Virus record (IMG/VR): IMGVR_UViG_3300037467_002149 | Span: 4,445-68,444 of that record | Length of the DNA: 64,000 nucleotides | Origin: a virus | Direction: 5' to 3' (one strand) | Shown: positions 1 through 64,000 of the stretch, piece by piece | Layout of the letters: each line of letters begins with the position of its first letter | Position numbering within the stretch: position 1 is the stretch's first letter | Translations under genes and position numbers: made by a program | The notes under the pieces: generated by a model | What the model was told of the DNA's origin: nothing | The model's database searches: none | Seen by the model: the letters and a program-made list of their open reading frames with translations, nothing else

Positions 1-299
1 TGGGTGTCAGTCTGGAAGAGCGCGAGCGCTTGTTCCCACATGCACATGGCGGCTTCGCAGAGCGTCTCTTCGCGCTGCGTCATGGCCGGTGCCACGTTGC
101 GGATGTGGGGATAGTCGTCCTCGCAGCCGAGCACCTGGCCCGTAACGGCGTTCACGGCGACGTAATTGTCACCCGTGATGCTGAGCCATTGCTCGCAGCC
201 GGTAACATGGCGGTGACCATCGTATGCGTTGTCGTATGGCGCGAGGCTGGCCTCTTCACCTGTCGACCATTCGAGTGGCTTGCGCCAGTTAATCGACAT
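1..299 (-). CDS. Hypothetical early protein, truncated by the window edge
   Basis: Manual translation from ATG at 299 (MSINWRKPLEW...TLCEAAMCMWEQALALF) stays open to base 1. Not in the ORF track because it has no stop. Confidence 0.6.
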   Translation of the reverse strand, partial: MSINWRKPLEWSTGEEASLAPYDNAYDGHRHVTGCEQWLSITGDNYVAVNAVTGQVLGCEDDYPHIRNVAPAMTQREETLCEAAMCMWEQALALFQTDT

Positions 300-594
300 T
301 TTCGTCCTCCTCGACGTCGATGTCTTCCTCGACGAGCTCGAGGCCCTCGAGGTTGGACACACCGGTAATTGTCATGGCCGGCGAGAGGGCGGTGGTCTCG
401 TCATTCTCCCAGAGGCCGCGGAAGGGCGTGCCGTCGACGCAAATGTCATCGCCCACGGTCTGGTGGCGATCGGAGAACTCGATGAAGTCGTTGGGGAGGT
501 CGCTCGCGATGTTGCGGGCTTCCTCCTCGGACTCGGCCTTGATGTAGGCCGTGGCGGCAATCTGGATGTCGAGGCTATAGACGTTCACGGGCAT
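289..594 (-). CDS. Hypothetical early protein, acidic C-terminus
   Basis: Part of track ORF 289..678. Start moved to MPVNVY to fit tight tiling of the minus-strand early genes. Confidence 0.65.
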   Translation of the reverse strand: MPVNVYSLDIQIAATAYIKAESEEEARNIASDLPNDFIEFSDRHQTVGDDICVDGTPFRGLWENDETTALSPAMTITGVSNLEGLELVEEDIDVEEDENVD

Positions 595-904
595 TCTCCA
601 TCGCCATCGCTGCGAAGTGCAGCTGGTGGGCGAGCGGAAGGGTGGGGAAGAGCGCGTCCCAGTTGACCGATTGGTCAACGTAGGAGGGCTTGGCTGCGGG
701 CGGTGGCGGTGCGGGTTCGGCCGACATGACCATGAGATCCGTCGCGGTGTCGATCTCGCTGTAGAGCTCCTGGATGAATGACTTCAGGCCGTTGAGGTCG
801 GTCGGAACGTCGATCGTCTCGAAGTTTCTGTCCTGGGCCTTGGCGTCGTCCTTGCGGTGATGGAGGAAACGGTGCCCGTTCTCGCGGGCGACGTAGAACT
901 TCAT
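575..904 (-). CDS. Hypothetical early protein
   Basis: Track ORF 575..955, start MKFYVARENG overlapping the upstream stop. Confidence 0.65.
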   Translation of the reverse strand: MKFYVARENGHRFLHHRKDDAKAQDRNFETIDVPTDLNGLKSFIQELYSEIDTATDLMVMSAEPAPPPPAAKPSYVDQSVNWDALFPTLPLAHQLHFAAMAMENARERL

Positions 905-1170
905 CTCGGCGGCCAAAACTGAGTTTCCCCGACGTAGACGGCGTCTACTTCGCAACAGTCACCGTCGTAGAAGAGACCGAGCTTCTCGGCTTCCAGCGCT
1001 GACAGGTCACGGTGATCGTCTTGATCGGGCGTGCAGATCTCGAGGGTTTCCCAGAGCTTCACTTCACGGCCGTCTGGCAGGATGATGCCGGAGCCGGTGT
1101 CGTTGAGCTTGGTGCCGGTGGGTGCCATCAGGCGCCCGCGGATGGCGTAGTCGAAGATGGCGTCAGACAT
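901..1170 (-). CDS. Hypothetical early protein
   Basis: Track ORF 901..1332, start MSDAIFDY, tiles with neighbours. Confidence 0.65.
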   Translation of the reverse strand: MSDAIFDYAIRGRLMAPTGTKLNDTGSGIILPDGREVKLWETLEICTPDQDDHRDLSALEAEKLGLFYDGDCCEVDAVYVGETQFWPPR

Positions 1171-1408
1171 CGGGGATCTCCAGCTCGACTTCTTCCCAGG
1201 AGAAAGTGTCGAGGTCTCCACGGTGGAGCTCGATGAAGTCCCAAACGTCGCCGTCTGGGTGGTCTTCCTTGAAGAGCTCATATTCGGACTGGTTCTGGCC
1301 AACCTGTTCGACGAACCATGCGACGGCGTCATCGTCAGTCAGAACGGCGTGGGCGGTCGTGCCGGCGTCGGTGTCGGACGCTAGCGCTTGGACGCGGATC
1401 TTTGGCAT
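1163..1408 (-). CDS. Hypothetical early protein
   Basis: Track ORF 1163..1456, start MPKIRVQ. Confidence 0.65.
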   Translation of the reverse strand: MPKIRVQALASDTDAGTTAHAVLTDDDAVAWFVEQVGQNQSEYELFKEDHPDGDVWDFIELHRGDLDTFSWEEVELEIPDV

Positions 1409-1587
1409 TTGATTGCTCCAGCAAGCCGCGCCCAGTCGTCGGCGCTGTTCAGCCACGGGTGCAGCAGCAGGGCGACGATCATGTTGCGGGTTGGGATTGA
1501 AGGGGAGAGATTGTCGGCGTAGCGCTGGATCTCAGCGTCGGTGGCACCAGCCGCGAGTGCACGCTCGCGGGCCTGGGCGTAGTTCAT
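1381..1587 (-). CDS. Hypothetical early protein
   Basis: Track ORF 1381..1722, start MNYAQARER overlapping the WYL gene stop. Confidence 0.6.
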   Translation of the reverse strand: MNYAQARERALAAGATDAEIQRYADNLSPSIPTRNMIVALLLHPWLNSADDWARLAGAIKCQRSASKR

Positions 1588-1886
1588 GCGAAGACGGCGT
1601 CGACCTGAGCCACCAGCGAGGGCAGCTGCTTGTCGCCGAGCGCGTAGCCGGGTCTGGCGTACTCGAAGGTCAGCGGGAGGACCGTGAGGTCTTCGCACTT
1701 CTCGAGGGTGAAGAGCTTCCACCCAAGCTCGCGATGCGTGCCGCCGGCCGGCTGATACCCGCGGAGGCTGAGCTTCCCCTTGGCGGTGTAGCCGAGGGCA
1801 TGGGGTTCGACGAGGCGATTTTCGCCGTCGTATCTGAAGCTCAAAAGGTTCTTGGCGAAGATCGCCTGTTTGATTTGGTCAAACAT
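1584..1886 (-). CDS. Stand-alone WYL-domain protein (100 aa)
   Basis: IKQAI...LSFRYDG..RLVEPHALGY...LSLRGYQ...GWKLFTLEK matches the WYL pattern (I.F.Y...R.VEP..L...WYL..Y...R.FRLDR). No HTH present. Confidence 0.75.
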   Translation of the reverse strand: MFDQIKQAIFAKNLLSFRYDGENRLVEPHALGYTAKGKLSLRGYQPAGGTHRELGWKLFTLEKCEDLTVLPLTFEYARPGYALGDKQLPSLVAQVDAVFA

Positions 1887-2217
1887 TGGCTGCAACGCTC
1901 CGTAGGATGTCGACGAGGCGTTCGGTTTTGGGATGCCAATCGTTGGCCATCCAGATTGGCTCGACGGGGAGTCCAAGCTCGTTGAGCCTGGTGTAAACAG
2001 GCTGGGTGTCCTGGCTCGCTTCGTCGTAGCCGACACCCAGCTCCTTTGCGATGCGACCGACCGCGCACCAGCAGATAGCGTTCGGCGATGTCGGACTGAC
2101 AGGTTCACCCACCTTGTTGCGAGCGAGTCTCGAGGTTGTGCGGGCAGTGGGATTGGCGACAAAGAAGTCGGCGGCGCGGAGGACCGCGGCGCGGGTTTCG
2201 TCAGTGAGTACGGACAT
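1879..2217 (-). CDS. Hypothetical protein, CxCxxG paralogue family
   Basis: Track ORF containing AICWCAVGRIA. Confidence 0.65.
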   Translation of the reverse strand: MSVLTDETRAAVLRAADFFVANPTARTTSRLARNKVGEPVSPTSPNAICWCAVGRIAKELGVGYDEASQDTQPVYTRLNELGLPVEPIWMANDWHPKTERLVDILRSVAANV

Positions 2218-2413
2218 GGTTGATTGTCACTCCTGGCATGAGGGTGAACAGGCACCCCATGGCGTTGACGGCGTAGCCGTTGGCGAGTGCGACCTGATGG
2301 ACATCGAGCCAGTTGGTTGAGGAGTAGACGGGCTCTCCGAGGAACATCAGGATGTATTTCATGTGCGGAGGCATGCCGCCCGCGGCGGCGAAGTGGGAGT
2401 GGTTGTGGAGCAT
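2201..2413 (-). CDS. Hypothetical early protein
   Basis: Track ORF tiling with neighbours; start uncertain. Confidence 0.55.
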   Translation of the reverse strand: MLHNHSHFAAAGGMPPHMKYILMFLGEPVYSSTNWLDVHQVALANGYAVNAMGCLFTLMPGVTINHVRTH

Positions 2414-2426
2414 GTGACTAGGTCAG
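2414..2426. promoter_or_regulatory. GTGAC-N3-GTCAC-type operator (one mismatch)
   Basis: GTGACTAGGTCAG at a gene junction. Confidence 0.6.
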
Positions 2427-2639
2427 TTCCACGAACACGATCTGGTCTATCGGCAGATACGCGGGTGGGTGATCATCCTTTTCGGCGCGCACGACGTAGT
2501 CGTAGAACTGCGAGATGTTCACGAACTCGTAGTCACGAAGGACGTGGCCACCCTTGAGGTAGAAGTTGAGCCGAAAGTTGGAGTGCTCCAGGTGCTCCTT
2601 GATGTCATTCAAGCTGAGCTGGAGTTGGCTGGGGGTCAT
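2418..2639 (-). CDS. Hypothetical early protein
   Basis: Track ORF; its stop lies inside a GTGAC-N3-GTCAG site. Confidence 0.6.
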   Translation of the reverse strand: MTPSQLQLSLNDIKEHLEHSNFRLNFYLKGGHVLRDYEFVNISQFYDYVVRAEKDDHPPAYLPIDQIVFVELT

Positions 2640-2902
2640 CTGAATGTTCCATTCTTGATCTCAAGCTCGATCTTGTCGGCGATGCGACGAAGGAAGGCTG
2701 GCGCAAAAGTGCCGCCAAGGCGGTGTTGCATCCAGCGCGCGCATTCTTCGACTATGACCGAGGGGTGATCGTCAGAGGCCCAGGTTCGGCCTATGACCTC
2801 ACCGCGGATGTTATGTGAGGAGTCGAGCGGTTTAGTCCGGGTAGTTGGAACGGTGGGCGTCTGCACGGGCGTCGTCCTCCTTCTCGTACCAGCGGTCGAC
2901 AA
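2636..2902 (-). CDS. Hypothetical early protein
   Basis: Track ORF; true start probably downstream of 2902. Confidence 0.5.
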   Translation of the reverse strand: MSTAGTRRRTTPVQTPTVPTTRTKPLDSSHNIRGEVIGRTWASDDHPSVIVEECARWMQHRLGGTFAPAFLRRIADKIELEIKNGTFR

Positions 2903-3014
2903 ACAGGACGTTGCGCTGCCAGTTGCCTTCGAAGGCTTGGCCGTGGCGAACGACGGCGAAGCATTTGCTGTCGCGGGCGCCGACCTCGCGGATGACGAAG
3001 TATTCGGGGTGCAT
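2832..3014 (-). CDS. Hypothetical early protein
   Basis: 60-aa track ORF tiling below 3017. Confidence 0.55.
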   Translation of the reverse strand: MHPEYFVIREVGARDSKCFAVVRHGQAFEGNWQRNVLFVDRWYEKEDDARADAHRSNYPD

Positions 3015-3016
3015 TG

Positions 3017-3337
3017 TCAGAGCTCCTCGAACGGCATCGTCGAGAGATCCTCGAGGATGAAGTTGAGGTGGGCCAATGCGAAGTCATCCTGGCGGGCGCG
3101 GATCAGGCTCTTGGCCTTCTCGAGATCGATGTAGCGGCGCGGTAAGATGAGGTTCCGCTTGCTGTCGCTCATCGGATAAACTTCGCCGGTCTCGCGATAG
3201 GCTTCGATCGCTTCGACGCCGTCAGGGGTGGTGACGAGACCGATGATTGGGGTGAAGCTCCTCTTCGCATCGGTGGCGATGATGCGGACTGGGCGGTCGT
3301 AGCCGTCGCGGTAGATGCGGCCGAGTTCGATGGTCAT
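3017..3337 (-). CDS. Hypothetical phage protein
   Basis: YRDGYDRPVRIIATD...PIIGLV resembles a recurrent small phage protein motif. Confidence 0.65.
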   Translation of the reverse strand: MTIELGRIYRDGYDRPVRIIATDAKRSFTPIIGLVTTPDGVEAIEAYRETGEVYPMSDSKRNLILPRRYIDLEKAKSLIRARQDDFALAHLNFILEDLSTMPFEEL

Positions 3338-3498
3338 GGTCTCCCATGCTCCTGGAACATGTCGTGGAGAGTGCGAACTTTCTCGCCGCGGGCGTGCATC
3401 TCGCGGAGGCGCGGGGCGGTTTGTTCGTCGAGACGCTTCTGCGCGTCAGGCGGGATTGGTTTGCAGTAGCCCATCGAGGCGCTCCCGGAGGATGGGGT

Positions 3499-3714
3499 TC
3501 ACGGGATCACCTTTGCGAGCCACTGTCCGATACGCGCGGGAAGCGTCGCGATCAGGTAAGGGATCACGACGACCGCAAGGGCGGGCCACAAGATGGCACC
3601 CCAGATGATCGGCTCCTGTTCCTGCCAGGTGCACCAGCACCCGCGTTCGTGGTCCCAGCCAGCGTAGGCGAGGCCGATCACCAAACCGGTGAGATAGGTG
3701 ATGGAGTAGGTCAC
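3499..3714 (-). CDS. Small membrane protein, two hydrophobic segments
   Basis: ITYLTGLVIGLAYA and IIWGAILWPALAVVVIPYLIA. Confidence 0.65.
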   Translation of the reverse strand: MTYSITYLTGLVIGLAYAGWDHERGCWCTWQEQEPIIWGAILWPALAVVVIPYLIATLPARIGQWLAKVIP

Positions 3715-4040
3715 CAGTTGATGTCCGAGCTGAGCAGTTCGCGGTTAAACGACGGCGACACCTGGCCGGCGTCGATCGCGAGCATGCGGGCAACAGCACG
3801 GTCGAGGAAACGACCGGTGTTGGTGATGAAGCCCTCGATGTCGGCGGGGTTGGAGTCGTATGGGTTCGCGTCACCGAGCCATTTGCGGACCTCGGCGTGC
3901 GACTTGAACCCGCCGCTGTGGGTCTCGCCGTTGCGCTTGATCGCGGCGGCGACGAGGCGTTCAGTGTTGTTCGGCCAGACGCGCTTCTCGAGGCGGTTGA
4001 CCTTGAAGCGACGGCTCAGGTTGTCGGTGTAGGCGCCCAT
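3711..4040 (-). CDS. Hypothetical phage protein
   Basis: EGFITNTGRFLDRAVARMLAIDAGQ resembles a widespread phage hypothetical motif. Confidence 0.7.
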   Translation of the reverse strand: MGAYTDNLSRRFKVNRLEKRVWPNNTERLVAAAIKRNGETHSGGFKSHAEVRKWLGDANPYDSNPADIEGFITNTGRFLDRAVARMLAIDAGQVSPSFNRELLSSDINW

Positions 4041-4399
4041 CAGAGGAGCCCCCTCTCGGCGAAGAGGCGGCGCTCTTTCTCGATTACCTCATCGAGCGTG
4101 AGCTCTTGGTCGTCGTTGATGCCATAAACGCGGGTGTCGAAGCGGGGTCCGCCGATGGCTTGGAGCTCGGAGTAGCCGGGTTCATACGGACAACTCGGGT
4201 CGAAGTTCGCAGCGTGGGGCAACGGACCCAACTCGAATGCAAGCCGGCCGCCGAAGCAGAAGCAGGTGGCTTCAGGTTCGAAGGGATTGCCCATGTCGGA
4301 CATGCTTTCGACGATCCGCTTGTCGGGGTTCTCGAGGAACCAGGCGACAGTGCGTTCGAACGCGGCGCGGATCTCGTCGAGTGAGTAGGGGTTCGTCAT
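4040..4399 (-). CDS. Hypothetical protein, CxCxxG paralogue family
   Basis: Contains ATCFCFGGRLA. Confidence 0.65.
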   Translation of the reverse strand: MTNPYSLDEIRAAFERTVAWFLENPDKRIVESMSDMGNPFEPEATCFCFGGRLAFELGPLPHAANFDPSCPYEPGYSELQAIGGPRFDTRVYGINDDQELTLDEVIEKERRLFAERGLL

Positions 4400-4713
4400 A
4401 GCGTGACATACCTCGAGGCGATCTGCTCGACCTCATCCCAGGAACCCGCGTCGAACGCGGCCTGCATGGCGATGGCGTCGTGCTCTTGGCTCTTGTTCGG
4501 GAACGAGACGAACCGGTTTTGGAGGAGCGTGCCGATTGCGGAGTCGGGGAGATCCGGGTGCGTCAAGTCGGTGTTGTCCAGCGTTTCGCGCTGTTCCTCG
4601 GGCACGATCGTGCCGAGGATGCAGGGCGCGCGGTAACGGCAAAAATCACCGCAGTGAGGCTTAGCCTCGGCGAGGTGGGTGGCGGTGAGGTTGTTGAGGT
4701 CAAGCTGCAACAT
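4396..4713 (-). CDS. Hypothetical Cys-containing early protein
   Basis: Contains CRYRAPCILG; tiles with neighbours. Confidence 0.65.
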   Translation of the reverse strand: MLQLDLNNLTATHLAEAKPHCGDFCRYRAPCILGTIVPEEQRETLDNTDLTHPDLPDSAIGTLLQNRFVSFPNKSQEHDAIAMQAAFDAGSWDEVEQIASRYVTL

Positions 4714-4830
4714 CGAGTTGAGACTCCTTGGGCTGAACCGGGTGGGTGAAAGTGCGGTGGCCGCGCTTGAGCTCGAGGATGCGAGCGGGGCGTGCGGTGG
4801 GCATGAGGTCGAGGTAGGTGCGGTGGCCCT

Positions 4831-5166
4831 TCATGCCGCGATCGCCTGGTCGAGCAGGGCGATCACTTCCTCATGATCGTGTTCGTCGTTGAACTCGGCG
4901 ACGGAACATCCATCGAGGATCTTGCGAAGATGTCGGCGAGCTGCCGTGGCCTCGGGTGTGCCTTCGGCGAAGCTGATAGCGTCGTCGTCGTACTCGAACA
5001 CACCAATCTTCTGGTGCTTCTCGAGCACGGCGCGATTGATCGCGCCCAAGGTGCAAAAGCACCTGGTGTCAGGGTGAGGGAGGGGGCCGTCGAAGCTGTA
5101 GACCTCCTGGCACCAGTTGGCTGGATCGGCGATCAATTCGCGGGCACGGATAAGGATTTCACGCAT
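4831..5166 (-). CDS. Hypothetical protein, DUF6197-like CxCxxG family
   Basis: ARELIADPANWCQ...CFCTLGAINRA...FNDEHDHEEVIALLDQAI. Confidence 0.65.
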   Translation of the reverse strand: MREILIRARELIADPANWCQEVYSFDGPLPHPDTRCFCTLGAINRAVLEKHQKIGVFEYDDDAISFAEGTPEATAARRHLRKILDGCSVAEFNDEHDHEEVIALLDQAIAA

Positions 5167-5353
5167 TGATTGGGTCTCCGAATGCGAGACGAACGAGGCG
5201 GTGGGCCTCGGTTTCGTCAGGTTCACGGGCGTCGGCGAGGGCGCCGAGCACGCTGTGGGTTTCGGCGGCGAGGATTGGCTGGCCTTGTTTGCGGAAGGTG
5301 CGCTCAGCTCGTTTGAGGTTGAGGGCGAGGTAGGGGTTGATCATCGGGCGCAC
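5159..5353 (-). CDS. Hypothetical early protein
   Basis: Track ORF tiling with neighbours. Confidence 0.55.
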   Translation of the reverse strand: MRPMINPYLALNLKRAERTFRKQGQPILAAETHSVLGALADAREPDETEAHRLVRLAFGDPINA

Positions 5354-5625
5354 TCCGTGAGCACGGCGTGGATCTCACGGATTTCGCCGATCGAGACGGG
5401 GATCATGCGATCGTCGGGATCGCGAGAACCTTTGCCCTGCTCGATCTGGTCGATGATGCCGCGCTTGATCCCCGTTTGAGGGTGGATCAGCGCGGCGATG
5501 CGGGTCTGGAGGTCAGGCACGACGCTGCCGGCGCGCAATCTCGCGCTGATGCTCGTGGGGCTCACCGGTGTGGCGGTTGATCTTGGCGATCGAGCCCCAA
5601 GCAGGGGTGTGGCGACGGACGCCAC
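5341..5625 (-). CDS. Hypothetical early protein (start likely near 5516)
   Basis: Track ORF; the N-terminal part overlaps the next gene and is probably not translated. Confidence 0.45.
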   Translation of the reverse strand: MASVATPLLGARSPRSTATPVSPTSISARLRAGSVVPDLQTRIAALIHPQTGIKRGIIDQIEQGKGSRDPDDRMIPVSIGEIREIHAVLTECAR

Positions 5626-5683
5626 GGTAGTTAGGGATGTAGTCGGACACGCCGAGGGCAGCGGCGAGGGCGAGAGCTTTCAT
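5513..5683 (-). CDS. Small basic hypothetical protein
   Basis: C-terminal part of track ORF 5513..5995, start MKALALAAALG overlapping the upstream stop. Confidence 0.55.
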   Translation of the reverse strand: MKALALAAALGVSDYIPNYRGVRRHTPAWGSIAKINRHTGEPHEHQREIARRQRRA

Positions 5684-6093
5684 AATCTGGTTCCTGTCAA
5701 AGGGTCGAAGTTGTTGGTGTTGCGCCAACGGCAGACGCGCTCGCGTTTGATGCCGAGCTGTTTGGCGATCTTGGCGTCGGTTTCGGGTGCGGCTTGCAGC
5801 CAGAGTTGGGCGTAGAGCGGGATCGCGCCCCGGTAGTTGAACGGGGTGAGCTCGAGCATTTTGAGGGCGTCGTCCTCGGTGATGCTCGCGGCATTGTCCT
5901 TGGCTTTGGCGTGGTCCTCGGGCGTAGCGCACGCGATCATTCTGCGGAGCGCGGCCTTGCGGATGGCGCCCATGCGGGTGACGTTGACGATCCACTCGAA
6001 GGGCATGCCTGGCGTGAGCGCGAGGATCAGAACTTGAAGTTCATGTCCTTCCCAGCTCGGGCGAGCCTCGAGAACGAAGTTGCCGTGTTTCAT
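5680..6093 (-). CDS. Protein with C-terminal helix-turn-helix
   Basis: Start MKHGNF; TDAKIAKQLGIKRERVCRWR is an HTH pattern. Confidence 0.6.
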   Translation of the reverse strand: MKHGNFVLEARPSWEGHELQVLILALTPGMPFEWIVNVTRMGAIRKAALRRMIACATPEDHAKAKDNAASITEDDALKMLELTPFNYRGAIPLYAQLWLQAAPETDAKIAKQLGIKRERVCRWRNTNNFDPLTGTRL

Positions 6094-6293
6094 AGGGCGA
6101 AGATGAACTCGCAGCGCTCGCCCATGTGGAGGATGCGGACGGGGACGTTCATCCGAGCGAGGACGTAGTCCTTGGCGTCCGACATCGTCTCCGCGATGAT
6201 GCGGAAACTGCGGCCGGCACGGGTCTTGAAGACGACATCGGGACCGTCGGTGAAGACGGCGAAGATCTCGTCGATGGTGCGGGTCCAGTCCAT
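6090..6293 (-). CDS. Hypothetical early protein
   Basis: Track ORF with start/stop overlaps on both sides. Confidence 0.6.
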   Translation of the reverse strand: MDWTRTIDEIFAVFTDGPDVVFKTRAGRSFRIIAETMSDAKDYVLARMNVPVRILHMGERCEFIFAL

Positions 6294-6550
6294 TAGCGGA
6301 GCGCCAGATTGATGATCGGCCGGTTGATCTTGAGGACCATGGCCTTGGACCGACCGAGGGCACGGACGAGCGCCTGGGTGGTCAACACGGGATAGCGCGC
6401 GGCCTCGAGCACATCATACATCTGGTTCGCGAAGCGCGCGAAGTCGTCCCGATCGCCGCGGCGGCCGGCGCGGAGCGCCTGCTTGGCGTGCCAGTCGGCG
6501 AGGTTCGTGGCCTGGTCGATGGTGAGGCTGGGGATGAGTGTCGTGTTCAT
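6293..6550 (-). CDS. Hypothetical early protein
   Basis: Track ORF 6293..6586, start MNTTLIP after a GGGAG SD-like element. Confidence 0.6.
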   Translation of the reverse strand: MNTTLIPSLTIDQATNLADWHAKQALRAGRRGDRDDFARFANQMYDVLEAARYPVLTTQALVRALGRSKAMVLKINRPIINLALR

Positions 6551-6681
6551 GGCAAAGTTCTCCCGTCCCTGGATTTTCAGATCCAAGGTCCATTCGGTGA
6601 TTGAAGAAGAGGGACTGTCCGGTCCCCGTCGGTGACGCCTTGATATTCAGATCAGCCCACGGGCGTCATTCGTGGACGGAG

Positions 6682-6698
6682 AAGTGACTAGGTCACTT
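6682..6698. promoter_or_regulatory. Palindromic operator
   Basis: AAGTGACTAGGTCACTT. Confidence 0.75.
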
Positions 6699-6863
6699 GC
6701 CTTCGTGTTCGAGGCGCGCGGCCTCGTTGAGCCACCAGTCGCGCTCGCGGATCAGGAAGGCGAAGGCGGGGTCGTGGACACCGCAGTCGCGGGCAAGGCG
6801 CTCCTCGTGGAGGGCCATATCCAAGCACTCGGCTGAACTGTGTTCCGGACGGTAGCGGTTCAT
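6693..6863 (-). CDS. 56-aa hypothetical protein below the track cut-off
   Basis: Manual translation MNRYRPEHSS...EAARLEHEGK*. Its TGA is part of the palindrome at 6682. Confidence 0.55.
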   Translation of the reverse strand: MNRYRPEHSSAECLDMALHEERLARDCGVHDPAFAFLIRERDWWLNEAARLEHEGK

Positions 6864-7054
6864 GGGCGGGGCCTCCTGACGGACACCAGGGCGCTTGAAA
6901 GGCCGAGCAGGACCATCGAGGCGATGGTGAGCCAGCAGAAGGTCACGCCACCCGGATCGGCGTGAGCAGGCGGGTTGAAGTGGGTCGCGGCGTAGACTCC
7001 GGTTGAGAGGAGGATCGCGCCCATGGTCGCGGCGGCGAGATCTACGCGCATCAC
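6860..7054 (-). CDS. Small membrane protein
   Basis: Two hydrophobic stretches. Confidence 0.55.
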   Translation of the reverse strand: MMRVDLAAATMGAILLSTGVYAATHFNPPAHADPGGVTFCWLTIASMVLLGLSSALVSVRRPRP

Positions 7055-7183
7055 CGGATGCTCAGAGTGCCGGCAATCCGGCGGGTTGCGGGGGCGATTG
7101 TGCGGGGCTCGACCTTGGTGCGGACCTCGACGATGCAGCGGTTGGTGAAGCGAATTTTCGTCATTGGCTTTCTCCTAGGCATG

Positions 7184-7215
7184 AAAAAGCCCGCGCCGTG
7201 GATCACGGCGCGGGC
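7184..7215 (-). terminator. Intrinsic terminator, minus strand
   Basis: 12-bp stem GCCCGCGCCGTG/CACGGCGCGGGC, 3-nt loop, followed by TTTTT on the minus strand. Confidence 0.75.
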
Positions 7216-7247
7216 GGGGCACTCGGCACTTAGGCAAATTTTTTGGA

Positions 7248-7262
7248 CTGACTAAGTCACTT
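7248..7262. promoter_or_regulatory. Palindromic operator (one mismatch)
   Basis: CTGACTAAGTCACTT, preceded by AATTTTTTG. Confidence 0.65.
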
Positions 7263-7282
7263 GTCGGCGGCGAACTAAGTGA

Positions 7283-7562
7283 ACTCGCTTCTTAAGCGAA
7301 TTTTTTGAAGTGACTTAGTCACTATATACTACTATTTTTATTTTTATTATTATTAAAGGCGGATGAATTAAATAAGAGACCTTAGAGGAATACTTTCGGT
7401 GTAACCTTTGGGTTACAGTTCGGACTGTCCACAAACGGACACCGACAAATTGTCCGGAAATGGACACCAACGGTTGGCAAATCCCACCAATCAGCGGCCC
7501 AAAAGACCACAACTGGCCCCAAGTGACCTAGTCACTTCAAAAAATTTGCTAAAGAAGCGAGT
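7283..7562. repeat. 41-bp inverted repeat pair (7283-7323, 7522-7562) flanking an AT-rich core
   Basis: ACTCGCTTCTTAAGCGAATTTTTTGAAGTGACTTAGTCACT versus the reverse complement of 7522-7562: 37/41 identical by manual alignment. Confidence 0.9.
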
Positions 7563-8041
7563 CGCTCCTCAATCGCATCCCGCGCAGCCTCAAGCCGGCG
7601 GATTTCGGCGAGACGCGCGGCCTCGCTCGCAGCGTAAGCGGCTTCCCCGGCCTCCAGTCTCGCTGAGACTTGATCTCTTTGGGCGCGCCGCAAGGCCAGC
7701 TGTTCCGACGTCAACGGCTTGAGCTCGGTCAGCGCGGGAGCCTTGACCACGGCGTCGTCGGGTTTCGCAATGACTGGCGTGACGGTCCGCGAGCCCCCGA
7801 TCCGGGACAGCGCGAGGGCCACGAAATCGCGACGGCGCTTGCGGGGATCGACGGACCTGTCCAACACCGGTTTTGGGAAATTTCCCAAATCCGCGCCGCG
7901 CTTGGGGTTGCGGTTCTGCCGCGCCTCCTTGCGCGACGGCGCCGAGAACTCTTGGCGCTCCCGTTCCGAAACCCAGGGATTGCCCATGCGCTCGAATTGC
8001 GCGGCATTGCTGTCATAGCCTTGGACGTGGGCGCGGGACAT
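7532..8041 (-). CDS. Hypothetical protein with C-terminal coiled coil
   Basis: Track ORF 7532..8065, start MSRAHVQ after AGGAGA. Confidence 0.6.
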   Translation of the reverse strand: MSRAHVQGYDSNAAQFERMGNPWVSERERQEFSAPSRKEARQNRNPKRGADLGNFPKPVLDRSVDPRKRRRDFVALALSRIGGSRTVTPVIAKPDDAVVKAPALTELKPLTSEQLALRRAQRDQVSARLEAGEAAYAASEAARLAEIRRLEAARDAIEERLASLANFLK

Positions 8042-8112
8042 CAGGCAGTCTCCTACTGGGCTCATGTGAGGGGCGCGCGGGAACGGGGAGGGAAGCGCGC
8101 GCCCCTCGCAAG

Positions 8113-8144
8113 AGCCCAGTTTGGGAAATTTCCCAAACTGGGCT
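8113..8144. repeat. 32-bp perfect palindrome AGCCCAGTTTGGGAAATTTCCCAAACTGGGCT
   Basis: Read directly. The core TTGGGAAATTTCCCAA recurs at 7873-7888 and 8820-8835. Confidence 0.9.
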
Positions 8145-8150
8145 TAGGAA

Positions 8151-8801
8151 CTAGGCCGCAAGCGCCTCTTCCGCCTCTGCGGTTTCGGCATAGCGCGCCT
8201 TGATGGTTTCCATCAGCGACGCAATGGCGTCATCGGCCAGCAAAAGGTCGTCGGCCGATGCTTCGGCAATGGCCAGCGCGGCGCGCTCAACGATGACGGA
8301 AAGCGAAGTCTTAGCAACTTCCGGCTCGCCTTCCTCTTCCTCGCCTTCCGGCTTGGCGTTGTCAGCGGCTTCAACGGCCGCCTTGCTCGCTTCAGCGCGC
8401 AACTTCGCAAGCTCTTTGCGCAGGGCATTGAGCGATTTGGGCGCATCCGGCGAGACCGTTGCAAAGGCAATGGCAATAGGACGGAAAGCCTCTGCTACAG
8501 CGCCAGTGTTGGCAGCTTCAAAGACGTCAATAACGCCCTCCGCCACCTTGCGGATAGCATCGCCGCCTTTGACGTTGCGAAGGCTGGAAAGCGTTGTTCC
8601 CGCCTTCCCGTTGGCCATCTTGGGCTTCAGGATAGCGCATAGTGTCGCAGTCATGTCGCCAACCGTCATGCGTCCGGAAAAGAGACCGCAAAGGCCTTCC
8701 CGGCTCCAGTCGGTTGCCTTGTTCTCAAAGGAAACGCCCTTTTGACGCAAGTCTTCGGTCGTTTCGCCATAGTGCGCGATATCAAATGCAATGGCAGTCA
8801 T
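8151..8801 (-). CDS. Ala/Glu-rich hypothetical protein
   Basis: Track ORF 8151..8924, start MTAIAFD after GGAGGA. Confidence 0.65.
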   Translation of the reverse strand: MTAIAFDIAHYGETTEDLRQKGVSFENKATDWSREGLCGLFSGRMTVGDMTATLCAILKPKMANGKAGTTLSSLRNVKGGDAIRKVAEGVIDVFEAANTGAVAEAFRPIAIAFATVSPDAPKSLNALRKELAKLRAEASKAAVEAADNAKPEGEEEEGEPEVAKTSLSVIVERAALAIAEASADDLLLADDAIASLMETIKARYAETAEAEEALAA

Positions 8802-8956
8802 GTTGTCCTCCAATGGAAATTGGGAAATTTCCCAAGCATGGGCAGCGCGCACGACCAGCGCCCCCGCCAGTGGCGAGGGCATGAGGGGAGCCGTGGCTCC
8901 CTGAAGGGGCGTTTGCCTGTCCATGTGCTCACCATAGACGGGCTTCCCAGGTAGAA

Positions 8957-8981
8957 TACTAATACTTGCATAGTATTAGTA
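8957..8981. promoter_or_regulatory. AT-rich inverted repeat TACTAATACT-N5-AGTATTAGTA, candidate operator
   Basis: Perfect 10-bp arms in the non-coding gap 8925-9150. Confidence 0.5.
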
Positions 8982-9149
8982 ACACACTGACATAGATATA
9001 GTTGTGGTCTAAAAGATGAATGTTTCCAAGCACTTAGGCGAGGAAGGGTGCCACGTTGTTGCCGTGGGAGAGAGCGGGTGTGACACGGATCATCCGGAAA
9101 TCGTCCCGGGGTAATTTTGCCATTTTCCTAAGTCACAGGCCGACTTTAT

Positions 9150-9395
9150 CTACAGATTTGCTGTAAATCCACGCCCATTGTCGTTGATTTCGTCGAGTTT
9201 CGCGACAAATTCGCGCCTGGACAGCTCGATCGCGCCCATTTTCACGGCGAGGCACCTCGTTTTAACTGAAATAGCACATAAATTGGACTTATGCTCTAAA
9301 ACGCATATTCCGAGCCTCTCAGTCGCGTCGAGCAGCTCACCGGGGGTGTCAGCGGTCATTTGAGCCAGGGCGTGAGGTCCGACGTAGACGCTCAC
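9150..9395 (-). CDS. Hypothetical protein
   Basis: Track ORF coupled to the upstream stop. Confidence 0.5.
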   Translation of the reverse strand: MSVYVGPHALAQMTADTPGELLDATERLGICVLEHKSNLCAISVKTRCLAVKMGAIELSRREFVAKLDEINDNGRGFTANL

Positions 9396-9670
9396 CGTCC
9401 CATCTTCTCTTCGATGAACTCACGAGCCAGGCGCGCGATGGTTTTGTCGCCCCAGACGGTCTTCCAGCTCCGGCAATAGTCGCGGCCTTTCCATCTCAAC
9501 CGAAGCGACAGATACCCTTTGTCTCCGAGACACTCGTAAACCTCAACCAGACCGGCCGGGTGACGATAGACGCCCTCGCGATAGGCCCCGCGCCACTCGT
9601 GCATGGACAGGTAACCACGGGCGCCAGGACTCCAGTCCCACTCGTCGAAGTCGGTCATCTTGACAGTCAT
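9392..9670 (-). CDS. Hypothetical protein
   Basis: Track ORF coupled to the primase stop. Confidence 0.6.
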   Translation of the reverse strand: MTVKMTDFDEWDWSPGARGYLSMHEWRGAYREGVYRHPAGLVEVYECLGDKGYLSLRLRWKGRDYCRSWKTVWGDKTIARLAREFIEEKMGR

Positions 9671-12120
9671 GGCTTAACCCCCGTCGGGACGGCCAGCCGG
9701 AGCCCAGTCACCTTGTCCCGGGTGACCTTCATCTCGTCCTGATACTCGGCCACCCGGTATCCGAGCTGCTCGAGCATCGTCTTGAAGCGCTCGTACGTGA
9801 CGCCGTATCCTGTGCTGACCGTCTTCTGGTAGAAGATGTATTGCTCGAAGACGGTCTTACAGTCGGCCTCGGATTTCCCGTCGGGCCTGACTCGCTCGCA
9901 GCTCTGCAGGAAAGCAGCGACCGAGTTGTTGCTCCGCAAAATGAGGTTTTCCAATCGTCGGTGGGAAGCCGGCAGCGTGTATTCACGCTGCTGCAGGAGC
10001 CGGGGCAGGGCCTCGACCACCCAAGCAGCGATCGCTTCGCGTTCCTCGGCAATCACGACCTGGGCGAAGTCGAGGATCCGATCCTTCTCCTCCACCTTGC
10101 GGGTGAACTCGAAGATCACCCAGCGGCGGATGAAACCGTCGCTGGTGTCTCTCGACCGAGGCAGATGGTTCGACGCGAACCAGTGCGCGCACATCGGAGC
10201 GAAGGTGAATCCGTCCTTGCCCTTGTACTCGGTGTGTTGCGGCTCGCCGCAGACAATGCCTTTGAAACGCTCGCCCGAGATCATCGCGTCCTCGGGCAGC
10301 TCGCCGCAGACGTTCAAGACCTTGCCGACCATGCCGTTGAGGTCGAACCGCTCGCCCCACTTGTGCGGCGGCAGCGCGCAGACCGCGTTCTCGGGCATCA
10401 TCGCCCGCAGGATGTCCAGCAGCTGCGACTTGCCCGTGCCACCGGGCCCGTAGAGCAGGATTGCCCGCTGGTAGCGCGGCCCGATGCCGAACATGGTCGC
10501 TGCCAGCACTTCCTGCAGCGCCTTGACCTTGTCGTCGTAATCCGGATCGTCGCCCCACGCGCGCTCGAGCATTTCGAGGAACCGGTGACACTCGTGGCGC
10601 CGCGCGGGTACATAGTTGAATGGCATGGTGAACGTCTTGCCGAACGTCGGACTATGTTCGTGCAGCTGCAGGTTCATATCGAGGAACCCATTGGCGAAGT
10701 TGATCCCGAGCTCGGGGTTCTCCTCGAGCGGAAGGTCGACCAGCACGCCGATCGTCTTGACGATCGCGCCATAGTCGGAGTGGCGCTTCGACAGCACATT
10801 ACCTTTGACCCGCTCGGCGATGTATTTGTAGATCACCCCATCGGTGAGCTGGGCGAAGCACGATCCGTTCCACTGCCAGAAGCTGCCCTGAGCATGGCGT
10901 AGTTCACCACCGCGGCTCATTTCCTCGATCACCTGCCGCGCGATGGCTTCGTGATCTTCGGCGATTTCGGTCTCCCCGCCGCCGACGGTCCGAGCTTCCT
11001 TGAACATCTTCTTGATCGCGGCGCGGTTCATCTTCGCGCCAGATCCGAGCGCAGAGTCGATCGCAGGAATGAGAGTGTCGAACTCGAACTCGTCGAACTG
11101 CTCGTCCGCAGCAACTTTCCCGACCACCTCTCGAACTTTCTGCAGCGCCCAGCGGTCGTCGCCCTGCTTCTGAGACACCTGTTCCATCAGCCACTCACGG
11201 GCCCGAACGAAGTCCCAGCGCTCGGCCTTGTTCTTCTCACCGATCATTTTGATGGTGGGGTGCTCGAGCAGCTCGTCAGTCAGGTTGGCGTCCCAGCCTT
11301 CGGGCAGGGTTCGGCCACCCTCAATGTCGCGCAGCAGAAACTCGAGGAGCTTCGCGACGCCCTTTTGCGGATCCATGTCGTCACCCGCGGCGCGCGCGGT
11401 GAAATTCTCGACCCAATGATGCATGTGCTGCATCGCCTCGACGAGCGACGGCCGGAACTTCCGATCCAGGCCGAACACGCATCGAGCCAGGTATCCGGCG
11501 TGGCGCACGAGCTGGATGTCGCGCTCGCCGGCCGGGACCACATCGAGTGGCTTACTCCTCCCCTCATGGGAGAGCACCACGCCCTTGACGCCGAGAGCCG
11601 CTCGCAACCGGTCCTCGATATCCACGCCGAGCGCGGGGATCTGGTCCATCACCTCCCACAAGTCACTGGTGGCCGTGTATGACTTGCCGGTGTCGGGGTG
11701 GATCGAGGGTGGAAGGACGAGCTGGTTGCCGAGACCCAGGAACTCGCAGATCATTCCCTCGTCGGATCGGATCTTGAAGTTCTTCTGGCCCTGCCAGCGA
11801 AACACCAGCGCGCAGCCCTTCGCGCCGACGCGGCGCCAGGGGGTCTCGGGCAGGCAGTCTTCGATCGCTTTGACCAGAACCTCGTCGGTGGTGTCGATGT
11901 CGATCGCACAGAGCTTGGAGGCGGGGCCGAAGGGGAGACCGATGTTCGACCGCGGGTATTCCGACAGCCAATGCTCGCGCACCGCAGCCGACGGCATGTT
12001 CGAGCCGTATTGGGTCCACTCGGACAGGATCGGAGCCTTGCTCCTCACCTTGAGGGGCATGGCGGGGATGCCCGCCTCCCAGTAGTAGGGGGCGAAGTCG
12101 CGGAAAACGTGCTGGCTCAA
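9667..12120 (-). CDS. Primase-helicase: Prim-Pol + PriCT + D5_N + SF3 helicase (P4/D5 family)
   Basis: NIGLPFG..LCAIDID and QLVLPPSIHP (Prim-Pol); GERDIQL (PriCT); Walker A GPGGTGKS; SF3 motifs NVCGELP and WFASNHLP. Confidence 0.9.
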   Translation of the reverse strand: MSQHVFRDFAPYYWEAGIPAMPLKVRSKAPILSEWTQYGSNMPSAAVREHWLSEYPRSNIGLPFGPASKLCAIDIDTTDEVLVKAIEDCLPETPWRRVGAKGCALVFRWQGQKNFKIRSDEGMICEFLGLGNQLVLPPSIHPDTGKSYTATSDLWEVMDQIPALGVDIEDRLRAALGVKGVVLSHEGRSKPLDVVPAGERDIQLVRHAGYLARCVFGLDRKFRPSLVEAMQHMHHWVENFTARAAGDDMDPQKGVAKLLEFLLRDIEGGRTLPEGWDANLTDELLEHPTIKMIGEKNKAERWDFVRAREWLMEQVSQKQGDDRWALQKVREVVGKVAADEQFDEFEFDTLIPAIDSALGSGAKMNRAAIKKMFKEARTVGGGETEIAEDHEAIARQVIEEMSRGGELRHAQGSFWQWNGSCFAQLTDGVIYKYIAERVKGNVLSKRHSDYGAIVKTIGVLVDLPLEENPELGINFANGFLDMNLQLHEHSPTFGKTFTMPFNYVPARRHECHRFLEMLERAWGDDPDYDDKVKALQEVLAATMFGIGPRYQRAILLYGPGGTGKSQLLDILRAMMPENAVCALPPHKWGERFDLNGMVGKVLNVCGELPEDAMISGERFKGIVCGEPQHTEYKGKDGFTFAPMCAHWFASNHLPRSRDTSDGFIRRWVIFEFTRKVEEKDRILDFAQVVIAEEREAIAAWVVEALPRLLQQREYTLPASHRRLENLILRSNNSVAAFLQSCERVRPDGKSEADCKTVFEQYIFYQKTVSTGYGVTYERFKTMLEQLGYRVAEYQDEMKVTRDKVTGLRLAVPTGVKP

Positions 12121-12641
12121 CAGTAGGGCTCCAATCTCTTCAGGAATTCGTCACGCCGTTCTTCGGCGACCAGGTCATCGAGGATGCCGATGACCGTCTG
12201 CTGGAACTCCATCACTTTGCGTGAGCTGGCGAAGCGTTCGCGGATCGAGACCAGCTTCTCCATCAGCGACGCCCTCGTCTTGAGGATTGTCAGCTTCGTG
12301 GCTGTGTCCATCTGCTTGAGCTCGCCGTCTTCGGTCTTCGCCATGTTGCGAAGCTCGGCCAGCATCTCGCGCGCTTCGGTCTCGAGCTCGGCGGCATCAT
12401 CGTCCGTCAGCTCTTTCTTGTTCGATGGACGGCCGACCTTGCCGCGCTCAGGTTTCTCGACCTGAACCTCGACGATGCGCTCTATCTCCTTGGGTTCGAA
12501 CAGTTTTTCGAGGAGAGCGATCGTGTCGTTGTCGTAGGGACAGTCTTTTCGTCGCAGGTAACCTTCTTCGGCGTCACACGCGGCTTTGAGTTCCGCGATG
12601 CCCTGCAGGACACCGAAGCGCAGGGTGGGGAAGTTGCTCAT
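12117..12641 (-). CDS. Helical hypothetical protein, possible terminase small subunit
   Basis: Start MSNFPT; divergent neighbour of terL; helical and charged. Function inferred from position only. Confidence 0.45.
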   Translation of the reverse strand: MSNFPTLRFGVLQGIAELKAACDAEEGYLRRKDCPYDNDTIALLEKLFEPKEIERIVEVQVEKPERGKVGRPSNKKELTDDDAAELETEAREMLAELRNMAKTEDGELKQMDTATKLTILKTRASLMEKLVSIRERFASSRKVMEFQQTVIGILDDLVAEERRDEFLKRLEPYC

Positions 12642-12689
12642 CCCGACCCTAAGACCCCTCGGCCGAAATTTTCGCCAGCCAACTTTTTG

Positions 12690-12706
12690 AAGTGACTGAG
12701 TCACCT
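12690..12706. promoter_or_regulatory. Palindromic operator between divergent primase and terminase units
   Basis: AAGTGACTGAGTCACCT, preceded by TTTTTG as in the 7.3/7.5 kb copies. Confidence 0.75.
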
Positions 12707-12764
12707 CAGTCCACCGGTCACAGTTCGACCTTGAGTTCCGTGCCCGCCCGAAGCTTTACGCTCG

Positions 12765-14534
12765 GTGATGTTCGAGGACCTCTACCAGACGGTGAAGCAG
12801 CGTTACGGCGCCGGTTCCTCGAAGCAGTCCAACAGCGAGTGGGTCTGCAACAACACGACGATCAAGCGCGCGACGCCGTTCTCATTCGACGGCTACGAAT
12901 TCCAGCGCGCGATCATGGACGACATGCACCCCGACCTGTCGTGCATCAAATGCTCCCAGGTCGGCCTCACCGAGGTCCAGCTCCGCAAATATCTCGCAAC
13001 ACTGACCCGGTATGATGCGGTGTCGGGCATCTTCTCGCTGCCGAACGAGGACATGTTCAAGCGCGTCTACAAGACCCGCCTTAAGCCGATCCTCGACCGC
13101 GACGACATCTTCAACCCACCGATGGATGTGAAGCCGATCCGCTCGACCGGACTCATCCAGATCCGGGAGAGCTTCGGTTACATCACCGGATGCGGGGAAG
13201 ACGACGCGACTTCAATCCCCGCCGACTTCCTGATGCACGACGAGCTCGACCTGTCCCCCGAGGACATGATCGGTCTGTATCAGTCGCGTCTGCAGAACTC
13301 GAACATGCGGATCACGCAGAAGTTCTCGACGCCCACCTTCAAGGGCTACGGGATCGACAAGGACTACAAGCTCACCGACCAACGTGAATACGAGATCCGC
13401 TGCTCAGCTTGTAACCACTGGCAGATCCCGCTCTTCAACCGGAAGTTCGTTCACTGTCCCGAGTTCGACCAACTCAACCTCAAAGAGTTCACGGACCTCA
13501 CGCCAGAGATCATCGCGACGATGGATCTCTCCGAGACCTACGTCCATTGTGAGCGCTGCTGCAAACCACTGGACCTGGCGAACCCGGAGCTCCGCGAGTG
13601 GGTGGCTCGTCATCCAAGCCGAACGGCGTTCCGCGGATATTACGTCCGACCGTTCTCGGCCGGCCGGCTCAGCCCCCAGTATGTCTTCACGCAGCTCGCC
13701 AAGTATCAGAAGGTCGGGTTCACCCGCGGCTTCTTCAACACCGTGCTCGGCGAGCCGCACAACTCGGCCGACAGCCAGGTCCAGCGGGAAGACGTCGAAG
13801 CCTGCATGATCAGCGGTGAGATTGCCAATGTCTCCTACGGCACGCCCGTGTTCATGGGCATCGACGTCGGCTTCCAGTGCTACATCACGCTCTCATTCGA
13901 CGACGAGAAGGGCACTCCGCACTGGGTTCTGTTTGAGCAGGTGCCGATCGCGCGTCTCGAGGCGCGGATCGCTGAGCTCCGCAAGGTCTATAATATCGTT
14001 GGCGCGGGTATTGACCGCTTCCCCTTCACGCCAACCGTCGACGCACTCCGGGACTTCACTCAAGGCCTGGTGATGCCAATCCAATGGCGCGGCGAGAAGG
14101 GTCTCATCCCTCAGAAGGACGAGCTCGGGGTGCTCACGCACTATTCGGCGAACCCGACCCAAACCTTCGACCGAATGCTCGCTGCCATCTCCCAAAGAAA
14201 GATGGTGATCGGCGGTTACACGCATTCCCGGGAGACACTCATCACGCACCTCTGCGACATGGTGCGCGATGAAAGTCCCGACGCAAATGCCGAGGCGACG
14301 TGGAAGAAGACCAGCGGCAACGACCACTACTTCCACTCGATGGCTTTCAACTTGTTGAGCCGGAGGATCTGCGAACACATGTACCAGACCCAGAGCGGGG
14401 TCACCGCGACCTCCAGCACGATCAGCGGTGCCACGATTGGCGCCCAGGACAACCTTCCGGGGCATCATGCTTCCACGTCTGACCGGTTGGGTCTGACGCG
14501 CCAGCGCGGTGACGTCATTACGAGGCACCGCTGA
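12765..14534 (+). CDS. terL: Terminase large subunit, lambda GpA-like
   Basis: KCSQVGLTE Walker A, MHDELD Walker B, CxxC pairs (CSAC, CERC), nuclease GIDVG and GNDHYFHS. Confidence 0.9.
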   Translation: MMFEDLYQTVKQRYGAGSSKQSNSEWVCNNTTIKRATPFSFDGYEFQRAIMDDMHPDLSCIKCSQVGLTEVQLRKYLATLTRYDAVSGIFSLPNEDMFKRVYKTRLKPILDRDDIFNPPMDVKPIRSTGLIQIRESFGYITGCGEDDATSIPADFLMHDELDLSPEDMIGLYQSRLQNSNMRITQKFSTPTFKGYGIDKDYKLTDQREYEIRCSACNHWQIPLFNRKFVHCPEFDQLNLKEFTDLTPEIIATMDLSETYVHCERCCKPLDLANPELREWVARHPSRTAFRGYYVRPFSAGRLSPQYVFTQLAKYQKVGFTRGFFNTVLGEPHNSADSQVQREDVEACMISGEIANVSYGTPVFMGIDVGFQCYITLSFDDEKGTPHWVLFEQVPIARLEARIAELRKVYNIVGAGIDRFPFTPTVDALRDFTQGLVMPIQWRGEKGLIPQKDELGVLTHYSANPTQTFDRMLAAISQRKMVIGGYTHSRETLITHLCDMVRDESPDANAEATWKKTSGNDHYFHSMAFNLLSRRICEHMYQTQSGVTATSSTISGATIGAQDNLPGHHASTSDRLGLTRQRGDVITRHR

Positions 14535-16027
14535 TGGCGATCTCGAACCCCATCAAGCTCATCCTGCCGAAGGGCAAGATCAAGGGTGGCCGGAGCTACA
14601 CGCCGACTTTCCGCCCCAGCAATTCGTTGCTGACCGCGCCGCAGTATCGGAATCACCTCGACCAGCTCTTTGATAGCCGGCTGACTTCGGACTCGCGCGA
14701 TCTGTTGAACGCCGCGGTCAACAGCGATCCGGATGTCTCGGCCGCGGTGCACGCCTATCTGACGATCGCGTCGAGCGCCGAGCTCATCATCTACGGTTAC
14801 GACGCGAATGGTGTGCTTGACCCGCAAGGCATCGCACTCGGCCGGCAGATCCTCGAACAGATCACGGTCGTGTCAGATTATTCGGTCGGCTTTTCCAACA
14901 AGCCGCTGCTCGACGGGCTCTGCCAGGACTTGCGCTATTACATGCTGCTCCGTGGCATGAACTCGGCCGAGCTCGTCTTCGACAAGACGATGATCCCGAG
15001 CGAGTTGCGTCTGGTTGATCCGGCTTCGATCGTCTGGAACGAGAAACAGCCGGGGGTCTATTCCCCCGTTCAGAAGCCGAAGGGCGGGGGCGTCCAGATT
15101 GATCTCAACATCCCAAGCTTCTTCGTCAGCCGGTTCCATCAGAACCCGACCGACGTCTACACCTTTTCGCCGTTCGTCTCCGCGATCAACACGATCGCCG
15201 CGCGCCAGGAGGTCATCAACGAGCTGTATCGCATCATGCGCGTCGTGGGCTATCCGCGTCTCGACTTCCAAGTCATGGAAGAGGTGCTGATCCAGAACGC
15301 GCCCGCCACCATCCGCCAGGACCAGGTGAAGATGCGTGAGTTCGTCGACAACGAGATCACCAAGATCAAGACCCAGCTGGCTTCAATCCGCAGCGATGCT
15401 GCGCTCGTTCACTCGAGCGCGGTCACGGCCAAGGTCATCAATGACAAAAACCCCGGCGCCGGCATGGCTGTCGCTGATGTCATCAGTGTCCTCGACAGCC
15501 AGAACCAAGCGGCGCTGAAGGTGATGCCGGCGGTCGTCGGCAAGGCCGACGGCGGACAGGTGGCGGGGACCGAGGCGCGTCTCTTTGCGCTAGGCGCGGA
15601 CAGCCTCAACCGATCGATCTGCGGTGTCCTGACCCAAGCACTGACCCTCGCGGGCCGCCTGGCTGGCTATCAGGGCCGAATTGTCGCGCAGTTCAATCCG
15701 GTCGAACTGCGTCCGGTCCTCGAGCTCGAGCCGCAGAAGGTGATGAAATCGGCGCGCCTCAAGCAGGATCTGTCGGCCGGCCTGATTACTGATCTCGAAT
15801 ATCACATGGAGATGTACGGCCGTCCGCCGCCTGAAGGTGCACCGCAGCTCTCCGGCACGAACTTCCTCGCCCCCAACGCCGCAGGTGCGAACGTCGATGT
15901 CTCGAGTATCTCGCCGAACCAGGACAGCCATGGCCGCTCGCTCGCTCCAGAAGGCGGGAAATCAGCGAAGTCGAACGCCTCAAAGCCTGGATCAGGAACC
16001 AAGCTCCGATTTGAGGTCGACGTATGA
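14534..16027 (+). CDS. Portal protein
   Basis: 497 aa directly after terL; size, position and helical/beta pattern fit a portal. Confidence 0.75.
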   Translation: MAISNPIKLILPKGKIKGGRSYTPTFRPSNSLLTAPQYRNHLDQLFDSRLTSDSRDLLNAAVNSDPDVSAAVHAYLTIASSAELIIYGYDANGVLDPQGIALGRQILEQITVVSDYSVGFSNKPLLDGLCQDLRYYMLLRGMNSAELVFDKTMIPSELRLVDPASIVWNEKQPGVYSPVQKPKGGGVQIDLNIPSFFVSRFHQNPTDVYTFSPFVSAINTIAARQEVINELYRIMRVVGYPRLDFQVMEEVLIQNAPATIRQDQVKMREFVDNEITKIKTQLASIRSDAALVHSSAVTAKVINDKNPGAGMAVADVISVLDSQNQAALKVMPAVVGKADGGQVAGTEARLFALGADSLNRSICGVLTQALTLAGRLAGYQGRIVAQFNPVELRPVLELEPQKVMKSARLKQDLSAGLITDLEYHMEMYGRPPPEGAPQLSGTNFLAPNAAGANVDVSSISPNQDSHGRSLAPEGGKSAKSNASKPGSGTKLRFEVDV

Positions 16028-16347
16028 TCAACATGCCATCACCGATCACGGAAGACGGCGACATCGTTCTCCATGCGAAGGCGGGGCTTCGGATCCCGGT
16101 CTTTTTCCAGCAGGAGAACGGTGCGCCTCGGGACATGACCGGCACGACGGTGAAGTTCTATGTCCAGGGTAGCTCGACGATCTTGTTGACTGCCGGCACT
16201 TCGATTGATGAGCTGATCCTTGAGATCCCCGTCGGTTTCTACAACACGCTGATCGGCAAAAAGGCTGATTTCGCCCTTGTCGACGAGACGGCCGTGCCCG
16301 CCAATGATCTTTGGAGCGGCGTGCTGTTCGTGACCGGCTTCGCATGA
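16024..16347 (+). CDS. Small beta-rich (BppU-N/Ig-like) virion protein, copy 1
   Basis: PVFFQQENGAPRDMTGTTVKF; paralogous to 19118..19447. Confidence 0.55.
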   Translation: MINMPSPITEDGDIVLHAKAGLRIPVFFQQENGAPRDMTGTTVKFYVQGSSTILLTAGTSIDELILEIPVGFYNTLIGKKADFALVDETAVPANDLWSGVLFVTGFA

Positions 16348-16532
16348 TCACGATCACAGCCAAGAATATCGAGCGAATTGTCGTCCGAGACGGCACCACC
16401 GCCGTGGTGCAGCCTCTTCCCCGTAGCGCACAGCTTCGCGTTGTTCAAAGTGCGAGCCCGATTCCTGTGGAACCAGGGCAGGTGCCCGACCCCGGCGATC
16501 TGGTGCTGCTTTTTGAGACCAATCTGGGTTGA
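16344..16532 (+). CDS. Small hypothetical protein
   Basis: Track ORF 16311..16532, start MITITAK overlapping the upstream stop. Confidence 0.5.
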   Translation: MITITAKNIERIVVRDGTTAVVQPLPRSAQLRVVQSASPIPVEPGQVPDPGDLVLLFETNLG

Positions 16533-16547
16533 TGAGGATGCGCTCGC

Positions 16548-16814
16548 TTGATCACGCTTCAAGAACGTCTGCAGGATTTGACCGTGCGCGTGGCGGGCGA
16601 GTTCAACGCTGTGCGCGCGGAGCGCGGTTTCACCTGGATCGCTCCGTCAGCTCAGCCGGTGTGGATGATTCCGCACAATCTGGGTCGCTATCCGGTCGTC
16701 TCGATCCGTGACTCGGCCGGTGACGTGATCGTCGCCGATGTCCAGCACCTCGACGCCAATGTCCTCACGATCACCTTCAGTCAGCCCACGCTGGGCTCTG
16801 CTGACCTCTCGTAG
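16548..16814 (+). CDS. Small fibre-associated protein (HNLGxxPxV motif)
   Basis: WMIPHNLGRYPVVSIRDSAG; a similar HNL motif ends the next protein. Confidence 0.6.
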   Translation: MITLQERLQDLTVRVAGEFNAVRAERGFTWIAPSAQPVWMIPHNLGRYPVVSIRDSAGDVIVADVQHLDANVLTITFSQPTLGSADLS

Positions 16815-16827
16815 GAGCCCCTGACCG

Positions 16828-17907
16828 ATGAAGATCTACAACGCTCAGGACTTCCAGAAGAACGCGGCAAAGAGCATCGTCATCGATCCGCTCTCGGCGG
16901 ATCCGAGCGCGCCCGTCGTCGGTCAAACGTATTTCAACACCTCCACCAACCAGCTGCTCACGTACAACGGCACCGCATTCGCGAACAAGGCGACGGACTC
17001 CGCGCTGCTGAACGGTCAGAACGCGGCCTTTTATCTGGCCCGCGGCAACCACACCGGCACGCAGACTGCCGCCACCATCAGTGATCTCGCGACGACCGTT
17101 CAGGGCTATCGGCTCGACCAGTTCGCCGCACCCACTGCCTCTGTTCCTTTCAACAATCAGAAGGCGGCGGGCCTCGCGGATCCGACGAACCCACAGGACG
17201 CCGCGACGAAGAATTATGTCGACGCGCAGGTGCAGAACGCCGCAGCTGGCATCGACAGCAAGCCTTCCGTCCGCGCGATCGCGACCGCCAACGTCGCTCT
17301 TTCAGGCACTCAGACAATCGACAGTGTCAGCCTTGTCGCGGGTGACCGAGTTCTTCTGACAGCGCAGACGACGGCTAGCCAGAACGGCGTCTATGTCGTT
17401 GCTGCCGGCGCCTGGTCACGAGCAACGGACGCCGACGCCACTGGTGAAATCACCCCTGGTGCAACCTGGTACGTCGAGGAAGGCGGCACCTATGCCGCCT
17501 CGACTTGGCGCTGTGCGAACACCGGCGCGATCACGCTCGGCTCGACCAGCGTCACAATTACCCAGTTCACCGGCGGCACGAGCTACACCAACGGCAACGG
17601 TCTGCTGCTCACCGGCAACAGCTTTTCGGTCAAGCCATCGACGGGCATCAGCGTGTCGGCGGCGGGCGTGGCGATCGACACCGCGGTCGTTGCGCGAAAG
17701 ATGGCGTTCACGGTCGGCAACGGAGCCGCGACGAGCATCGCACTCAATCACAATCTCAATACCCAGGACGTGGCCGTTTCCGTGCGCCTCGCCTCGACGA
17801 ATGAAGCAATTCTGGTCGACTGGGTTGCGACCGACGTCAACAACGTCACCTTGACCTTCGCAACGGCGCCCGCCGCGAACGCGATCAAGGCGCTGGTCGT
17901 CGGATAA
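16828..17907 (+). CDS. Head/tail fibre-like structural protein
   Basis: DAATKNYVD and GDRVLLTAQTTASQNGVYVVAAGAWSRATDAD are common phage fibre motifs; C-terminal HNLNTQDV. Confidence 0.7.
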   Translation: MKIYNAQDFQKNAAKSIVIDPLSADPSAPVVGQTYFNTSTNQLLTYNGTAFANKATDSALLNGQNAAFYLARGNHTGTQTAATISDLATTVQGYRLDQFAAPTASVPFNNQKAAGLADPTNPQDAATKNYVDAQVQNAAAGIDSKPSVRAIATANVALSGTQTIDSVSLVAGDRVLLTAQTTASQNGVYVVAAGAWSRATDADATGEITPGATWYVEEGGTYAASTWRCANTGAITLGSTSVTITQFTGGTSYTNGNGLLLTGNSFSVKPSTGISVSAAGVAIDTAVVARKMAFTVGNGAATSIALNHNLNTQDVAVSVRLASTNEAILVDWVATDVNNVTLTFATAPAANAIKALVVG

Positions 17908-18329
17908 TGAAATTCCTTAGCGGCGCACTGACGAGGAGCTCGGACTCCTCGCAGGCGTTCAGTCCCGCGACCGCTGCCATTGTTTTCGTGATCGACGGCG
18001 GGGGAGTCGTCATTGCCGCCAACCAGACGGTGGATCTGCCAGATCTACCGGCCGGGGCAACAATCACCGGCTGGACGATCACGGCGGACGTCTCAACCAC
18101 ATCGGTCGTCGACATTCAGCGCTCGACCTACGCGAACTTCCCGGGATCAATTGCGTCAATCGCGGGCACCGACAAGCCGTCGCTCACAACTGCACAAAAA
18201 GCCCAGGACACGACCCTGACAGGCTGGGGCAACGCGACGCTTGCCCAAGGCGATTGCCTCCGCGCCATCGTTTCCTCAAACAATAACGCGAAGCGGATCA
18301 CCGTGACGCTTCGCGTAGCTTGGACCTAG
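17907..18329 (+). CDS. Beta-rich virion accessory protein
   Basis: Coupled to the fibre gene; beta-sandwich-like pattern. Confidence 0.55.
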   Translation: MKFLSGALTRSSDSSQAFSPATAAIVFVIDGGGVVIAANQTVDLPDLPAGATITGWTITADVSTTSVVDIQRSTYANFPGSIASIAGTDKPSLTTAQKAQDTTLTGWGNATLAQGDCLRAIVSSNNNAKRITVTLRVAWT

Positions 18330-18333
18330 GTCA

Positions 18334-19035
18334 GTGGCCGCAACGCGCACCAGTATAGGTGCAATGGCATCCAGCGCGGCGGCAATGACCGTCGCTTACG
18401 GCGCAGGAGCGACCGTGGGGGACGGTGCCTTGCTGCTCGTGGAGACTGCCAACCAGGCGGTTCCAGCGTTGACGGGTTGGACCGTCAAGTTCACTTCTAC
18501 GGGGTTCGGAACTGCGGGTTCCGCGGGCGCTTCGCGGCTGACGGTGCTGCTTAAGGACACCGCGCTCACTTCAGCTGAGATTACCGCTGGCGTGTCACTC
18601 GGCGATAGCGGTGACCATCAGAACGCCGTTCTCATTACGTATAGCGGTGCGGATGGCACGACGCCGATTGTCTGGAGTGGGAATAGTGAGTCCTCGACCG
18701 CGACAACTTCACCCGCAACCGGTTCCATCAGTGTGGCTGTGGGAGACCTTTGTTGGGGGGTCGTGGCCACCGATCGGGACAGTGCTACCGCATCAACAAA
18801 CTCGGCCGTGAATTGGGCGAACCTGACGGGATCGAATAGTTTCATTCTCAACGCCAGCAGTGCAACCGGTGCCGGCGGTGGTCTCATCATTAACGAGATT
18901 GCACCGACCGCGGTCGCGGGCAGCACGGCATTCTCCTGCACGATCACAAGCTCGGCGTGGACGGCCATCGTGATTGTCTTGAAAGCGGCCGTCGTCACTC
19001 AAAAACCGAGGGGCTATGCCGTCATCATCGGCTGA
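18334..19035 (+). CDS. Ala/Ser/Thr-rich virion accessory protein
   Basis: 233-aa track ORF in the structural operon. Confidence 0.55.
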   Translation: MAATRTSIGAMASSAAAMTVAYGAGATVGDGALLLVETANQAVPALTGWTVKFTSTGFGTAGSAGASRLTVLLKDTALTSAEITAGVSLGDSGDHQNAVLITYSGADGTTPIVWSGNSESSTATTSPATGSISVAVGDLCWGVVATDRDSATASTNSAVNWANLTGSNSFILNASSATGAGGGLIINEIAPTAVAGSTAFSCTITSSAWTAIVIVLKAAVVTQKPRGYAVIIG

Positions 19036-19117
19036 CAACCACTCCGGTGGAACCCTGATTTCCTAGAACGAGCAGCGGTTGCCGGGGAAAGAACCGGGCT
19101 CCCACAGGAGCTCCGCG

Positions 19118-19447
19118 TTGAACATCATTCCTGACATCGTCGACGACAACGGCGATATCCAGCTGCACGGCCGGCAGGGTGTCGTCATTGCGGTGAGTTT
19201 CGTGGACGACAACGACCTCCCCCGCGACATGACGGGTGTCAACGTCACGTTCGAGTGTGGAACGGGCATTAACAAGACGCTGACCGCCGGTGGGACAACC
19301 GACGAGCTGCTGCTCGAGCTCACGAACGCCGACATTAAACTCATCTACGGCCAGTCAAACAAGGACTTCGTTGTCATGGATAATACCGCGCCCGAGCCAA
19401 CGCCGCTCTGGGTGGGAACCGTCTACATTTTCGGGTGGATAGAATGA
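19118..19447 (+). CDS. Small beta-rich (BppU-N/Ig-like) virion protein, copy 2
   Basis: TTG start after AGGAG; SFVDDNDLPRDMTGVNVTF; paralogue of 16024..16347. Confidence 0.55.
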   Translation: MNIIPDIVDDNGDIQLHGRQGVVIAVSFVDDNDLPRDMTGVNVTFECGTGINKTLTAGGTTDELLLELTNADIKLIYGQSNKDFVVMDNTAPEPTPLWVGTVYIFGWIE

Positions 19448-20754
19448 GCCGCTTCCGGGTCGTACTTGGACCGTCCTCGAAGCCTCTTAAGGTCGTTAAG
19501 GTCGCCTCGTCGCTACAGGCGCTCACTTTGAGCGCCAATTCGATTGTCGAGAACTCGCCGGCCGGAACGGTAGTCGGCGCTATCCTGAACACCACATCCT
19601 CGTCCGTCGTCAGCATGGCCCCCGGCGCCGACGGAGGTGGTCGTTTTACAGCGTCACTGATCGGTGGTGTTTGGAAGCTCGTCACGACAGCAACTCCAAC
19701 CGACTTTGAGACGGCGACGAGCCACTCGATCGGTCTTGTCGAGACGAAAACGGGCGTGAGCGGGTCGCCCAAGACGACGTCCGGTCTGATCGTCAACGTC
19801 ACCAACGTCAATGAACAACCAAACCTGGCGGCTCTCACGGGTTCACTGAGCGTTCCTGAGAACGCCGCGAACACCACGGTCGTCGGAACCCCAACCGGAT
19901 ACACGGCGGGTTCGACCAAGAGCCTTTCCGACAATGCTGGTGGTCGCTTCGCGATCAACGCATCGACCGGACAGATCACCGTCGCGAATGGATCGCTGCT
20001 CAACTACGAAGCAGCGACCAGCCACAATGTAACGATCGTCGAGACACTCGCGGACAGCGCCAACTCGCCGCGCTCAACGACGCTCTCGATCGCCGTCTCC
20101 AATCTGAACGATACGTCACCGACGGCCTTTTCGTTCACCGACGTCAGTAGTGTCCCACTGAGTACGCTTGAGACGTCGAACACGATCACGATTGCAGGTC
20201 TGGGCGCCAGCGACAGCGCTACCGCGTCGCTGAGCGGCGACGCATCCAGCCAGCTGCAGAAGAATGGCGGGGCTTGGGTGAGCGGACCGGTCACAGTGGT
20301 GAACGGAGATACGCTTGCGGTTCGGCACACATCGTCGGCAAGTGCGAGTACGGCGGTCAACACGACGCTCACCGTCGGCTCGACGAGCGACACATTTACT
20401 TCGACTACGACTTCGGCGGCATTGCCTGCACCGACCGGCGCGGCGAGCTTCATGGACGGCTCCGGAAATACGGTCACGGCACCGATCGTAGGTCAACCGC
20501 TGTTCATCAACCCGGGTCCGTTCAGCAACTCGCCGACGAGCTACGACTTTCAGATTTACGCCGACGGAGTCGCGATCGCTGACGCGGGGGCCTCTGGCAC
20601 CTTCACGGCTTCCGGCGAACGGAATTTTACCCCCGGTGACAATCTCATTGGCAAGCAACTTGTGGTGAAATGCCACGGGATCAGCGGTGCCGGAACGTCA
20701 CTGACCACCAGCGACAGCGCCGCAACGACGGCCGTCGCGGACATCGTCCTGTGA
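19444..20754 (+). CDS. Cadherin/Ig-repeat protein
   Basis: ENSPAGTVVG...GGGRF...TDFETATSHSI...VTNVNEQP and VPENAANTTVVG...GGRFAINASTGQITV...LNYEAATSHNVT...VSNLND: two cadherin-type repeats followed by further Ig-like domains. Confidence 0.8.
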   Translation: MSRFRVVLGPSSKPLKVVKVASSLQALTLSANSIVENSPAGTVVGAILNTTSSSVVSMAPGADGGGRFTASLIGGVWKLVTTATPTDFETATSHSIGLVETKTGVSGSPKTTSGLIVNVTNVNEQPNLAALTGSLSVPENAANTTVVGTPTGYTAGSTKSLSDNAGGRFAINASTGQITVANGSLLNYEAATSHNVTIVETLADSANSPRSTTLSIAVSNLNDTSPTAFSFTDVSSVPLSTLETSNTITIAGLGASDSATASLSGDASSQLQKNGGAWVSGPVTVVNGDTLAVRHTSSASASTAVNTTLTVGSTSDTFTSTTTSAALPAPTGAASFMDGSGNTVTAPIVGQPLFINPGPFSNSPTSYDFQIYADGVAIADAGASGTFTASGERNFTPGDNLIGKQLVVKCHGISGAGTSLTTSDSAATTAVADIVL

Positions 20755-20762
20755 GGATACCC

Positions 20763-21737
20763 ATGAAGAAGCTCCTCTCCCTTCTCCTGACCCTCCTGCT
20801 CGGGCTGCAAATCCCAGCGTCCGTGACGGCACAGGAAACGCCCGTCATCGCGCGAACCTCGGCGTCAGGCACGTCACCGTACACGATTACGACGTCACTG
20901 CAGTCGAAGACCTACTCCGGCTACTCGCTACGCCGGCAGATTTCGAGCGACGGCAGCTTTGCCCCGGCTTCGCTGCTCTACGATGGTCGTCTGATCCTGA
21001 CCGAACGGGTCATGGCTGGAACGGTCGCGCCCGACTGGTTGAAGGCCGTCCCGCCGCTTCCCAACCTGTCGGGCACTCCCAACTATTACGAGCGCCAGCG
21101 GATCGAGGCGCAGACGCCGCTCGGCCTTCCGCGCTTCTCGGCATGGTCGAATACGATTTCCAAGACCGATGCGGTCGCGGCGATCGTCCTCAACTCAGCC
21201 GATATGTCGTCGGGGATGGTTCTCACCAATGGGAACCTGACCGTCCGATGCAATAGCTGTGCGTCCCCGGCAAGCATCCGTGCAACGCGCGGCCTGTCGA
21301 GCGGTAAGGGCTATTGGGAAGTCCACATCGACACCCTGAACAGTGGCAACCTCTCGATTGGTGCTGCTGACAGCACGCAATCGCTGGCCGCATGGTGGGG
21401 CAACAGCGGCACGACCCTTCATGGCGTTGGAACTTTTTCGGGCCAGATCAACGGCTGGTCGACATACCCCGCAGGGCCAACCTACGCGGCTAGCAACACC
21501 CTCGGCATCGCGGTCGATGCGACGGCCAAAAAGTTCTGGATCACGAAGGACGGCTCCACCTGGTTTCCGAGCGGCGGCAATCCCGCGACCGGGACCGGCG
21601 GTTATTCGATCAGCGGCATCAACACGCCGATCATCCCCGGTGTGCAGATGGAGACTTTCAACGCCCAGGTGACGTTCAACTTCGGCGGCAGCGCCTTCGC
21701 CTTCACCGTACCAACAGGATTTGGACCCATCCCATGA
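20763..21737 (+). CDS. Signal-peptide protein with C-terminal SPRY/B30.2-like domain
   Basis: MKKLLSLLLTLLLGLQIPASVTAQ; LTNGNLTV..SIRAT..GKGYWEV..IG..TLGIAVD..KFW..FNFG. Confidence 0.75.
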   Translation: MKKLLSLLLTLLLGLQIPASVTAQETPVIARTSASGTSPYTITTSLQSKTYSGYSLRRQISSDGSFAPASLLYDGRLILTERVMAGTVAPDWLKAVPPLPNLSGTPNYYERQRIEAQTPLGLPRFSAWSNTISKTDAVAAIVLNSADMSSGMVLTNGNLTVRCNSCASPASIRATRGLSSGKGYWEVHIDTLNSGNLSIGAADSTQSLAAWWGNSGTTLHGVGTFSGQINGWSTYPAGPTYAASNTLGIAVDATAKKFWITKDGSTWFPSGGNPATGTGGYSISGINTPIIPGVQMETFNAQVTFNFGGSAFAFTVPTGFGPIP

Positions 21738-23503
21738 AGATGTTGAAGAAAGCCCTCTTTGGCCTCGCCTTGCTGTGTGCGCTGACGGTCAATGTCGAGC
21801 GCAACGCAGTCACCCATGTTCCGCATGTGACCATCGGCGCCGCGGCTCAGGCGGTCGAACTGAACACCGATCCGGGTTTCGACAATCCCTCGGCGTACAT
21901 GAAAGACCCTTCGAGCCCGAACCTGTGGGACGTTTCGGGCTCGAAGGCCAACGGCAACGGCGCGACGGCGATGCAGATGCTGATGCAGATGAACGCCGGC
22001 ATCAAAGAGGGACATCATTACCTCATCACCGGCGATATGTCGGGGCGCACCGCAGGGACGCTGGAGATTGGGCTTGGCCTGACCATGAGCGGGACGGCGA
22101 CGTTCGTTCCGCTCACTGCGCCGGTAACACCGATCGCCGATCCCTTCACCACATCGCTGGGGCTGACGACTGCCACGGCAGGCGCCCACGACGACGTTCG
22201 CGCCGCCTTCCGAATGCTGTGTTCTGCAGGCCCTCACGCTCCGATCGATCCGGTCGTCTATCGGGCCCTGAAGGGGCGGTCCCACATGCACCGCTTCTTC
22301 GGCTATACGGGCGTCACCGCCGACACCGACTATGCACAGCAGCGCTCTGCCAGGGGGATGACGACCTGTGGCAGCACCGACCCAGCTCACCCGCTCCAGA
22401 AGTCGCTCTACTGGCACCCCGACATGCTGGACGGGCTCGGCAACAGCATTCAGCCGAACATCTACAATCTCTACTACAAGCAGTGGTCGCAGAATAATCC
22501 CGAGTGCAACACGCCGGGATCGACCAACTACATGCCCGGCGCTGGCGGCGCCTGTGTCAACATCCCGACCGCCCTTAAAGAGATCATCGGCTACGACTTC
22601 TCGAACGGAACGGGAGGACCGGGCTCCACTCCGATCATGCATTGGGAGTGCTGGAACTACTCGAGCGGCAGCCTCACCATTCAAGGCCCCTTCAACAACC
22701 TAAAGGATCTGTTCGCAAGCGGCTCGTCGCCGTGCCCGTATAACGTAGACCCGACGAAAAACAGCATGGTGGGAATGTTCTTCGTCTTCCCGACGTGCTG
22801 GGATGGCGTAAATCTCGACACATCCAATCATCGGTCGCACCTGACATGGCCGACGATCCCCAAGCCGATCGGCTACAGCGCCTGCCCCGACAGTCACCCC
22901 TACGTCGTGCCGTCGATCGAGATCCAAATTTACTGGGAAGTCGATCCGCAGCTGGTGGCCGGCAAATGGTGTCTGTCTTCCGACCAAATGGTTGACGGGA
23001 TTTGCAATCCTTCGTCCGGCAACTTCAATCCCGGAAAGACCTTCCACAGCGATTACATGATGGGCTGGTCGCCTGTCGCGATCCAGAAGATGTTCGACTA
23101 TTGCTTTGGCAATTGGCTGACCTGCGCTGGCGGTGCGCTTGGCGATGGGAATGGCCTGAAGGGCGGTGACCAGACGGCAACGACCGGCCAGCTCGGCGGC
23201 GGTCCTGACGGCCACCCGATCAACGCGCTGCGCTATGAGCCGACCTCGAACGCCGGCCTCAGTGCCCCAATCACGGCGAATGGTTCGTTCGCGGTTGAGG
23301 TTACGGCGGCTGCTAGTGGGCACTTTGAGCTCATCGGCGTCGACGGGTTCAACGGAGCCGTGGACAATCTTTCGGTCACCGAGATCCCGAGCGGGAAGAA
23401 GGGTCCGGTCGTAATCACGTCCACTGGCGGCATGGCGATGAACGACAATCAACTGCCGGGCGTGGCTCCGATCAGCTTCAACCTGGCAGCGGGGATGAAC
23501 TGA
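21734..23503 (+). CDS. Signal-peptide DUF1996-domain protein
   Basis: MKMLKKALFGLALLCAL; DPVVY..SHMHRFFG, SLYWHP, FPTCWDGVNLD..HRSH, CPDSHPY..P, FHSDYMMGW. Confidence 0.8.
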   Translation: MKMLKKALFGLALLCALTVNVERNAVTHVPHVTIGAAAQAVELNTDPGFDNPSAYMKDPSSPNLWDVSGSKANGNGATAMQMLMQMNAGIKEGHHYLITGDMSGRTAGTLEIGLGLTMSGTATFVPLTAPVTPIADPFTTSLGLTTATAGAHDDVRAAFRMLCSAGPHAPIDPVVYRALKGRSHMHRFFGYTGVTADTDYAQQRSARGMTTCGSTDPAHPLQKSLYWHPDMLDGLGNSIQPNIYNLYYKQWSQNNPECNTPGSTNYMPGAGGACVNIPTALKEIIGYDFSNGTGGPGSTPIMHWECWNYSSGSLTIQGPFNNLKDLFASGSSPCPYNVDPTKNSMVGMFFVFPTCWDGVNLDTSNHRSHLTWPTIPKPIGYSACPDSHPYVVPSIEIQIYWEVDPQLVAGKWCLSSDQMVDGICNPSSGNFNPGKTFHSDYMMGWSPVAIQKMFDYCFGNWLTCAGGALGDGNGLKGGDQTATTGQLGGGPDGHPINALRYEPTSNAGLSAPITANGSFAVEVTAAASGHFELIGVDGFNGAVDNLSVTEIPSGKKGPVVITSTGGMAMNDNQLPGVAPISFNLAAGMN

Positions 23504-24426
23504 CGGGCGATCTTGCACGTCACGACAAGTAGATCCCGCCAAGACGTCAGTGATGTCGGACCCGACGCGACGGCCCGCACGCCGCACCAAATCGCGGTGG
23601 CGGGCCGACCGTGTTCCAGCGCGTTCCACGCCGCGGCGCGCAAGAGGTTCTGGACGTGCATCTGAGAAGCTGCAGCGCCGCGACCGATCACTTTGGGTTC
23701 GGGCGGTTCTCCGCGATCAAGCGCGTCAGTACCAGTGGCCAGGCGTTGTCGTTGAAATGCGCGTGCCTGTTCTTCGTAGAAGACGTTGAGCTGCGGTCCG
23801 TCCGAATGCGTGATCGAGGCATCGTGCAGCCGGTAGCGGTATGCAGGCGTGTGGTCGTACCAGACACGGCATTGCTCGCCGATACGTAGCTGCATGTCCA
23901 CGTCTTCCCCCGTTCGAAAGTATGCCCGAGCGGGGAGTTTTTTCAGCACGGAAGAGCGTATGGCGAACGCGCAAAAGTGCGTCCTGGTCTCACCGCGCCG
24001 GAGCTCCTCGGTGATCTCCTCCGCAGCCTTCCCGGTAAACAGCGGGACGCGGAAGCGCCCCTTGCCGTTCATCGCCGAAAAGCCGCCGCAGATCGCCCCG
24101 AACTCCGGATTAGTACGAAGCCATGACGCCTGTCTGGCAATGCGGTCGGGTTCATAAAGGTCGTCTGCGTCGCAGCGCATGAGGATGTCACCGATCGCCG
24201 CTTCGATCGCTAGGTTGAGTGCAGCCGCGATCCCCTGACACGGGCCATCAATCACGCGGATCCGCGAGTCACCAATGGCCTCGATGATGGCGCGAGAGTT
24301 ATCGGTCGATCCATCGTCCACGACAATTACCTCGAGCGGAACGGATCGTTCCTCGAGGATGCTGAGTAGTGAGGAATGAACGAACGACGCGGCGTTCCGC
24401 ATCGGCATGAGCACGCTTACGAGCAA
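23449..24426 (-). CDS. Glycosyltransferase family 2
   Basis: VSVLMPMRN, EVIVVDDGSTD, GIAAALNLAI, RCDADD (DxD), GEDVDM. Confidence 0.9.
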   Translation of the reverse strand: MLVSVLMPMRNAASFVHSSLLSILEERSVPLEVIVVDDGSTDNSRAIIEAIGDSRIRVIDGPCQGIAAALNLAIEAAIGDILMRCDADDLYEPDRIARQASWLRTNPEFGAICGGFSAMNGKGRFRVPLFTGKAAEEITEELRRGETRTHFCAFAIRSSVLKKLPARAYFRTGEDVDMQLRIGEQCRVWYDHTPAYRYRLHDASITHSDGPQLNVFYEEQARAFQRQRLATGTDALDRGEPPEPKVIGRGAAASQMHVQNLLRAAAWNALEHGRPATAIWCGVRAVASGPTSLTSWRDLLVVTCKIARQFIPAARLKLIGATPGS

Positions 24427-24564
24427 ACTCGACCCCTGTTAACGCAACACCGAGCCCCCGTTTATTAACGGACGTTCACAAATTTGCAACGGTCGGCGCG
24501 GTGAACAGCGGTTGACGGGTCTTTCCTCGTAGCGCGCGCCAGCCGACGCGTAGGCGCTCTGGGC

Positions 24565-25710
24565 ATGAAGCGCCTCCAGCTTACTCCGGAACTGCAGCGG
24601 CTGATCAAGGCTCGCGTCGGTGAAGACGTGAACCTCGAAGGCATCGCTGTGTTCGAGAGCATCTCACTCAACAACAAGCCGTTGCCGGGGAAGAAGGGGA
24701 CGCTCTGGGAAGGCGCAGTCGCGACCCCGCTGACGCTTCGCCAGATCTCGGACTACCTCCAGGCAGGCAATCACATCCCGCTGCAGCTCGATCATGACCT
24801 GCGCGAACTTCCCACTGGACGTGTGTTCGATGCCGGCCTCGACTACGCCGAGGACGGCAGCTTTGAGCTTCGCACGCTCTTCTATCTTGACGCGAGCGAG
24901 GCTGACCTCGCTGACAAGATCGACAAGGGCATCATCGACGAGGTTTCGATCTCGTTCCTGCCGACCTCGTATCTCTGCTCCGAATGCGGCTGGGATTATC
25001 TCGGTGAGGACGCATCGATCCTGAACCTGATCGATCGCACCTGCGCCAACGATCACACGGTCGGCACGGATGGGGTCCATGTGAATATGACTGGGCTCGC
25101 CGATCTCATCGAGCTGAGCCTGGTTGCCCGCGGTGCAGCCTCAAATCCTAAAATTGTCGGCCGCTCAGCGTCAAAGCTCGCGCCTGCACCCGCACAGCGG
25201 CTCGCCGCCCGGGGTTTCGAAATCGACCGCCTGGTCTGCCAGGCATCAAGAGGAGAAGACCAAGTGGACGTTTCCAAGCTGACGGCAGATCTCATCGACG
25301 CGAAGACGAAAGTCGGCGTGCTCGAGGCGGCTGCTGCAACCCATGAAACCGCGCTGACCGCCGCGAACACGCGCGCCACCGAGCTTCAGACGCAGCTCAG
25401 CGCCGCGCAGGAGAGCGTGACCCGTCTCGAGGCCGAGCTCGCGACCGCCCAGGGCGCGAGCAAGGCCGACGAAGCTACGGCTGCCGTTGCGTGGCTCACC
25501 GCCTCGCTGACGAAGCTGCTCACCGCAGCGAAGAAGCCCGTCGAAAACCTGCCAACCGACGTCGCGGCGCTCACGGCGGCGATCGACGCCGAGACCAAAG
25601 GGCTCACGGCACTCATTCCTCCGGGAGGCGCCTCCGAAGCGGGCCTCGAGGATACCACCGAGGCGAAACCGGCCGCAGCCCTGTCCGCCTTCAAGACCCA
25701 CCGTCGATAA
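24565..25710 (+). CDS. Prohead protease with C-terminal scaffold-like coiled coil
   Basis: HDL..LPTGRVF, EVSISF and ELSLVARGA fit HK97-type proteases; Ala-rich helical tail; lies upstream of the capsid gene. Confidence 0.7.
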   Translation: MKRLQLTPELQRLIKARVGEDVNLEGIAVFESISLNNKPLPGKKGTLWEGAVATPLTLRQISDYLQAGNHIPLQLDHDLRELPTGRVFDAGLDYAEDGSFELRTLFYLDASEADLADKIDKGIIDEVSISFLPTSYLCSECGWDYLGEDASILNLIDRTCANDHTVGTDGVHVNMTGLADLIELSLVARGAASNPKIVGRSASKLAPAPAQRLAARGFEIDRLVCQASRGEDQVDVSKLTADLIDAKTKVGVLEAAAATHETALTAANTRATELQTQLSAAQESVTRLEAELATAQGASKADEATAAVAWLTASLTKLLTAAKKPVENLPTDVAALTAAIDAETKGLTALIPPGGASEAGLEDTTEAKPAAALSAFKTHRR

Positions 25711-25725
25711 GGGAGACCCTCGACA

Positions 25726-26166
25726 ATGACTTACGATCCGCGAAAGGTAGTCTCGTACGGTTTCCCGCTCGACGACTTCATTTTCACCTACAACATCAGC
25801 GGCGCGGTCGCGCAGACTGACCTTGGCAAGGCAGTCACGCTCGACGCGACTGCGGACTCCTCGATGAAGCTTGCCGGTGACGGCGATCCCATCGACGGTC
25901 GTCTGCTCACTTACGAGGACCGCTCGCAGCAAGGCGCCGGCAAGACCGGTGCAGTCGCGCGCAGGTTCAAGGAGCTGCTGCCGATCAAGGCTGGCCTAGC
26001 CGGGTTCAACGTCGTTGCCCGTGGGGACACGGTCGTCGGCGCTGGCAACGGCGAAGTTCGGGCCTCGAACAACGGCGCTGCCAAGACGCCCGACCACAAG
26101 GTCAACATCGTGGTCGCCCTCGTCACCGTCAGCGGCAGCAACTTCGCTGTTGTTGAGAGCCTGTAA
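25726..26166 (+). CDS. Head decoration protein
   Basis: 146 aa between protease and major capsid; GKAVTL..KLAGDGD pattern. Confidence 0.6.
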   Translation: MTYDPRKVVSYGFPLDDFIFTYNISGAVAQTDLGKAVTLDATADSSMKLAGDGDPIDGRLLTYEDRSQQGAGKTGAVARRFKELLPIKAGLAGFNVVARGDTVVGAGNGEVRASNNGAAKTPDHKVNIVVALVTVSGSNFAVVESL

Positions 26167-26180
26167 GGAGCACCCCTGAA

Positions 26181-27392
26181 ATGAATCCTCTTCTGCTTGA
26201 AATCGCTCGTAACCGTAAGCCGGTCGAGCAGGTGCTGCTTGGCCTCGACAGCGACAATCCGGCCGAAAGCCTCGCCGCCGGCCAGAAGCTGGTCGCGACG
26301 GCGAAGAACGCCGGTCTGTCGATGCGGGACTATTGTCGTCTCGCGATTGACCCGAATGCCGGCGAGTTTAAGGGCTCGGGCTTGAACGGCTACGAGGTCG
26401 CGCTCGCGCACCTTGGTCTGCCGTTCAAGGACGATCTGGACCAGGGCATCGTCCTCCAGGCGGCGTCCGAAACCTTCCAGTTCAAGCCCGGCACGCGCGC
26501 CTTCTTCCCGGAAGTCATCGACGATGTCGTCCAGTGGAAGTATCGCCAGAGCTCGATCGAGAACGTATCGGGCATGCTGGCGAACAGCCGCGGCACGAAC
26601 AGCGTCGAGCTGATCACCCGCGTGGTCGACGACAAGGCCGAGGACTATCAGCAGACCGGTGTGATCGCCGAAGGCGCCCGCATTCCGATCCGTACGCTGA
26701 AGACTGACAGCAAGTCCGTGACGTTCCACAAGTTCGGTGGTGGTTACGAGTTCACCTACGAATTTGAGCGTCGCATCAGCCTCGACATCGTCACGCCCTA
26801 TGCGAACCGTATCGAGCGTGAAGTGCAGATCGGTCAGGTCGGTATCGTCACCGACCTCCTGATCAACGGTGATGGTGTGAACCCGGCAGCGTCGGTCACG
26901 AACGCTTCGGCGCTCGGCTTGCAGTTCACCGGTCATGCCGCGATCTCGGCCGGCCGCATGAATTGGGAAATCTTCCTGAAGTGGTTGATTGCCCGTGCTC
27001 AGGCCGGTGTGCCCATCGACACGGTCCTTGGTAACTGGGACATGTACTTCGAGTGGGAACGCATGTTCGCCACCCCGGCGTACAATGCCGGTGTGACCAT
27101 GGTCGACGTGCTCGCGAAGGCGGGTGTTCAGACTGCGATCGACAACCCCCGGTTCAACCAGAAGGTCTCCTTCGAGGTGTCCTCGGCCGCTCCGGCTTCG
27201 AAGCTCGTGGGCTTCATCAAGGGCGAGACCGTCGAAGAGCTGGTTGAGAACGGTTCGGACATCGAAGAGTCCGTTCGCTCGGTCGAGAACCAGAAGGTCC
27301 GCTACGTGAAGACGAAGAACGCTGGTTACCGCCTGGTCTTCGCCGACACGCGCGACATTCTGAACCTCGATGCGGTTGCGGCTAATCCGTAA
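26181..27392 (+). CDS. Major capsid protein
   Basis: 403 aa, highly biased codons, AGGAG SD, followed by a terminator; AEGARIP and KFGGGYEFTYE are HK97-fold-like. Confidence 0.8.
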   Translation: MNPLLLEIARNRKPVEQVLLGLDSDNPAESLAAGQKLVATAKNAGLSMRDYCRLAIDPNAGEFKGSGLNGYEVALAHLGLPFKDDLDQGIVLQAASETFQFKPGTRAFFPEVIDDVVQWKYRQSSIENVSGMLANSRGTNSVELITRVVDDKAEDYQQTGVIAEGARIPIRTLKTDSKSVTFHKFGGGYEFTYEFERRISLDIVTPYANRIEREVQIGQVGIVTDLLINGDGVNPAASVTNASALGLQFTGHAAISAGRMNWEIFLKWLIARAQAGVPIDTVLGNWDMYFEWERMFATPAYNAGVTMVDVLAKAGVQTAIDNPRFNQKVSFEVSSAAPASKLVGFIKGETVEELVENGSDIEESVRSVENQKVRYVKTKNAGYRLVFADTRDILNLDAVAANP

Positions 27393-27400
27393 TCGGTCGA

Positions 27401-27415
27401 CTGACTTAGTCACTA
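27401..27415. promoter_or_regulatory. Palindromic operator after the capsid stop
   Basis: CTGACTTAGTCACTA. Confidence 0.65.
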
Positions 27416-27416
27416 G

Positions 27417-27453
27417 AAAGCCCCGGGGTTCACACGAGCTCCGGGGCTTTTCT
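27417..27453 (+). terminator. Intrinsic terminator after the major capsid gene
   Basis: AAAGCCCCGG...CCGGGGCTTTTCT. Confidence 0.8.
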
Positions 27454-27524
27454 ATTGGCTACGGTGCACGCCGGTTGCGCCAACCGCAATGGGCGCGACA
27501 CCCCACCTTTGCAAAGGAACCCTC

Positions 27525-27949
<425 letters not shown>

Positions 27950-27950
<1 letters not shown>

Positions 27951-28648
27951 TGCGCGCGGGGCGGGCGTTCACACAGCTGGTGGAGTTCACCGACGGACAT
28001 CCGGACGGCAACATCACCTGGCAACTGCTGGACGGTGGCGGGACTCAACTCGCGACCGGCACGGTGACGCCCGCCGCCGAAGCTGTCTCTTCGGTGATCC
28101 GTATCGAAGCTGTCAACAACGGCCTCGTCGACGCGACAGCACTATCCGAGCCTCGTGAGCTCCAGTGGAGCTATGAGGTCGGCGGGTTGCTGAAATCCTA
28201 TCAGCTCCGCTACCGGATCGATGCGTTCCTGCCGTTCGGGGTGTCTGAGGACGGCGTACGGCGCAAGCTCGGCCTCGAACTGCATGAGCTCGAGGATGCC
28301 GACATCGACCTTGTTACGGCGTATTCCAAGTTTCGGGATCAGGTTACGTCTGTCGCGCTGGCCGCCGCTGATGACAGTCTCACACTTGAGATTTGCAACG
28401 CCGTCGAGGCGATGGCGGCGGTCGTCCAAATTCCTACGTTGCAGGTGCGACTGGCAGTCAAGGAAAGTTCCGGCACCGATCAGTTCCAGCGTGCGTCGAT
28501 TGACTGGGACATGATCCGTGCGCATCTCGACCAGTTCATCGCCCAAGGCATTGCCGCAGTGAACCCGGCTGTCGATCTGACGGCCAACTTTGGTTCGCTC
28601 GTGCAGACGATCAATCGGGACGACCCAGTGACAGGGACGGTCGCTTAA
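27950..28648 (+). CDS. Head-tail connector/adaptor-like protein
   Basis: Position after capsid; VRRKLG...AMAAVVQIP..V..SGTDQF pattern. Confidence 0.5.
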
Positions 28649-28662
28649 GCTAAACGAGCGCA

Positions 28663-29103
28663 ATGATCGGGATCATCGCGCTCGCCGCAGCTGTCACAGC
28701 TGCGCCTCCGAATTGCTCCTATTCGAATTTCCATCAGCTCGGTCCCTGGGATCGAGCCCAGTGCCAATTCGCCTTGCTCAGCCCATACCCAGAGCTGGTC
28801 CGGTTCCGAAACGTGAGGACCGTTGGCGCCGATGTCTGTGGTGAGGTCAACACACCCGGAAAGAACAACATGTCGGGCTTCCAGGCGTTCGTTTGGCGCG
28901 ACGATAACAACTGGGCACGGAAGCTTCCGGACGGCTTTGTGGCGCAGATCGATGGCCGTACTCAGTCATCGGACGGCTTCGACAGCCGTGGACGAAATGC
29001 CGGTTCGATGATCCGGTTTGCCGAGGCGCAGCGCAAACAGAAGTTCGAGGTGCAGGTGCGCGAAATGCTAGGTGCCTGTGCGTCGCAGCTCAACGCCGAT
29101 TGA
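28663..29103 (+). CDS. Putative exported protein
   Basis: Hydrophobic N-terminus MIGIIALAAAVTAA; FRNVR..VCGEVN..GFQAF motif. Confidence 0.6.
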   Translation: MIGIIALAAAVTAAPPNCSYSNFHQLGPWDRAQCQFALLSPYPELVRFRNVRTVGADVCGEVNTPGKNNMSGFQAFVWRDDNNWARKLPDGFVAQIDGRTQSSDGFDSRGRNAGSMIRFAEAQRKQKFEVQVREMLGACASQLNAD

Positions 29104-29505
29104 CCGATAATTCCGTACTTGGGTCTGCACCATCGGCAGCGATTCCCAATGAACGGATACCAGCTCGTTGTTGACGGCCCCGTCGTCAGGATCGCGCAGC
29201 AAAATCTTCTTCTTCTCACCGAAGCTGTCGTGGACCATGTCGATGATGTCGGCTTCCTGAAGCAGGTTTGCGTCGTCAACGGTTGAGAGTGTGATACCGA
29301 ACCGAATGAGCCACTGCCCTAGGTTCTCATCAAAAGAGAAGCCGTTGACGCCGACAAGTAGCACACGCGGCAGCTTGTCCTCGTCATCCCGGTTCTCCCA
29401 GGACCAGTAACGTGCCTGGGGCTCGATGGTGGCCTGAATGTCCTTGACCAGGTCATTCACCGCGCGGACGACGGATTTGTAGACCGTGCTGTAGAGCTTC
29501 GCCAT
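29068..29505 (-). CDS. Tail terminator/completion-like protein on the opposite strand
   Basis: Start MAKLYSTVYK; alternating alpha/beta pattern like lambda gpU-type proteins. Function is inference. Confidence 0.5.
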   Translation of the reverse strand: MAKLYSTVYKSVVRAVNDLVKDIQATIEPQARYWSWENRDDEDKLPRVLLVGVNGFSFDENLGQWLIRFGITLSTVDDANLLQEADIIDMVHDSFGEKKKILLRDPDDGAVNNELVSVHWESLPMVQTQVRNYRSIGVELRRTGT

Positions 29506-29533
29506 GCAGCCGGCGTGAGAGAGCAGAGTCTGC

Positions 29534-30427
29534 ATGTCCAGCTTTAGGATACGGTTCAGGTTCAACCAGCAGAAGGGTGGTTCCACCACTTCGGAGTTGA
29601 GGCCACGCGGCTTCGAAAATTTCGCCCGGGTGATCGTCGAAGATTTCGCTGTCTCTTACGGCGACAAGATGTTTGACCTCCTGAAGCGCACGATCCAGGA
29701 ACGGACGCAGGCGGATATCGAGCGTGAGCTCGATCACATGGCGAAGTTGTTCATGGCCCGTGTGGTCGGAATCGCAGGCCGTAATCAGGGACCGACCGGG
29801 GAGCTCACGACGGTCGCGCCTTTGAGCGAAGCTATGCAAAGCTTCTCCTTCACGCAGGCCTCGGTTCGATCGCTTACAGGGAACTGGCCGAGGCGCAGTC
29901 CCTTCTATATGCAATCTCGTAAGTGGGCGGGCGACAGCTGGTTCCATAGAACTGGCGGGAGCCTCGCGCCTTTGAGGTCAGCAAAAACCTGGACGGGTGC
30001 CTTCGGCGGCATCACTGTCTCGGTCAACAGGCACACCTCGCTGAACCGAAAAGATCTCGGAAGCACCAAATTGGTCGCGACGAATTACAGTCGCAACACG
30101 GACACGAAGATCGCAATCGCGACAATCCGCGTGCAAGCCATGACGCGGATCACCCCGGGAATGTTGCCGGCGCTCGGGGGCGGCGGGCTCGGCGATTTCG
30201 GTTCAAACGCTCGCGGCTCAGGGCTTCTGGCGATGCTCGGCGAGCGCGTCGCGTGGCGGCTCGGCGGCAATCCGCAGACAGTGCCGTTCCGGCCGACTAT
30301 TCAGCCGTTCCTCGGTTATTTCCTGACACGCGCTATGCCGAATGCTGTGTTCAAGCGCATCGAGCAGGGCTTCCAGGGTCAGCGCTGGAAGTGGGAAGAA
30401 ACCCACGGCGCCGGGCGCACGCGTTAA
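29534..30427 (+). CDS. Basic virion morphogenesis protein (neck/tail completion candidate)
   Basis: 297-aa track ORF in the head-tail region. Confidence 0.45.
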   Translation: MSSFRIRFRFNQQKGGSTTSELRPRGFENFARVIVEDFAVSYGDKMFDLLKRTIQERTQADIERELDHMAKLFMARVVGIAGRNQGPTGELTTVAPLSEAMQSFSFTQASVRSLTGNWPRRSPFYMQSRKWAGDSWFHRTGGSLAPLRSAKTWTGAFGGITVSVNRHTSLNRKDLGSTKLVATNYSRNTDTKIAIATIRVQAMTRITPGMLPALGGGGLGDFGSNARGSGLLAMLGERVAWRLGGNPQTVPFRPTIQPFLGYFLTRAMPNAVFKRIEQGFQGQRWKWEETHGAGRTR

Positions 30428-30497
30428 GTCACAGCGCGCTCTACACCGGCAACCGCGGTCAACCATAAGACTCCTAGCACCAACGCAAGGAGCCACC

Positions 30498-30713
30498 GTG
30501 TCCAGCAGATCCCACCGGAGTTTCACGCTTCGTGTAGAAACCCCACTCTATCTCGAGCTCGCCGAAAAAGCGCAGGCCGAAGGCATTCCCCTCAATCAGC
30601 TCGCTAACCGGCTCCTGAAGCTCGGCATGGGCAAGCATATTTCTCTCGACAGTGCGCTGCGGTCGCTCCTCATGGAACGGGTCATTCGCGAAGACCCGGC
30701 GGTGCAAGCATGA
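30498..30713 (+). CDS. Arc/CopG-like ribbon-helix-helix DNA-binding protein
   Basis: GTG start after AAGGAG; SFTLRVETPLYLELAEKAQAEGIPLNQLANRLL is a typical RHH pattern. Confidence 0.75.
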   Translation: MSSRSHRSFTLRVETPLYLELAEKAQAEGIPLNQLANRLLKLGMGKHISLDSALRSLLMERVIREDPAVQA

Positions 30714-31132
30714 CGGCCGTGACAGCAGGCGGGATGGAGCGCCCGCCGCTGACTTGTACGGTGAAGCTCGAGGACGAGACCGAATACACGGTCAAGATGA
30801 GCTACGGTCTGCAGCAGGATATTCAGCGGGTGGTGCCCGATCCGGCCGGTATCGTCGACACGATTGCCGGAGATCCCTACGCCCGCGATTACATCTTGCG
30901 ACGCTGCATGACGCCAGAGAAGAAGCTCATCAAGGATGAAGCCGAGCTCAAGCCCGCCGAGGATATCGGCCTCGATGATCCTGATGAGATCAACAAGCTG
31001 CTGCAGTGGGCAACAGGACACCTCCTGTATTTTTTCGCGATCTCGGCGGGCGGGCTGAAGCAGTTGAGCGAACAGTTGGCATCGAAGCTGGAGGACCGAC
31101 CCGCCCCCTCGACACCTGGTTCTCCGAGCTAA
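30710..31132 (+). CDS. Tail assembly chaperone (gpG-like)
   Basis: Upstream of the tape measure gene; carries slippery T TTT TTC at 31030-31036. Confidence 0.7.
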   Translation: MTAVTAGGMERPPLTCTVKLEDETEYTVKMSYGLQQDIQRVVPDPAGIVDTIAGDPYARDYILRRCMTPEKKLIKDEAELKPAEDIGLDDPDEINKLLQWATGHLLYFFAISAGGLKQLSEQLASKLEDRPAPSTPGSPS

Positions 31133-31422
31133 GTTTCGAGGAAAGCATCTGCTGGGCGTTCGAGGTCGACGAAGGTGATCTCGAGGAGCTTTACTGGCGT
31201 CTCAGCTTTTACGAGCTGATTGGTCGCGTGAAGCTTAAGCTCGGCGAGCTCAACGCCCGTATGCTATGTCAGTTCACCGCGTTCGCAGAGGTGGTGAACG
31301 GGGTGTTTGGCAAGAAGGAGAGCGGCGGTCCGCTTGTGAAGGGTGAATACACCGACCTGGCCGAGGCGCCCTCGTTCGAAGCCGCGATCGCCAAGATCAA
31401 CGCCGCGCTGACCTTTGGTTGA
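31030..31422 (+). CDS. -1 frameshift extension of the chaperone (gpGT-like)
   Basis: The -1 frame (track ORF 31006..31422) is open from the slippery site and lacks an obvious SD-linked start of its own. Confidence 0.7.
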   Translation, partial: FFRDLGGRAEAVERTVGIEAGGPTRPLDTWFSELSFEESICWAFEVDEGDLEELYWRLSFYELIGRVKLKLGELNARMLCQFTAFAEVVNGVFGKKESGGPLVKGEYTDLAEAPSFEAAIAKINAALTFG

Positions 31423-31480
31423 CGTCTTTTTGCTGTTGCCACTTATCGTCCGTCTTAAACGGACAAATAGCTTCGGCAGC

Positions 31481-31495
31481 GAAAGGAGGTGATCC
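31481..31495 (+). promoter_or_regulatory. Extended Shine-Dalgarno-like element GAAAGGAGGTGATCC with no nearby start codon
   Basis: Matches the reverse complement of the conserved 16S rRNA 3' tail (GGAUCACCUCCUUUC); sits among hairpins about 115 nt before the tape measure start. Confidence 0.6.
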
Positions 31496-31610
31496 TTCAT
31501 CTCCCCGGACACGGGGTTTCGCGCGGGCCACCACGAAAACGGATGGTGGTGGCCCGCTAAGTCACAGCCCATCCGTGAAAAGCGTGCCCCGCTCCGGTTG
31601 AGAGTCTGGA

Positions 31611-34600
31611 ATGAGCGGCGGCACTGTCGAGACCGATGTCATTCTGGACGCCGACGGCCAAGCCGTCTTCAAGGCGTTCGACGAGGTCGCTCGCCGCGTC
31701 AAAGAGATCCAGACCTCCGTTACCGCGATCCAGACCAAGGCGAGGGAAGCCGCCAACGGTTTCGGCGGCTCGCTACAAAAGACGCTCGGCGATTTCAACA
31801 AGACCATCGCTGCGCTCGAGCGGTTCCAGAGCAACGTCAAGAACATCAACGAGAAGCTCTTCGCCGGTTCGCCTCAAGGCCAGATGGCAGCCCAGGCGCA
31901 GGCGATGCGTCAACGCGCCCAGGAAGAGGAGCGTGCCTGGCAGCAGCTTGAGGCTCAGAAGACCCAGCTTTCCCAGAAGCGGATGACTCAGGAGGCCCAG
32001 ATGTGGGCCTCCTACGATCGTCAGGTCCACAAGGACATTGTCGAGCAGGAGCAGCTGAAAGAGCGGCTCGCGATCCAGCGCTGGGAGCGTGAGCGAGCAC
32101 AGGCAACGCAGGCTGAACGCGAGCAGGACCGCTTGCGAGAGCAGAACCGCGTTAAGCAACTGCGCGATACGGCCCAGCTGCAGGTAACGAATGCCAAGTC
32201 CAGTGAGCTTCAGGCGCTTCGTGCGGGAGCTTCAGCGAACCTGACCGACCTTCGCTCGCGTCGGGATCTCGGAAGCCAGGAGGACCAACGTCGCATCGAG
32301 CAAGCGATCGCGCTCGAAAAGGAGCGCCTGAAGCTCGTCGAGAGTCGGATCGCAGCCGAGCAGCGTGCCACCGACAAGGTCGCCAATTCCGATGCTCGAA
32401 TCCAAGCAGCGCTCGATATCCGAAGCGGACGCAATGCGGAGCGGGCGCTTGCCACGCAGCTCGATCTGAATGCCGCCAAGATCCGGCAGACCGATCTCGA
32501 AGCGGCGATCGCGATGCAGATCGAGAAAGCGCGCGCCCTTTCGGGCAAGGCGCTGATCGACGCTGAGCGCTCTCTCAAGGTCGACGAAGCTCGGCTGCAG
32601 GTCACGAATCAGCGGGTCCGCGCGCTTGAGAGGGAAACCGCGCAGCAAACCCGGGAAGCGAACAGGCCACCGCCAGGAAGCGGGGGCGGGGGCGGCCTGT
32701 TCGGCAGCTCCGGCATCGCTGGGATCTTCGCGCGCACGGCAGCGTATGGCGGCGCCGCGATGGCGATCTACGCTACGCTGGGTGCGATCAAGGACGGCAT
32801 CACCTACTCGCTGCAGTTCGAAGATGCGATTGCCAAGCTCGGTGCGATCTCGGGCGCAACTGCAACGCAACAGGCTCAGCTGGCCAAGACAATTGCCGAG
32901 GTCGGTGAGCAGTCGCGCTTCTCGACGCTCGATCTAGCAAATGCCGCGACCGTGCTTGCTCAGGCGGGCTTCACTCAGGGTGAAATCGCGGACTCGCTCA
33001 AGAGCATTTCGCAACTCGCGACCGCGTCGGGCACGTCAATCGCCGAAGCGACGGACGTCGTCACTTCGGCGATCGGCGCTTTCCAGCTGCAGGCCAGTGA
33101 GACGTCACACATCAACGACGTGCTCGCGTCAGCATTGAACCGCACCAAACTGAACATTCAGCAGGTGGCGCTTGGCATTCAGTATGCCGGCGCGACCGCG
33201 CATGAGAATAAGATCAGCTTTGAAGAGCTCACCGCGGTCATGGCCACGATGGCCAACGCTGGTATCCGCTCGGGTTCGACGATCGGTACCGGTATCCGGC
33301 AATTCCTGGTCGATCTGCAAACACCGACCAAAGCACTGGCCGATGAGCTCAAGAAGCTGCATCTCTCAATGGCCGACATCGACGTCGACCAGCTCGGCCT
33401 GCCCGAGGTGCTCAACCGTCTGGCGGCTGCAGGCTTTGACAGCGCCGCCGCCTATAAGACGCTCGAGACACGCGCGGCTGCGGCTTACCTGGTTCTCCGC
33501 AACAATCGCGAAGAGATCCAGCAGCAGATCATCGCGCAGAACCAAATCGGCCAGTCGGCCGAAGCAGCTGCCAAAGGTCAGGAGTCGCTCGCCGCTGAGT
33601 GGCAGCGGTTCAAGAACATCCTCAATGAGAGTGTCGAGGGCGGGCTGAAGCCCGCCACGAATGCTCTGCGCGACTTCTTCAAGTCGTTCAACGACAACGC
33701 CAGTGATGAGACGCTCAAGAAATTCCGCGAGCGCCTTCGTGCGGCCTTCGGTAATCCAGAAGAGCTTGCTCGCATCAACCAGGAGATGCTCAACTACCAG
33801 GCCGTCAAGCGCGACGTTGCCGATGCCGAGGCCGCGCACGCCGACGCGATCGAAAAGACGACGACCGCCTACAATCAAGCAACGGAAGCCGTCGGCAAGC
33901 AGCGAACTGTCCTCTCCTCGCTCGATGACGCAACGGCCCGTGTCTATGTTCGCGGCAAGGAGCTGAGTTCGAACCAGACTGCCCTCCAAGCCGAGGTGGC
34001 GACGCTCACCACTCGGTTCCAGGGGCTCTCGACGTATCTCGACAGCACGGCGGTCAGCTATGACAACCTGACCGCCGCTCTTCGCAATTACCGCCTTGAG
34101 CAGTTGAAAGCGCTCGGTAGCGCCCTGCAGACGCAGGCGGCCACGGGCAGGTTACAAGGCGGCGAGTTCATCGGTCAGGCGAACTCAATCACCCAGACAA
34201 ATCTGCAGAACGGCACCTTCAGCCGGCTGCCGCAGAATGTGCAAGGCCTTTACCGAAGTGTTATCGCCAATCCGAACAACGACATCCTCCGTCGTCAATT
34301 GTTCGATGCTTCGGCTAAGCTGCCGGCTGACCTTAAGCATTTCGTGGATGAGTTTTCCGTGTCGCTCGACAAGGGCGTGAACGCACTGCGAGCCTCGCAG
34401 CAAGCGCGCGGCCAGCTTGATATCGTGGGACAGCTCTCCTCGCAGAAGGGCGCCGCGCTTCAGGCTGAAGTATCAGCACTGGCCGGTAAACCCGACGCCC
34501 AAATCAAGGCCAAGATCGCTCAGTACCAGAGAGCCAAGCAGGGCAAGACTACGAGCGTGATCGGTGCCTACGATGCGCTCATCGAAGAGCTTGAGGGCTT

Positions 34601-36146
34601 CATCGGCAGCGGCGCGCATCCCGAAGCGCCCGAAAAGAAAAAGCGCTCGGGAGCGGGACTTGAGAACCGCCAGACCCGCGCAATGGACGCTTTGTCGCTG
34701 AAGGCTGATGAGGCTGAGCTCCGCAACGCGATCAAAGCTCTGCTCCACGCTGGGGGCAGGGCGTCAACCGACGCGGACGGCAACATCGTCGTCGCAGGAG
34801 CTCGGACGCTCACGACCGAACGTCTGAAGCAGAATGTCCAGCGCGTCGACGACTCTCTCCAGGCGTGGGTTGACGACCGTACCCAGCAGGTGCGGGATCA
34901 GATCAAGCAGCTGAAGCTCGATCCAAATTCTGGCCGCGGCCAGGAGATGATGAACGATCTCCAGAGGGAGATCGATGCGAAGCGTGAGGACGTGCATCGC
35001 CAGATTGGCGATCTCGTTGCCAAGGCGCTGCAGAAGGTTCTCGAGGGGATCGAGAAGACCACCAGGCGCGCCGAAGAGGTCGTGGACCACCAGGAACGCA
35101 TGGCCGAGGCCCGTGTCGCGGCACTTGACCGTCAGTCGCTCAATGGCCGAGTGCCAGACTATGTCCGCGCGAATGTCGAGCGCCAAGCGGCGCTCGCGAA
35201 AGATGATGGGGACCGCCAGCGGATTGCGATCAATGACCGGAATCTCGCGGACCTGACGAAGGCGCGCGACGATTGGGCAGCAATCGTCGACTATCTGCAA
35301 GTTGTCGGTGACCTCGAGAACGACGACCCAGCGATCAAAGCGCTCCAGGATCTGAACGATCAGATCACGACGCTGAAGAACAGTAATGAGGCGCTCAAGG
35401 CCAGCTTCGGCGGCGAGGCTCTGATCCCGCAGAGCTTCGGTGACGCCTGGGGACAGGCGGTCGAGAACTGGCGTGAGGCGAACAAGGGCGCCGGGGATTT
35501 CGCGACCACGGTCAAGAACAATCTCGGCGGTGCGCTCGAAACGGTGCAGGGCTCCATGCAGGAGTTCTTCACCAATGTGATGAGCGGGACCATGTCCATG
35601 AAGGAAGCCTTCAGGAACATGGTCAAGCAGATCATCGGCTACCTCATCCAGCTGATCGCCAAGCTGATCGTTGTGAAGATCTTGCAAACCGCACTCGGCG
35701 GGGGTCCGAGCGGTGGTGCAGTTATCGCGAGCGCCCAGGCGGCAGAAGCTGCGTCGGGGCTGGATCTGAACGCGGGCTTCGCCAAGCTTTACGGTGGTCA
35801 GGTCCACGCCCTCTCGGGGCGTTATATTCGAGACGGCGTGCCCAATCGTGACAGCGTGAACGCTAAGATCGCACGCGGCGAATATGTCACGCGCAAGTGG
35901 GCGGTGGACAATGTCGGCGTCGACTTCATGGACCGCCTGAACAATCGTGGTGTCGCGGCTCTGAAGGACTTCGGTCCCAAGGTCGTGCTGCCGCCGCCGG
36001 CGCAGCAGAAGATGGCCGTGTATGTCATGCTGCCGGAGGAGCAGCCGTCAATGGGCCCGAATGACGTCCTCGTGGCCGTTGCCAACGACATCTACCGCGG
36101 CGGCCCGACCAAGCAGCTTATCAAGGAGGTCGCACAGGGTGTCTGA
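31611..36146 (+). CDS. Tape measure protein
   Basis: 1511 aa, Ala/Gln-rich helical; TP901-type core FEDAIAKLGAISGAT...ELTAVMATMANAGIRSGSTIGT. Confidence 0.92.
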   Translation: MSGGTVETDVILDADGQAVFKAFDEVARRVKEIQTSVTAIQTKAREAANGFGGSLQKTLGDFNKTIAALERFQSNVKNINEKLFAGSPQGQMAAQAQAMRQRAQEEERAWQQLEAQKTQLSQKRMTQEAQMWASYDRQVHKDIVEQEQLKERLAIQRWERERAQATQAEREQDRLREQNRVKQLRDTAQLQVTNAKSSELQALRAGASANLTDLRSRRDLGSQEDQRRIEQAIALEKERLKLVESRIAAEQRATDKVANSDARIQAALDIRSGRNAERALATQLDLNAAKIRQTDLEAAIAMQIEKARALSGKALIDAERSLKVDEARLQVTNQRVRALERETAQQTREANRPPPGSGGGGGLFGSSGIAGIFARTAAYGGAAMAIYATLGAIKDGITYSLQFEDAIAKLGAISGATATQQAQLAKTIAEVGEQSRFSTLDLANAATVLAQAGFTQGEIADSLKSISQLATASGTSIAEATDVVTSAIGAFQLQASETSHINDVLASALNRTKLNIQQVALGIQYAGATAHENKISFEELTAVMATMANAGIRSGSTIGTGIRQFLVDLQTPTKALADELKKLHLSMADIDVDQLGLPEVLNRLAAAGFDSAAAYKTLETRAAAAYLVLRNNREEIQQQIIAQNQIGQSAEAAAKGQESLAAEWQRFKNILNESVEGGLKPATNALRDFFKSFNDNASDETLKKFRERLRAAFGNPEELARINQEMLNYQAVKRDVADAEAAHADAIEKTTTAYNQATEAVGKQRTVLSSLDDATARVYVRGKELSSNQTALQAEVATLTTRFQGLSTYLDSTAVSYDNLTAALRNYRLEQLKALGSALQTQAATGRLQGGEFIGQANSITQTNLQNGTFSRLPQNVQGLYRSVIANPNNDILRRQLFDASAKLPADLKHFVDEFSVSLDKGVNALRASQQARGQLDIVGQLSSQKGAALQAEVSALAGKPDAQIKAKIAQYQRAKQGKTTSVIGAYDALIEELEGFIGSGAHPEAPEKKKRSGAGLENRQTRAMDALSLKADEAELRNAIKALLHAGGRASTDADGNIVVAGARTLTTERLKQNVQRVDDSLQAWVDDRTQQVRDQIKQLKLDPNSGRGQEMMNDLQREIDAKREDVHRQIGDLVAKALQKVLEGIEKTTRRAEEVVDHQERMAEARVAALDRQSLNGRVPDYVRANVERQAALAKDDGDRQRIAINDRNLADLTKARDDWAAIVDYLQVVGDLENDDPAIKALQDLNDQITTLKNSNEALKASFGGEALIPQSFGDAWGQAVENWREANKGAGDFATTVKNNLGGALETVQGSMQEFFTNVMSGTMSMKEAFRNMVKQIIGYLIQLIAKLIVVKILQTALGGGPSGGAVIASAQAAEAASGLDLNAGFAKLYGGQVHALSGRYIRDGVPNRDSVNAKIARGEYVTRKWAVDNVGVDFMDRLNNRGVAALKDFGPKVVLPPPAQQKMAVYVMLPEEQPSMGPNDVLVAVANDIYRGGPTKQLIKEVAQGV

Positions 36147-36537
36147 GCTATTCGACTTCTGCCCTAAATATATGGTGCCGCGGACAAAGCCTCCGCAGGC
36201 GAGCCAGGTCATGTCCATGAACGGGTGGCCGTTCACGTCCAAGCCGAAGGTGCCCTACCAGAAGAGCTTCGCGGTCAAGCTCCAGGGTATGTATTGGTAT
36301 CTGAAGTCGAACGGATACTTCGATGTGAGCACTAATCCCCGCTACAACGCGCGGCGCCTCGAGCTCTTTTACGAGAGGCATGGCGTGTGGAAACCGTTCG
36401 ACTTTCCACATCCGCACCTCGGTTTGCTCAGGTGCCGGTTCAGCCAACCGCTCGAGATCCCTGAAGCCATCGCGAACTCGGGAGGGCTGGTCGACGCCTT
36501 CGACGTGAACCTCGTTCACCACGATCCGGGATACTAA
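36139..36537 (+). CDS. Distal tail protein (lambda gpM-like)
   Basis: GTG overlapping the tape measure stop; LELFYERHG.WKPFDF pattern. Confidence 0.65.
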   Translation: MSELFDFCPKYMVPRTKPPQASQVMSMNGWPFTSKPKVPYQKSFAVKLQGMYWYLKSNGYFDVSTNPRYNARRLELFYERHGVWKPFDFPHPHLGLLRCRFSQPLEIPEAIANSGGLVDAFDVNLVHHDPGY

Positions 36538-36539
36538 CC

Positions 36540-37091
36540 ATGGCCAGCCTGAAGAAAATCGGACGTCGGTTCGAAGTCCCGCTCACCATCGTTGAAGGTG
36601 GCAGCGGCATCGTTCACGGCCTTATCTCCGAAGCCGATCAGAAGCAGATCCCGGTCTACGCTTTCGTCAATCCGCGACACGTCCTGCGCACTGCGGTGAA
36701 CACCGCCGTCCGCGCAGGGATGGTGCTTCGTACAGCTGGCGGTTCGTATTTCATCGTCGGCAACAACGGCCCGTCCGAGCAGCGTGAGGGGACGATCTGG
36801 ATGAGCTGGCGCCTATTCGAGGCGACGCAGCAGGTGAAGTGGCAGCGTCGCAAGAAGGTCGTGGATCTAGTGACCCGGCTTGAAACGGATCAGGGCCCGG
36901 TGGATCTCGGTACCTTCTGGGCAGCGGTCGAGCCGCTTGACCGTGAGGTCGGGGATTTCCGCATGAGCGGGAGCTTCGAACAATCGCGGATCATCACGGG
37001 CAAGCAGATCCTTCACGACGACCTGATCGATGGCCGCAAAGTGACGCGCGCAGAGCCCGCGCTCGGCGTGATCATCGGGGTCATCACATAA
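36540..37091 (+). CDS. Head-closure/adaptor-like virion protein
   Basis: Beta-rich 183-aa ORF in the tail operon; function inferred. Confidence 0.4.
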   Translation: MASLKKIGRRFEVPLTIVEGGSGIVHGLISEADQKQIPVYAFVNPRHVLRTAVNTAVRAGMVLRTAGGSYFIVGNNGPSEQREGTIWMSWRLFEATQQVKWQRRKKVVDLVTRLETDQGPVDLGTFWAAVEPLDREVGDFRMSGSFEQSRIITGKQILHDDLIDGRKVTRAEPALGVIIGVIT

Positions 37092-37189
37092 CGGTGCAGC
37101 GTGGTTGCCGCTCTTTGTCGTGAGTTAGGCAGGGGGCGCTCTCAAAGGGGTTGCTGACAGTTTGCCCACCCCATGAGGAGCCCCTGCCA

Positions 37190-38032
37190 ATGTCGGCAAA
37201 AAAGAACGCTTTCATGTTGTCGTCAGCGACGCTGATGATGACGAAATTCGGCGGCGCGAAGACCTGTTTCGACCTCGAACCCGCCAGTGACTCCGTGGGT
37301 CTGTCCAAGGAGATCGCTGTCGTTGTTGACAGCTCGAACCTCGACTTGACGACCGGAGTTGCCCAGGCGCTCGTCGACTCCAAGAAGACGAACGTCCAAT
37401 CGCAGATTACGGGTTCCATCCAGGAATATTCCGCCGACAACCTCCTGCGCGCGCAGGGTCTCGCGACCGTTGCCCGCCAGCCGCTGCGTGGCAAGTTGAA
37501 GACGGCCGCCGCCGGTGGCGCGGTGTCGTTGACACTCAACGATAACCCAATCCCGGGGGAAGCTGCGAGCTCGCTGGGCGCCGCGGCTGCCGCGATCAAG
37601 TCTGGTGACACCCTGCTAATTCAACACCCGACGATTGATGGCTATGTGTTCCCGTGTCGCGCGACGGCGGACTCAACCTATGCGGCGGGTGACCACACCG
37701 TCGCTATCGCTGCCCCGTTCGCCATCCCGGCCGGGATGACCTTCCCAGTCGACTCGATTGTCTGGGTCGTCACCGAGATGGAAGCGGGTTCGACCGATCA
37801 GGGTGATCTTTTCTCCATCAAGATCGTCGGCACACTCGCGAATTTCGGCCGTCCCGTTGTCTACGTCGCGCCCAAGGTTCAGGTCGTGAAAGGCTTCAAT
37901 CTGTCTTTCACCGAGACGCAGTACGGCGCGATGCCCTGGGAGATGCGCGGTCTCGTGCTCGCGGCCTCCGAAGCCACCGGACGTCTGGTCGAGGTTGGCA
38001 CCAAGGCGCCGGGCCGGCTGTACGCGGCTTAA
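37190..38032 (+). CDS. Major tail (tube) protein
   Basis: Start MSAKK after GAGGAG; DLEP..GLSK, ITGSIQEYSADN, FSIKIVGT, NLSFTETQYGAMPW; followed by a terminator. Confidence 0.65.
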   Translation: MSAKKNAFMLSSATLMMTKFGGAKTCFDLEPASDSVGLSKEIAVVVDSSNLDLTTGVAQALVDSKKTNVQSQITGSIQEYSADNLLRAQGLATVARQPLRGKLKTAAAGGAVSLTLNDNPIPGEAASSLGAAAAAIKSGDTLLIQHPTIDGYVFPCRATADSTYAAGDHTVAIAAPFAIPAGMTFPVDSIVWVVTEMEAGSTDQGDLFSIKIVGTLANFGRPVVYVAPKVQVVKGFNLSFTETQYGAMPWEMRGLVLAASEATGRLVEVGTKAPGRLYAA

Positions 38033-38063
38033 CACGGCCGGTCCCTCTGCGGATCGGTTTTTG

Positions 38064-38096
38064 AGAGGGGCGGCTTTCGCCGCCCCTCTTTCGTTT
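38064..38096 (+). terminator. Intrinsic terminator after the major tail gene
   Basis: AGAGGGGCGGC-TTTC-GCCGCCCCTCT followed by TTCGTTT. Confidence 0.75.
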
Positions 38097-38164
38097 CAAG
38101 TGACTGAGTCTAAGTCACAAACCACACTAGTCCACCGCAGCGCCGTCCACATAGACGCTGGACG

Positions 38165-38659
38165 GTGACCGCGATCCCCGCCGAACATATCCAGGATGCC
38201 CATAAGCTCGAGGCCGATGCTGAGATCGACCTCTTTGAGCTCACGCCCAATGACGGCACCGGCACGATCTACTTCAAGGGCGACAACAACGCCGACTGGC
38301 AGGGTCACACCTATGAGGGTCTGCCGATTGCCATGACCGGCTTCAAGAAGTCGACGGACGGGAGTTCACTTCTTCCGAAGCTCACCATCGGCGACGGCAC
38401 AGTGGATCTCTCACCGTTCAAGCCATTGGTCTATGACGGCTATCTCGAAGGCGGGACCGTCAAACATATCGTCATCCTGCTCGACAATCTGCTGAACAAT
38501 CGACTGATCAGGCATGAGCGGTCGTATCGCGTGAAGCGTGTGCCTCAATACAATCGCCTCAAGATCGAGCTACAACTCGCCACAGCCTCCGACTCTCTCG
38601 GTTTCACGCTCCCATACCGAGCCTATTTCCCGCCCGCCTTCCCTGCGGTCCAGCAATGA
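38165..38659 (+). CDS. Minor tail protein (gpL-like)
   Basis: IDLFEL, WQGHTYEGLP, PKLTIG, IELQLA. Confidence 0.7.
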   Translation: MTAIPAEHIQDAHKLEADAEIDLFELTPNDGTGTIYFKGDNNADWQGHTYEGLPIAMTGFKKSTDGSSLLPKLTIGDGTVDLSPFKPLVYDGYLEGGTVKHIVILLDNLLNNRLIRHERSYRVKRVPQYNRLKIELQLATASDSLGFTLPYRAYFPPAFPAVQQ

Positions 38660-39126
38660 CGCTGCAGTACAAGCATCTCGAGGGTCGCTCCTTCCTGGCG
38701 GGCGTACGCGACTGCTTCTCGCATGGTCGCGAGCTTTACTGGGACAACTTTCAGATCCCGATTACGAACTACGCCCGACCGCACGACTGGAGCGCGGATA
38801 GCGACGACCTGATCCGCAAGCTCCACGAGCGCGAAGGTTTCCAGTTGGTCACCGATTGGAAGTTCAAGGATCTCCGCCCCGCTGACGTACTCTGCGTGGC
38901 GATCGGCGAGAGTAATCCGAACCATTTCGCGGTCTACGTCGGCGACAACACACTGTCGCATCACTTGCTGTGGCGTTTCAGCAACTCGGAGCCCTATCGA
39001 GACTTCTGGCGCAACTCGACCGCTTTCGTCCTTCGGCATCCGGACGTTCCAGACCTCCGGCCGAAGTTCCCCGACACCGATCTGAGGAGTCTGCTCAATG
39101 AGCGATATCGCGTCGGCGCTGCTTGA
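38656..39126 (+). CDS. NlpC/P60 tail-tip assembly protein (gpK C-terminal-like)
   Basis: GVRDCF, NHFAVYVGDNTLSHH. Confidence 0.8.
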   Translation: MTLQYKHLEGRSFLAGVRDCFSHGRELYWDNFQIPITNYARPHDWSADSDDLIRKLHEREGFQLVTDWKFKDLRPADVLCVAIGESNPNHFAVYVGDNTLSHHLLWRFSNSEPYRDFWRNSTAFVLRHPDVPDLRPKFPDTDLRSLLNERYRVGAA

Positions 39127-39457
39127 CTTCGTCGGGGCCGCCGGGCTGCACTACGGCGAGCCGGAGTGCTGTGGGATCATCACGGCTGAAGGTGATGTCG
39201 TGCAGCTGCCCAACATCCATCCAGAGCCTGAGAAAGGCTTCCATATCGACCCGAAGGCCTTTCTCGAGCAGCTCGCCGCCGGGGCTGTCGCAACGTGGCA
39301 TACCCACCCGGGGCGCGACCCCAACCTGTCCGAAGAGGACATGAACGGCTTTCGCGCCTGGCCAAGCCTCCAGCATTACATTGTCGGCATCCGTGACGGC
39401 AAACCGGCTGTCGCCACCTTCAAAGTCCTAGAGGACGACGTGGTGGTGAACGCATGA
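39098..39457 (+). CDS. JAB/MPN metalloprotease-domain tail protein (gpK N-terminal-like)
   Basis: ECCG, WHTHP...LSEED. Confidence 0.8.
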   Translation: MSDIASALLDFVGAAGLHYGEPECCGIITAEGDVVQLPNIHPEPEKGFHIDPKAFLEQLAAGAVATWHTHPGRDPNLSEEDMNGFRAWPSLQHYIVGIRDGKPAVATFKVLEDDVVVNA

Positions 39458-40017
39458 AGATCATTCTCCACGGAGTGCTCGCCGACCGGTTCGGACACGA
39501 GTTCGAGATCCAAACCGATGTACCGGCCGATGCGATCGAAGGGTTGTCACGTCAGCTTCCGGACTGGCCGCGTGAGCTTCGTATCGATGTCCTCGATTTC
39601 GACACCGAGGAGAAGCTGCGCGCGCCGACGGACGCCGCCGAGATCCACCTCGTGCCGAGCATGTATGGCGGCGGCGGTAAGTTTGGCCAGATCATCCTCG
39701 GCGCGGCACTGATCGGAGCAGCGTTCATCCCCGGGCTGGGCCAAATCGCTGGCGTCGCTGTCAGCTCGATCTTGTTCAGCGCCGGCGCCTCGATGGCGCT
39801 GACAGGGATCTCGCAGCTTTTCATGAAGGCACCGACGGTCGACAAATCCTCGGACCCGCCAGCCTCCAAGTATTTGGGAAATAACAAGAACACGACTGTA
39901 ATCGGGACGCTGATCACCATGGCCTGGGGCCGGATCAAGCTGACCGGTCATTGGCTCTCCGTTCAAGTGGACTCGAACGATCTCGTGACGACGTCCTTCC
40001 CCGTAACGACCAGCTAG
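39454..40017 (+). CDS. Tail assembly protein (gpI-like)
   Basis: ILHGVLADRFG, EIHLVP..GGGGKFGQIILGAALI. Confidence 0.85.
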   Translation: MKIILHGVLADRFGHEFEIQTDVPADAIEGLSRQLPDWPRELRIDVLDFDTEEKLRAPTDAAEIHLVPSMYGGGGKFGQIILGAALIGAAFIPGLGQIAGVAVSSILFSAGASMALTGISQLFMKAPTVDKSSDPPASKYLGNNKNTTVIGTLITMAWGRIKLTGHWLSVQVDSNDLVTTSFPVTTS

Positions 40018-40024
40018 GGTTCCC

Positions 40025-41248
40025 ATGCAAATCGACCTTCGTCTCAAGCAATGGACGACGCCCAAACAGGCTCGCACGATCGATGCAATCAACAGAACCG
40101 GGAGCAAGCGCGCAGCGGCACGCGAGCTCGGGGTGCATCGCCGGATGATCGACAAGTCACTTGCCGCGGTCGAGAAGAAGGCCGCAGCGCACGGCTACGC
40201 ACCGGCATGCAATCTCAATTCCCCGATCCCTGAACCGTTCATCGCGCGAGGGCATTCGACCCTCGAGAAGATCCACCCCGACGGCTCGCGCGAACCGGTG
40301 CTGCAGTGGACCAAGACGCGCCTCGATGAGCAGAAGTGGCTGGAGCTGGTCGAGGAAGCGGTCGAGAGTTTCATCGAAGGTGTTGAACCGATTGAAATGC
40401 CCCGGGGGCCGGACAATTATCAGTCCGACATCATCCCGTGGATCCAAATCGGCGACGCGCACTTTGGCATGCTGGCCCACGCCGCGGAGACCGGACAGAA
40501 CTTCGATCTCAAGATCGCCGAGGCTGAGCTGTGCGGCGCCATCGGTCTACTGATCGACGAGCTCCCAAGTTCCGAGGTCATGGTCATTAACGACCTGGGC
40601 GATTTCACTCATTACGAGAACTTCAAGGCTGAGACGGAGGCGAGCGGGCATAGGCTCGACGCGGACGGACGGTTCCCCAAGATGATCAAGGTCTACAGCC
40701 GAGTCATGCGTTGGATCGTCGAAAAAGCACTGACCAAGGCCACGCGTGTCGATGTGATCGTCAACCAGGGGAACCACTCCCGGACGAACGACATCTGGAT
40801 GGCTGAGCTATTGCGCGTCGCATTTCCTGACACGAGCCGGGTCAACGTCCTCAACAACGATAACGTGTTCATCGGTTATCGGATGGGCAACACGCTGGTG
40901 ATGACTCATCACTCGGATCAGTGCCGCCCCGATCGACTGTGTGGGGTCATGACGACGGAGTTCCGGCAGGACTACGGCGAGACCGAGTTCCACTACATCG
41001 ACATCGGTCACATTCACCACAAGATGGTGGCCAAGGAACACCCGGGCATCATCATCGAGAGCTTCAATATCCTCGCCGCGCCCGACAAGTATGCGCACGA
41101 CCACGGCTACAGCAGTCGGCAGTGCATCTCGGTCGTGCTTCGCAGCCGCACCTACGGCGAAGTTGGCCGGCGCGTTCTTGGCATCCGTGAAGTCCGTGAT
41201 CGTCTGTCGATGAAATCGGCTGCACCGCGGCGGGCGTTCGCCGCCTAA
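40025..41248 (+). CDS. HTH plus calcineurin-like metallophosphoesterase
   Basis: GSKRAAARELGV (HTH); GDAHFG, DLGDFTH, GNH, HH, GHIHH. Confidence 0.8.
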   Translation: MQIDLRLKQWTTPKQARTIDAINRTGSKRAAARELGVHRRMIDKSLAAVEKKAAAHGYAPACNLNSPIPEPFIARGHSTLEKIHPDGSREPVLQWTKTRLDEQKWLELVEEAVESFIEGVEPIEMPRGPDNYQSDIIPWIQIGDAHFGMLAHAAETGQNFDLKIAEAELCGAIGLLIDELPSSEVMVINDLGDFTHYENFKAETEASGHRLDADGRFPKMIKVYSRVMRWIVEKALTKATRVDVIVNQGNHSRTNDIWMAELLRVAFPDTSRVNVLNNDNVFIGYRMGNTLVMTHHSDQCRPDRLCGVMTTEFRQDYGETEFHYIDIGHIHHKMVAKEHPGIIIESFNILAAPDKYAHDHGYSSRQCISVVLRSRTYGEVGRRVLGIREVRDRLSMKSAAPRRAFAA

Positions 41249-41299
41249 GTCACAGCATACCCGTGAGTTCACCGCCGCGGTGAGGTCATAGCCTCACCG

Positions 41300-44209
41300 A
41301 TGGAGCTGACGATCAGCGGTGCAGGACCGAGCGGGGGTGGGGGCAGCAAGTTCACCACACGCCCTGACACGCTTCGGTCGAACGACACCTTCGAAGGACT
41401 GCTCGGCCTCTGCGTTGGCCCGATCAAAGGGCCCGTAAACGGGATGAAGTCGATCCGGGTCAACGAGACTCCGATCGAGGACGCGAGCGGCAACCAGAAT
41501 TTCCAGGACTTCCAGGCGATCTTCGCCGACGGAGACCCACTCAAATTCCCGCAGAAAGTATCACTGCGGCTTGGCGCCGCGGGTGCACCCACGAACATCG
41601 GCGTCCAACTTCACAACGTCGGTGGCAGCAGCTCAGTCTGGGTCACGCGCACCGTCGCCAATATGGGTGCCCACAGCGTCGATCTCCGTTTCGATGTCAG
41701 CCAGCTCTACAGGCAGGACAAGAAGGGGATCTACGGCACCACTGCCCACATCGAGATCCAAATGAAACCGGTGGGCACGACCACCTGGATCAATCCCTTC
41801 AACTCGAATGGCAACACTCTGCCAGCATGGAACCCCAACGGATACGACATCGATGACGGGTTCGGCAGCACCGTCAAGCAGCTCCTGACACAGGGCACCT
41901 ATAACGCACTCAGTTCCGGCGCGTACGGTTCGTATCTAACGATCAACGGCAAGACGACGAGTCCCTTCGTCAAGGAGCTCCGGATCAAGGTGCCGAACAC
42001 CGGCACCTACACGAACGTCGGCTGGGACATCCGCTGCCGTCTCGTCGAGACCGAAAGCCTCGACGCCGATCCCAATTTCGAGAAGCGCACGATCTCGTGG
42101 GAGTCGATGACGGCGGTCTACGACACCACGCTCGGCGACCACGAGGATTGGCGTGGCCTCGCCTGGCTCCAGCTCTACGGCAAGGCCAGCGACAGCTTCA
42201 ACGGCATCCCTGAAATGGACGGCGTCTATGACACGAAGATCGTGTCGGTGCCGCCGTCCACGGTCTTCAACCCAAATACGCGTGTCTACACCGGCGCGAT
42301 CTGGGACGGTTCCTGGGCGAAGGCCTACACCAACGATCCAGCGTGGGTCATCAACGACGCGATCACGGACTCCTTGTCGGGAATTGCGCGGTTGGTCCCC
42401 GGTGCGCAGCTCAACAAATGGGACGCGCTTGATCTCTCGAAATATTGTTCGGAACTGGTTTCAGACGGCGCTGGCGGACAGCAACCGCGCTTCTCGCTGA
42501 ACCTCGCCGTCAGCGAGGCCCAACGCAGCGACGAATTCATTCGGTATCTGGCAGGCGCCTGCGCCGCGACAGCCTGGGACGATGGAACGGGCGAGTGGCG
42601 CTGCGTTGTCGACAAGCCACAATCCCCGGCCGCGCTCTACACCCTCGAGAATATCGAGGGTGAGTTCAACTACAGCCACACGGACATCGACACACGCTTC
42701 AACGATGTCACCGTCGTCTTTCTCAACGAGGAGTTCGACTATCGCGAGGACCGCGTTCGGCTCGAGGACGATACCCACATCGCGTTGTTCGGCCGCAAGC
42801 CGACCAAGATCGTGGCGATCGGATGTACCCACCGGCAGCAGGCCGTTCGCTGGGCGATCCTCAAGATGCGGACGAACGTCAACGAGTTCCGCAATGTCAG
42901 CTTCACCACCAACCGTCAGGGCAAGATGCTCGAGCGGTTCAACTGGATCCTCATCGCCGACGGCTCGCTCAATCAGACGCTCGACGACGTTAAAAGGACA
43001 ACCGGGCGGATTGTAGAAAACAAGGGCGGTTCGATCGTTCTGCGGGACACGATCCGTATTGAGCTCGGTGTCGACTACACAATCGCAGTCACGGCCCCCA
43101 ACCCGGCCTACAATCCAAGTAGCTCCACGGCACCGACCGATCCCACCTGGCAGCAGCCGACGATCACATTCACTCGCACTGTCACCAACACCGCACTGCA
43201 ACGCGGAGACGTTCGCGAGATTTTTATCAGCACACCCTTGCCGGCCGGCGTCGCCGAGAGCGCGAACATCGCGCTTTCCGCGGTGGGCTTGCCCAGCGTG
43301 CCGAAGGTCTATCGAGTCATCGATGCCGACTACAATGATGACGGTGAACGCGTCACGATCAACGCCATCGAAGTTGACACCGGCAAATACGCTGCGTCCG
43401 ACATTGCTGACTACGACTATCACATGCCCGGCTACGACGGTTCTGGCGGTGATGTGCCCTCACCGGTCGCGCCAGCTGCTGGCGTCCTTCATCTCAACGA
43501 GGTCAATGACATCAACGCGGTCACGCGTGTGCTCGTGGCCAATTGGTTGCGACCGGTCTTCGGTCACATCAAGGGTTATCGCGTTACTCGGCGTGTGAAT
43601 GACGGGCCGTGGATCCCCGTCACGTTCACGACCGCCCTCTCATACGAGCTCAACGACCCGAGCGGCGGACACCACGAGTTCAGGATCTACACGGTCGACA
43701 ATCACGACCGGATTTCTCTGCCACTCTACGCCGAAATCACACTTGATGGAGTCCCGACGCTCACTCCGGTGATCGAGCTGTATGCTGACGACGGCACCTT
43801 CGATTTTATCGACGGCATCGCATTCGATCAGAACCAGGTCATCACCGTCACGGCGACGACTCGATATACAGAGGAGGCCGTCAACTGGTCAGTCGATCCG
43901 GCGGTGACGCTTGGAACACCCAACGCGTTTCAGCGCTCGCTCTCGATCGCCAATTTCGGTGACAACTCTCATGTGACGCTCAAGGCGGTTGGGGCTGTGA
44001 GCGGCCTGCAGAGCACGATCACACTCGTTCGCAATGCGATGACAACTCCCAACGACAGCATCATCCCTGACAGCGCTTGGATCGGCACGGTTCAAGGCAC
44101 GATCAACACCGGAGTATCTCCGACTCCTGACCCCGGTGGTGAAATCTACGAGCCCCCAGCGGGGATGCCCTGGAGCCGCAACGGCCGATTCCGGGTGCAA
44201 AGGGCATGA
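41300..44209 (+). CDS. Tail tip/central fibre protein (gpJ-like)
   Basis: GLCVGPIKG, TNDPAWVI, NKWD..YCSELV..PRF, FNDVTVVF, FnIII-like C-terminal part. Confidence 0.88.
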   Translation: MELTISGAGPSGGGGSKFTTRPDTLRSNDTFEGLLGLCVGPIKGPVNGMKSIRVNETPIEDASGNQNFQDFQAIFADGDPLKFPQKVSLRLGAAGAPTNIGVQLHNVGGSSSVWVTRTVANMGAHSVDLRFDVSQLYRQDKKGIYGTTAHIEIQMKPVGTTTWINPFNSNGNTLPAWNPNGYDIDDGFGSTVKQLLTQGTYNALSSGAYGSYLTINGKTTSPFVKELRIKVPNTGTYTNVGWDIRCRLVETESLDADPNFEKRTISWESMTAVYDTTLGDHEDWRGLAWLQLYGKASDSFNGIPEMDGVYDTKIVSVPPSTVFNPNTRVYTGAIWDGSWAKAYTNDPAWVINDAITDSLSGIARLVPGAQLNKWDALDLSKYCSELVSDGAGGQQPRFSLNLAVSEAQRSDEFIRYLAGACAATAWDDGTGEWRCVVDKPQSPAALYTLENIEGEFNYSHTDIDTRFNDVTVVFLNEEFDYREDRVRLEDDTHIALFGRKPTKIVAIGCTHRQQAVRWAILKMRTNVNEFRNVSFTTNRQGKMLERFNWILIADGSLNQTLDDVKRTTGRIVENKGGSIVLRDTIRIELGVDYTIAVTAPNPAYNPSSSTAPTDPTWQQPTITFTRTVTNTALQRGDVREIFISTPLPAGVAESANIALSAVGLPSVPKVYRVIDADYNDDGERVTINAIEVDTGKYAASDIADYDYHMPGYDGSGGDVPSPVAPAAGVLHLNEVNDINAVTRVLVANWLRPVFGHIKGYRVTRRVNDGPWIPVTFTTALSYELNDPSGGHHEFRIYTVDNHDRISLPLYAEITLDGVPTLTPVIELYADDGTFDFIDGIAFDQNQVITVTATTRYTEEAVNWSVDPAVTLGTPNAFQRSLSIANFGDNSHVTLKAVGAVSGLQSTITLVRNAMTTPNDSIIPDSAWIGTVQGTINTGVSPTPDPGGEIYEPPAGMPWSRNGRFRVQRA

Positions 44210-46365
44210 CCTACTCGCTCTATCTTGCGTCGGGTGATGTTGGCACTTCGCACACGTTCACGTCCCCGACGTTCACCAACTTCACGCCTGGGGAGCCGCT
44301 CTGGCTGAGCTACCATGTCAAAGCCACGCGGGTTACGGGAGTAGGCGTAGCGACCCTCCGCGCTGAGCTCCTGTGGTTTGACGCAGCCGGGGGCTCGCTC
44401 ACGTCCACTTATGCCGATGTAGCGATCGACGCCTCGATCTCCGAGACGCTGAAGCAATTCAAGATGTTGCCTCCGGCCGGCGCCAAGTCCGGCAACTGCC
44501 GGTTCACGGTCACGCCAGCTGCGTCACCCATGCAGCACAACCTCTGGCTGACGAAGGTGCGTCTAGGCAAGACCGAGCTCTCGGCCACGAACGGCGCTAT
44601 TTGGGGCACAAACCTCTCGGGCATCCCGACCAACCTTGCCGCCCTGACCGGTGTCGAGGACATTCTCAACTCAAGCATTCTCGCGGTGATCGCTGCCGAC
44701 AATGTCCTCTCCATCAACGAGAAGATGAGCGATCTGGCGGCCAAGAACGCGGGGCTGGAGGCGGCCTACCAAAACTTGGTGGTGCGTGCCGCAGCTCTGG
44801 GGGTCTCCACTACGAGTGTCGCCAATCAACGGGCTAACTGGCTGGCGCTGCTCGGTTCGTACTCGCCGGCATGGAATAGCTACACCCAGAACACCACGAT
44901 CTACAGCTCGCTGTTCACCGCGGCGCAGGAGGTGTTCCCTGGAGGGTGGTCAGCAGGAAACGGCGTAGCGACGTCGGCGAACGGCCAATATACGACCGTA
45001 ACCGACAGCAACGCTTCTGATTTTTCACTGATGTATAGTGGCGCCGCACCTGTAGGGGTGGGTGCTAATGTCTGCGCTGGCATTGCGATAAAGAAGTCGA
45101 GCACCCACACGACTAATTGGGCGCTCTTACGCATCGTTTTAAATGGTGGCGGCGTAGTGGAGGCGGCGCTCAATCCCTACACTGGGGGGATTACTGGCGG
45201 AATAGCCTCCCTTCCGGGGTCCACGCATAGGATAGAGGCTCTCGATCTAGGGAATGAGTGGTATCTCACAGTAGAGCTGTACAACGCACCTGCTGGAACC
45301 GCGAACGCATATCTTCAGCTGTATCCGGCTGTTAGCTCTGACGGAGATACCTTTGGATCGTTCAACGTGGCCGCCACTGGCTCAATCGATGTTCTTGGAA
45401 ACATTCAATTAGCTAGTGGTAATTGGACCAAGCTAGGGCGCAACCAGCTGGTTGGCCGCTACAACATTTACGTCGCCGAGATGCAGAAGCTGGCCAATGC
45501 GATCAGCGGCGTCGACGCGTCGATCTCCAACTACGTCGACGGTCCAACGTCGGCCAACGTCACCTACGACTATACTGGGGTGACGATCCAACAGAACGTC
45601 GATCTGAACTACTACCTCCGCAGCGGCACGGCGGGTGCGGTTGTGTCTGCCGGCGTTACGATGACATTCACGGTTCTCTCGGGCAACGTGAACGGTTTCA
45701 CCAGCGCCTCTGGCCCACAAAACATCACCGTCAGCGGTGGCGTGGGTACGTTGACTGTCACGTCAACGACCGCCGCCACGACCCAGCTGAAGATCAGTGT
45801 CACCTCTGCGGGCATCGTCCGAACCTATTTCACGACGCTGACACGCGTCCTCGCTGCTCAGCCGGTTAGCGGGGGCACGGGGGGCGGCGGGGGCACTGCA
45901 GCCAGCCAGACCGGTGGGTTTACCAATATCTCGTCGAGCTACGGGACATACGCGGTCATCTCGAACACCCTAAACTTCACGACAGGCGCGTCTCAGACCT
46001 CCGCGAACGTGCAGATCAGCCTCAATCCAAAAATGAGCAAGACTTCCGACAACTGGGGTCCATGGGATGTGCTCTACAAAATTCAGCGCCTCATCAGCGG
46101 GACGTGGACTGACCAAGGTTCAGTTCAACACTCAAACCCCGACCCGTATATAGATCAGACGTCTGAACCGGTCATCGTCACGTCCACTGCCGGTTCCCTG
46201 AACGTAACCGTTAATGTCACCGGGCTCAGTGCCAACACGGCCTACGATTTCCGGATCGTCTGCTGTCTCGGTCCGGTCGATAACGTCAACACCTTCGCTT
46301 ACCCGACAAACGGCGCCGCCCTGAGCCAAGTCGTGCCGTCTGGCGGGGGAGTCTTCATCTCGTGA
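44206..46365 (+). CDS. Tail fibre / receptor-binding protein
   Basis: 719 aa after gpJ; beta-rich carbohydrate-binding-like domains separated by a helical linker. Confidence 0.75.
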   Translation: MTYSLYLASGDVGTSHTFTSPTFTNFTPGEPLWLSYHVKATRVTGVGVATLRAELLWFDAAGGSLTSTYADVAIDASISETLKQFKMLPPAGAKSGNCRFTVTPAASPMQHNLWLTKVRLGKTELSATNGAIWGTNLSGIPTNLAALTGVEDILNSSILAVIAADNVLSINEKMSDLAAKNAGLEAAYQNLVVRAAALGVSTTSVANQRANWLALLGSYSPAWNSYTQNTTIYSSLFTAAQEVFPGGWSAGNGVATSANGQYTTVTDSNASDFSLMYSGAAPVGVGANVCAGIAIKKSSTHTTNWALLRIVLNGGGVVEAALNPYTGGITGGIASLPGSTHRIEALDLGNEWYLTVELYNAPAGTANAYLQLYPAVSSDGDTFGSFNVAATGSIDVLGNIQLASGNWTKLGRNQLVGRYNIYVAEMQKLANAISGVDASISNYVDGPTSANVTYDYTGVTIQQNVDLNYYLRSGTAGAVVSAGVTMTFTVLSGNVNGFTSASGPQNITVSGGVGTLTVTSTTAATTQLKISVTSAGIVRTYFTTLTRVLAAQPVSGGTGGGGGTAASQTGGFTNISSSYGTYAVISNTLNFTTGASQTSANVQISLNPKMSKTSDNWGPWDVLYKIQRLISGTWTDQGSVQHSNPDPYIDQTSEPVIVTSTAGSLNVTVNVTGLSANTAYDFRIVCCLGPVDNVNTFAYPTNGAALSQVVPSGGGVFIS

Positions 46366-46877
46366 CCCAGTATATCGTCCAGAACCCGCTCAACGGCGAG
46401 CGCGAATGCGTTGGAGATGTGGCCCAGTACGAGGGCTGGCCTGTGCTCGCCACGCTCGAGGACGAGCTCCCTGAGTTCCACGACATCGTGGACGGTCAGG
46501 TGGTGCCGATCCTGGCCGACTATAAGGCTCAGAAGCGCGCCGCGGTCAACGATCTCAAGAACGAGAAGCAGAACGGTGAGGCGCCAACGCCCTTCGGCGC
46601 CGTCGACAATGACGACAGCTCGAAGATCAAGATCAATGGGGCGGTTACAATGGCGATGCTCGCCGCGCAGCAAGCGGCGGCGTTCTCGGTCGACTGGACG
46701 ATGGCTGACAACAGCGTCGTCACGCTCGATACAGCCCAGATGATGTTGATGGGAGAGGCGGCGGGCCAATACGTCGCCGCGATCCACGAGCGGGCACGGG
46801 TGCTCAAAGAACAGATCGAAGCGGCCACAACGATGGCCGAGCTGGAGGCGGTCGACATCACGACGGGCTGGCCGTGA
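46362..46877 (+). CDS. DUF4376-like tail fibre-associated protein
   Basis: WTMADNSVVTLD..MM...LKEQIEAATT.AELEAV..GWP. Confidence 0.75.
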   Translation: MTQYIVQNPLNGERECVGDVAQYEGWPVLATLEDELPEFHDIVDGQVVPILADYKAQKRAAVNDLKNEKQNGEAPTPFGAVDNDDSSKIKINGAVTMAMLAAQQAAAFSVDWTMADNSVVTLDTAQMMLMGEAAGQYVAAIHERARVLKEQIEAATTMAELEAVDITTGWP

Positions 46878-47134
46878 GACCCTATTGGCTCAGAGTCCTG
46901 ATCGCTATCGATCAGCTCGTGAACACGATCCTCGGCGGCAACGAAGACGAGACCATCTCAAGCCGCGTCGGCCGCCACGCCGTTGCGGGTGATCGCTGGG
47001 CGTTGGCGGCCGAGGTAGTCATCGACGCTGTGCTTGGCACTGGTCACTGCCGGCGCGCGATTGAGCCTAGGCTGTTCGACAGCGAAGCGGAACGTGGCCT
47101 TCTTCTCGATACAGATCCCAGCTGCACGTTTTGA
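46874..47134 (+). CDS. Conserved small phage protein
   Basis: LIAIDQLVNTILGGNEDETISSRVGR..HC..A motif. Confidence 0.7.
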   Translation: MRPYWLRVLIAIDQLVNTILGGNEDETISSRVGRHAVAGDRWALAAEVVIDAVLGTGHCRRAIEPRLFDSEAERGLLLDTDPSCTF

Positions 47135-47239
47135 CGGGTTCGACGAACACCGGTGTGCAGCGAAGGCGAGCCTCGCCGTCCGCAGCGTCGTGCATGACGG
47201 CGAGGACCAGAGCGAAGACGAGGAGACCGATAAGGGATC

Positions 47240-47799
47240 TCACAGCCGTTTCTCTTTGACGTAGTTCTCGATCGCGGAGCCGGTCTTGCCTTTGACCTTC
47301 GGCCGATCATCGTTGAGCATCCCGATGGACTCTGCATCGAGGTAGATCGCGCAGCACGCCATGACGTGCCCTAGATGGTGAACGGGGAGACCCGCCTCGA
47401 CCGTGTCGGCCGAGAAGTCCTCGCCGTCGAGGCACGACGCGGCATGTCGCAGCAGTGCCGCCAGATACGGCCGCGCGCTAATCGACTTCTCCCGCCAATT
47501 GAACGGACCGTATTTCTTCGCTCCGTTCATCATGGCCGTCGCTAGGTGGAGCAGCGCGATCGGCGGGATCACCGACAGATCAGGCTTCTGCGCGCCCATC
47601 AGCGTCTTCGGGTTGCCGTCAGGATACGCGCCGGCCTCTGGCGCCGTCGTCTCATATCGAATGGCGGCAATCCGCTTGGTGTCCTCCTTGGTGCGCTCGA
47701 TATGACCGATGGCGACGGTGTCCTCGAACGGAGGCTGTTCCCACTGAGCTTGCTCTGCCTGACGCCGTGGGTCAGCGCCGGTGAAGTCCGGATAGAACC

Positions 47800-47803
<4 letters not shown>
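47240..47803 (-). CDS. dATP/dGTP diphosphohydrolase-domain protein (DUF5664)
   Basis: [38 protein letters not shown]. Confidence 0.8.
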
Positions 47804-48659
<856 letters not shown>

Positions 48660-48663
<4 letters not shown>

Positions 48664-49046
48664 AGGGCCGGCTCCGGCTTGAAGTAGTCCGGATTCGGCC
48701 TGACCTTCTTTCTCAACGGAATTGAGCAGAGGAACTTGATCGAGCCGTCACGATGGGTGGCCATCGTATGCGTGCCGTCGCAGACCCGCTGGCGGGCGAG
48801 CGCCACCCCCGGGTCGTCATTGTCCCAGCGCTCTGAGCAGCGAGCCGAAGCGACGAAGTACGGCCGGAGATCGACACGACCTTCGCCGCCAGAGTGCTCG
48901 GGATTTCGCACCGCGGCATCGGGATTGGCATCGATCACGGACCAGACGTCAGCGACGTTCAGGCTCAAATTGTTGGCGACTTTGAAGGGTGAGCGGGTCC
49001 GACGATATTCGTCGAGAACCGCGACCTCCTGTTCAGGGGTAAGCAA
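48660..49046 (-). CDS. Hypothetical protein, possible N-terminal HTH
   Basis: [19 protein letters not shown]. Confidence 0.55.
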
Positions 49047-49112
49047 AACGGGTCTCCTTTCGAAGACCCGTCTGGAGTCTACTGCTTGTGACTTGCTACG
49101 AAGGAGCCCGGT

Positions 49113-49127
49113 CTGACTTGGTCACTT
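49113..49127. promoter_or_regulatory. Palindromic operator, intergenic
   Basis: CTGACTTGGTCACTT. Confidence 0.6.
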
Positions 49128-49268
49128 GCCCGATACTATGACCGAGAGACGTTTTGCCGATCGGTCGCCCACATTGGCACTCGGCACCGAACCAGCCCTT
49201 ATGCGGGCCGATGATCTTCCGGCAGCGGACGCAGCTGGAGAGGCCTTCAGGGATGGGCTTTGGATAAC

Positions 49269-49481
49269 TCACGCTCCGGCTGCGAAGTCCACACCGACAA
49301 AGAGCGGAAACATCAAGGGCACGCCGTGCTCCTCTGCCAGGTCGACGAGCTGCTCGGAGGTGATGTCCTCGGCCAGACCGTCAACGGTCCAGCGGAGGGG
49401 CTCGGTGGTGTGGCTGATCTTGTATCCGGCACGCTCGAGTTCGTAGAGAGCGATGGTCCTCAACCTGCAGCCGTTTCTCAC
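49269..49481 (-). CDS. Small hypothetical protein
   Basis: GTG overlapping the SbcC-like stop; C-terminal part of track ORF 49269..49556. Confidence 0.5.
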   Translation of the reverse strand: MRNGCRLRTIALYELERAGYKISHTTEPLRWTVDGLAEDITSEQLVDLAEEHGVPLMFPLFVGVDFAAGA

Positions 49482-51385
49482 AGCATCACCTCGTGATCGA
49501 CGCCCTCCAGCCGCTTGTGGCTGATGAGGACGATCTGCTTGAGCTGTTCCTTGCACGCCATGAGACCGTCCGCAATCGCCTGAGCGTTGGTCGGCGTTGC
49601 GTCGCTGTCGATCTCGTCCCCGATGAAGAGCGGGAAGACCCGAGCGACGAGCACCTGGCCAAGCGCGAGCCGCAGAGCGAGGTTGATCATCGTGGCGTGG
49701 GCACCATTAAAAGTGCTCACGTCCTGACCGTCGGCCGTGATGTTCATGTCCTCGTCGACAACAATGGTTTCGAGGGGACGGAGCGAGTTCTCCGTCATCT
49801 GCGTGATGATCTTGCTGGACACCCGCGACAGCGATGGCGCGAGGAACGCCTTCAGAGTGCGGCGTGCCTCGACGAGACCCTTGGCACCAGCAGCAAAGGC
49901 GTCAGCACGCTCCTGCTTCTCGGCAATCTCCGCAGAAAGTGCGTCGAACCGCTGCTTGTCGGCTTCGTATCGGGCGAGGTCTCGCTCGTAGACGATGGCG
50001 GCGGTGTAGTCGGCGTGGATGTCTTCCGGCGTGCGCTTCGGTACAGACAATTTCGCCAGTTCTGTCTGTGCATCGCGAGCAGCACTTTCGCGCATCTGAA
50101 ATGCACGAAAGTCGCGTTCGTAGATGGCCCAGCGCTGAGCGATCTCTCTAGCAGCTTTCAGCTCAACCGACAGATCGACGAGAACCGGCAAACGATCAAG
50201 TTCCTCGATCGCCATCTGCTTCTCGTCAGCACGTAGCAGCGCGAGCTCGGCCCTTTGGATATCCTCCCGCGTCATCGGGTCACCAGCCGGGCAGGGCAGC
50301 GGCGTCGACCAGTTGTCGAGCTTACGACGCTCGACCGCGATCTCCTTCAGGCTCAGCGGGCTATACCCGGCGAGCAGCCGCTCCTCTTCGGGCGTCAGGC
50401 CTGCGTGAAATTCGTGCAGACATTTCGGGCACTCAATCGTCTGCCCGGCCTTCTTCTGTGCGGTCTCAATCGCCTCATACTGATCGAGTTGGTCGGTCCG
50501 ATACTCAGACTGAGGCCCGCGCCGAACCTTCTCGTCGGCATATTCCAGCCACGCCTTGCCGGCATTGACTTGAGCACGGGTGTGCGTCGGATCCGAGATC
50601 GAAGCGATTTGCCGCTCAAGCGCGGCGCGGTGTGCGTCATTCCGCACCCGCTCCTTCTCGTGAGCCTCGAGTTCCTCGACGTCGACCTCGGCGTCATCCG
50701 GTCGCTCCGGCTCATCGCCGGCAGCATCAATGATACGCTGCAGCTTGATCCGGTTGGCGAGGGTGCCGACAGTGTCGTCGTACTCGGCCTTGAGCTTCGA
50801 CGAGAGATGATAGCCCTCCGGCTTCACCGGCTCTGTCGGCAGCACGAGCGCGCGCGTCAGCGCCTCGGCCTCGGTGCGAGCCGTCTTGGCTTCTTCCTTG
50901 CAGGCCTTCTCGACGGCCTCCTGGCGGGTGAGGCCGACGACGTCGTCAATCAGCTCCTTGCGCCTGGCCGGTGTCAGCCTCGTGAGGCGCTCGCTCTCCT
51001 TCTGGTTCGCAGCGCAGACAACGTCGAACACCTCGAGATCGAACCCGAGGATGTCGACGATCTTCTTGTTGATGGCATCGGCGCCAACGGCGAGCTGCTC
51101 GTCCTCGGCGTCATAGAGGAACTCTTTCCGGCTCGTCCGAACAATGCGGTATTTTTCGGACGCGACCTGAAAGCCAAGCTCCATGTCGAGTGTCTTGTAG
51201 TCCGACGCCGGTCCGCGGAGCGCCTTCTTTCCGAAGAGGCCATAGCGGATCATCTCGGCGACGAAGCTCTTACCGGCGCCATTGTCGCCGGTAATCGCGG
51301 TTGAACCCGGTTGAAAGCTTAGCGAGCCGCTCAGGCTCACGCCGTTGGTAGGGAAGCTGACGGCGTAACGAAGGTCGTTGATCAT
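49478..51385 (-). CDS. SbcC/Rad50-like SMC ATPase
   Basis: Walker A GDNGAGKS, coiled coils with CPKC hook, Walker B FIGDEID, ISH switch. Confidence 0.88.
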   Translation of the reverse strand: MINDLRYAVSFPTNGVSLSGSLSFQPGSTAITGDNGAGKSFVAEMIRYGLFGKKALRGPASDYKTLDMELGFQVASEKYRIVRTSRKEFLYDAEDEQLAVGADAINKKIVDILGFDLEVFDVVCAANQKESERLTRLTPARRKELIDDVVGLTRQEAVEKACKEEAKTARTEAEALTRALVLPTEPVKPEGYHLSSKLKAEYDDTVGTLANRIKLQRIIDAAGDEPERPDDAEVDVEELEAHEKERVRNDAHRAALERQIASISDPTHTRAQVNAGKAWLEYADEKVRRGPQSEYRTDQLDQYEAIETAQKKAGQTIECPKCLHEFHAGLTPEEERLLAGYSPLSLKEIAVERRKLDNWSTPLPCPAGDPMTREDIQRAELALLRADEKQMAIEELDRLPVLVDLSVELKAAREIAQRWAIYERDFRAFQMRESAARDAQTELAKLSVPKRTPEDIHADYTAAIVYERDLARYEADKQRFDALSAEIAEKQERADAFAAGAKGLVEARRTLKAFLAPSLSRVSSKIITQMTENSLRPLETIVVDEDMNITADGQDVSTFNGAHATMINLALRLALGQVLVARVFPLFIGDEIDSDATPTNAQAIADGLMACKEQLKQIVLISHKRLEGVDHEVML

Positions 51386-51454
51386 GACGGTCTCCTGAAT
51401 GCGCCTGTGACCCGGCCGCAACCTCCGTCGCGGCAAGAGACCAGGTGAGTTGCG

Positions 51455-52090
51455 ATGGATCTTCAGCAGCGACTAGCGGAGCACGGCTGCGGGAACGTCG
51501 TCGAGTTCCTAACGATTGGAACGGACGACCCGCTCGGTGACATCGACTTTGCGATGGCTGCGGACTCGCTCGACGTGCCGGTGTCCCACATTCGCGCCCT
51601 GTACGAGGTGGAGAGCACTGGCTCGCCGTTCCTGAATGGCCGTCCGGTCATCCTGTTCGAGCCGCATCGGTTTAGCCGGGCGACCGAGCATCAATACGAC
51701 GCCTCACACCCGAACATCAGTTATCGGAATTGGGATCCGAAGCGTTATCCTTCAAGCCAGGTTGGCCGCCTTGCCCAACTGACCGAAGCTGCCAGCCTCG
51801 ACTATGAGGCCGCGTTCGCCTCGACCAGCTATGGCGGCTTTCAAGTCCTCGGTGAGAATTATCACCGCTGCGACTGCGTCGACGCGATGGCCTTCGCCTG
51901 GCAGGAGAGCCAGACGGTCGCTGACCAGCTCAACCATTTCTGTCTTTTCGTCCGCTCCGATGCCGTCCTGCACCGCGCGCTTCAGCGCGCCGACTGGGTG
52001 ACGGTAGCGAAGCACTACAACGGCACCGCCTACTACAAGAACCGCTACGATGTGCGGCTTGCCCAAGCTCAACGAAAGGCTGCGGCATGA
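51455..52090 (+). CDS. Endolysin, N-acetylmuramidase (DUF3380)
   Basis: YEVES.G, ILFEPH.F, STSYGGFQVLGENY, DW..AKHYNG..Y..NRYD.RL. Confidence 0.9.
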   Translation: MDLQQRLAEHGCGNVVEFLTIGTDDPLGDIDFAMAADSLDVPVSHIRALYEVESTGSPFLNGRPVILFEPHRFSRATEHQYDASHPNISYRNWDPKRYPSSQVGRLAQLTEAASLDYEAAFASTSYGGFQVLGENYHRCDCVDAMAFAWQESQTVADQLNHFCLFVRSDAVLHRALQRADWVTVAKHYNGTAYYKNRYDVRLAQAQRKAAA

Positions 52091-52422
52091 TCCCCCACAA
52101 AGGTATCTCATGGAACCTCATCGCGCTCGCCGCGGTGCTGCCGCTCCTGTTCGGTATTCTCTGTTGGCAGCTCGCCGGTCTCGACCCCGAGACGTATTGC
52201 AGCATCGTCAAGCAGCAGGGCGTGCCACCGGGCGAGCACTGCTACCAGCTCCTCCTGCAGGGCCTGAAGATCAAGGGCTGGACGATCTGGCTGCTGATCG
52301 GGACGATCTGTCTCTTCGTCGTCATCGTGCTGGTCGCCGCGGTCAAAGCGCTTGTGAGCCTTACTGCTCCCGGGGGCTGGGGCTTCAACATGAACGCAAA
52401 GGACGACAAGCCCAATGCTTGA
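52087..52422 (+). CDS. Putative holin
   Basis: Two long hydrophobic helices; follows the endolysin. Confidence 0.55.
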   Translation: MIPHKGISWNLIALAAVLPLLFGILCWQLAGLDPETYCSIVKQQGVPPGEHCYQLLLQGLKIKGWTIWLLIGTICLFVVIVLVAAVKALVSLTAPGGWGFNMNAKDDKPNA

Positions 52423-52888
52423 GAAACTGTCCTTCGACATCGTCCTCGGTATCCTGAAGCGTGCCTGGCCGTTCCTGATCATGGCCGGCCTCACGATCTC
52501 GCTCGCTATCACGGCTGACCATCTGCGCGGCGCGCGCGCCAAGCTGGCTAACGAGGCCGAGTTCCGCCACGCCCTGATGGGTGTCCTCGAGTACGACAAG
52601 GACGACTCCGCGCACCTGCTCTACGCCGCCGGCACGCGCATGAAAGAGAGCAAGGACCACGCAGTGGCCCTGAAGACGATCAGTGATCAGGCGCTCCAAA
52701 ACAAGCAGCGCGCGGACGCGGCCGACGCTGAGCTCAAGCGCGAACAGGCTGACAACGAGAAGAAGTTCGCCGCGGCTCGAGCGCAGATCGCGAACCTGCA
52801 AGGCCACAAGTCGACCGGCAATCGCGAGGCCGACTGGAAGCAGATCGACGAGGACTCTCAGGCAGCTTGGAAGGGATGGAAGCAATGA
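52415..52888 (+). CDS. i-spanin (Rz-like)
   Basis: N-terminal transmembrane segment followed by coiled coil. Confidence 0.65.
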   Translation: MLEKLSFDIVLGILKRAWPFLIMAGLTISLAITADHLRGARAKLANEAEFRHALMGVLEYDKDDSAHLLYAAGTRMKESKDHAVALKTISDQALQNKQRADAADAELKREQADNEKKFAAARAQIANLQGHKSTGNREADWKQIDEDSQAAWKGWKQ

Positions 52889-53181
52889 CCCGCGCATTCA
52901 TGGCGCTCTGCGCCGTCATGGCGCTTCTGACCGCCTGCGGGCACCCGGGCACCATCTCGGAGAAGCCTATCATCACCTACGTCGACCGACCGGTTCAATG
53001 TCCTTCACCTGAAGAGAGGGAGCGGCTGCGTAAGCTCAAGCCGACCCCTCTCCGTGACCAGAAGATGCCCACCGACCCGGTTGCGCGAAACGCCCAATCT
53101 CAAGCCCAGCTCGGACTGTATGAGGCACCCGGAGGATACGCAGATCAGGTAGAGGCAGCACTGAACCGATGTCAGAAGTAA
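52885..53181 (+). CDS. o-spanin lipoprotein (Rz1-like)
   Basis: Lipobox LTAC; Pro-rich. Confidence 0.7.
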   Translation: MTRAFMALCAVMALLTACGHPGTISEKPIITYVDRPVQCPSPEERERLRKLKPTPLRDQKMPTDPVARNAQSQAQLGLYEAPGGYADQVEAALNRCQK

Positions 53182-53459
53182 CTGCGGCCGACGCGATGGC
53201 CCATGCTGAAGCAGCTCACATCAAAGTTCAGGCGCACGAGGATCTGTGTGCCGAGCGCTACGCACACATCCAGACCAACATTGCGGGCGTGAAGGATAGC
53301 GTCAGCACCGTCGTGAAGCTCGTCGGCTGGGGCGGGTCGACGATGTTCCTGATCATCATGTCACTGCTCGCCTTCTTCGCCTCGCGCGCCGTCAGCAACA
53401 ACGATGGCGAGATCAACCAGCTCAAGGCTCAGGTCGAGGTGTTGCAGGCAAAGAAGTGA
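53169..53459 (+). CDS. Single-transmembrane coiled-coil protein (holin/antiholin-like)
   Basis: HEDLCAERY..I then a transmembrane helix; last gene of the lysis block. Confidence 0.55.
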   Translation: MSEVTAADAMAHAEAAHIKVQAHEDLCAERYAHIQTNIAGVKDSVSTVVKLVGWGGSTMFLIIMSLLAFFASRAVSNNDGEINQLKAQVEVLQAKK

Positions 53460-53470
53460 CTCAGTCACTC
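53454..53470. promoter_or_regulatory. Palindromic operator at the left edge of attP
   Basis: AAGTGACTCAGTCACTC; contains the stop of the last lysis gene. Confidence 0.7.
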
Positions 53471-53490
53471 GTGTCACTACCGTGTAACTA
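53471..53490 (+). repeat. Integrase arm-type site pair, left
   Basis: GTGTCACTA-CC-GTGTAACTA; same arrangement at 53690-53709. Confidence 0.7.
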
Positions 53491-53584
53491 AAACGGTCGA
53501 TGTTCCGTAGATGTTCGCTGCTCGTTCCCCTAGTAAGAACATCGTAAGTCACTGATTTTCGCTCGAAAACGCGATTGGCTTAGT

Positions 53585-53630
53585 GTTGACATCGCAGGGG
53601 TCGCAAGTTCAATCCTTGCCACGCCCACCA
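53585..53630 (+). other. attP core: 3' half of tRNA-Val(GAC)
   Basis: Anticodon loop TTGACAT, T-arm GCAAG-TTCAATC-CTTGC, ends GCCCACCA. The 5' half is absent (upstream bases do not pair). Adjacent to the integrase. Confidence 0.85.
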
Positions 53631-53654
53631 TTTTTCCCCTTACAAAACAAGAGT

Positions 53655-54866
53655 TTAGGCGGCTCGAAGTTCGACGACGTTGTCGGCTGGTGTCACTGCC
53701 GTGTCACTAAATGCACCCGGGGCCAACTTCTCGAGCTCGTCGATGATGTCCTCGACAATGCCTTTGACGAGCTTCAAATATGAGGGACTGAACGGAGCGT
53801 AGAGTTCCGACACCGAGCTCACGACGCGGTGACCGAGAAAGACTTCCAGCTGATCGATTGGCTTCTCATCAGCCTCAAGTCGCGAGCGGACGAGGTGGGC
53901 CATTGAGCGGCGGATCAGCTTCAGACCAGACTCACCGGCGCCGGGCAGCTTCAAGTCCTCTGCCATGGCGGCCATGGCTTTCTTCGCATTGCCTGTGACA
54001 AGAAAGCCCTTCGTCTTCTTGAATAGCCACACACCCTGGCGCGCTACAGGCACCGTCGCACGATATTTCTTCGTCTGGCGCCGGCCGGTGGGGTTGAGGT
54101 GAAAGATCTGATGCTGGGCGTCCCATTGTCTGCGATCCGGATCGACCGACGCATCATGAACAGCATCGGGTCGGCCCATCGTCAGGATACTCACCCGGAG
54201 AAAGGCGAGTAGGTTCGCGCGCCGTTTCTTCGGTGTCAGCGCGTATCGCAGCATGCCAGCCAGGTCTTCGATCGAAGCCCGGTAGCTTGGCGTCCGGTTT
54301 AGGGTTTTCGTCTGGATTGTTTTGAACTGAGGTTCTTCCTTGACCTGTCGCATTGCCGCCGCGAGCTGCAGGACGCTGTTCTCGACCGTCGAGAGCGCCC
54401 GGGGTCTCACGTTGAGAGCTGGACTGACGACAGGGATCTTCTCGAGCCACGCGCGGAACTTCGCGATCCAAGCCTCATCAACTTGGTAGCAGAAGACATC
54501 GGCGTGAGGCAGAGTTTCAAGGTAGGAAACAACGTGACCGAGACGTGCCGCGATCGCCTTGTAGCTGGGCTTCGTCTTGGACGTGGCGAGGTGAACTTCA
54601 ATTGCCTCTAGAACTGTGAGGCGCTTCTCGGTGTCATATGGCCGACGACAATGAGGGCAACATTCCACCCCCAGAGTCTGCTCCAGGTATTTGTCGTCGA
54701 GCGCTAACTTCCCGGCTTCAACCGATTTCGTACCCGCTGAAGTGTATCGGTTCCCCCCTGCGGAGGAGTCGTACCAAGTGATTTCGAGACTGGGCCGGCC
54801 CGGCCTTTGGACGAGCTGGAGATGCCCCCGTTGATAGTGGACTGTCGCAGATTTCGCTCTAGGCAT
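53655..54866 (-). CDS. int: Tyrosine integrase
   Basis: Catalytic pattern MGRP (R), TKK (K), KLIRR (xxR), LGH, ELY (Y); points toward the att core. Confidence 0.88.
   Translation of the reverse strand: MPRAKSATVHYQRGHLQLVQRPGRPSLEITWYDSSAGGNRYTSAGTKSVEAGKLALDDKYLEQTLGVECCPHCRRPYDTEKRLTVLEAIEVHLATSKTKPSYKAIAARLGHVVSYLETLPHADVFCYQVDEAWIAKFRAWLEKIPVVSPALNVRPRALSTVENSVLQLAAAMRQVKEEPQFKTIQTKTLNRTPSYRASIEDLAGMLRYALTPKKRRANLLAFLRVSILTMGRPDAVHDASVDPDRRQWDAQHQIFHLNPTGRRQTKKYRATVPVARQGVWLFKKTKGFLVTGNAKKAMAAMAEDLKLPGAGESGLKLIRRSMAHLVRSRLEADEKPIDQLEVFLGHRVVSSVSELYAPFSPSYLKLVKGIVEDIIDELEKLAPGAFSDTAVTPADNVVELRAA
53690..53709 (+). repeat. Integrase arm-type site pair, right (inside the int 3' end)
   Basis: GTGTCACTG-CC-GTGTCACTA. 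Confidence 0.7.
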
Positions 54867-55018
54867 AGATTCCTCTGCTGTTCGGCCGCTTTGGCCTGGA
54901 TGAGCTCACCGACACCGATCGCATTAAGTATGTCGAGTGCATCCGCCTCGAGACGGATGCCTCGTCCCTTATCGGTCTGGTTTGACCAGTGTCGAGCGAT
55001 GTCGGTGAGCACAGCCAT
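54704..55018 (-). CDS. Small protein upstream of and overlapping int (excisionase/regulator candidate)
   Basis: Coupled to the upstream stop; overlaps the int start. Function inferred from position. Confidence 0.45.
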   Translation of the reverse strand: MAVLTDIARHWSNQTDKGRGIRLEADALDILNAIGVGELIQAKAAEQQRNLCLERNLRQSTINGGISSSSKGRAGPVSKSLGTTPPQGGTDTLQRVRNRLKPGS

Positions 55019-55404
55019 TACTGAGCTGCCACTCGTTTAAGACGAGCCACCATCGCCCGATGCTCGGCGTCGCTTTTCAGCTGATAAATCCGGTCGCTTT
55101 CGGCGCTGATCTCCCGGTACTCGGCCCAGGTGATCTTGCCGTCACTGACGACCTTGGCGATGACCGGACGCAGTGCCGGAACGCAAATGGCCTGACTGGT
55201 CAGATGCTGATAATGCTCGTCCCAGATCTCAGTCTTCGCATACTTCCCGTCGCGGTCTTCCCACGAGGAAACCCATTCCGGTTCGCTGAGAGTGGCCGTG
55301 GTGAAGTCGTCGCACAACGACTTAGGCTTGGCTTTGGTCTCGGCCTCGCCATTACACGCTACGAGTGAGAGGGCGGCGACGGCTGTGATGAACGCGCGCC
55401 GCAT
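55018..55404 (-). CDS. Lipoprotein
   Basis: MRRAFITAVAALSLVAC lipobox. Confidence 0.75.
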   Translation of the reverse strand: MRRAFITAVAALSLVACNGEAETKAKPKSLCDDFTTATLSEPEWVSSWEDRDGKYAKTEIWDEHYQHLTSQAICVPALRPVIAKVVSDGKITWAEYREISAESDRIYQLKSDAEHRAMVARLKRVAAQ

Positions 55405-55640
55405 TATGCGAGCCCCAACGCCTGGCGATAGGTCTCCAGGAGCGCGTCGGCCTCATCACGCACGTTCTTCTCCATCTTGCGGAGGGCGATGATCTTGCGG
55501 ATTGTCTTGGTGTCGTAGCCCTCGGCCTTCGCGAGTGCATACCGATCCTTGATGTCGTCGCTGATACCTGCCTTCTCGGCCTCGAGGTTCTCGATGGCCT
55601 CGATATGCAGCTTCAGCTCGTCGGCGGAAATGTTGGACAT
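55404..55640 (-). CDS. gapR: GapR/DUF2312 nucleoid-associated protein
   Basis: ELKLHIEAIENLEAEK.I.DDIKD.YA.AK.EGYDTK.IRKII.LRK...E.DALLETY..ALG. Confidence 0.9.
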   Translation of the reverse strand: MSNISADELKLHIEAIENLEAEKAGISDDIKDRYALAKAEGYDTKTIRKIIALRKMEKNVRDEADALLETYRQALGLA

Positions 55641-55704
55641 GGGTTCTCCTTTGTGGAGAGCCCAGATGATGCATTGTTTCGGGATCCGAAATCTCGAAGG
55701 GGCC

Positions 55705-55721
55705 AAGTGACCAAGTCACTC
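55705..55721. promoter_or_regulatory. Palindromic operator upstream of gapR-lipoprotein-int
   Basis: AAGTGACCAAGTCACTC. Confidence 0.7.
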
Positions 55722-55843
55722 AGCCCCTCCGGCACGTTCACGCGATTGGCCTGGCATGATTACCGTGATCCCCGGCAGGCACTTCATCGCGAGCTTCTTG
55801 ACCGAGCGTGTGCTTACGCTCGTGGAGGTATCCGGGGCGGCGT

Positions 55844-56821
55844 TCAGTGAAGTCGTTCGTCGATGAATTCGCGGACGTAGGTAGGGACGTCCTTCAGGTG
55901 CTCGTCGAGGATCGCTTGCCAGTCGAAAGCACCCAGTCGGTCAGCAACGCTGGTCTCGGGGTCAGCCTCAAGCTCACTGATCCGCTTTCCGGTGAGCTGG
56001 AGGCAATCGAGCCCGATCGGGAGCTCTTCACCTTCACGAAGGAAGACGCGGACTGCTTTGTCGCGAAGCTCGGCCGGATCGCGCGCCTCGAGCTGCTCGA
56101 GAGTAAGTGAGACATAGATTTCGCCATTGGGATCCTCGGCGTGGGTGTAGGGCTCGAGCGAGCCGGTGCATGAAACGTCAATGCCGTCGACGACGTAATC
56201 GCCCTCTAAGTGCCAGTGACCAGTCACTATTTTCTGGCAGTTGGGGAACTTCTTCATCAGTTCCGCAGCCGGAACCATGTAGTCGGTGTTGCCCCCGAAG
56301 GCCTCGAGGTCGTGGTGAAGCACGACCAGCTCGACCTCGACGTTCTCGTGGCTCTTGGTGAAGCGCTCGTCGATCGCTTGAGCGACCGGTTTGCCCCACT
56401 CCCAAGGCACGAAGGCTATGGTCTCGACCTTGCCAACGGTGTCGACCACGAACACGTTCGGGAGTGAACCGCTGATGATCCGACGAAAGATGTTCCAGGC
56501 GCCGATCGTGTTCAGCTGGCGACTGCGGTCGTGGTTCCCGGCCATCATGAAGAACTGAACGTTCGGCCGGCGCCGTGCTGCGAGCTCAACGGCGTCGACC
56601 GCCTCGAGGACCACCGACAGGGCGACTTGCGGGTGATCGAACAAGTCGCCGACCATGATGATGATGTCGGCGTCGGTCTCCAGCTCGTCCTTGAACTTCC
56701 GCATCTGGCGTGCCTCGCGCTCGCCGCGGCGGTCGAGGGGAACCCCGTTCTCGAAGCGCTTGCCGAGGTGCGGGTCTCCAATCAGCCAGGCGCGCTGGTC
56801 ACAGGAGAGCTCAACGAGCAT
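55844..56821 (-). CDS. SbcD/Mre11-like nuclease
   Basis: GDPHLG, VGDLFD, GNHD, HHD, GHWH. Confidence 0.85.
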   Translation of the reverse strand: MLVELSCDQRAWLIGDPHLGKRFENGVPLDRRGEREARQMRKFKDELETDADIIIMVGDLFDHPQVALSVVLEAVDAVELAARRRPNVQFFMMAGNHDRSRQLNTIGAWNIFRRIISGSLPNVFVVDTVGKVETIAFVPWEWGKPVAQAIDERFTKSHENVEVELVVLHHDLEAFGGNTDYMVPAAELMKKFPNCQKIVTGHWHLEGDYVVDGIDVSCTGSLEPYTHAEDPNGEIYVSLTLEQLEARDPAELRDKAVRVFLREGEELPIGLDCLQLTGKRISELEADPETSVADRLGAFDWQAILDEHLKDVPTYVREFIDERLH

Positions 56822-57110
56822 TGGTGTCCCACCTCCCGCTAATGATCGGGCCGAGGAATGCTCCGTCGAATACCAGGACTTCGAACAGCTGCGGCCGCCA
56901 CCAGTGACTGAGGCCGTAGAACGATCCGCCGATGAAGCAGGCGATGCCGTAGAGCAGCCAGAAGAGGACAGCGAAGAGCGCCGTCACAATGAGACCGGCA
57001 AGCGCCGGCAAGCGCACAGTGACCGTGCGCCATGCCTGATCGCGCGTTAGGAACAGGCGACCGAGAACAGCGGAAGCGACGCACAAAGCGCCAATGGTAA
57101 TTGCGTTCAT
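56811..57110 (-). CDS. Membrane protein
   Basis: Start MNAITIG; three hydrophobic segments. Confidence 0.6.
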   Translation of the reverse strand: MNAITIGALCVASAVLGRLFLTRDQAWRTVTVRLPALAGLIVTALFAVLFWLLYGIACFIGGSFYGLSHWWRPQLFEVLVFDGAFLGPIISGRWDTNAR

Positions 57111-57670
57111 GCAGCATTCTCCTCGGGAGGAAGGATTTCGTAGAAGACGCCGTTCTTGGCGCTGAAGAGACGCTTCAGCTGGATGACGCAGTCGAACAGT
57201 GCGTTGTGGGCGTCGCCGGGCATCGTCAGCCACTTCATGTTCGGCTCGTCGGCCTTGCCGAACAGACCGGCCAGGAAGGTACGGAGATCGCGTGTCGTGA
57301 ACGGAGAGAACGGCATCGGTAGATCGATGCGCTCGAGGTAGGTCTGGACGAACCAGTAATCGAAGTTGCCGCGCGACCAGAACCGCTGGCTGCAATTGGC
57401 TAGCTTCGCCCAGTCGAAGAAGTCCTGCATGACCTCGTTCGCCGGCTGTGCCGTCGACATGATCTTCGTGAACAGATCCCACTTGGGGGCCCAGAAGTTG
57501 TTGCGGCAGTCCTCGTCCCAGTACCGGCCCTTGGGGATCAGCAACGACCGGTTGAAGGTGCGACCGATCTCCTCGGTCTCATAGTTGAACTCGATCGCGG
57601 CGAGCTGGACCATCGCGTTGTGATACGGGTCGGTGCCGGTCGTCTCGATGTCGACCATGACGTCGGTCAT
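57107..57670 (-). CDS. DEDD 3'-5' exonuclease (Rv2179c-like)
   Basis: VMVDIETTG, WSRGNFD, RDLRT, HNALFDC. Confidence 0.85.
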   Translation of the reverse strand: MTDVMVDIETTGTDPYHNAMVQLAAIEFNYETEEIGRTFNRSLLIPKGRYWDEDCRNNFWAPKWDLFTKIMSTAQPANEVMQDFFDWAKLANCSQRFWSRGNFDYWFVQTYLERIDLPMPFSPFTTRDLRTFLAGLFGKADEPNMKWLTMPGDAHNALFDCVIQLKRLFSAKNGVFYEILPPEENAA

Positions 57671-57693
57671 CGGCGCGTCGGAGAGGCGGGCTG

Positions 57694-58101
57694 TCAGAAA
57701 GTGCAACAAGGAAGCTCCTCAAACTTGATGGATTTGGCGCCGGCTGCGACTGCGGCGGCGAAGACTTTCTCGGTCATGAGGAACCAGGCCCCGAGACCGT
57801 AGGAGAAGATGTAAAAGTCGTAGCGACCGCGGACCGCAGCTTGCTTGAGCGCCATGGCTCTCTGCGAGGGGCGAATGTCCGCGAACGGAAAGCTGGTCAT
57901 GCTCTGGCACGACTTCACCTCGGCGTAGAACGTCAGCATGTTCTTGGTGACGAGGTAGTCGCTGGGCTTGGGGAAGTCCCCGACGCGGCGCCCACCGTTC
58001 AATCCGGTGAGCGCCTTCTTGTCGGGGAAGCGGTAAAGGACGTCGGCGCCGATCAGGTCTTCAAAAGCCTCTTCGGCGGCCGTTCCGTCATTCTTCGCCA
58101 T
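57694..58101 (-). CDS. PD-(D/E)xK endonuclease, RecU/Holliday junction resolvase-like
   Basis: E..F, PSDY, YAEVKS, IRPSQ. Confidence 0.75.
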   Translation of the reverse strand: MAKNDGTAAEEAFEDLIGADVLYRFPDKKALTGLNGGRRVGDFPKPSDYLVTKNMLTFYAEVKSCQSMTSFPFADIRPSQRAMALKQAAVRGRYDFYIFSYGLGAWFLMTEKVFAAAVAAGAKSIKFEELPCCTF

Positions 58102-58327
58102 CGGTACTAGCCGCGTGGACCACGAGGATCGACCAGCAGACCAAAACGATCACGAAAATGAAGCGACCTGGGCCCGGCCAATTCGCTGGGTGGACGTCCC
58201 ACGCGATGAAGGCCGACCCGCCATAGATCACGAGCACGCCGACAACGAAAACGAACAAAGCGGCAGGGGCATCGACCCAGCTCGGAAAGCCGAGGTCTTC
58301 AGCAGAACGTGACATGTGGTTCCTCAC
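58088..58327 (-). CDS. Two-transmembrane protein
   Basis: Two hydrophobic helices. Confidence 0.6.
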   Translation of the reverse strand: MRNHMSRSAEDLGFPSWVDAPAALFVFVVGVLVIYGGSAFIAWDVHPANWPGPGRFIFVIVLVCWSILVVHAASTDGEE

Positions 58328-58375
58328 GGTTGTTGAGGAACCGTCCTACGGACGCTGACTCCGCGATGCCTGGGT

Positions 58376-58615
58376 TTAGGGAGGAGTGACTAAGTCAGTC
58401 CTCACGACCGCGTAGGTGGGTGACTCCTCATCGTAACCGCAGTTCCAGGCATGCCACAGCTCTTCCTGGCTCGAGGGCATGTGCGGGTTATCGGAGCGGG
58501 GCCGGTCGCGCCGTGCAGCGCCCTGGCCCTGCCCGAAGGCGTTGCAGATCGCCTCCGTCTGTTTCTCGTCGAGAGACTTGGGCGTCGGTCGGACGAACTG
58601 GCCGAAACTCCTCAC
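58376..58615 (-). CDS. Hypothetical protein
   Basis: Coupled to the polymerase stop; AFGQG..R.DNPH..W.CGY motif. Confidence 0.6.
   Translation of the reverse strand: MRSFGQFVRPTPKSLDEKQTEAICNAFGQGQGAARRDRPRSDNPHMPSSQEELWHAWNCGYDEESPTYAVVRTDLVTPP
58385..58399. promoter_or_regulatory. Palindromic operator (one mismatch) at a gene end
   Basis: AGTGACTAAGTCAGT. Confidence 0.6.
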
Positions 58616-61281
58616 GCCGCCACCTTAGCATCGGCGACGAACTCGATCACCCTTTTGACGATGTCGTCGGGGAGAACCTGGCCCTGCAGCTCGCGCGGGA
58701 TCACGCCGTCGATCGGCTCAGCTTCGTCGAGCTCGATCTGGCTGAAGGCCGGGTTCAGTTTATCGAATGGCTTGAATGTCCGGCCTACCGACACTGTGCA
58801 GTGCAACGGTAAACTGGTGACGATGTCGGGGTGATTGGTCTTCACCGAACGCAGAGTTGTGATGAACTCCGGCACCAGATCGCGGTGAACCGACCAGACC
58901 GTCTCGTCGTGCACCGGGAACATGAAGCGGGAGTCCCAACCGCGCCGCTCGATTTCCGCCTTCATGCGGAGAATTGAGCGCTTGGCCAGCGTGGCACAGG
59001 TGCCTTGCACCTTCCCGTTGACGCCCTGATTGAGCGCGCGGCTCTTGATGCGCTTCAACGCGAGCTCGGCGTAAGCCAGCATCGCTGGCGAGGCCGAGAT
59101 ATCCGCAAACTTCCGCATCATGCAGGTGTGCCAGCTCGGCGTCGCCTCGAGGCGAACCCGGCGATGGTGATCCGGCAGCTCGATGAAGCCGTATTCCATC
59201 AGCTCCTGCTGCGTTTTCACCCGCCACGCCTCGGCGAGCGGGAAGCGATTGCGATAGCGATCGACGGCCTCCCACATCTCGTCAGGTGCCCAGCCGAGGT
59301 TCATGCCGACCGTCGAGAGCGAACCCGAATACCAGTAGTTGAAGTTCGCGCCCTTGCCGACCGGCGTCCCGCGGGTCAGCTTGTAGAACTCCTTCGGCGT
59401 CATCTCCTGGCCGGTGAAGATATGTAGCAACCGCCGGCCGTTGGGGTTCTCGTCGAACTTGAAGCGGCTGTACTCCTCCTCGGTCAGCCCGGGGAGTGTT
59501 TTGACGGCGAGACAATCCGCGGCGGCGCCGGTGTGGAGATCGCCATACGGTATCTGACCGAACACCTCTCGAAATCCATGATCGCCTGACAGGTCACCAA
59601 TGATGACGAGCTCAACGGATGACCAGTCTGCGGACACGACGACGTGATCATCGTTGTCCGGAAGGTAGAAACCTCTGACATATTTGCTGTCCGAATATTT
59701 GGCGAGCGCCATTACGTTGGGGAACGAGAAGGCCATGCGCCGCGTAGCCAGCATCGATGAGAGCGTCGGATACACCCGGCTAGTCTCAGGATCCATGAGC
59801 TGGCTGTAGGGCGTGAGGTAGAGCTTCACGGTCTGCTCGACGTCGGCCATACGCTGATAGGTCTTCAGCACGGCCATCGCCTGCTCATCGCCGGCCTTCT
59901 CGGCCTTGAGCAGCATCTTGCCGCGCGCCTCCTTATCCGAGGAAATTTCCCCGTCGAGATAGACCAGCGGCAGGCCCATCAGGTCGTGCAGGATCACCCG
60001 CATGCCCTGGTAGTAGACGGGGTTGAGCATGTTCTTCGGAACGGCCTGGCCGCGCTCCTCCGTCCACGCGTTGCCGATGGGGTTCGAGCACTGTGTGACC
60101 TGCTCGAAGATATCGTCGCTGTCAGGAAGCGAGGCCCACTTCTCGATCCGCGCGCGGATGTTCTTCCAGTTGGCTTTGCCCGGCGTGGTGCCATCATACC
60201 ATTTGGCCTGGCGCTCGAGCAGCTTCTCGTTCGGCTCTGCCGGGAATGGCAGGTAGGCGCGGATCTGCGCTTTGAACTGCTTGAGCAGATCGGCCATCGC
60301 CGCGCGCTCCATGTCACGCCGCGTGAAGACCTCCTCGAGGTTGAGCCGGAGGCCGTCACGCCAATTGTCGGCGAACACCCGGACCATCGGATTTTCCTGG
60401 TTCAGGAAAGTCTGCAGCACCTTGGGGTTGGTGCGGAGCAAATCGTCCTTCAGATGGTGGAACACGCGCACGGCCCAGTAGGCGTCGTCGGCACCGTAAT
60501 CGACCACCTGCTCGCCGGTCAGCTGCCCCATGTGACTGGCACCGGCCGCTTTCAGGACTTCGTCGTAGGTCGTCATCTGGAACCCGAAGAGGCTCTTGAC
60601 GAGCTTCTTCAGATTGTAGCCGAACGCGATCTCGCTGACGAAACCGTTGTATGAGTGTGTTGCCGTCGACGTCTTGCCGATGAACAGCGACAGCAGCTCC
60701 TGCTGCTCGCTGGTGAGGCTCCGGCCGCGCGTCTCTGGATCGTAGTTCGCGAACGCCTGCTCAATCGCCTTGCGGTGCTTGATCAGGTGTTGGAGGGGTT
60801 GGGCGAAGAAGAGCTGCGCGTCATATTCGTCGGGCCCGTGATGGGTGACCGCGAGCTGCAGGGTGCACAAAATATTTCGTAAAATAACCCCCAGACACTG
60901 CTCGAACATGACCAGTTCGAATGGCGCGTTGTGGGCGAGGATCAGACAGTTCTCAGGGACCGCGGCGAGCAGCACATCGGCCTTCTGTCGCGGGATCCGG
61001 TTCTCGATGTCCGCGTGGGCCAGGTTGACGTACCAGGCGGTGTCGCTCCCGTCGGCGTAGAACGAGAAGCCCGTCATCGTCGTACGACGATGATCGAAGA
61101 CCCACCGCTTCTTGTTGCGGTAGGATTGGATGCCGGGGTGAGCCGTCTCTTCGTCCGTCGTCTCGCAGTCGAGGCCCAGGATCGAAGCCGTCTCCAGCTC
61201 CGACAACGCGCGCTGGAAGTCCTCGTCCGAGGACCGCGCGTCAAGCAGCCTGCTGGAGATATGCGGCGAGGTATTGCTCAT
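58612..61281 (-). CDS. DNA polymerase, family A, with 3'-5' exonuclease
   Basis: ExoI LDCETT, HNAPFE; motif A ADWSSVELV, motif B GKGANFNYWY, motif C VHDE. Confidence 0.92.
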   Translation of the reverse strand: MSNTSPHISSRLLDARSSDEDFQRALSELETASILGLDCETTDEETAHPGIQSYRNKKRWVFDHRRTTMTGFSFYADGSDTAWYVNLAHADIENRIPRQKADVLLAAVPENCLILAHNAPFELVMFEQCLGVILRNILCTLQLAVTHHGPDEYDAQLFFAQPLQHLIKHRKAIEQAFANYDPETRGRSLTSEQQELLSLFIGKTSTATHSYNGFVSEIAFGYNLKKLVKSLFGFQMTTYDEVLKAAGASHMGQLTGEQVVDYGADDAYWAVRVFHHLKDDLLRTNPKVLQTFLNQENPMVRVFADNWRDGLRLNLEEVFTRRDMERAAMADLLKQFKAQIRAYLPFPAEPNEKLLERQAKWYDGTTPGKANWKNIRARIEKWASLPDSDDIFEQVTQCSNPIGNAWTEERGQAVPKNMLNPVYYQGMRVILHDLMGLPLVYLDGEISSDKEARGKMLLKAEKAGDEQAMAVLKTYQRMADVEQTVKLYLTPYSQLMDPETSRVYPTLSSMLATRRMAFSFPNVMALAKYSDSKYVRGFYLPDNDDHVVVSADWSSVELVIIGDLSGDHGFREVFGQIPYGDLHTGAAADCLAVKTLPGLTEEEYSRFKFDENPNGRRLLHIFTGQEMTPKEFYKLTRGTPVGKGANFNYWYSGSLSTVGMNLGWAPDEMWEAVDRYRNRFPLAEAWRVKTQQELMEYGFIELPDHHRRVRLEATPSWHTCMMRKFADISASPAMLAYAELALKRIKSRALNQGVNGKVQGTCATLAKRSILRMKAEIERRGWDSRFMFPVHDETVWSVHRDLVPEFITTLRSVKTNHPDIVTSLPLHCTVSVGRTFKPFDKLNPAFSQIELDEAEPIDGVIPRELQGQVLPDDIVKRVIEFVADAKVAA

Positions 61282-61468
61282 AGAGCTCCTCCGTCATGAT
61301 GAGGATGGCTTCGATCTCTTCGGCGGCGTCGAGCTTGTTCTCGACTACGGCGTTGGCGAGGATTGTGGCAGTCATGTTCGCAAGCGGGTGGATGATGTCA
61401 CCCGCGGTCATGCCGCTCTCGGCGGCTTCACGGACGATTTGGTCGATAATTTCGTGGTAGGTTTTCAG
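61241..61468 (-). CDS. 75-aa helical protein with probable CTG start, missed by the track
   Basis: AGGAGG 8 nt before a CTG that overlaps the exonuclease TGA; LKTYHEIIDQ...YLQQAA*. Confidence 0.6.
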   Translation of the reverse strand: MKTYHEIIDQIVREAAESGMTAGDIIHPLANMTATILANAVVENKLDAAEEIEAILIMTEELYEQYLAAYLQQAA

Positions 61469-62241
61469 AGGAAGAACCTCCTGAAGAGCGCGTTCGCGGC
61501 CTCGCGATTTAAGACGCCTTGCTTCATGCCGGCGTCGAGCTCGGCTTCGGGGACAGGAATAAACCGAGTGACGGCCAAGGCGAGCTTCGCCTCCTTGCGG
61601 TTCTCGGAATTGAGGAGAAGGTTGCGTGGCCGCGTTGGTAGCGGCAGCTCGTGGATCAGCTCAGGGCTGTTCTCGTCGATCGCTCGAAGCAGCTTCTTGC
61701 GATCGGGTGGCGTAAGGGCATTCCAAGACTTCGGACCGAAGCCCTTGACCCCAATGATGTTGTCGGACGGATCACCGACGAGCGCCTTGTATAAAGGGAT
61801 GTGGTGCGGCTCGCAATTCGGCACCGCCTGCACGCGGATGCCGTCGATCGTCACGTTCGAGTAGGACATCAGCTGCCAGTAATCGAGGTCGTTCGTGTGA
61901 ACGGTAACGGGCATCTTGCGACTGGCAAACCGGTGGACCAGTGCTCCGATAACGTCGTCAGCTTCCCAGCCGTCGCACTCGGCCTGGTAGCAAGGGGAGT
62001 GCTGCAGCGCCTCGCGGAACACGCCGATCTGCGCGAAGCGATCCTCGGCCATGGGGGTCCGGTTCATCTTGTACGCCGGATAGAGCATCCGGCGGCGCTC
62101 ATTGTGATTGCGGCCGTCCCAGCACCAGATGTGGATGCCGTTGGTGCTCATGTCGTAGCGGCGGCGCAGGCCGATCCGCTCGCCGCCGACCTTGTCCAGG
62201 TCGCGCAGCATGACGTTGTTGCCGTCGTAGAGATGGATCAC
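61465..62241 (-). CDS. 5'-3' exonuclease / flap endonuclease
   Basis: YDGNN, YPAYKMNR, WEADD, DLDY.QL, LVGDPSDNI.GVKGFGPK. Confidence 0.9.
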   Translation of the reverse strand: MIHLYDGNNVMLRDLDKVGGERIGLRRRYDMSTNGIHIWCWDGRNHNERRRMLYPAYKMNRTPMAEDRFAQIGVFREALQHSPCYQAECDGWEADDVIGALVHRFASRKMPVTVHTNDLDYWQLMSYSNVTIDGIRVQAVPNCEPHHIPLYKALVGDPSDNIIGVKGFGPKSWNALTPPDRKKLLRAIDENSPELIHELPLPTRPRNLLLNSENRKEAKLALAVTRFIPVPEAELDAGMKQGVLNREAANALFRRFFL

Positions 62242-62921
62242 AGGCCCGGCCTCCCCCTGATTTGCAGAACCCGCGTCGGTCCTCCTGCGCCGTCGAACAC
62301 GCCAACAACGGCACGGCCGGTTGCCCAAGCGAAGCTGTCGAGGTTCGTCCGATGTGGCTTTAGCAGCGGGTGGTTCGGCGATTGATGATGGCCATGGACG
62401 ACGTGCTTGCCACTCATGTGTGGATGATCGGGGTGGATCTCAGCACCATGATAAAGTTGGTCACTCGGGTAGAGCATCCACTGCAGCGTCTGCTTCTTCG
62501 TCAGCTCCAAAGGAGCATCGAATTTGACACCGGCATGGACGTAAATCCGATGCTCGTCCTCGAAGTAGACCGGCAAATTCCGGAGCCAGGCAAGGTGGCT
62601 GCGCGGGATCTCATAGTTATAGGACTCGAGCGTCTGGTAGCCGCCGTTGATCAGCCACAGCCCCTCTCGGCGACCGCCCTTGTCGGCGCTCACCATCATG
62701 GCCTCGTGGTTGCCCTGCAGCACGATCCACCGCCAGTTCGGCAGGTCTGGGCCTTCCATGAGCCGTTCGATGATCTCACGCGACTGCGGCCCGCGATCGA
62801 CGAAATCGCCAAGCACAATGAACGTGCCGCCAGCTGGGCCGGCGTCTCGTTCAATCTGATCGAGCGCGAGGGCGAGAAGGTCGTAGCGGCCGTGCAGGTC
62901 CGCGATGACGTAGGTGTTCAT
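62238..62921 (-). CDS. Ser/Thr phosphatase-family metallophosphoesterase (lambda NinI-like)
   Basis: ADLHG, LGDFVDRG, GNHE, VHAG, HGH. Confidence 0.88.
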   Translation of the reverse strand: MNTYVIADLHGRYDLLALALDQIERDAGPAGGTFIVLGDFVDRGPQSREIIERLMEGPDLPNWRWIVLQGNHEAMMVSADKGGRREGLWLINGGYQTLESYNYEIPRSHLAWLRNLPVYFEDEHRIYVHAGVKFDAPLELTKKQTLQWMLYPSDQLYHGAEIHPDHPHMSGKHVVHGHHQSPNHPLLKPHRTNLDSFAWATGRAVVGVFDGAGGPTRVLQIRGRPGL

Positions 62922-63295
62922 TGCGGCGCAATCTCCGCTTTCAAGAGCTTCACGCCCTCGAAGAAAATCTCGTCGCTGCGAAGCAGCTTTTCGGCTTGGC
63001 GGGCGCCTCGGAACACCGAGGCGTGTCCGCCGAGATGGAACAGTTTGGCGATGCGCGGGTAGCTCCAGCCACACTCGGTATTGAGGACGTGGGCGAGCGC
63101 CTGCCGCGCCTTGGTGATGTTGCCACTGCGGCGCTTGGGGTTCTGGATCGCTCCAGCAGGAATATCGAACCAACGCTCAGCAAAGGAAATGAGGCGGGGG
63201 CCTAGGCCCCCGCCTCCAGCGGCGGTCGTCGAGGGGAGGGGAGGTGCGACCGCCGTCTGCATCAGTCGACCGACTCGAAGTTGAGCACGCCCCAC
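62918..63295 (-). CDS. DnaA domain IV-like HTH protein
   Basis: ARQALAHVL..GWSYPRIAKLF..GHASV resembles DnaA ARQ.AMYL..SLP.IG..F..DHTTV. Confidence 0.7.
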   Translation of the reverse strand: MGRAQLRVGRLMQTAVAPPLPSTTAAGGGGLGPRLISFAERWFDIPAGAIQNPKRRSGNITKARQALAHVLNTECGWSYPRIAKLFHLGGHASVFRGARQAEKLLRSDEIFFEGVKLLKAEIAPQ

Positions 63296-63975
63296 TCGTT
63301 GCCGGCCGTGTTGGTTTTCTTCTCGTGGGTCAGCTTGACCTTCAGCACACCGTTCAGGGCGTCCGGATTGGTGCGGCGAAGTGACTTGCCGAACGCCTGG
63401 AAGGCACGGAAGCCGGTCTTCGACGGCGTGAGGCCGACGCGGGTGCCGGCATCGATCTTCACCGTGGAGGACTTCTTCGGATCTTCGACATCGTCGAAGA
63501 GCGTCATCGGGATCTCGGCCGTCTGGAAGGGGCCGTCGTTCTTGACGTTGATCCGCGACAGGCGCTGGAACTCGGAGTCGAACGATTTGCCTTCCGGCGT
63601 GGTCGAGCCGTCGTAGGTCTTGAGGAACGTGGTCTTGCCGCCGGCCTCATGCCGCGACTGATAGATCGGAGTGACCTCCGACATATCGATCTCGACAATG
63701 ACCTCCTCGAGCAGGCCCTGCATCTTGTCGCCGATGCGGAAACCTTCCGCGTTCACCTTGAGATAGGTGTCGACGTCCATTCCACCGCCGTCGAGGAAGT
63801 CCTCGATCGTCGGACGGGCAAGATTAGTGTTGGCAGGAGTCGCCGGAACGAGGTCCGTGGCGTTGCCCGGGAGGGGCACGGGAACCGGAACAACCGCAGC
63901 AGCGGCTGCTTCAGCTTCGGCCATGACGTTGTCGAGTGCAGAAGCGGTATTACCCATAATCGAAGTACCTTTCAA
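63262..63975 (-). CDS. Putative single-stranded DNA-binding protein
   Basis: First gene of the replication operon; beta-rich OB-like core. Function inferred. Confidence 0.4.
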   Translation of the reverse strand: MKGTSIMGNTASALDNVMAEAEAAAAAVVPVPVPLPGNATDLVPATPANTNLARPTIEDFLDGGGMDVDTYLKVNAEGFRIGDKMQGLLEEVIVEIDMSEVTPIYQSRHEAGGKTTFLKTYDGSTTPEGKSFDSEFQRLSRINVKNDGPFQTAEIPMTLFDDVEDPKKSSTVKIDAGTRVGLTPSKTGFRAFQAFGKSLRRTNPDALNGVLKVKLTHEKKTNTAGNEWGVLNFESVD

Positions 63976-64000
63976 AGTTGTGGAGTGATCTCTCTGAGAC

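Follow-up and report, generated by a model that had tools for sequence, protein, structure and literature searches.

A start-less extended Shine-Dalgarno word followed by AUCU suggests a candidate 30S-docking element in phage late transcripts

Gene neighbourhood of the element

The window, by which we mean the whole 64,000-nt stretch of DNA analysed here, is part of a circular 81,437-bp phage genome of the 81-kb, Seussvirus-like kind. Its capsid protein shares 45-48% identity with those of Caulobacter phage Seuss and Achromobacter phage JWF. A relative at 79% capsid identity is a Sphingomonas jaspsi prophage, and the host of the window phage is therefore probably a sphingomonad. The element under study occupies the 188-nt gap between the stop of the GT chaperone (31422) and the tape-measure gene (31611). 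The features of this region are as follows.

30710..31132, + strand: tail assembly chaperone G (PHROG 37198, E 5e-8)
31028..31036, + strand: candidate -1 slippery site T TTT TTC, identical in six of six relatives
31420..31422, + strand: TGA stop of the GT chaperone, overlapping a "-35" proposed in an earlier note on this DNA
31423..31480, + strand: spacer of 58 nt (58-59 nt in six kin, with only about 50% identity)
31448-31464, + strand: first hairpin, inside the spacer, not conserved in kin
31481..31495, + strand: extended Shine-Dalgarno (SD) word, 15-nt complement of the 16S 3' tail, with a 14-nt core 100% conserved in six kin
31499..31502, + strand: AUCU at start-codon distance, 3-4 nt 3' of the SD in six of six kin
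31503..31516, + strand: P2, a short hairpin directly 3' of AUCU, replaced by a pseudoknot or terminator in other members of the wider family
31523-31534/31546-31557, + strand: P3, a 12-bp stem covarying in six kin
31557..31563, + strand: CUAAGUC (CUAAUCC in three kin), near complement of 16S 785-791
31564..31603, + strand: conserved 3' block, a CAC..GTG mini-stem and a CTC/GAG hairpin covering the weak tape-measure ribosome-binding site (RBS)
31611..36146, + strand: tape measure protein gene (PHROG 37649, E 7e-91)

The T TTT TTC site probably yields the frameshifted GT chaperone, whose frame ends at 31422; in Seuss, too, slippage is annotated at a comparable codon. A small gene for an Arc-like ribbon-helix-helix protein (30342-30713; PHROG 3180, E 2e-4), the true start of which is probably downstream of 30342, separates the probable major tail gene from the chaperone. 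The counterpart of this small gene in the S. jaspsi prophage gives a faint HicB match. The morphogenesis and structural genes at 12765, 14534, 24565, 29534 and 30710 have mostly weak or no SD, the capsid gene alone having a clear one. A Sphingopyxis flava prophage (L235:12900-14868) carries about 2 kb of additional DNA between the chaperone and tape-measure genes, indicating that this junction accepts insertions.

We considered whether the gap itself holds a gene. Neither the 60-aa open reading frame at 31419-31601 nor the frame at 31264-31572 on the - strand matched a protein family, and stops or frame changes break the 60-aa frame in kin. A moron with its own sigma-70 promoter at the junction was likewise rejected, there being no promoter and no family match for the 60-aa frame.

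Parts of the element

The earlier note had picked out TTGACG at 31419, several hairpins, the 15-mer at 31481-31495 and the P3 stem, and all of these lie where it placed them, as does GCTTCGGC at 31470-31477. Its reading of TTGACG as a -35 box did not survive: the word overlaps the GT stop TGA, no sigma-70 promoter was predicted, and the relatives have no -10. The hairpins, described as enclosing the SD word, in fact flank it. The conserved ATCT (31499-31502) and the conserved block at 31557-31603 were absent from that description.

As had been proposed, the 15-mer is an exact complement of the 16S 3' tail, here compared with three alphaproteobacterial tails (Sphingopyxis, Inquilinus and Mesorhizobium). 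It is single-copy in the 81-kb genome, where chance would provide about 1e-4 copies per window. No other site in the window pairs with the 16S tail as strongly (-29.4 kcal/mol for the 15-mer, -23.4 for the next-best site). The absence of ATG, GTG or TTG at SD distance was also confirmed. The triplet 9 nt 3' of GGAGG is ATC (31499), as it is in six of six kin, and the AUCU to which it belongs is the complement of 16S A790-U793.

Compared with shuffled sequences the region folds well, with z scores of -4.4 on the + strand and -5.2 on the - strand; because both strands fold, folding by itself leaves the strand undecided. The SD is predicted to be largely paired within the window RNA. A perfect 7-bp pairing between the P3 loop (31539-31545) and 31570-31576 was discarded as it occurs in the window only. 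No Rfam family reached its gathering score at the element in the window or at 26 further loci, the tRNA and tmRNA matches lying elsewhere. The best sub-threshold match was CC2171 (RF01867), which owed its 22.7 bits (cut-off 75) to the SD word.

Conservation among close relatives

The element is kept at the same junction in five distinct kin (L175, L178, L180, L181 and L065), one of them the S. jaspsi prophage; the four that were measured have 79-90% capsid identity to the window phage. The same junction in more distant relatives, Seuss and Achromobacter phage 2-1 among them, has no such element, which is thus dispensable for tail assembly.

Within the six kin the SD core is invariant while the spacer has diverged. 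The spacer retains a T-tract after the GT stop, a TA about 23 nt 5' of the SD, and a GC-NNNG-GC-W-GC pattern immediately 5' of the SD. The fixed distance from the GT stop to the SD could reflect a phage-specific promoter or a spacing constraint. Duplexes of the SD with the 16S tail span 14-18 bp in kin, against 15 contiguous nt in the window.

Covariance analysis across relatives, suggested earlier as a check, revealed compensatory changes in P3. The stem is 100% paired in the six kin, both partners having changed at five base pairs, and it includes G-U pairs when read on the + strand. Its covariation score was reached by 0 of 500 shuffles, for a set of only six related sequences. The hairpins described earlier exist and one of them covaries; the first (31448-31464) is not conserved. 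P2 varies in size, and the columns of the 3' block (31564-31603) are invariant, without covariation. Frames started by the AUC are 14-150 codons long in the six kin and unrelated in sequence, with no conserved peptide.

A wider family of SD and AUCU motifs

The SD word turned up in many unrelated phages when viral contigs were scanned by pattern. The wider motif consists of an extended SD, 0-5 nt, AUCU, and a hairpin or H-type pseudoknot, and pooling all scans gave at least 65 distinct viral SD+ATCT contexts in addition to those of the cultured phages PAK_P3, PAK_P4, LUZ100 and DSS3phi2. Since the first scan pattern required ATCTC, base preferences were taken from the one later scan that was unselected for downstream sequence. 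This sample comprises 69 contexts among the matches listed, dereplicated by flank k-mers, which falls short of full independence, and excludes one coding family (RKEVI). Among these matches, ATCT starts 0-5 nt after the SD in 21/69 contexts against a background of 1.9%, ATG follows in 17/69, and ACCT in 0/69. Again among the matches listed, the base after ATC is T in 22 of 27, and contexts lacking ATG and GTG have ATC 24 times versus ATT 3, ATA 2 and CTG 4.

By a crude ORF caller, about two thirds of the 65 contexts are intergenic, roughly 12 overlap or abut an upstream stop codon, and about 15 lie within ORFs, in either frame. A terminator follows within 95 nt on the sense strand in 24/65 copies versus 4/65 on the antisense strand, and in about 12/65 it starts within some 7 nt of AUCU. 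Several terminator-linked copies seem, on these crude gene calls, to be operon-terminal with nothing downstream to protect; in one contig (L019) a -10-like box and a terminator flank the motif. H-type pseudoknots directly after AUCU number 15/65 against 1.3 in shuffles, and plain hairpins are modestly enriched (34, with a shuffled mean of 21 and maximum of 34). AUC-started frames range from 1 to 619 codons across the 65 contexts with no conserved frame, and many stop after one codon. Among 20 genes scanned downstream, head scaffold was the commonest family. A search of 301 alphaproteobacterial genomes for the strict motif gave no match, and host chromosomes apparently seldom carry it. Within the literature searched, and in Rfam, we found no description of an AUCU-linked motif.

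Several copies have unusual surroundings. In a portal and RNA-ligase-like fusion (PHROG 755; L016:2861-4690, L041:3124-5064, L018 and L007:3208-4659), the SD, AUCU and hairpin lie in the linker between the two parts; in L007 the portal ends about 35 codons after the motif. We take the RNA-ligase-like domain to have a 2H/Acb1-like fold. The RKEVI family is a 229-aa protein matching no known PHROG (L015:2902-3591 and relatives L274-L283), in which the 15-mer is read in frame about 30 codons before the stop. These codons are kept in 9 of 10 loci, with one silent change in one, although this protein-selected sample is too small to reveal selection at the nucleotide level. A phage tmRNA (Rfam, 61.9 bits; L073:2268-2694) lies about 570 nt upstream of another copy. 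Immediately after a stop codon, Streptomyces phage Crosby and relatives (L395:1498-1560) have a variant whose SD core contains a mismatch (GGCGG) and which keeps AUCU together with a long hairpin.

In cultured phages the SD of the motif is slightly shorter. Pakpunavirus and Nankokuvirus share the motif at 89%, within their tRNA clusters, and its pseudoknot covaries. In PAK_P3 the annotated promoter that heads a tRNA transcript is about 45 nt upstream of the motif, and 3' of the motif we noticed by eye an unannotated tRNA-Asn-like sequence ending in CCA (L409, about 1285-1362) that Rfam did not call. The LUZ100 copy directly follows a tRNA-Asn upstream of the capsid gene, that of DSS3phi2 precedes a terminator, and that of Halomonas phage YPHTV-1 precedes the portal gene. 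Annotated sRNAs of PAK_P3 and PAK_P4 lie near the motif and do not include it; the motif was not found in the published PAK_P3 ncRNA1/2, PAK_P4 sRNA1 or the YuA leader ncRNA.

Complementarity of AUCU to the 16S 790 loop

A disabled start by itself would need no particular tetramer. We therefore compared the sequences following the SD with 16S rRNA. The E. coli 16S 5-mers whose complements most often follow the SD are 789-793 and 790-794. Among the matches listed, U occupies position -1 of AUCU in 34/63 (P 0.002 versus other spacer positions), which fits the 790 loop but also start-codon context, and A occupies position +1 in 10/21, again fitting the 790 loop. The best-ranked 7-mer complement within 100 nt is that of 785-791 (4/69, P 5e-5, among the matches listed), a 7-mer also present at 16S 241-247. 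Directly after P3, the complement of 785-791 is perfect in three kin and has one mismatch in the window. Some family members carry a 9-11 nt complement of the 790 loop; L083 and YPHTV-1 have 10-11 contiguous bases complementary to this region. In a provirus (L143:3899-3975) the extended SD is followed by two 790-loop complements, one of which (787-795) sits in a hairpin loop.

The 790 loop adjoins the path of mRNA leaving the SD helix. Tapprich and Hill (1986, cited in PMC4613259) reportedly probed 16S bases 787-795 with an artificial oligonucleotide; the exposed target is the same here, the complement being part of a natural RNA. The loop is exposed on the 30S subunit and acts in initiation and subunit joining (PMC4613259). 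In the literature searched we found no report of a natural RNA pairing with it.

Several observations temper this idea, which arose post hoc from L083, a copy that is itself included in the P values. The P value of the extension test (0.015) owes much to L083; 16S contains AGAU 6-7 times; and some of the long matches can pair within their own RNA. Close-spacing matches number nine, some of them coding and one family having an ATG start, and complements placed 8-38 nt after the SD were found in only two coding families, as expected by chance, lending no support. The window copy has four contiguous complementary bases only. AUCU and its flanks nevertheless match the 790 loop best, a hint of two-point rRNA pairing that we hold to be doubtful. 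If real, such pairing would obstruct initiator tRNA or the joining of subunits and would tether the 30S to the phage RNA, and would represent a natural bacterial RNA controlling ribosomes through rRNA pairing outside the SD.

A non-initiating 30S dock and its alternatives

At the level of sequence comparison, the results establish a sense RNA with a 15-nt complement of the 16S tail, an invariant AUCU, stable structure and no conserved peptide. Its core probably serves to dock 30S subunits: perfect pairing with the 16S tail, the conserved SD, P3 covariation, the AUCU bias, sense-strand terminators, pseudoknots and the lack of a conserved frame all point this way. The 16S tail would pair with the whole SD word, displacing weak local hairpins and giving very tight 30S binding. 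The poor AUC start and the structure immediately following it would mean that the complex seldom passes into elongation, and AUCU may provide a second contact with the neighbouring 790 loop. The parked 30S could then form a physical roadblock at the chaperone/tape-measure boundary. After cleavage upstream, decay that depends on the 5' end (by RNase J in alphaproteobacteria and by scanning RNase E elsewhere) would be kept from the downstream tail cistrons, whose weak RBSs the bound subunit would also separate from upstream ribosomes. Consistent with this, a full-length RNase J-like gene is present in three alphaproteobacterial genomes with related prophages (350-376 bits against a cut-off of 400, E at most 3e-104).

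The full account, in which a cis-acting, non-initiating 30S dock in the late transcript both protects and insulates the tail cistrons, is credible without quite being probable. Against it, 24/65 copies precede a terminator, the PAK_P3/P4 copies lie in tRNA clusters, distant relatives have no element at the junction, and the SD is predicted to be largely paired. Tape-measure protein is also needed in few copies. A 5'-bound ribosome moreover protects RNA weakly in E. coli (PMC3997798). The earlier proposal of a ribosome-trapping leader is supported by conservation, strand evidence and the behaviour of rreB (see below) as far as parking without a usable start is concerned, while a leader with its own promoter finds no support; the element more likely lies inside a polycistronic late transcript. 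Protection of the tape-measure mRNA, also proposed, is plausible at this locus and not a general role, because 24/65 copies precede terminators and some lie in tRNA clusters or coding linkers.

The terminator and tRNA contexts keep two other explanations alive. The RNA might act in trans as a stable small RNA binding free 30S, a sponge or hibernation-like clamp that shifts or damps host translation late in infection. The PAK_P4, PAK_P3 and LUZ100 copies in tRNA clusters with no ORF following, the many copies ending in a terminator and the boxed copy in L019 would suit this, as would 790-loop complementarity in an inhibitory clamp. We nonetheless consider it unlikely, given that the window copy has neither promoter nor strong terminator, that about 15/65 copies are inside ORFs, that the annotated PAK_P3/P4 sRNAs exclude the motif, and that 20-fold overexpression of rreB left growth unaffected (PMC5711450). 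Somewhat less likely still is a transcriptional role, in which 30S on the nascent RNA takes the place of a trailing ribosome, blocking Rho where nothing is translated, or covers the 5' arm of the neighbouring terminator, so that read-through tracks free 30S. Such coupling could explain why some 12/65 copies abut or overlap an upstream stop, why in about as many a terminator begins some 7 nt or less from AUCU, why the PAK_P3 copy is about 45 nt after its promoter, and why a short U run follows P2 in the window. Yet the motif is also common in Firmicutes-like-looking phages, and transcription and translation are uncoupled in Firmicutes; loading a fresh 30S probably takes longer than intrinsic termination, and the window P2 was not called as a terminator.

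The remaining readings fit worse than the roadblock, the small RNA acting in trans or the transcriptional role. AUC might be a weak start of the rre or infC kind, heading an IF3-sensitive throw-away uORF that tunes the downstream gene or RNA decay. It lies in the same 0-5 nt window after the SD as AUG and GUG, U is favoured at -1 (34/63 among the matches listed), and extended SDs support AUU and AUA starts in S. aureus (PMC13009471). Set against these, ORF length and frame vary in the six kin (14-150 codons), many frames elsewhere have one codon, and both the AUC excess (24 versus AUU 3, AUA 2 and CUG 4) and the fixed U at +4 go unexplained, so that this reading ranks a little below the transcriptional one. 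Far less probable is that AUCU(CC) is a cis anti-SD arm, forming either a hairpin that sequesters the SD or one that carries a fixed G-U pair and binds a protein. Hairpins of 7-9 bp between SD and AUCUCC are predicted in PAK_P4, LUZ100, DSS3phi2 and some kin, with a matching extension on both arms in DSS3phi2; however, stretches of self-pairing in the unselected set do not exceed chance length (P 0.74, among the matches listed), the Watson-Crick version ACCU occurs in 0 contexts among those matches, and A is as frequent as C after AUCU. With the self-hairpin not enriched and the stronger ACCU unused, we rejected it as what fixes AUCU. Least probable of all is a DNA site, an antisense mimic of the 16S tail on the - strand, or a chance match. 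The - strand folds equally well, and both the fixed 58-nt spacing and the CAC..GTG inverted repeat would suit a site in DNA, but the + strand G-U pairs in P3, the 24 sense versus 4 antisense terminators, the chance expectation of 1e-4 and a spread over unrelated phages that fits the universal 16S tail all speak for a sense RNA.

Relation to known systems

The closest parallels to a non-initiating dock are the rre genes. The 17-nt SD of rreB binds and co-sediments with 30S in vivo and is barely translated, and without its start codon the RNA half-life rises from 10 to 37 min (Hahn et al., RNA Biol, PMC5711450). The phage element resembles rreB/rreR in its extended SD (16-17 nt there, 15 here), alphaproteobacterial hosts and expected tight 30S binding, and CC2171 (RF01867) begins with the same SD word. 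In length of 16S complement, for which rre genes have at least 16 nt, the window has 15 contiguous nt and the kin have 14-18 bp duplexes. The rre genes are, however, chromosomal, with their own promoter and terminator, a GUG or AUG start and a conserved 14-18 aa peptide. The phage element lies within late operons, has AUCU instead of a start and no conserved peptide; no promoter or terminator is predicted for the window copy. Assignment to rre was rejected for want of a GUG/AUG start (ATC in six of six kin) and of a conserved 14-18 aa sORF.

The STAB-SD of B. thuringiensis cryIIIA presumably lies roughly 115-130 nt upstream of the true start, as the window element does. Like the phage element, it is a strong SD without a canonical start, and in Bacilli an SD without a start codon stabilises downstream RNA (PMC3997798). 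STAB-SDs are short purine runs that in Bacilli lie close to a 5' end produced by processing, and neither AUCU nor a covarying stem or pseudoknot has been described for them. The phage motif is also found ahead of terminators, among clustered tRNA genes and inside ORFs. In S. aureus infC, cvfC1 and ccpN, an extended SD is likewise followed by a near-cognate triplet at start distance (PMC13009471). These begin conserved proteins with AUA or AUU, and a non-canonical start of this type was rejected here because neither frame nor length is conserved. By analogy, then, the element would work like rre and STAB-SD, matching neither exactly.

The AUCU motif suggests a previously undescribed way in which phage RNAs might hold ribosomes without translating. 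Start-less extended-SD ribosome docks had been a few scattered cases; here extended SD, fixed AUCU and immediate hairpin or pseudoknot recur as a design across many unrelated phages. Because the motif is present in the cultured, tractable PAK_P3, PAK_P4, LUZ100 and DSS3phi2, two questions can be put to direct test. One is the means by which late phage RNAs retain 30S subunits, or vie for them, and withstand degradation; the other is the existence of natural bacterial RNAs that pair with rRNA at sites other than the anti-SD. The element could also serve as a portable RNA stabiliser or insulator, and it carries a warning for annotation that a perfect SD in a phage genome often marks no gene.

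Genes of the rre type do occur in viral contigs: L099 and L104 each have an extended SD, a GTG start and a short ORF, the former adjoining a tRNA. In three others (L092, L100 and L132), tiny Lys/Gly-rich ORFs ending in Cys lie 3' of the same extended SD.
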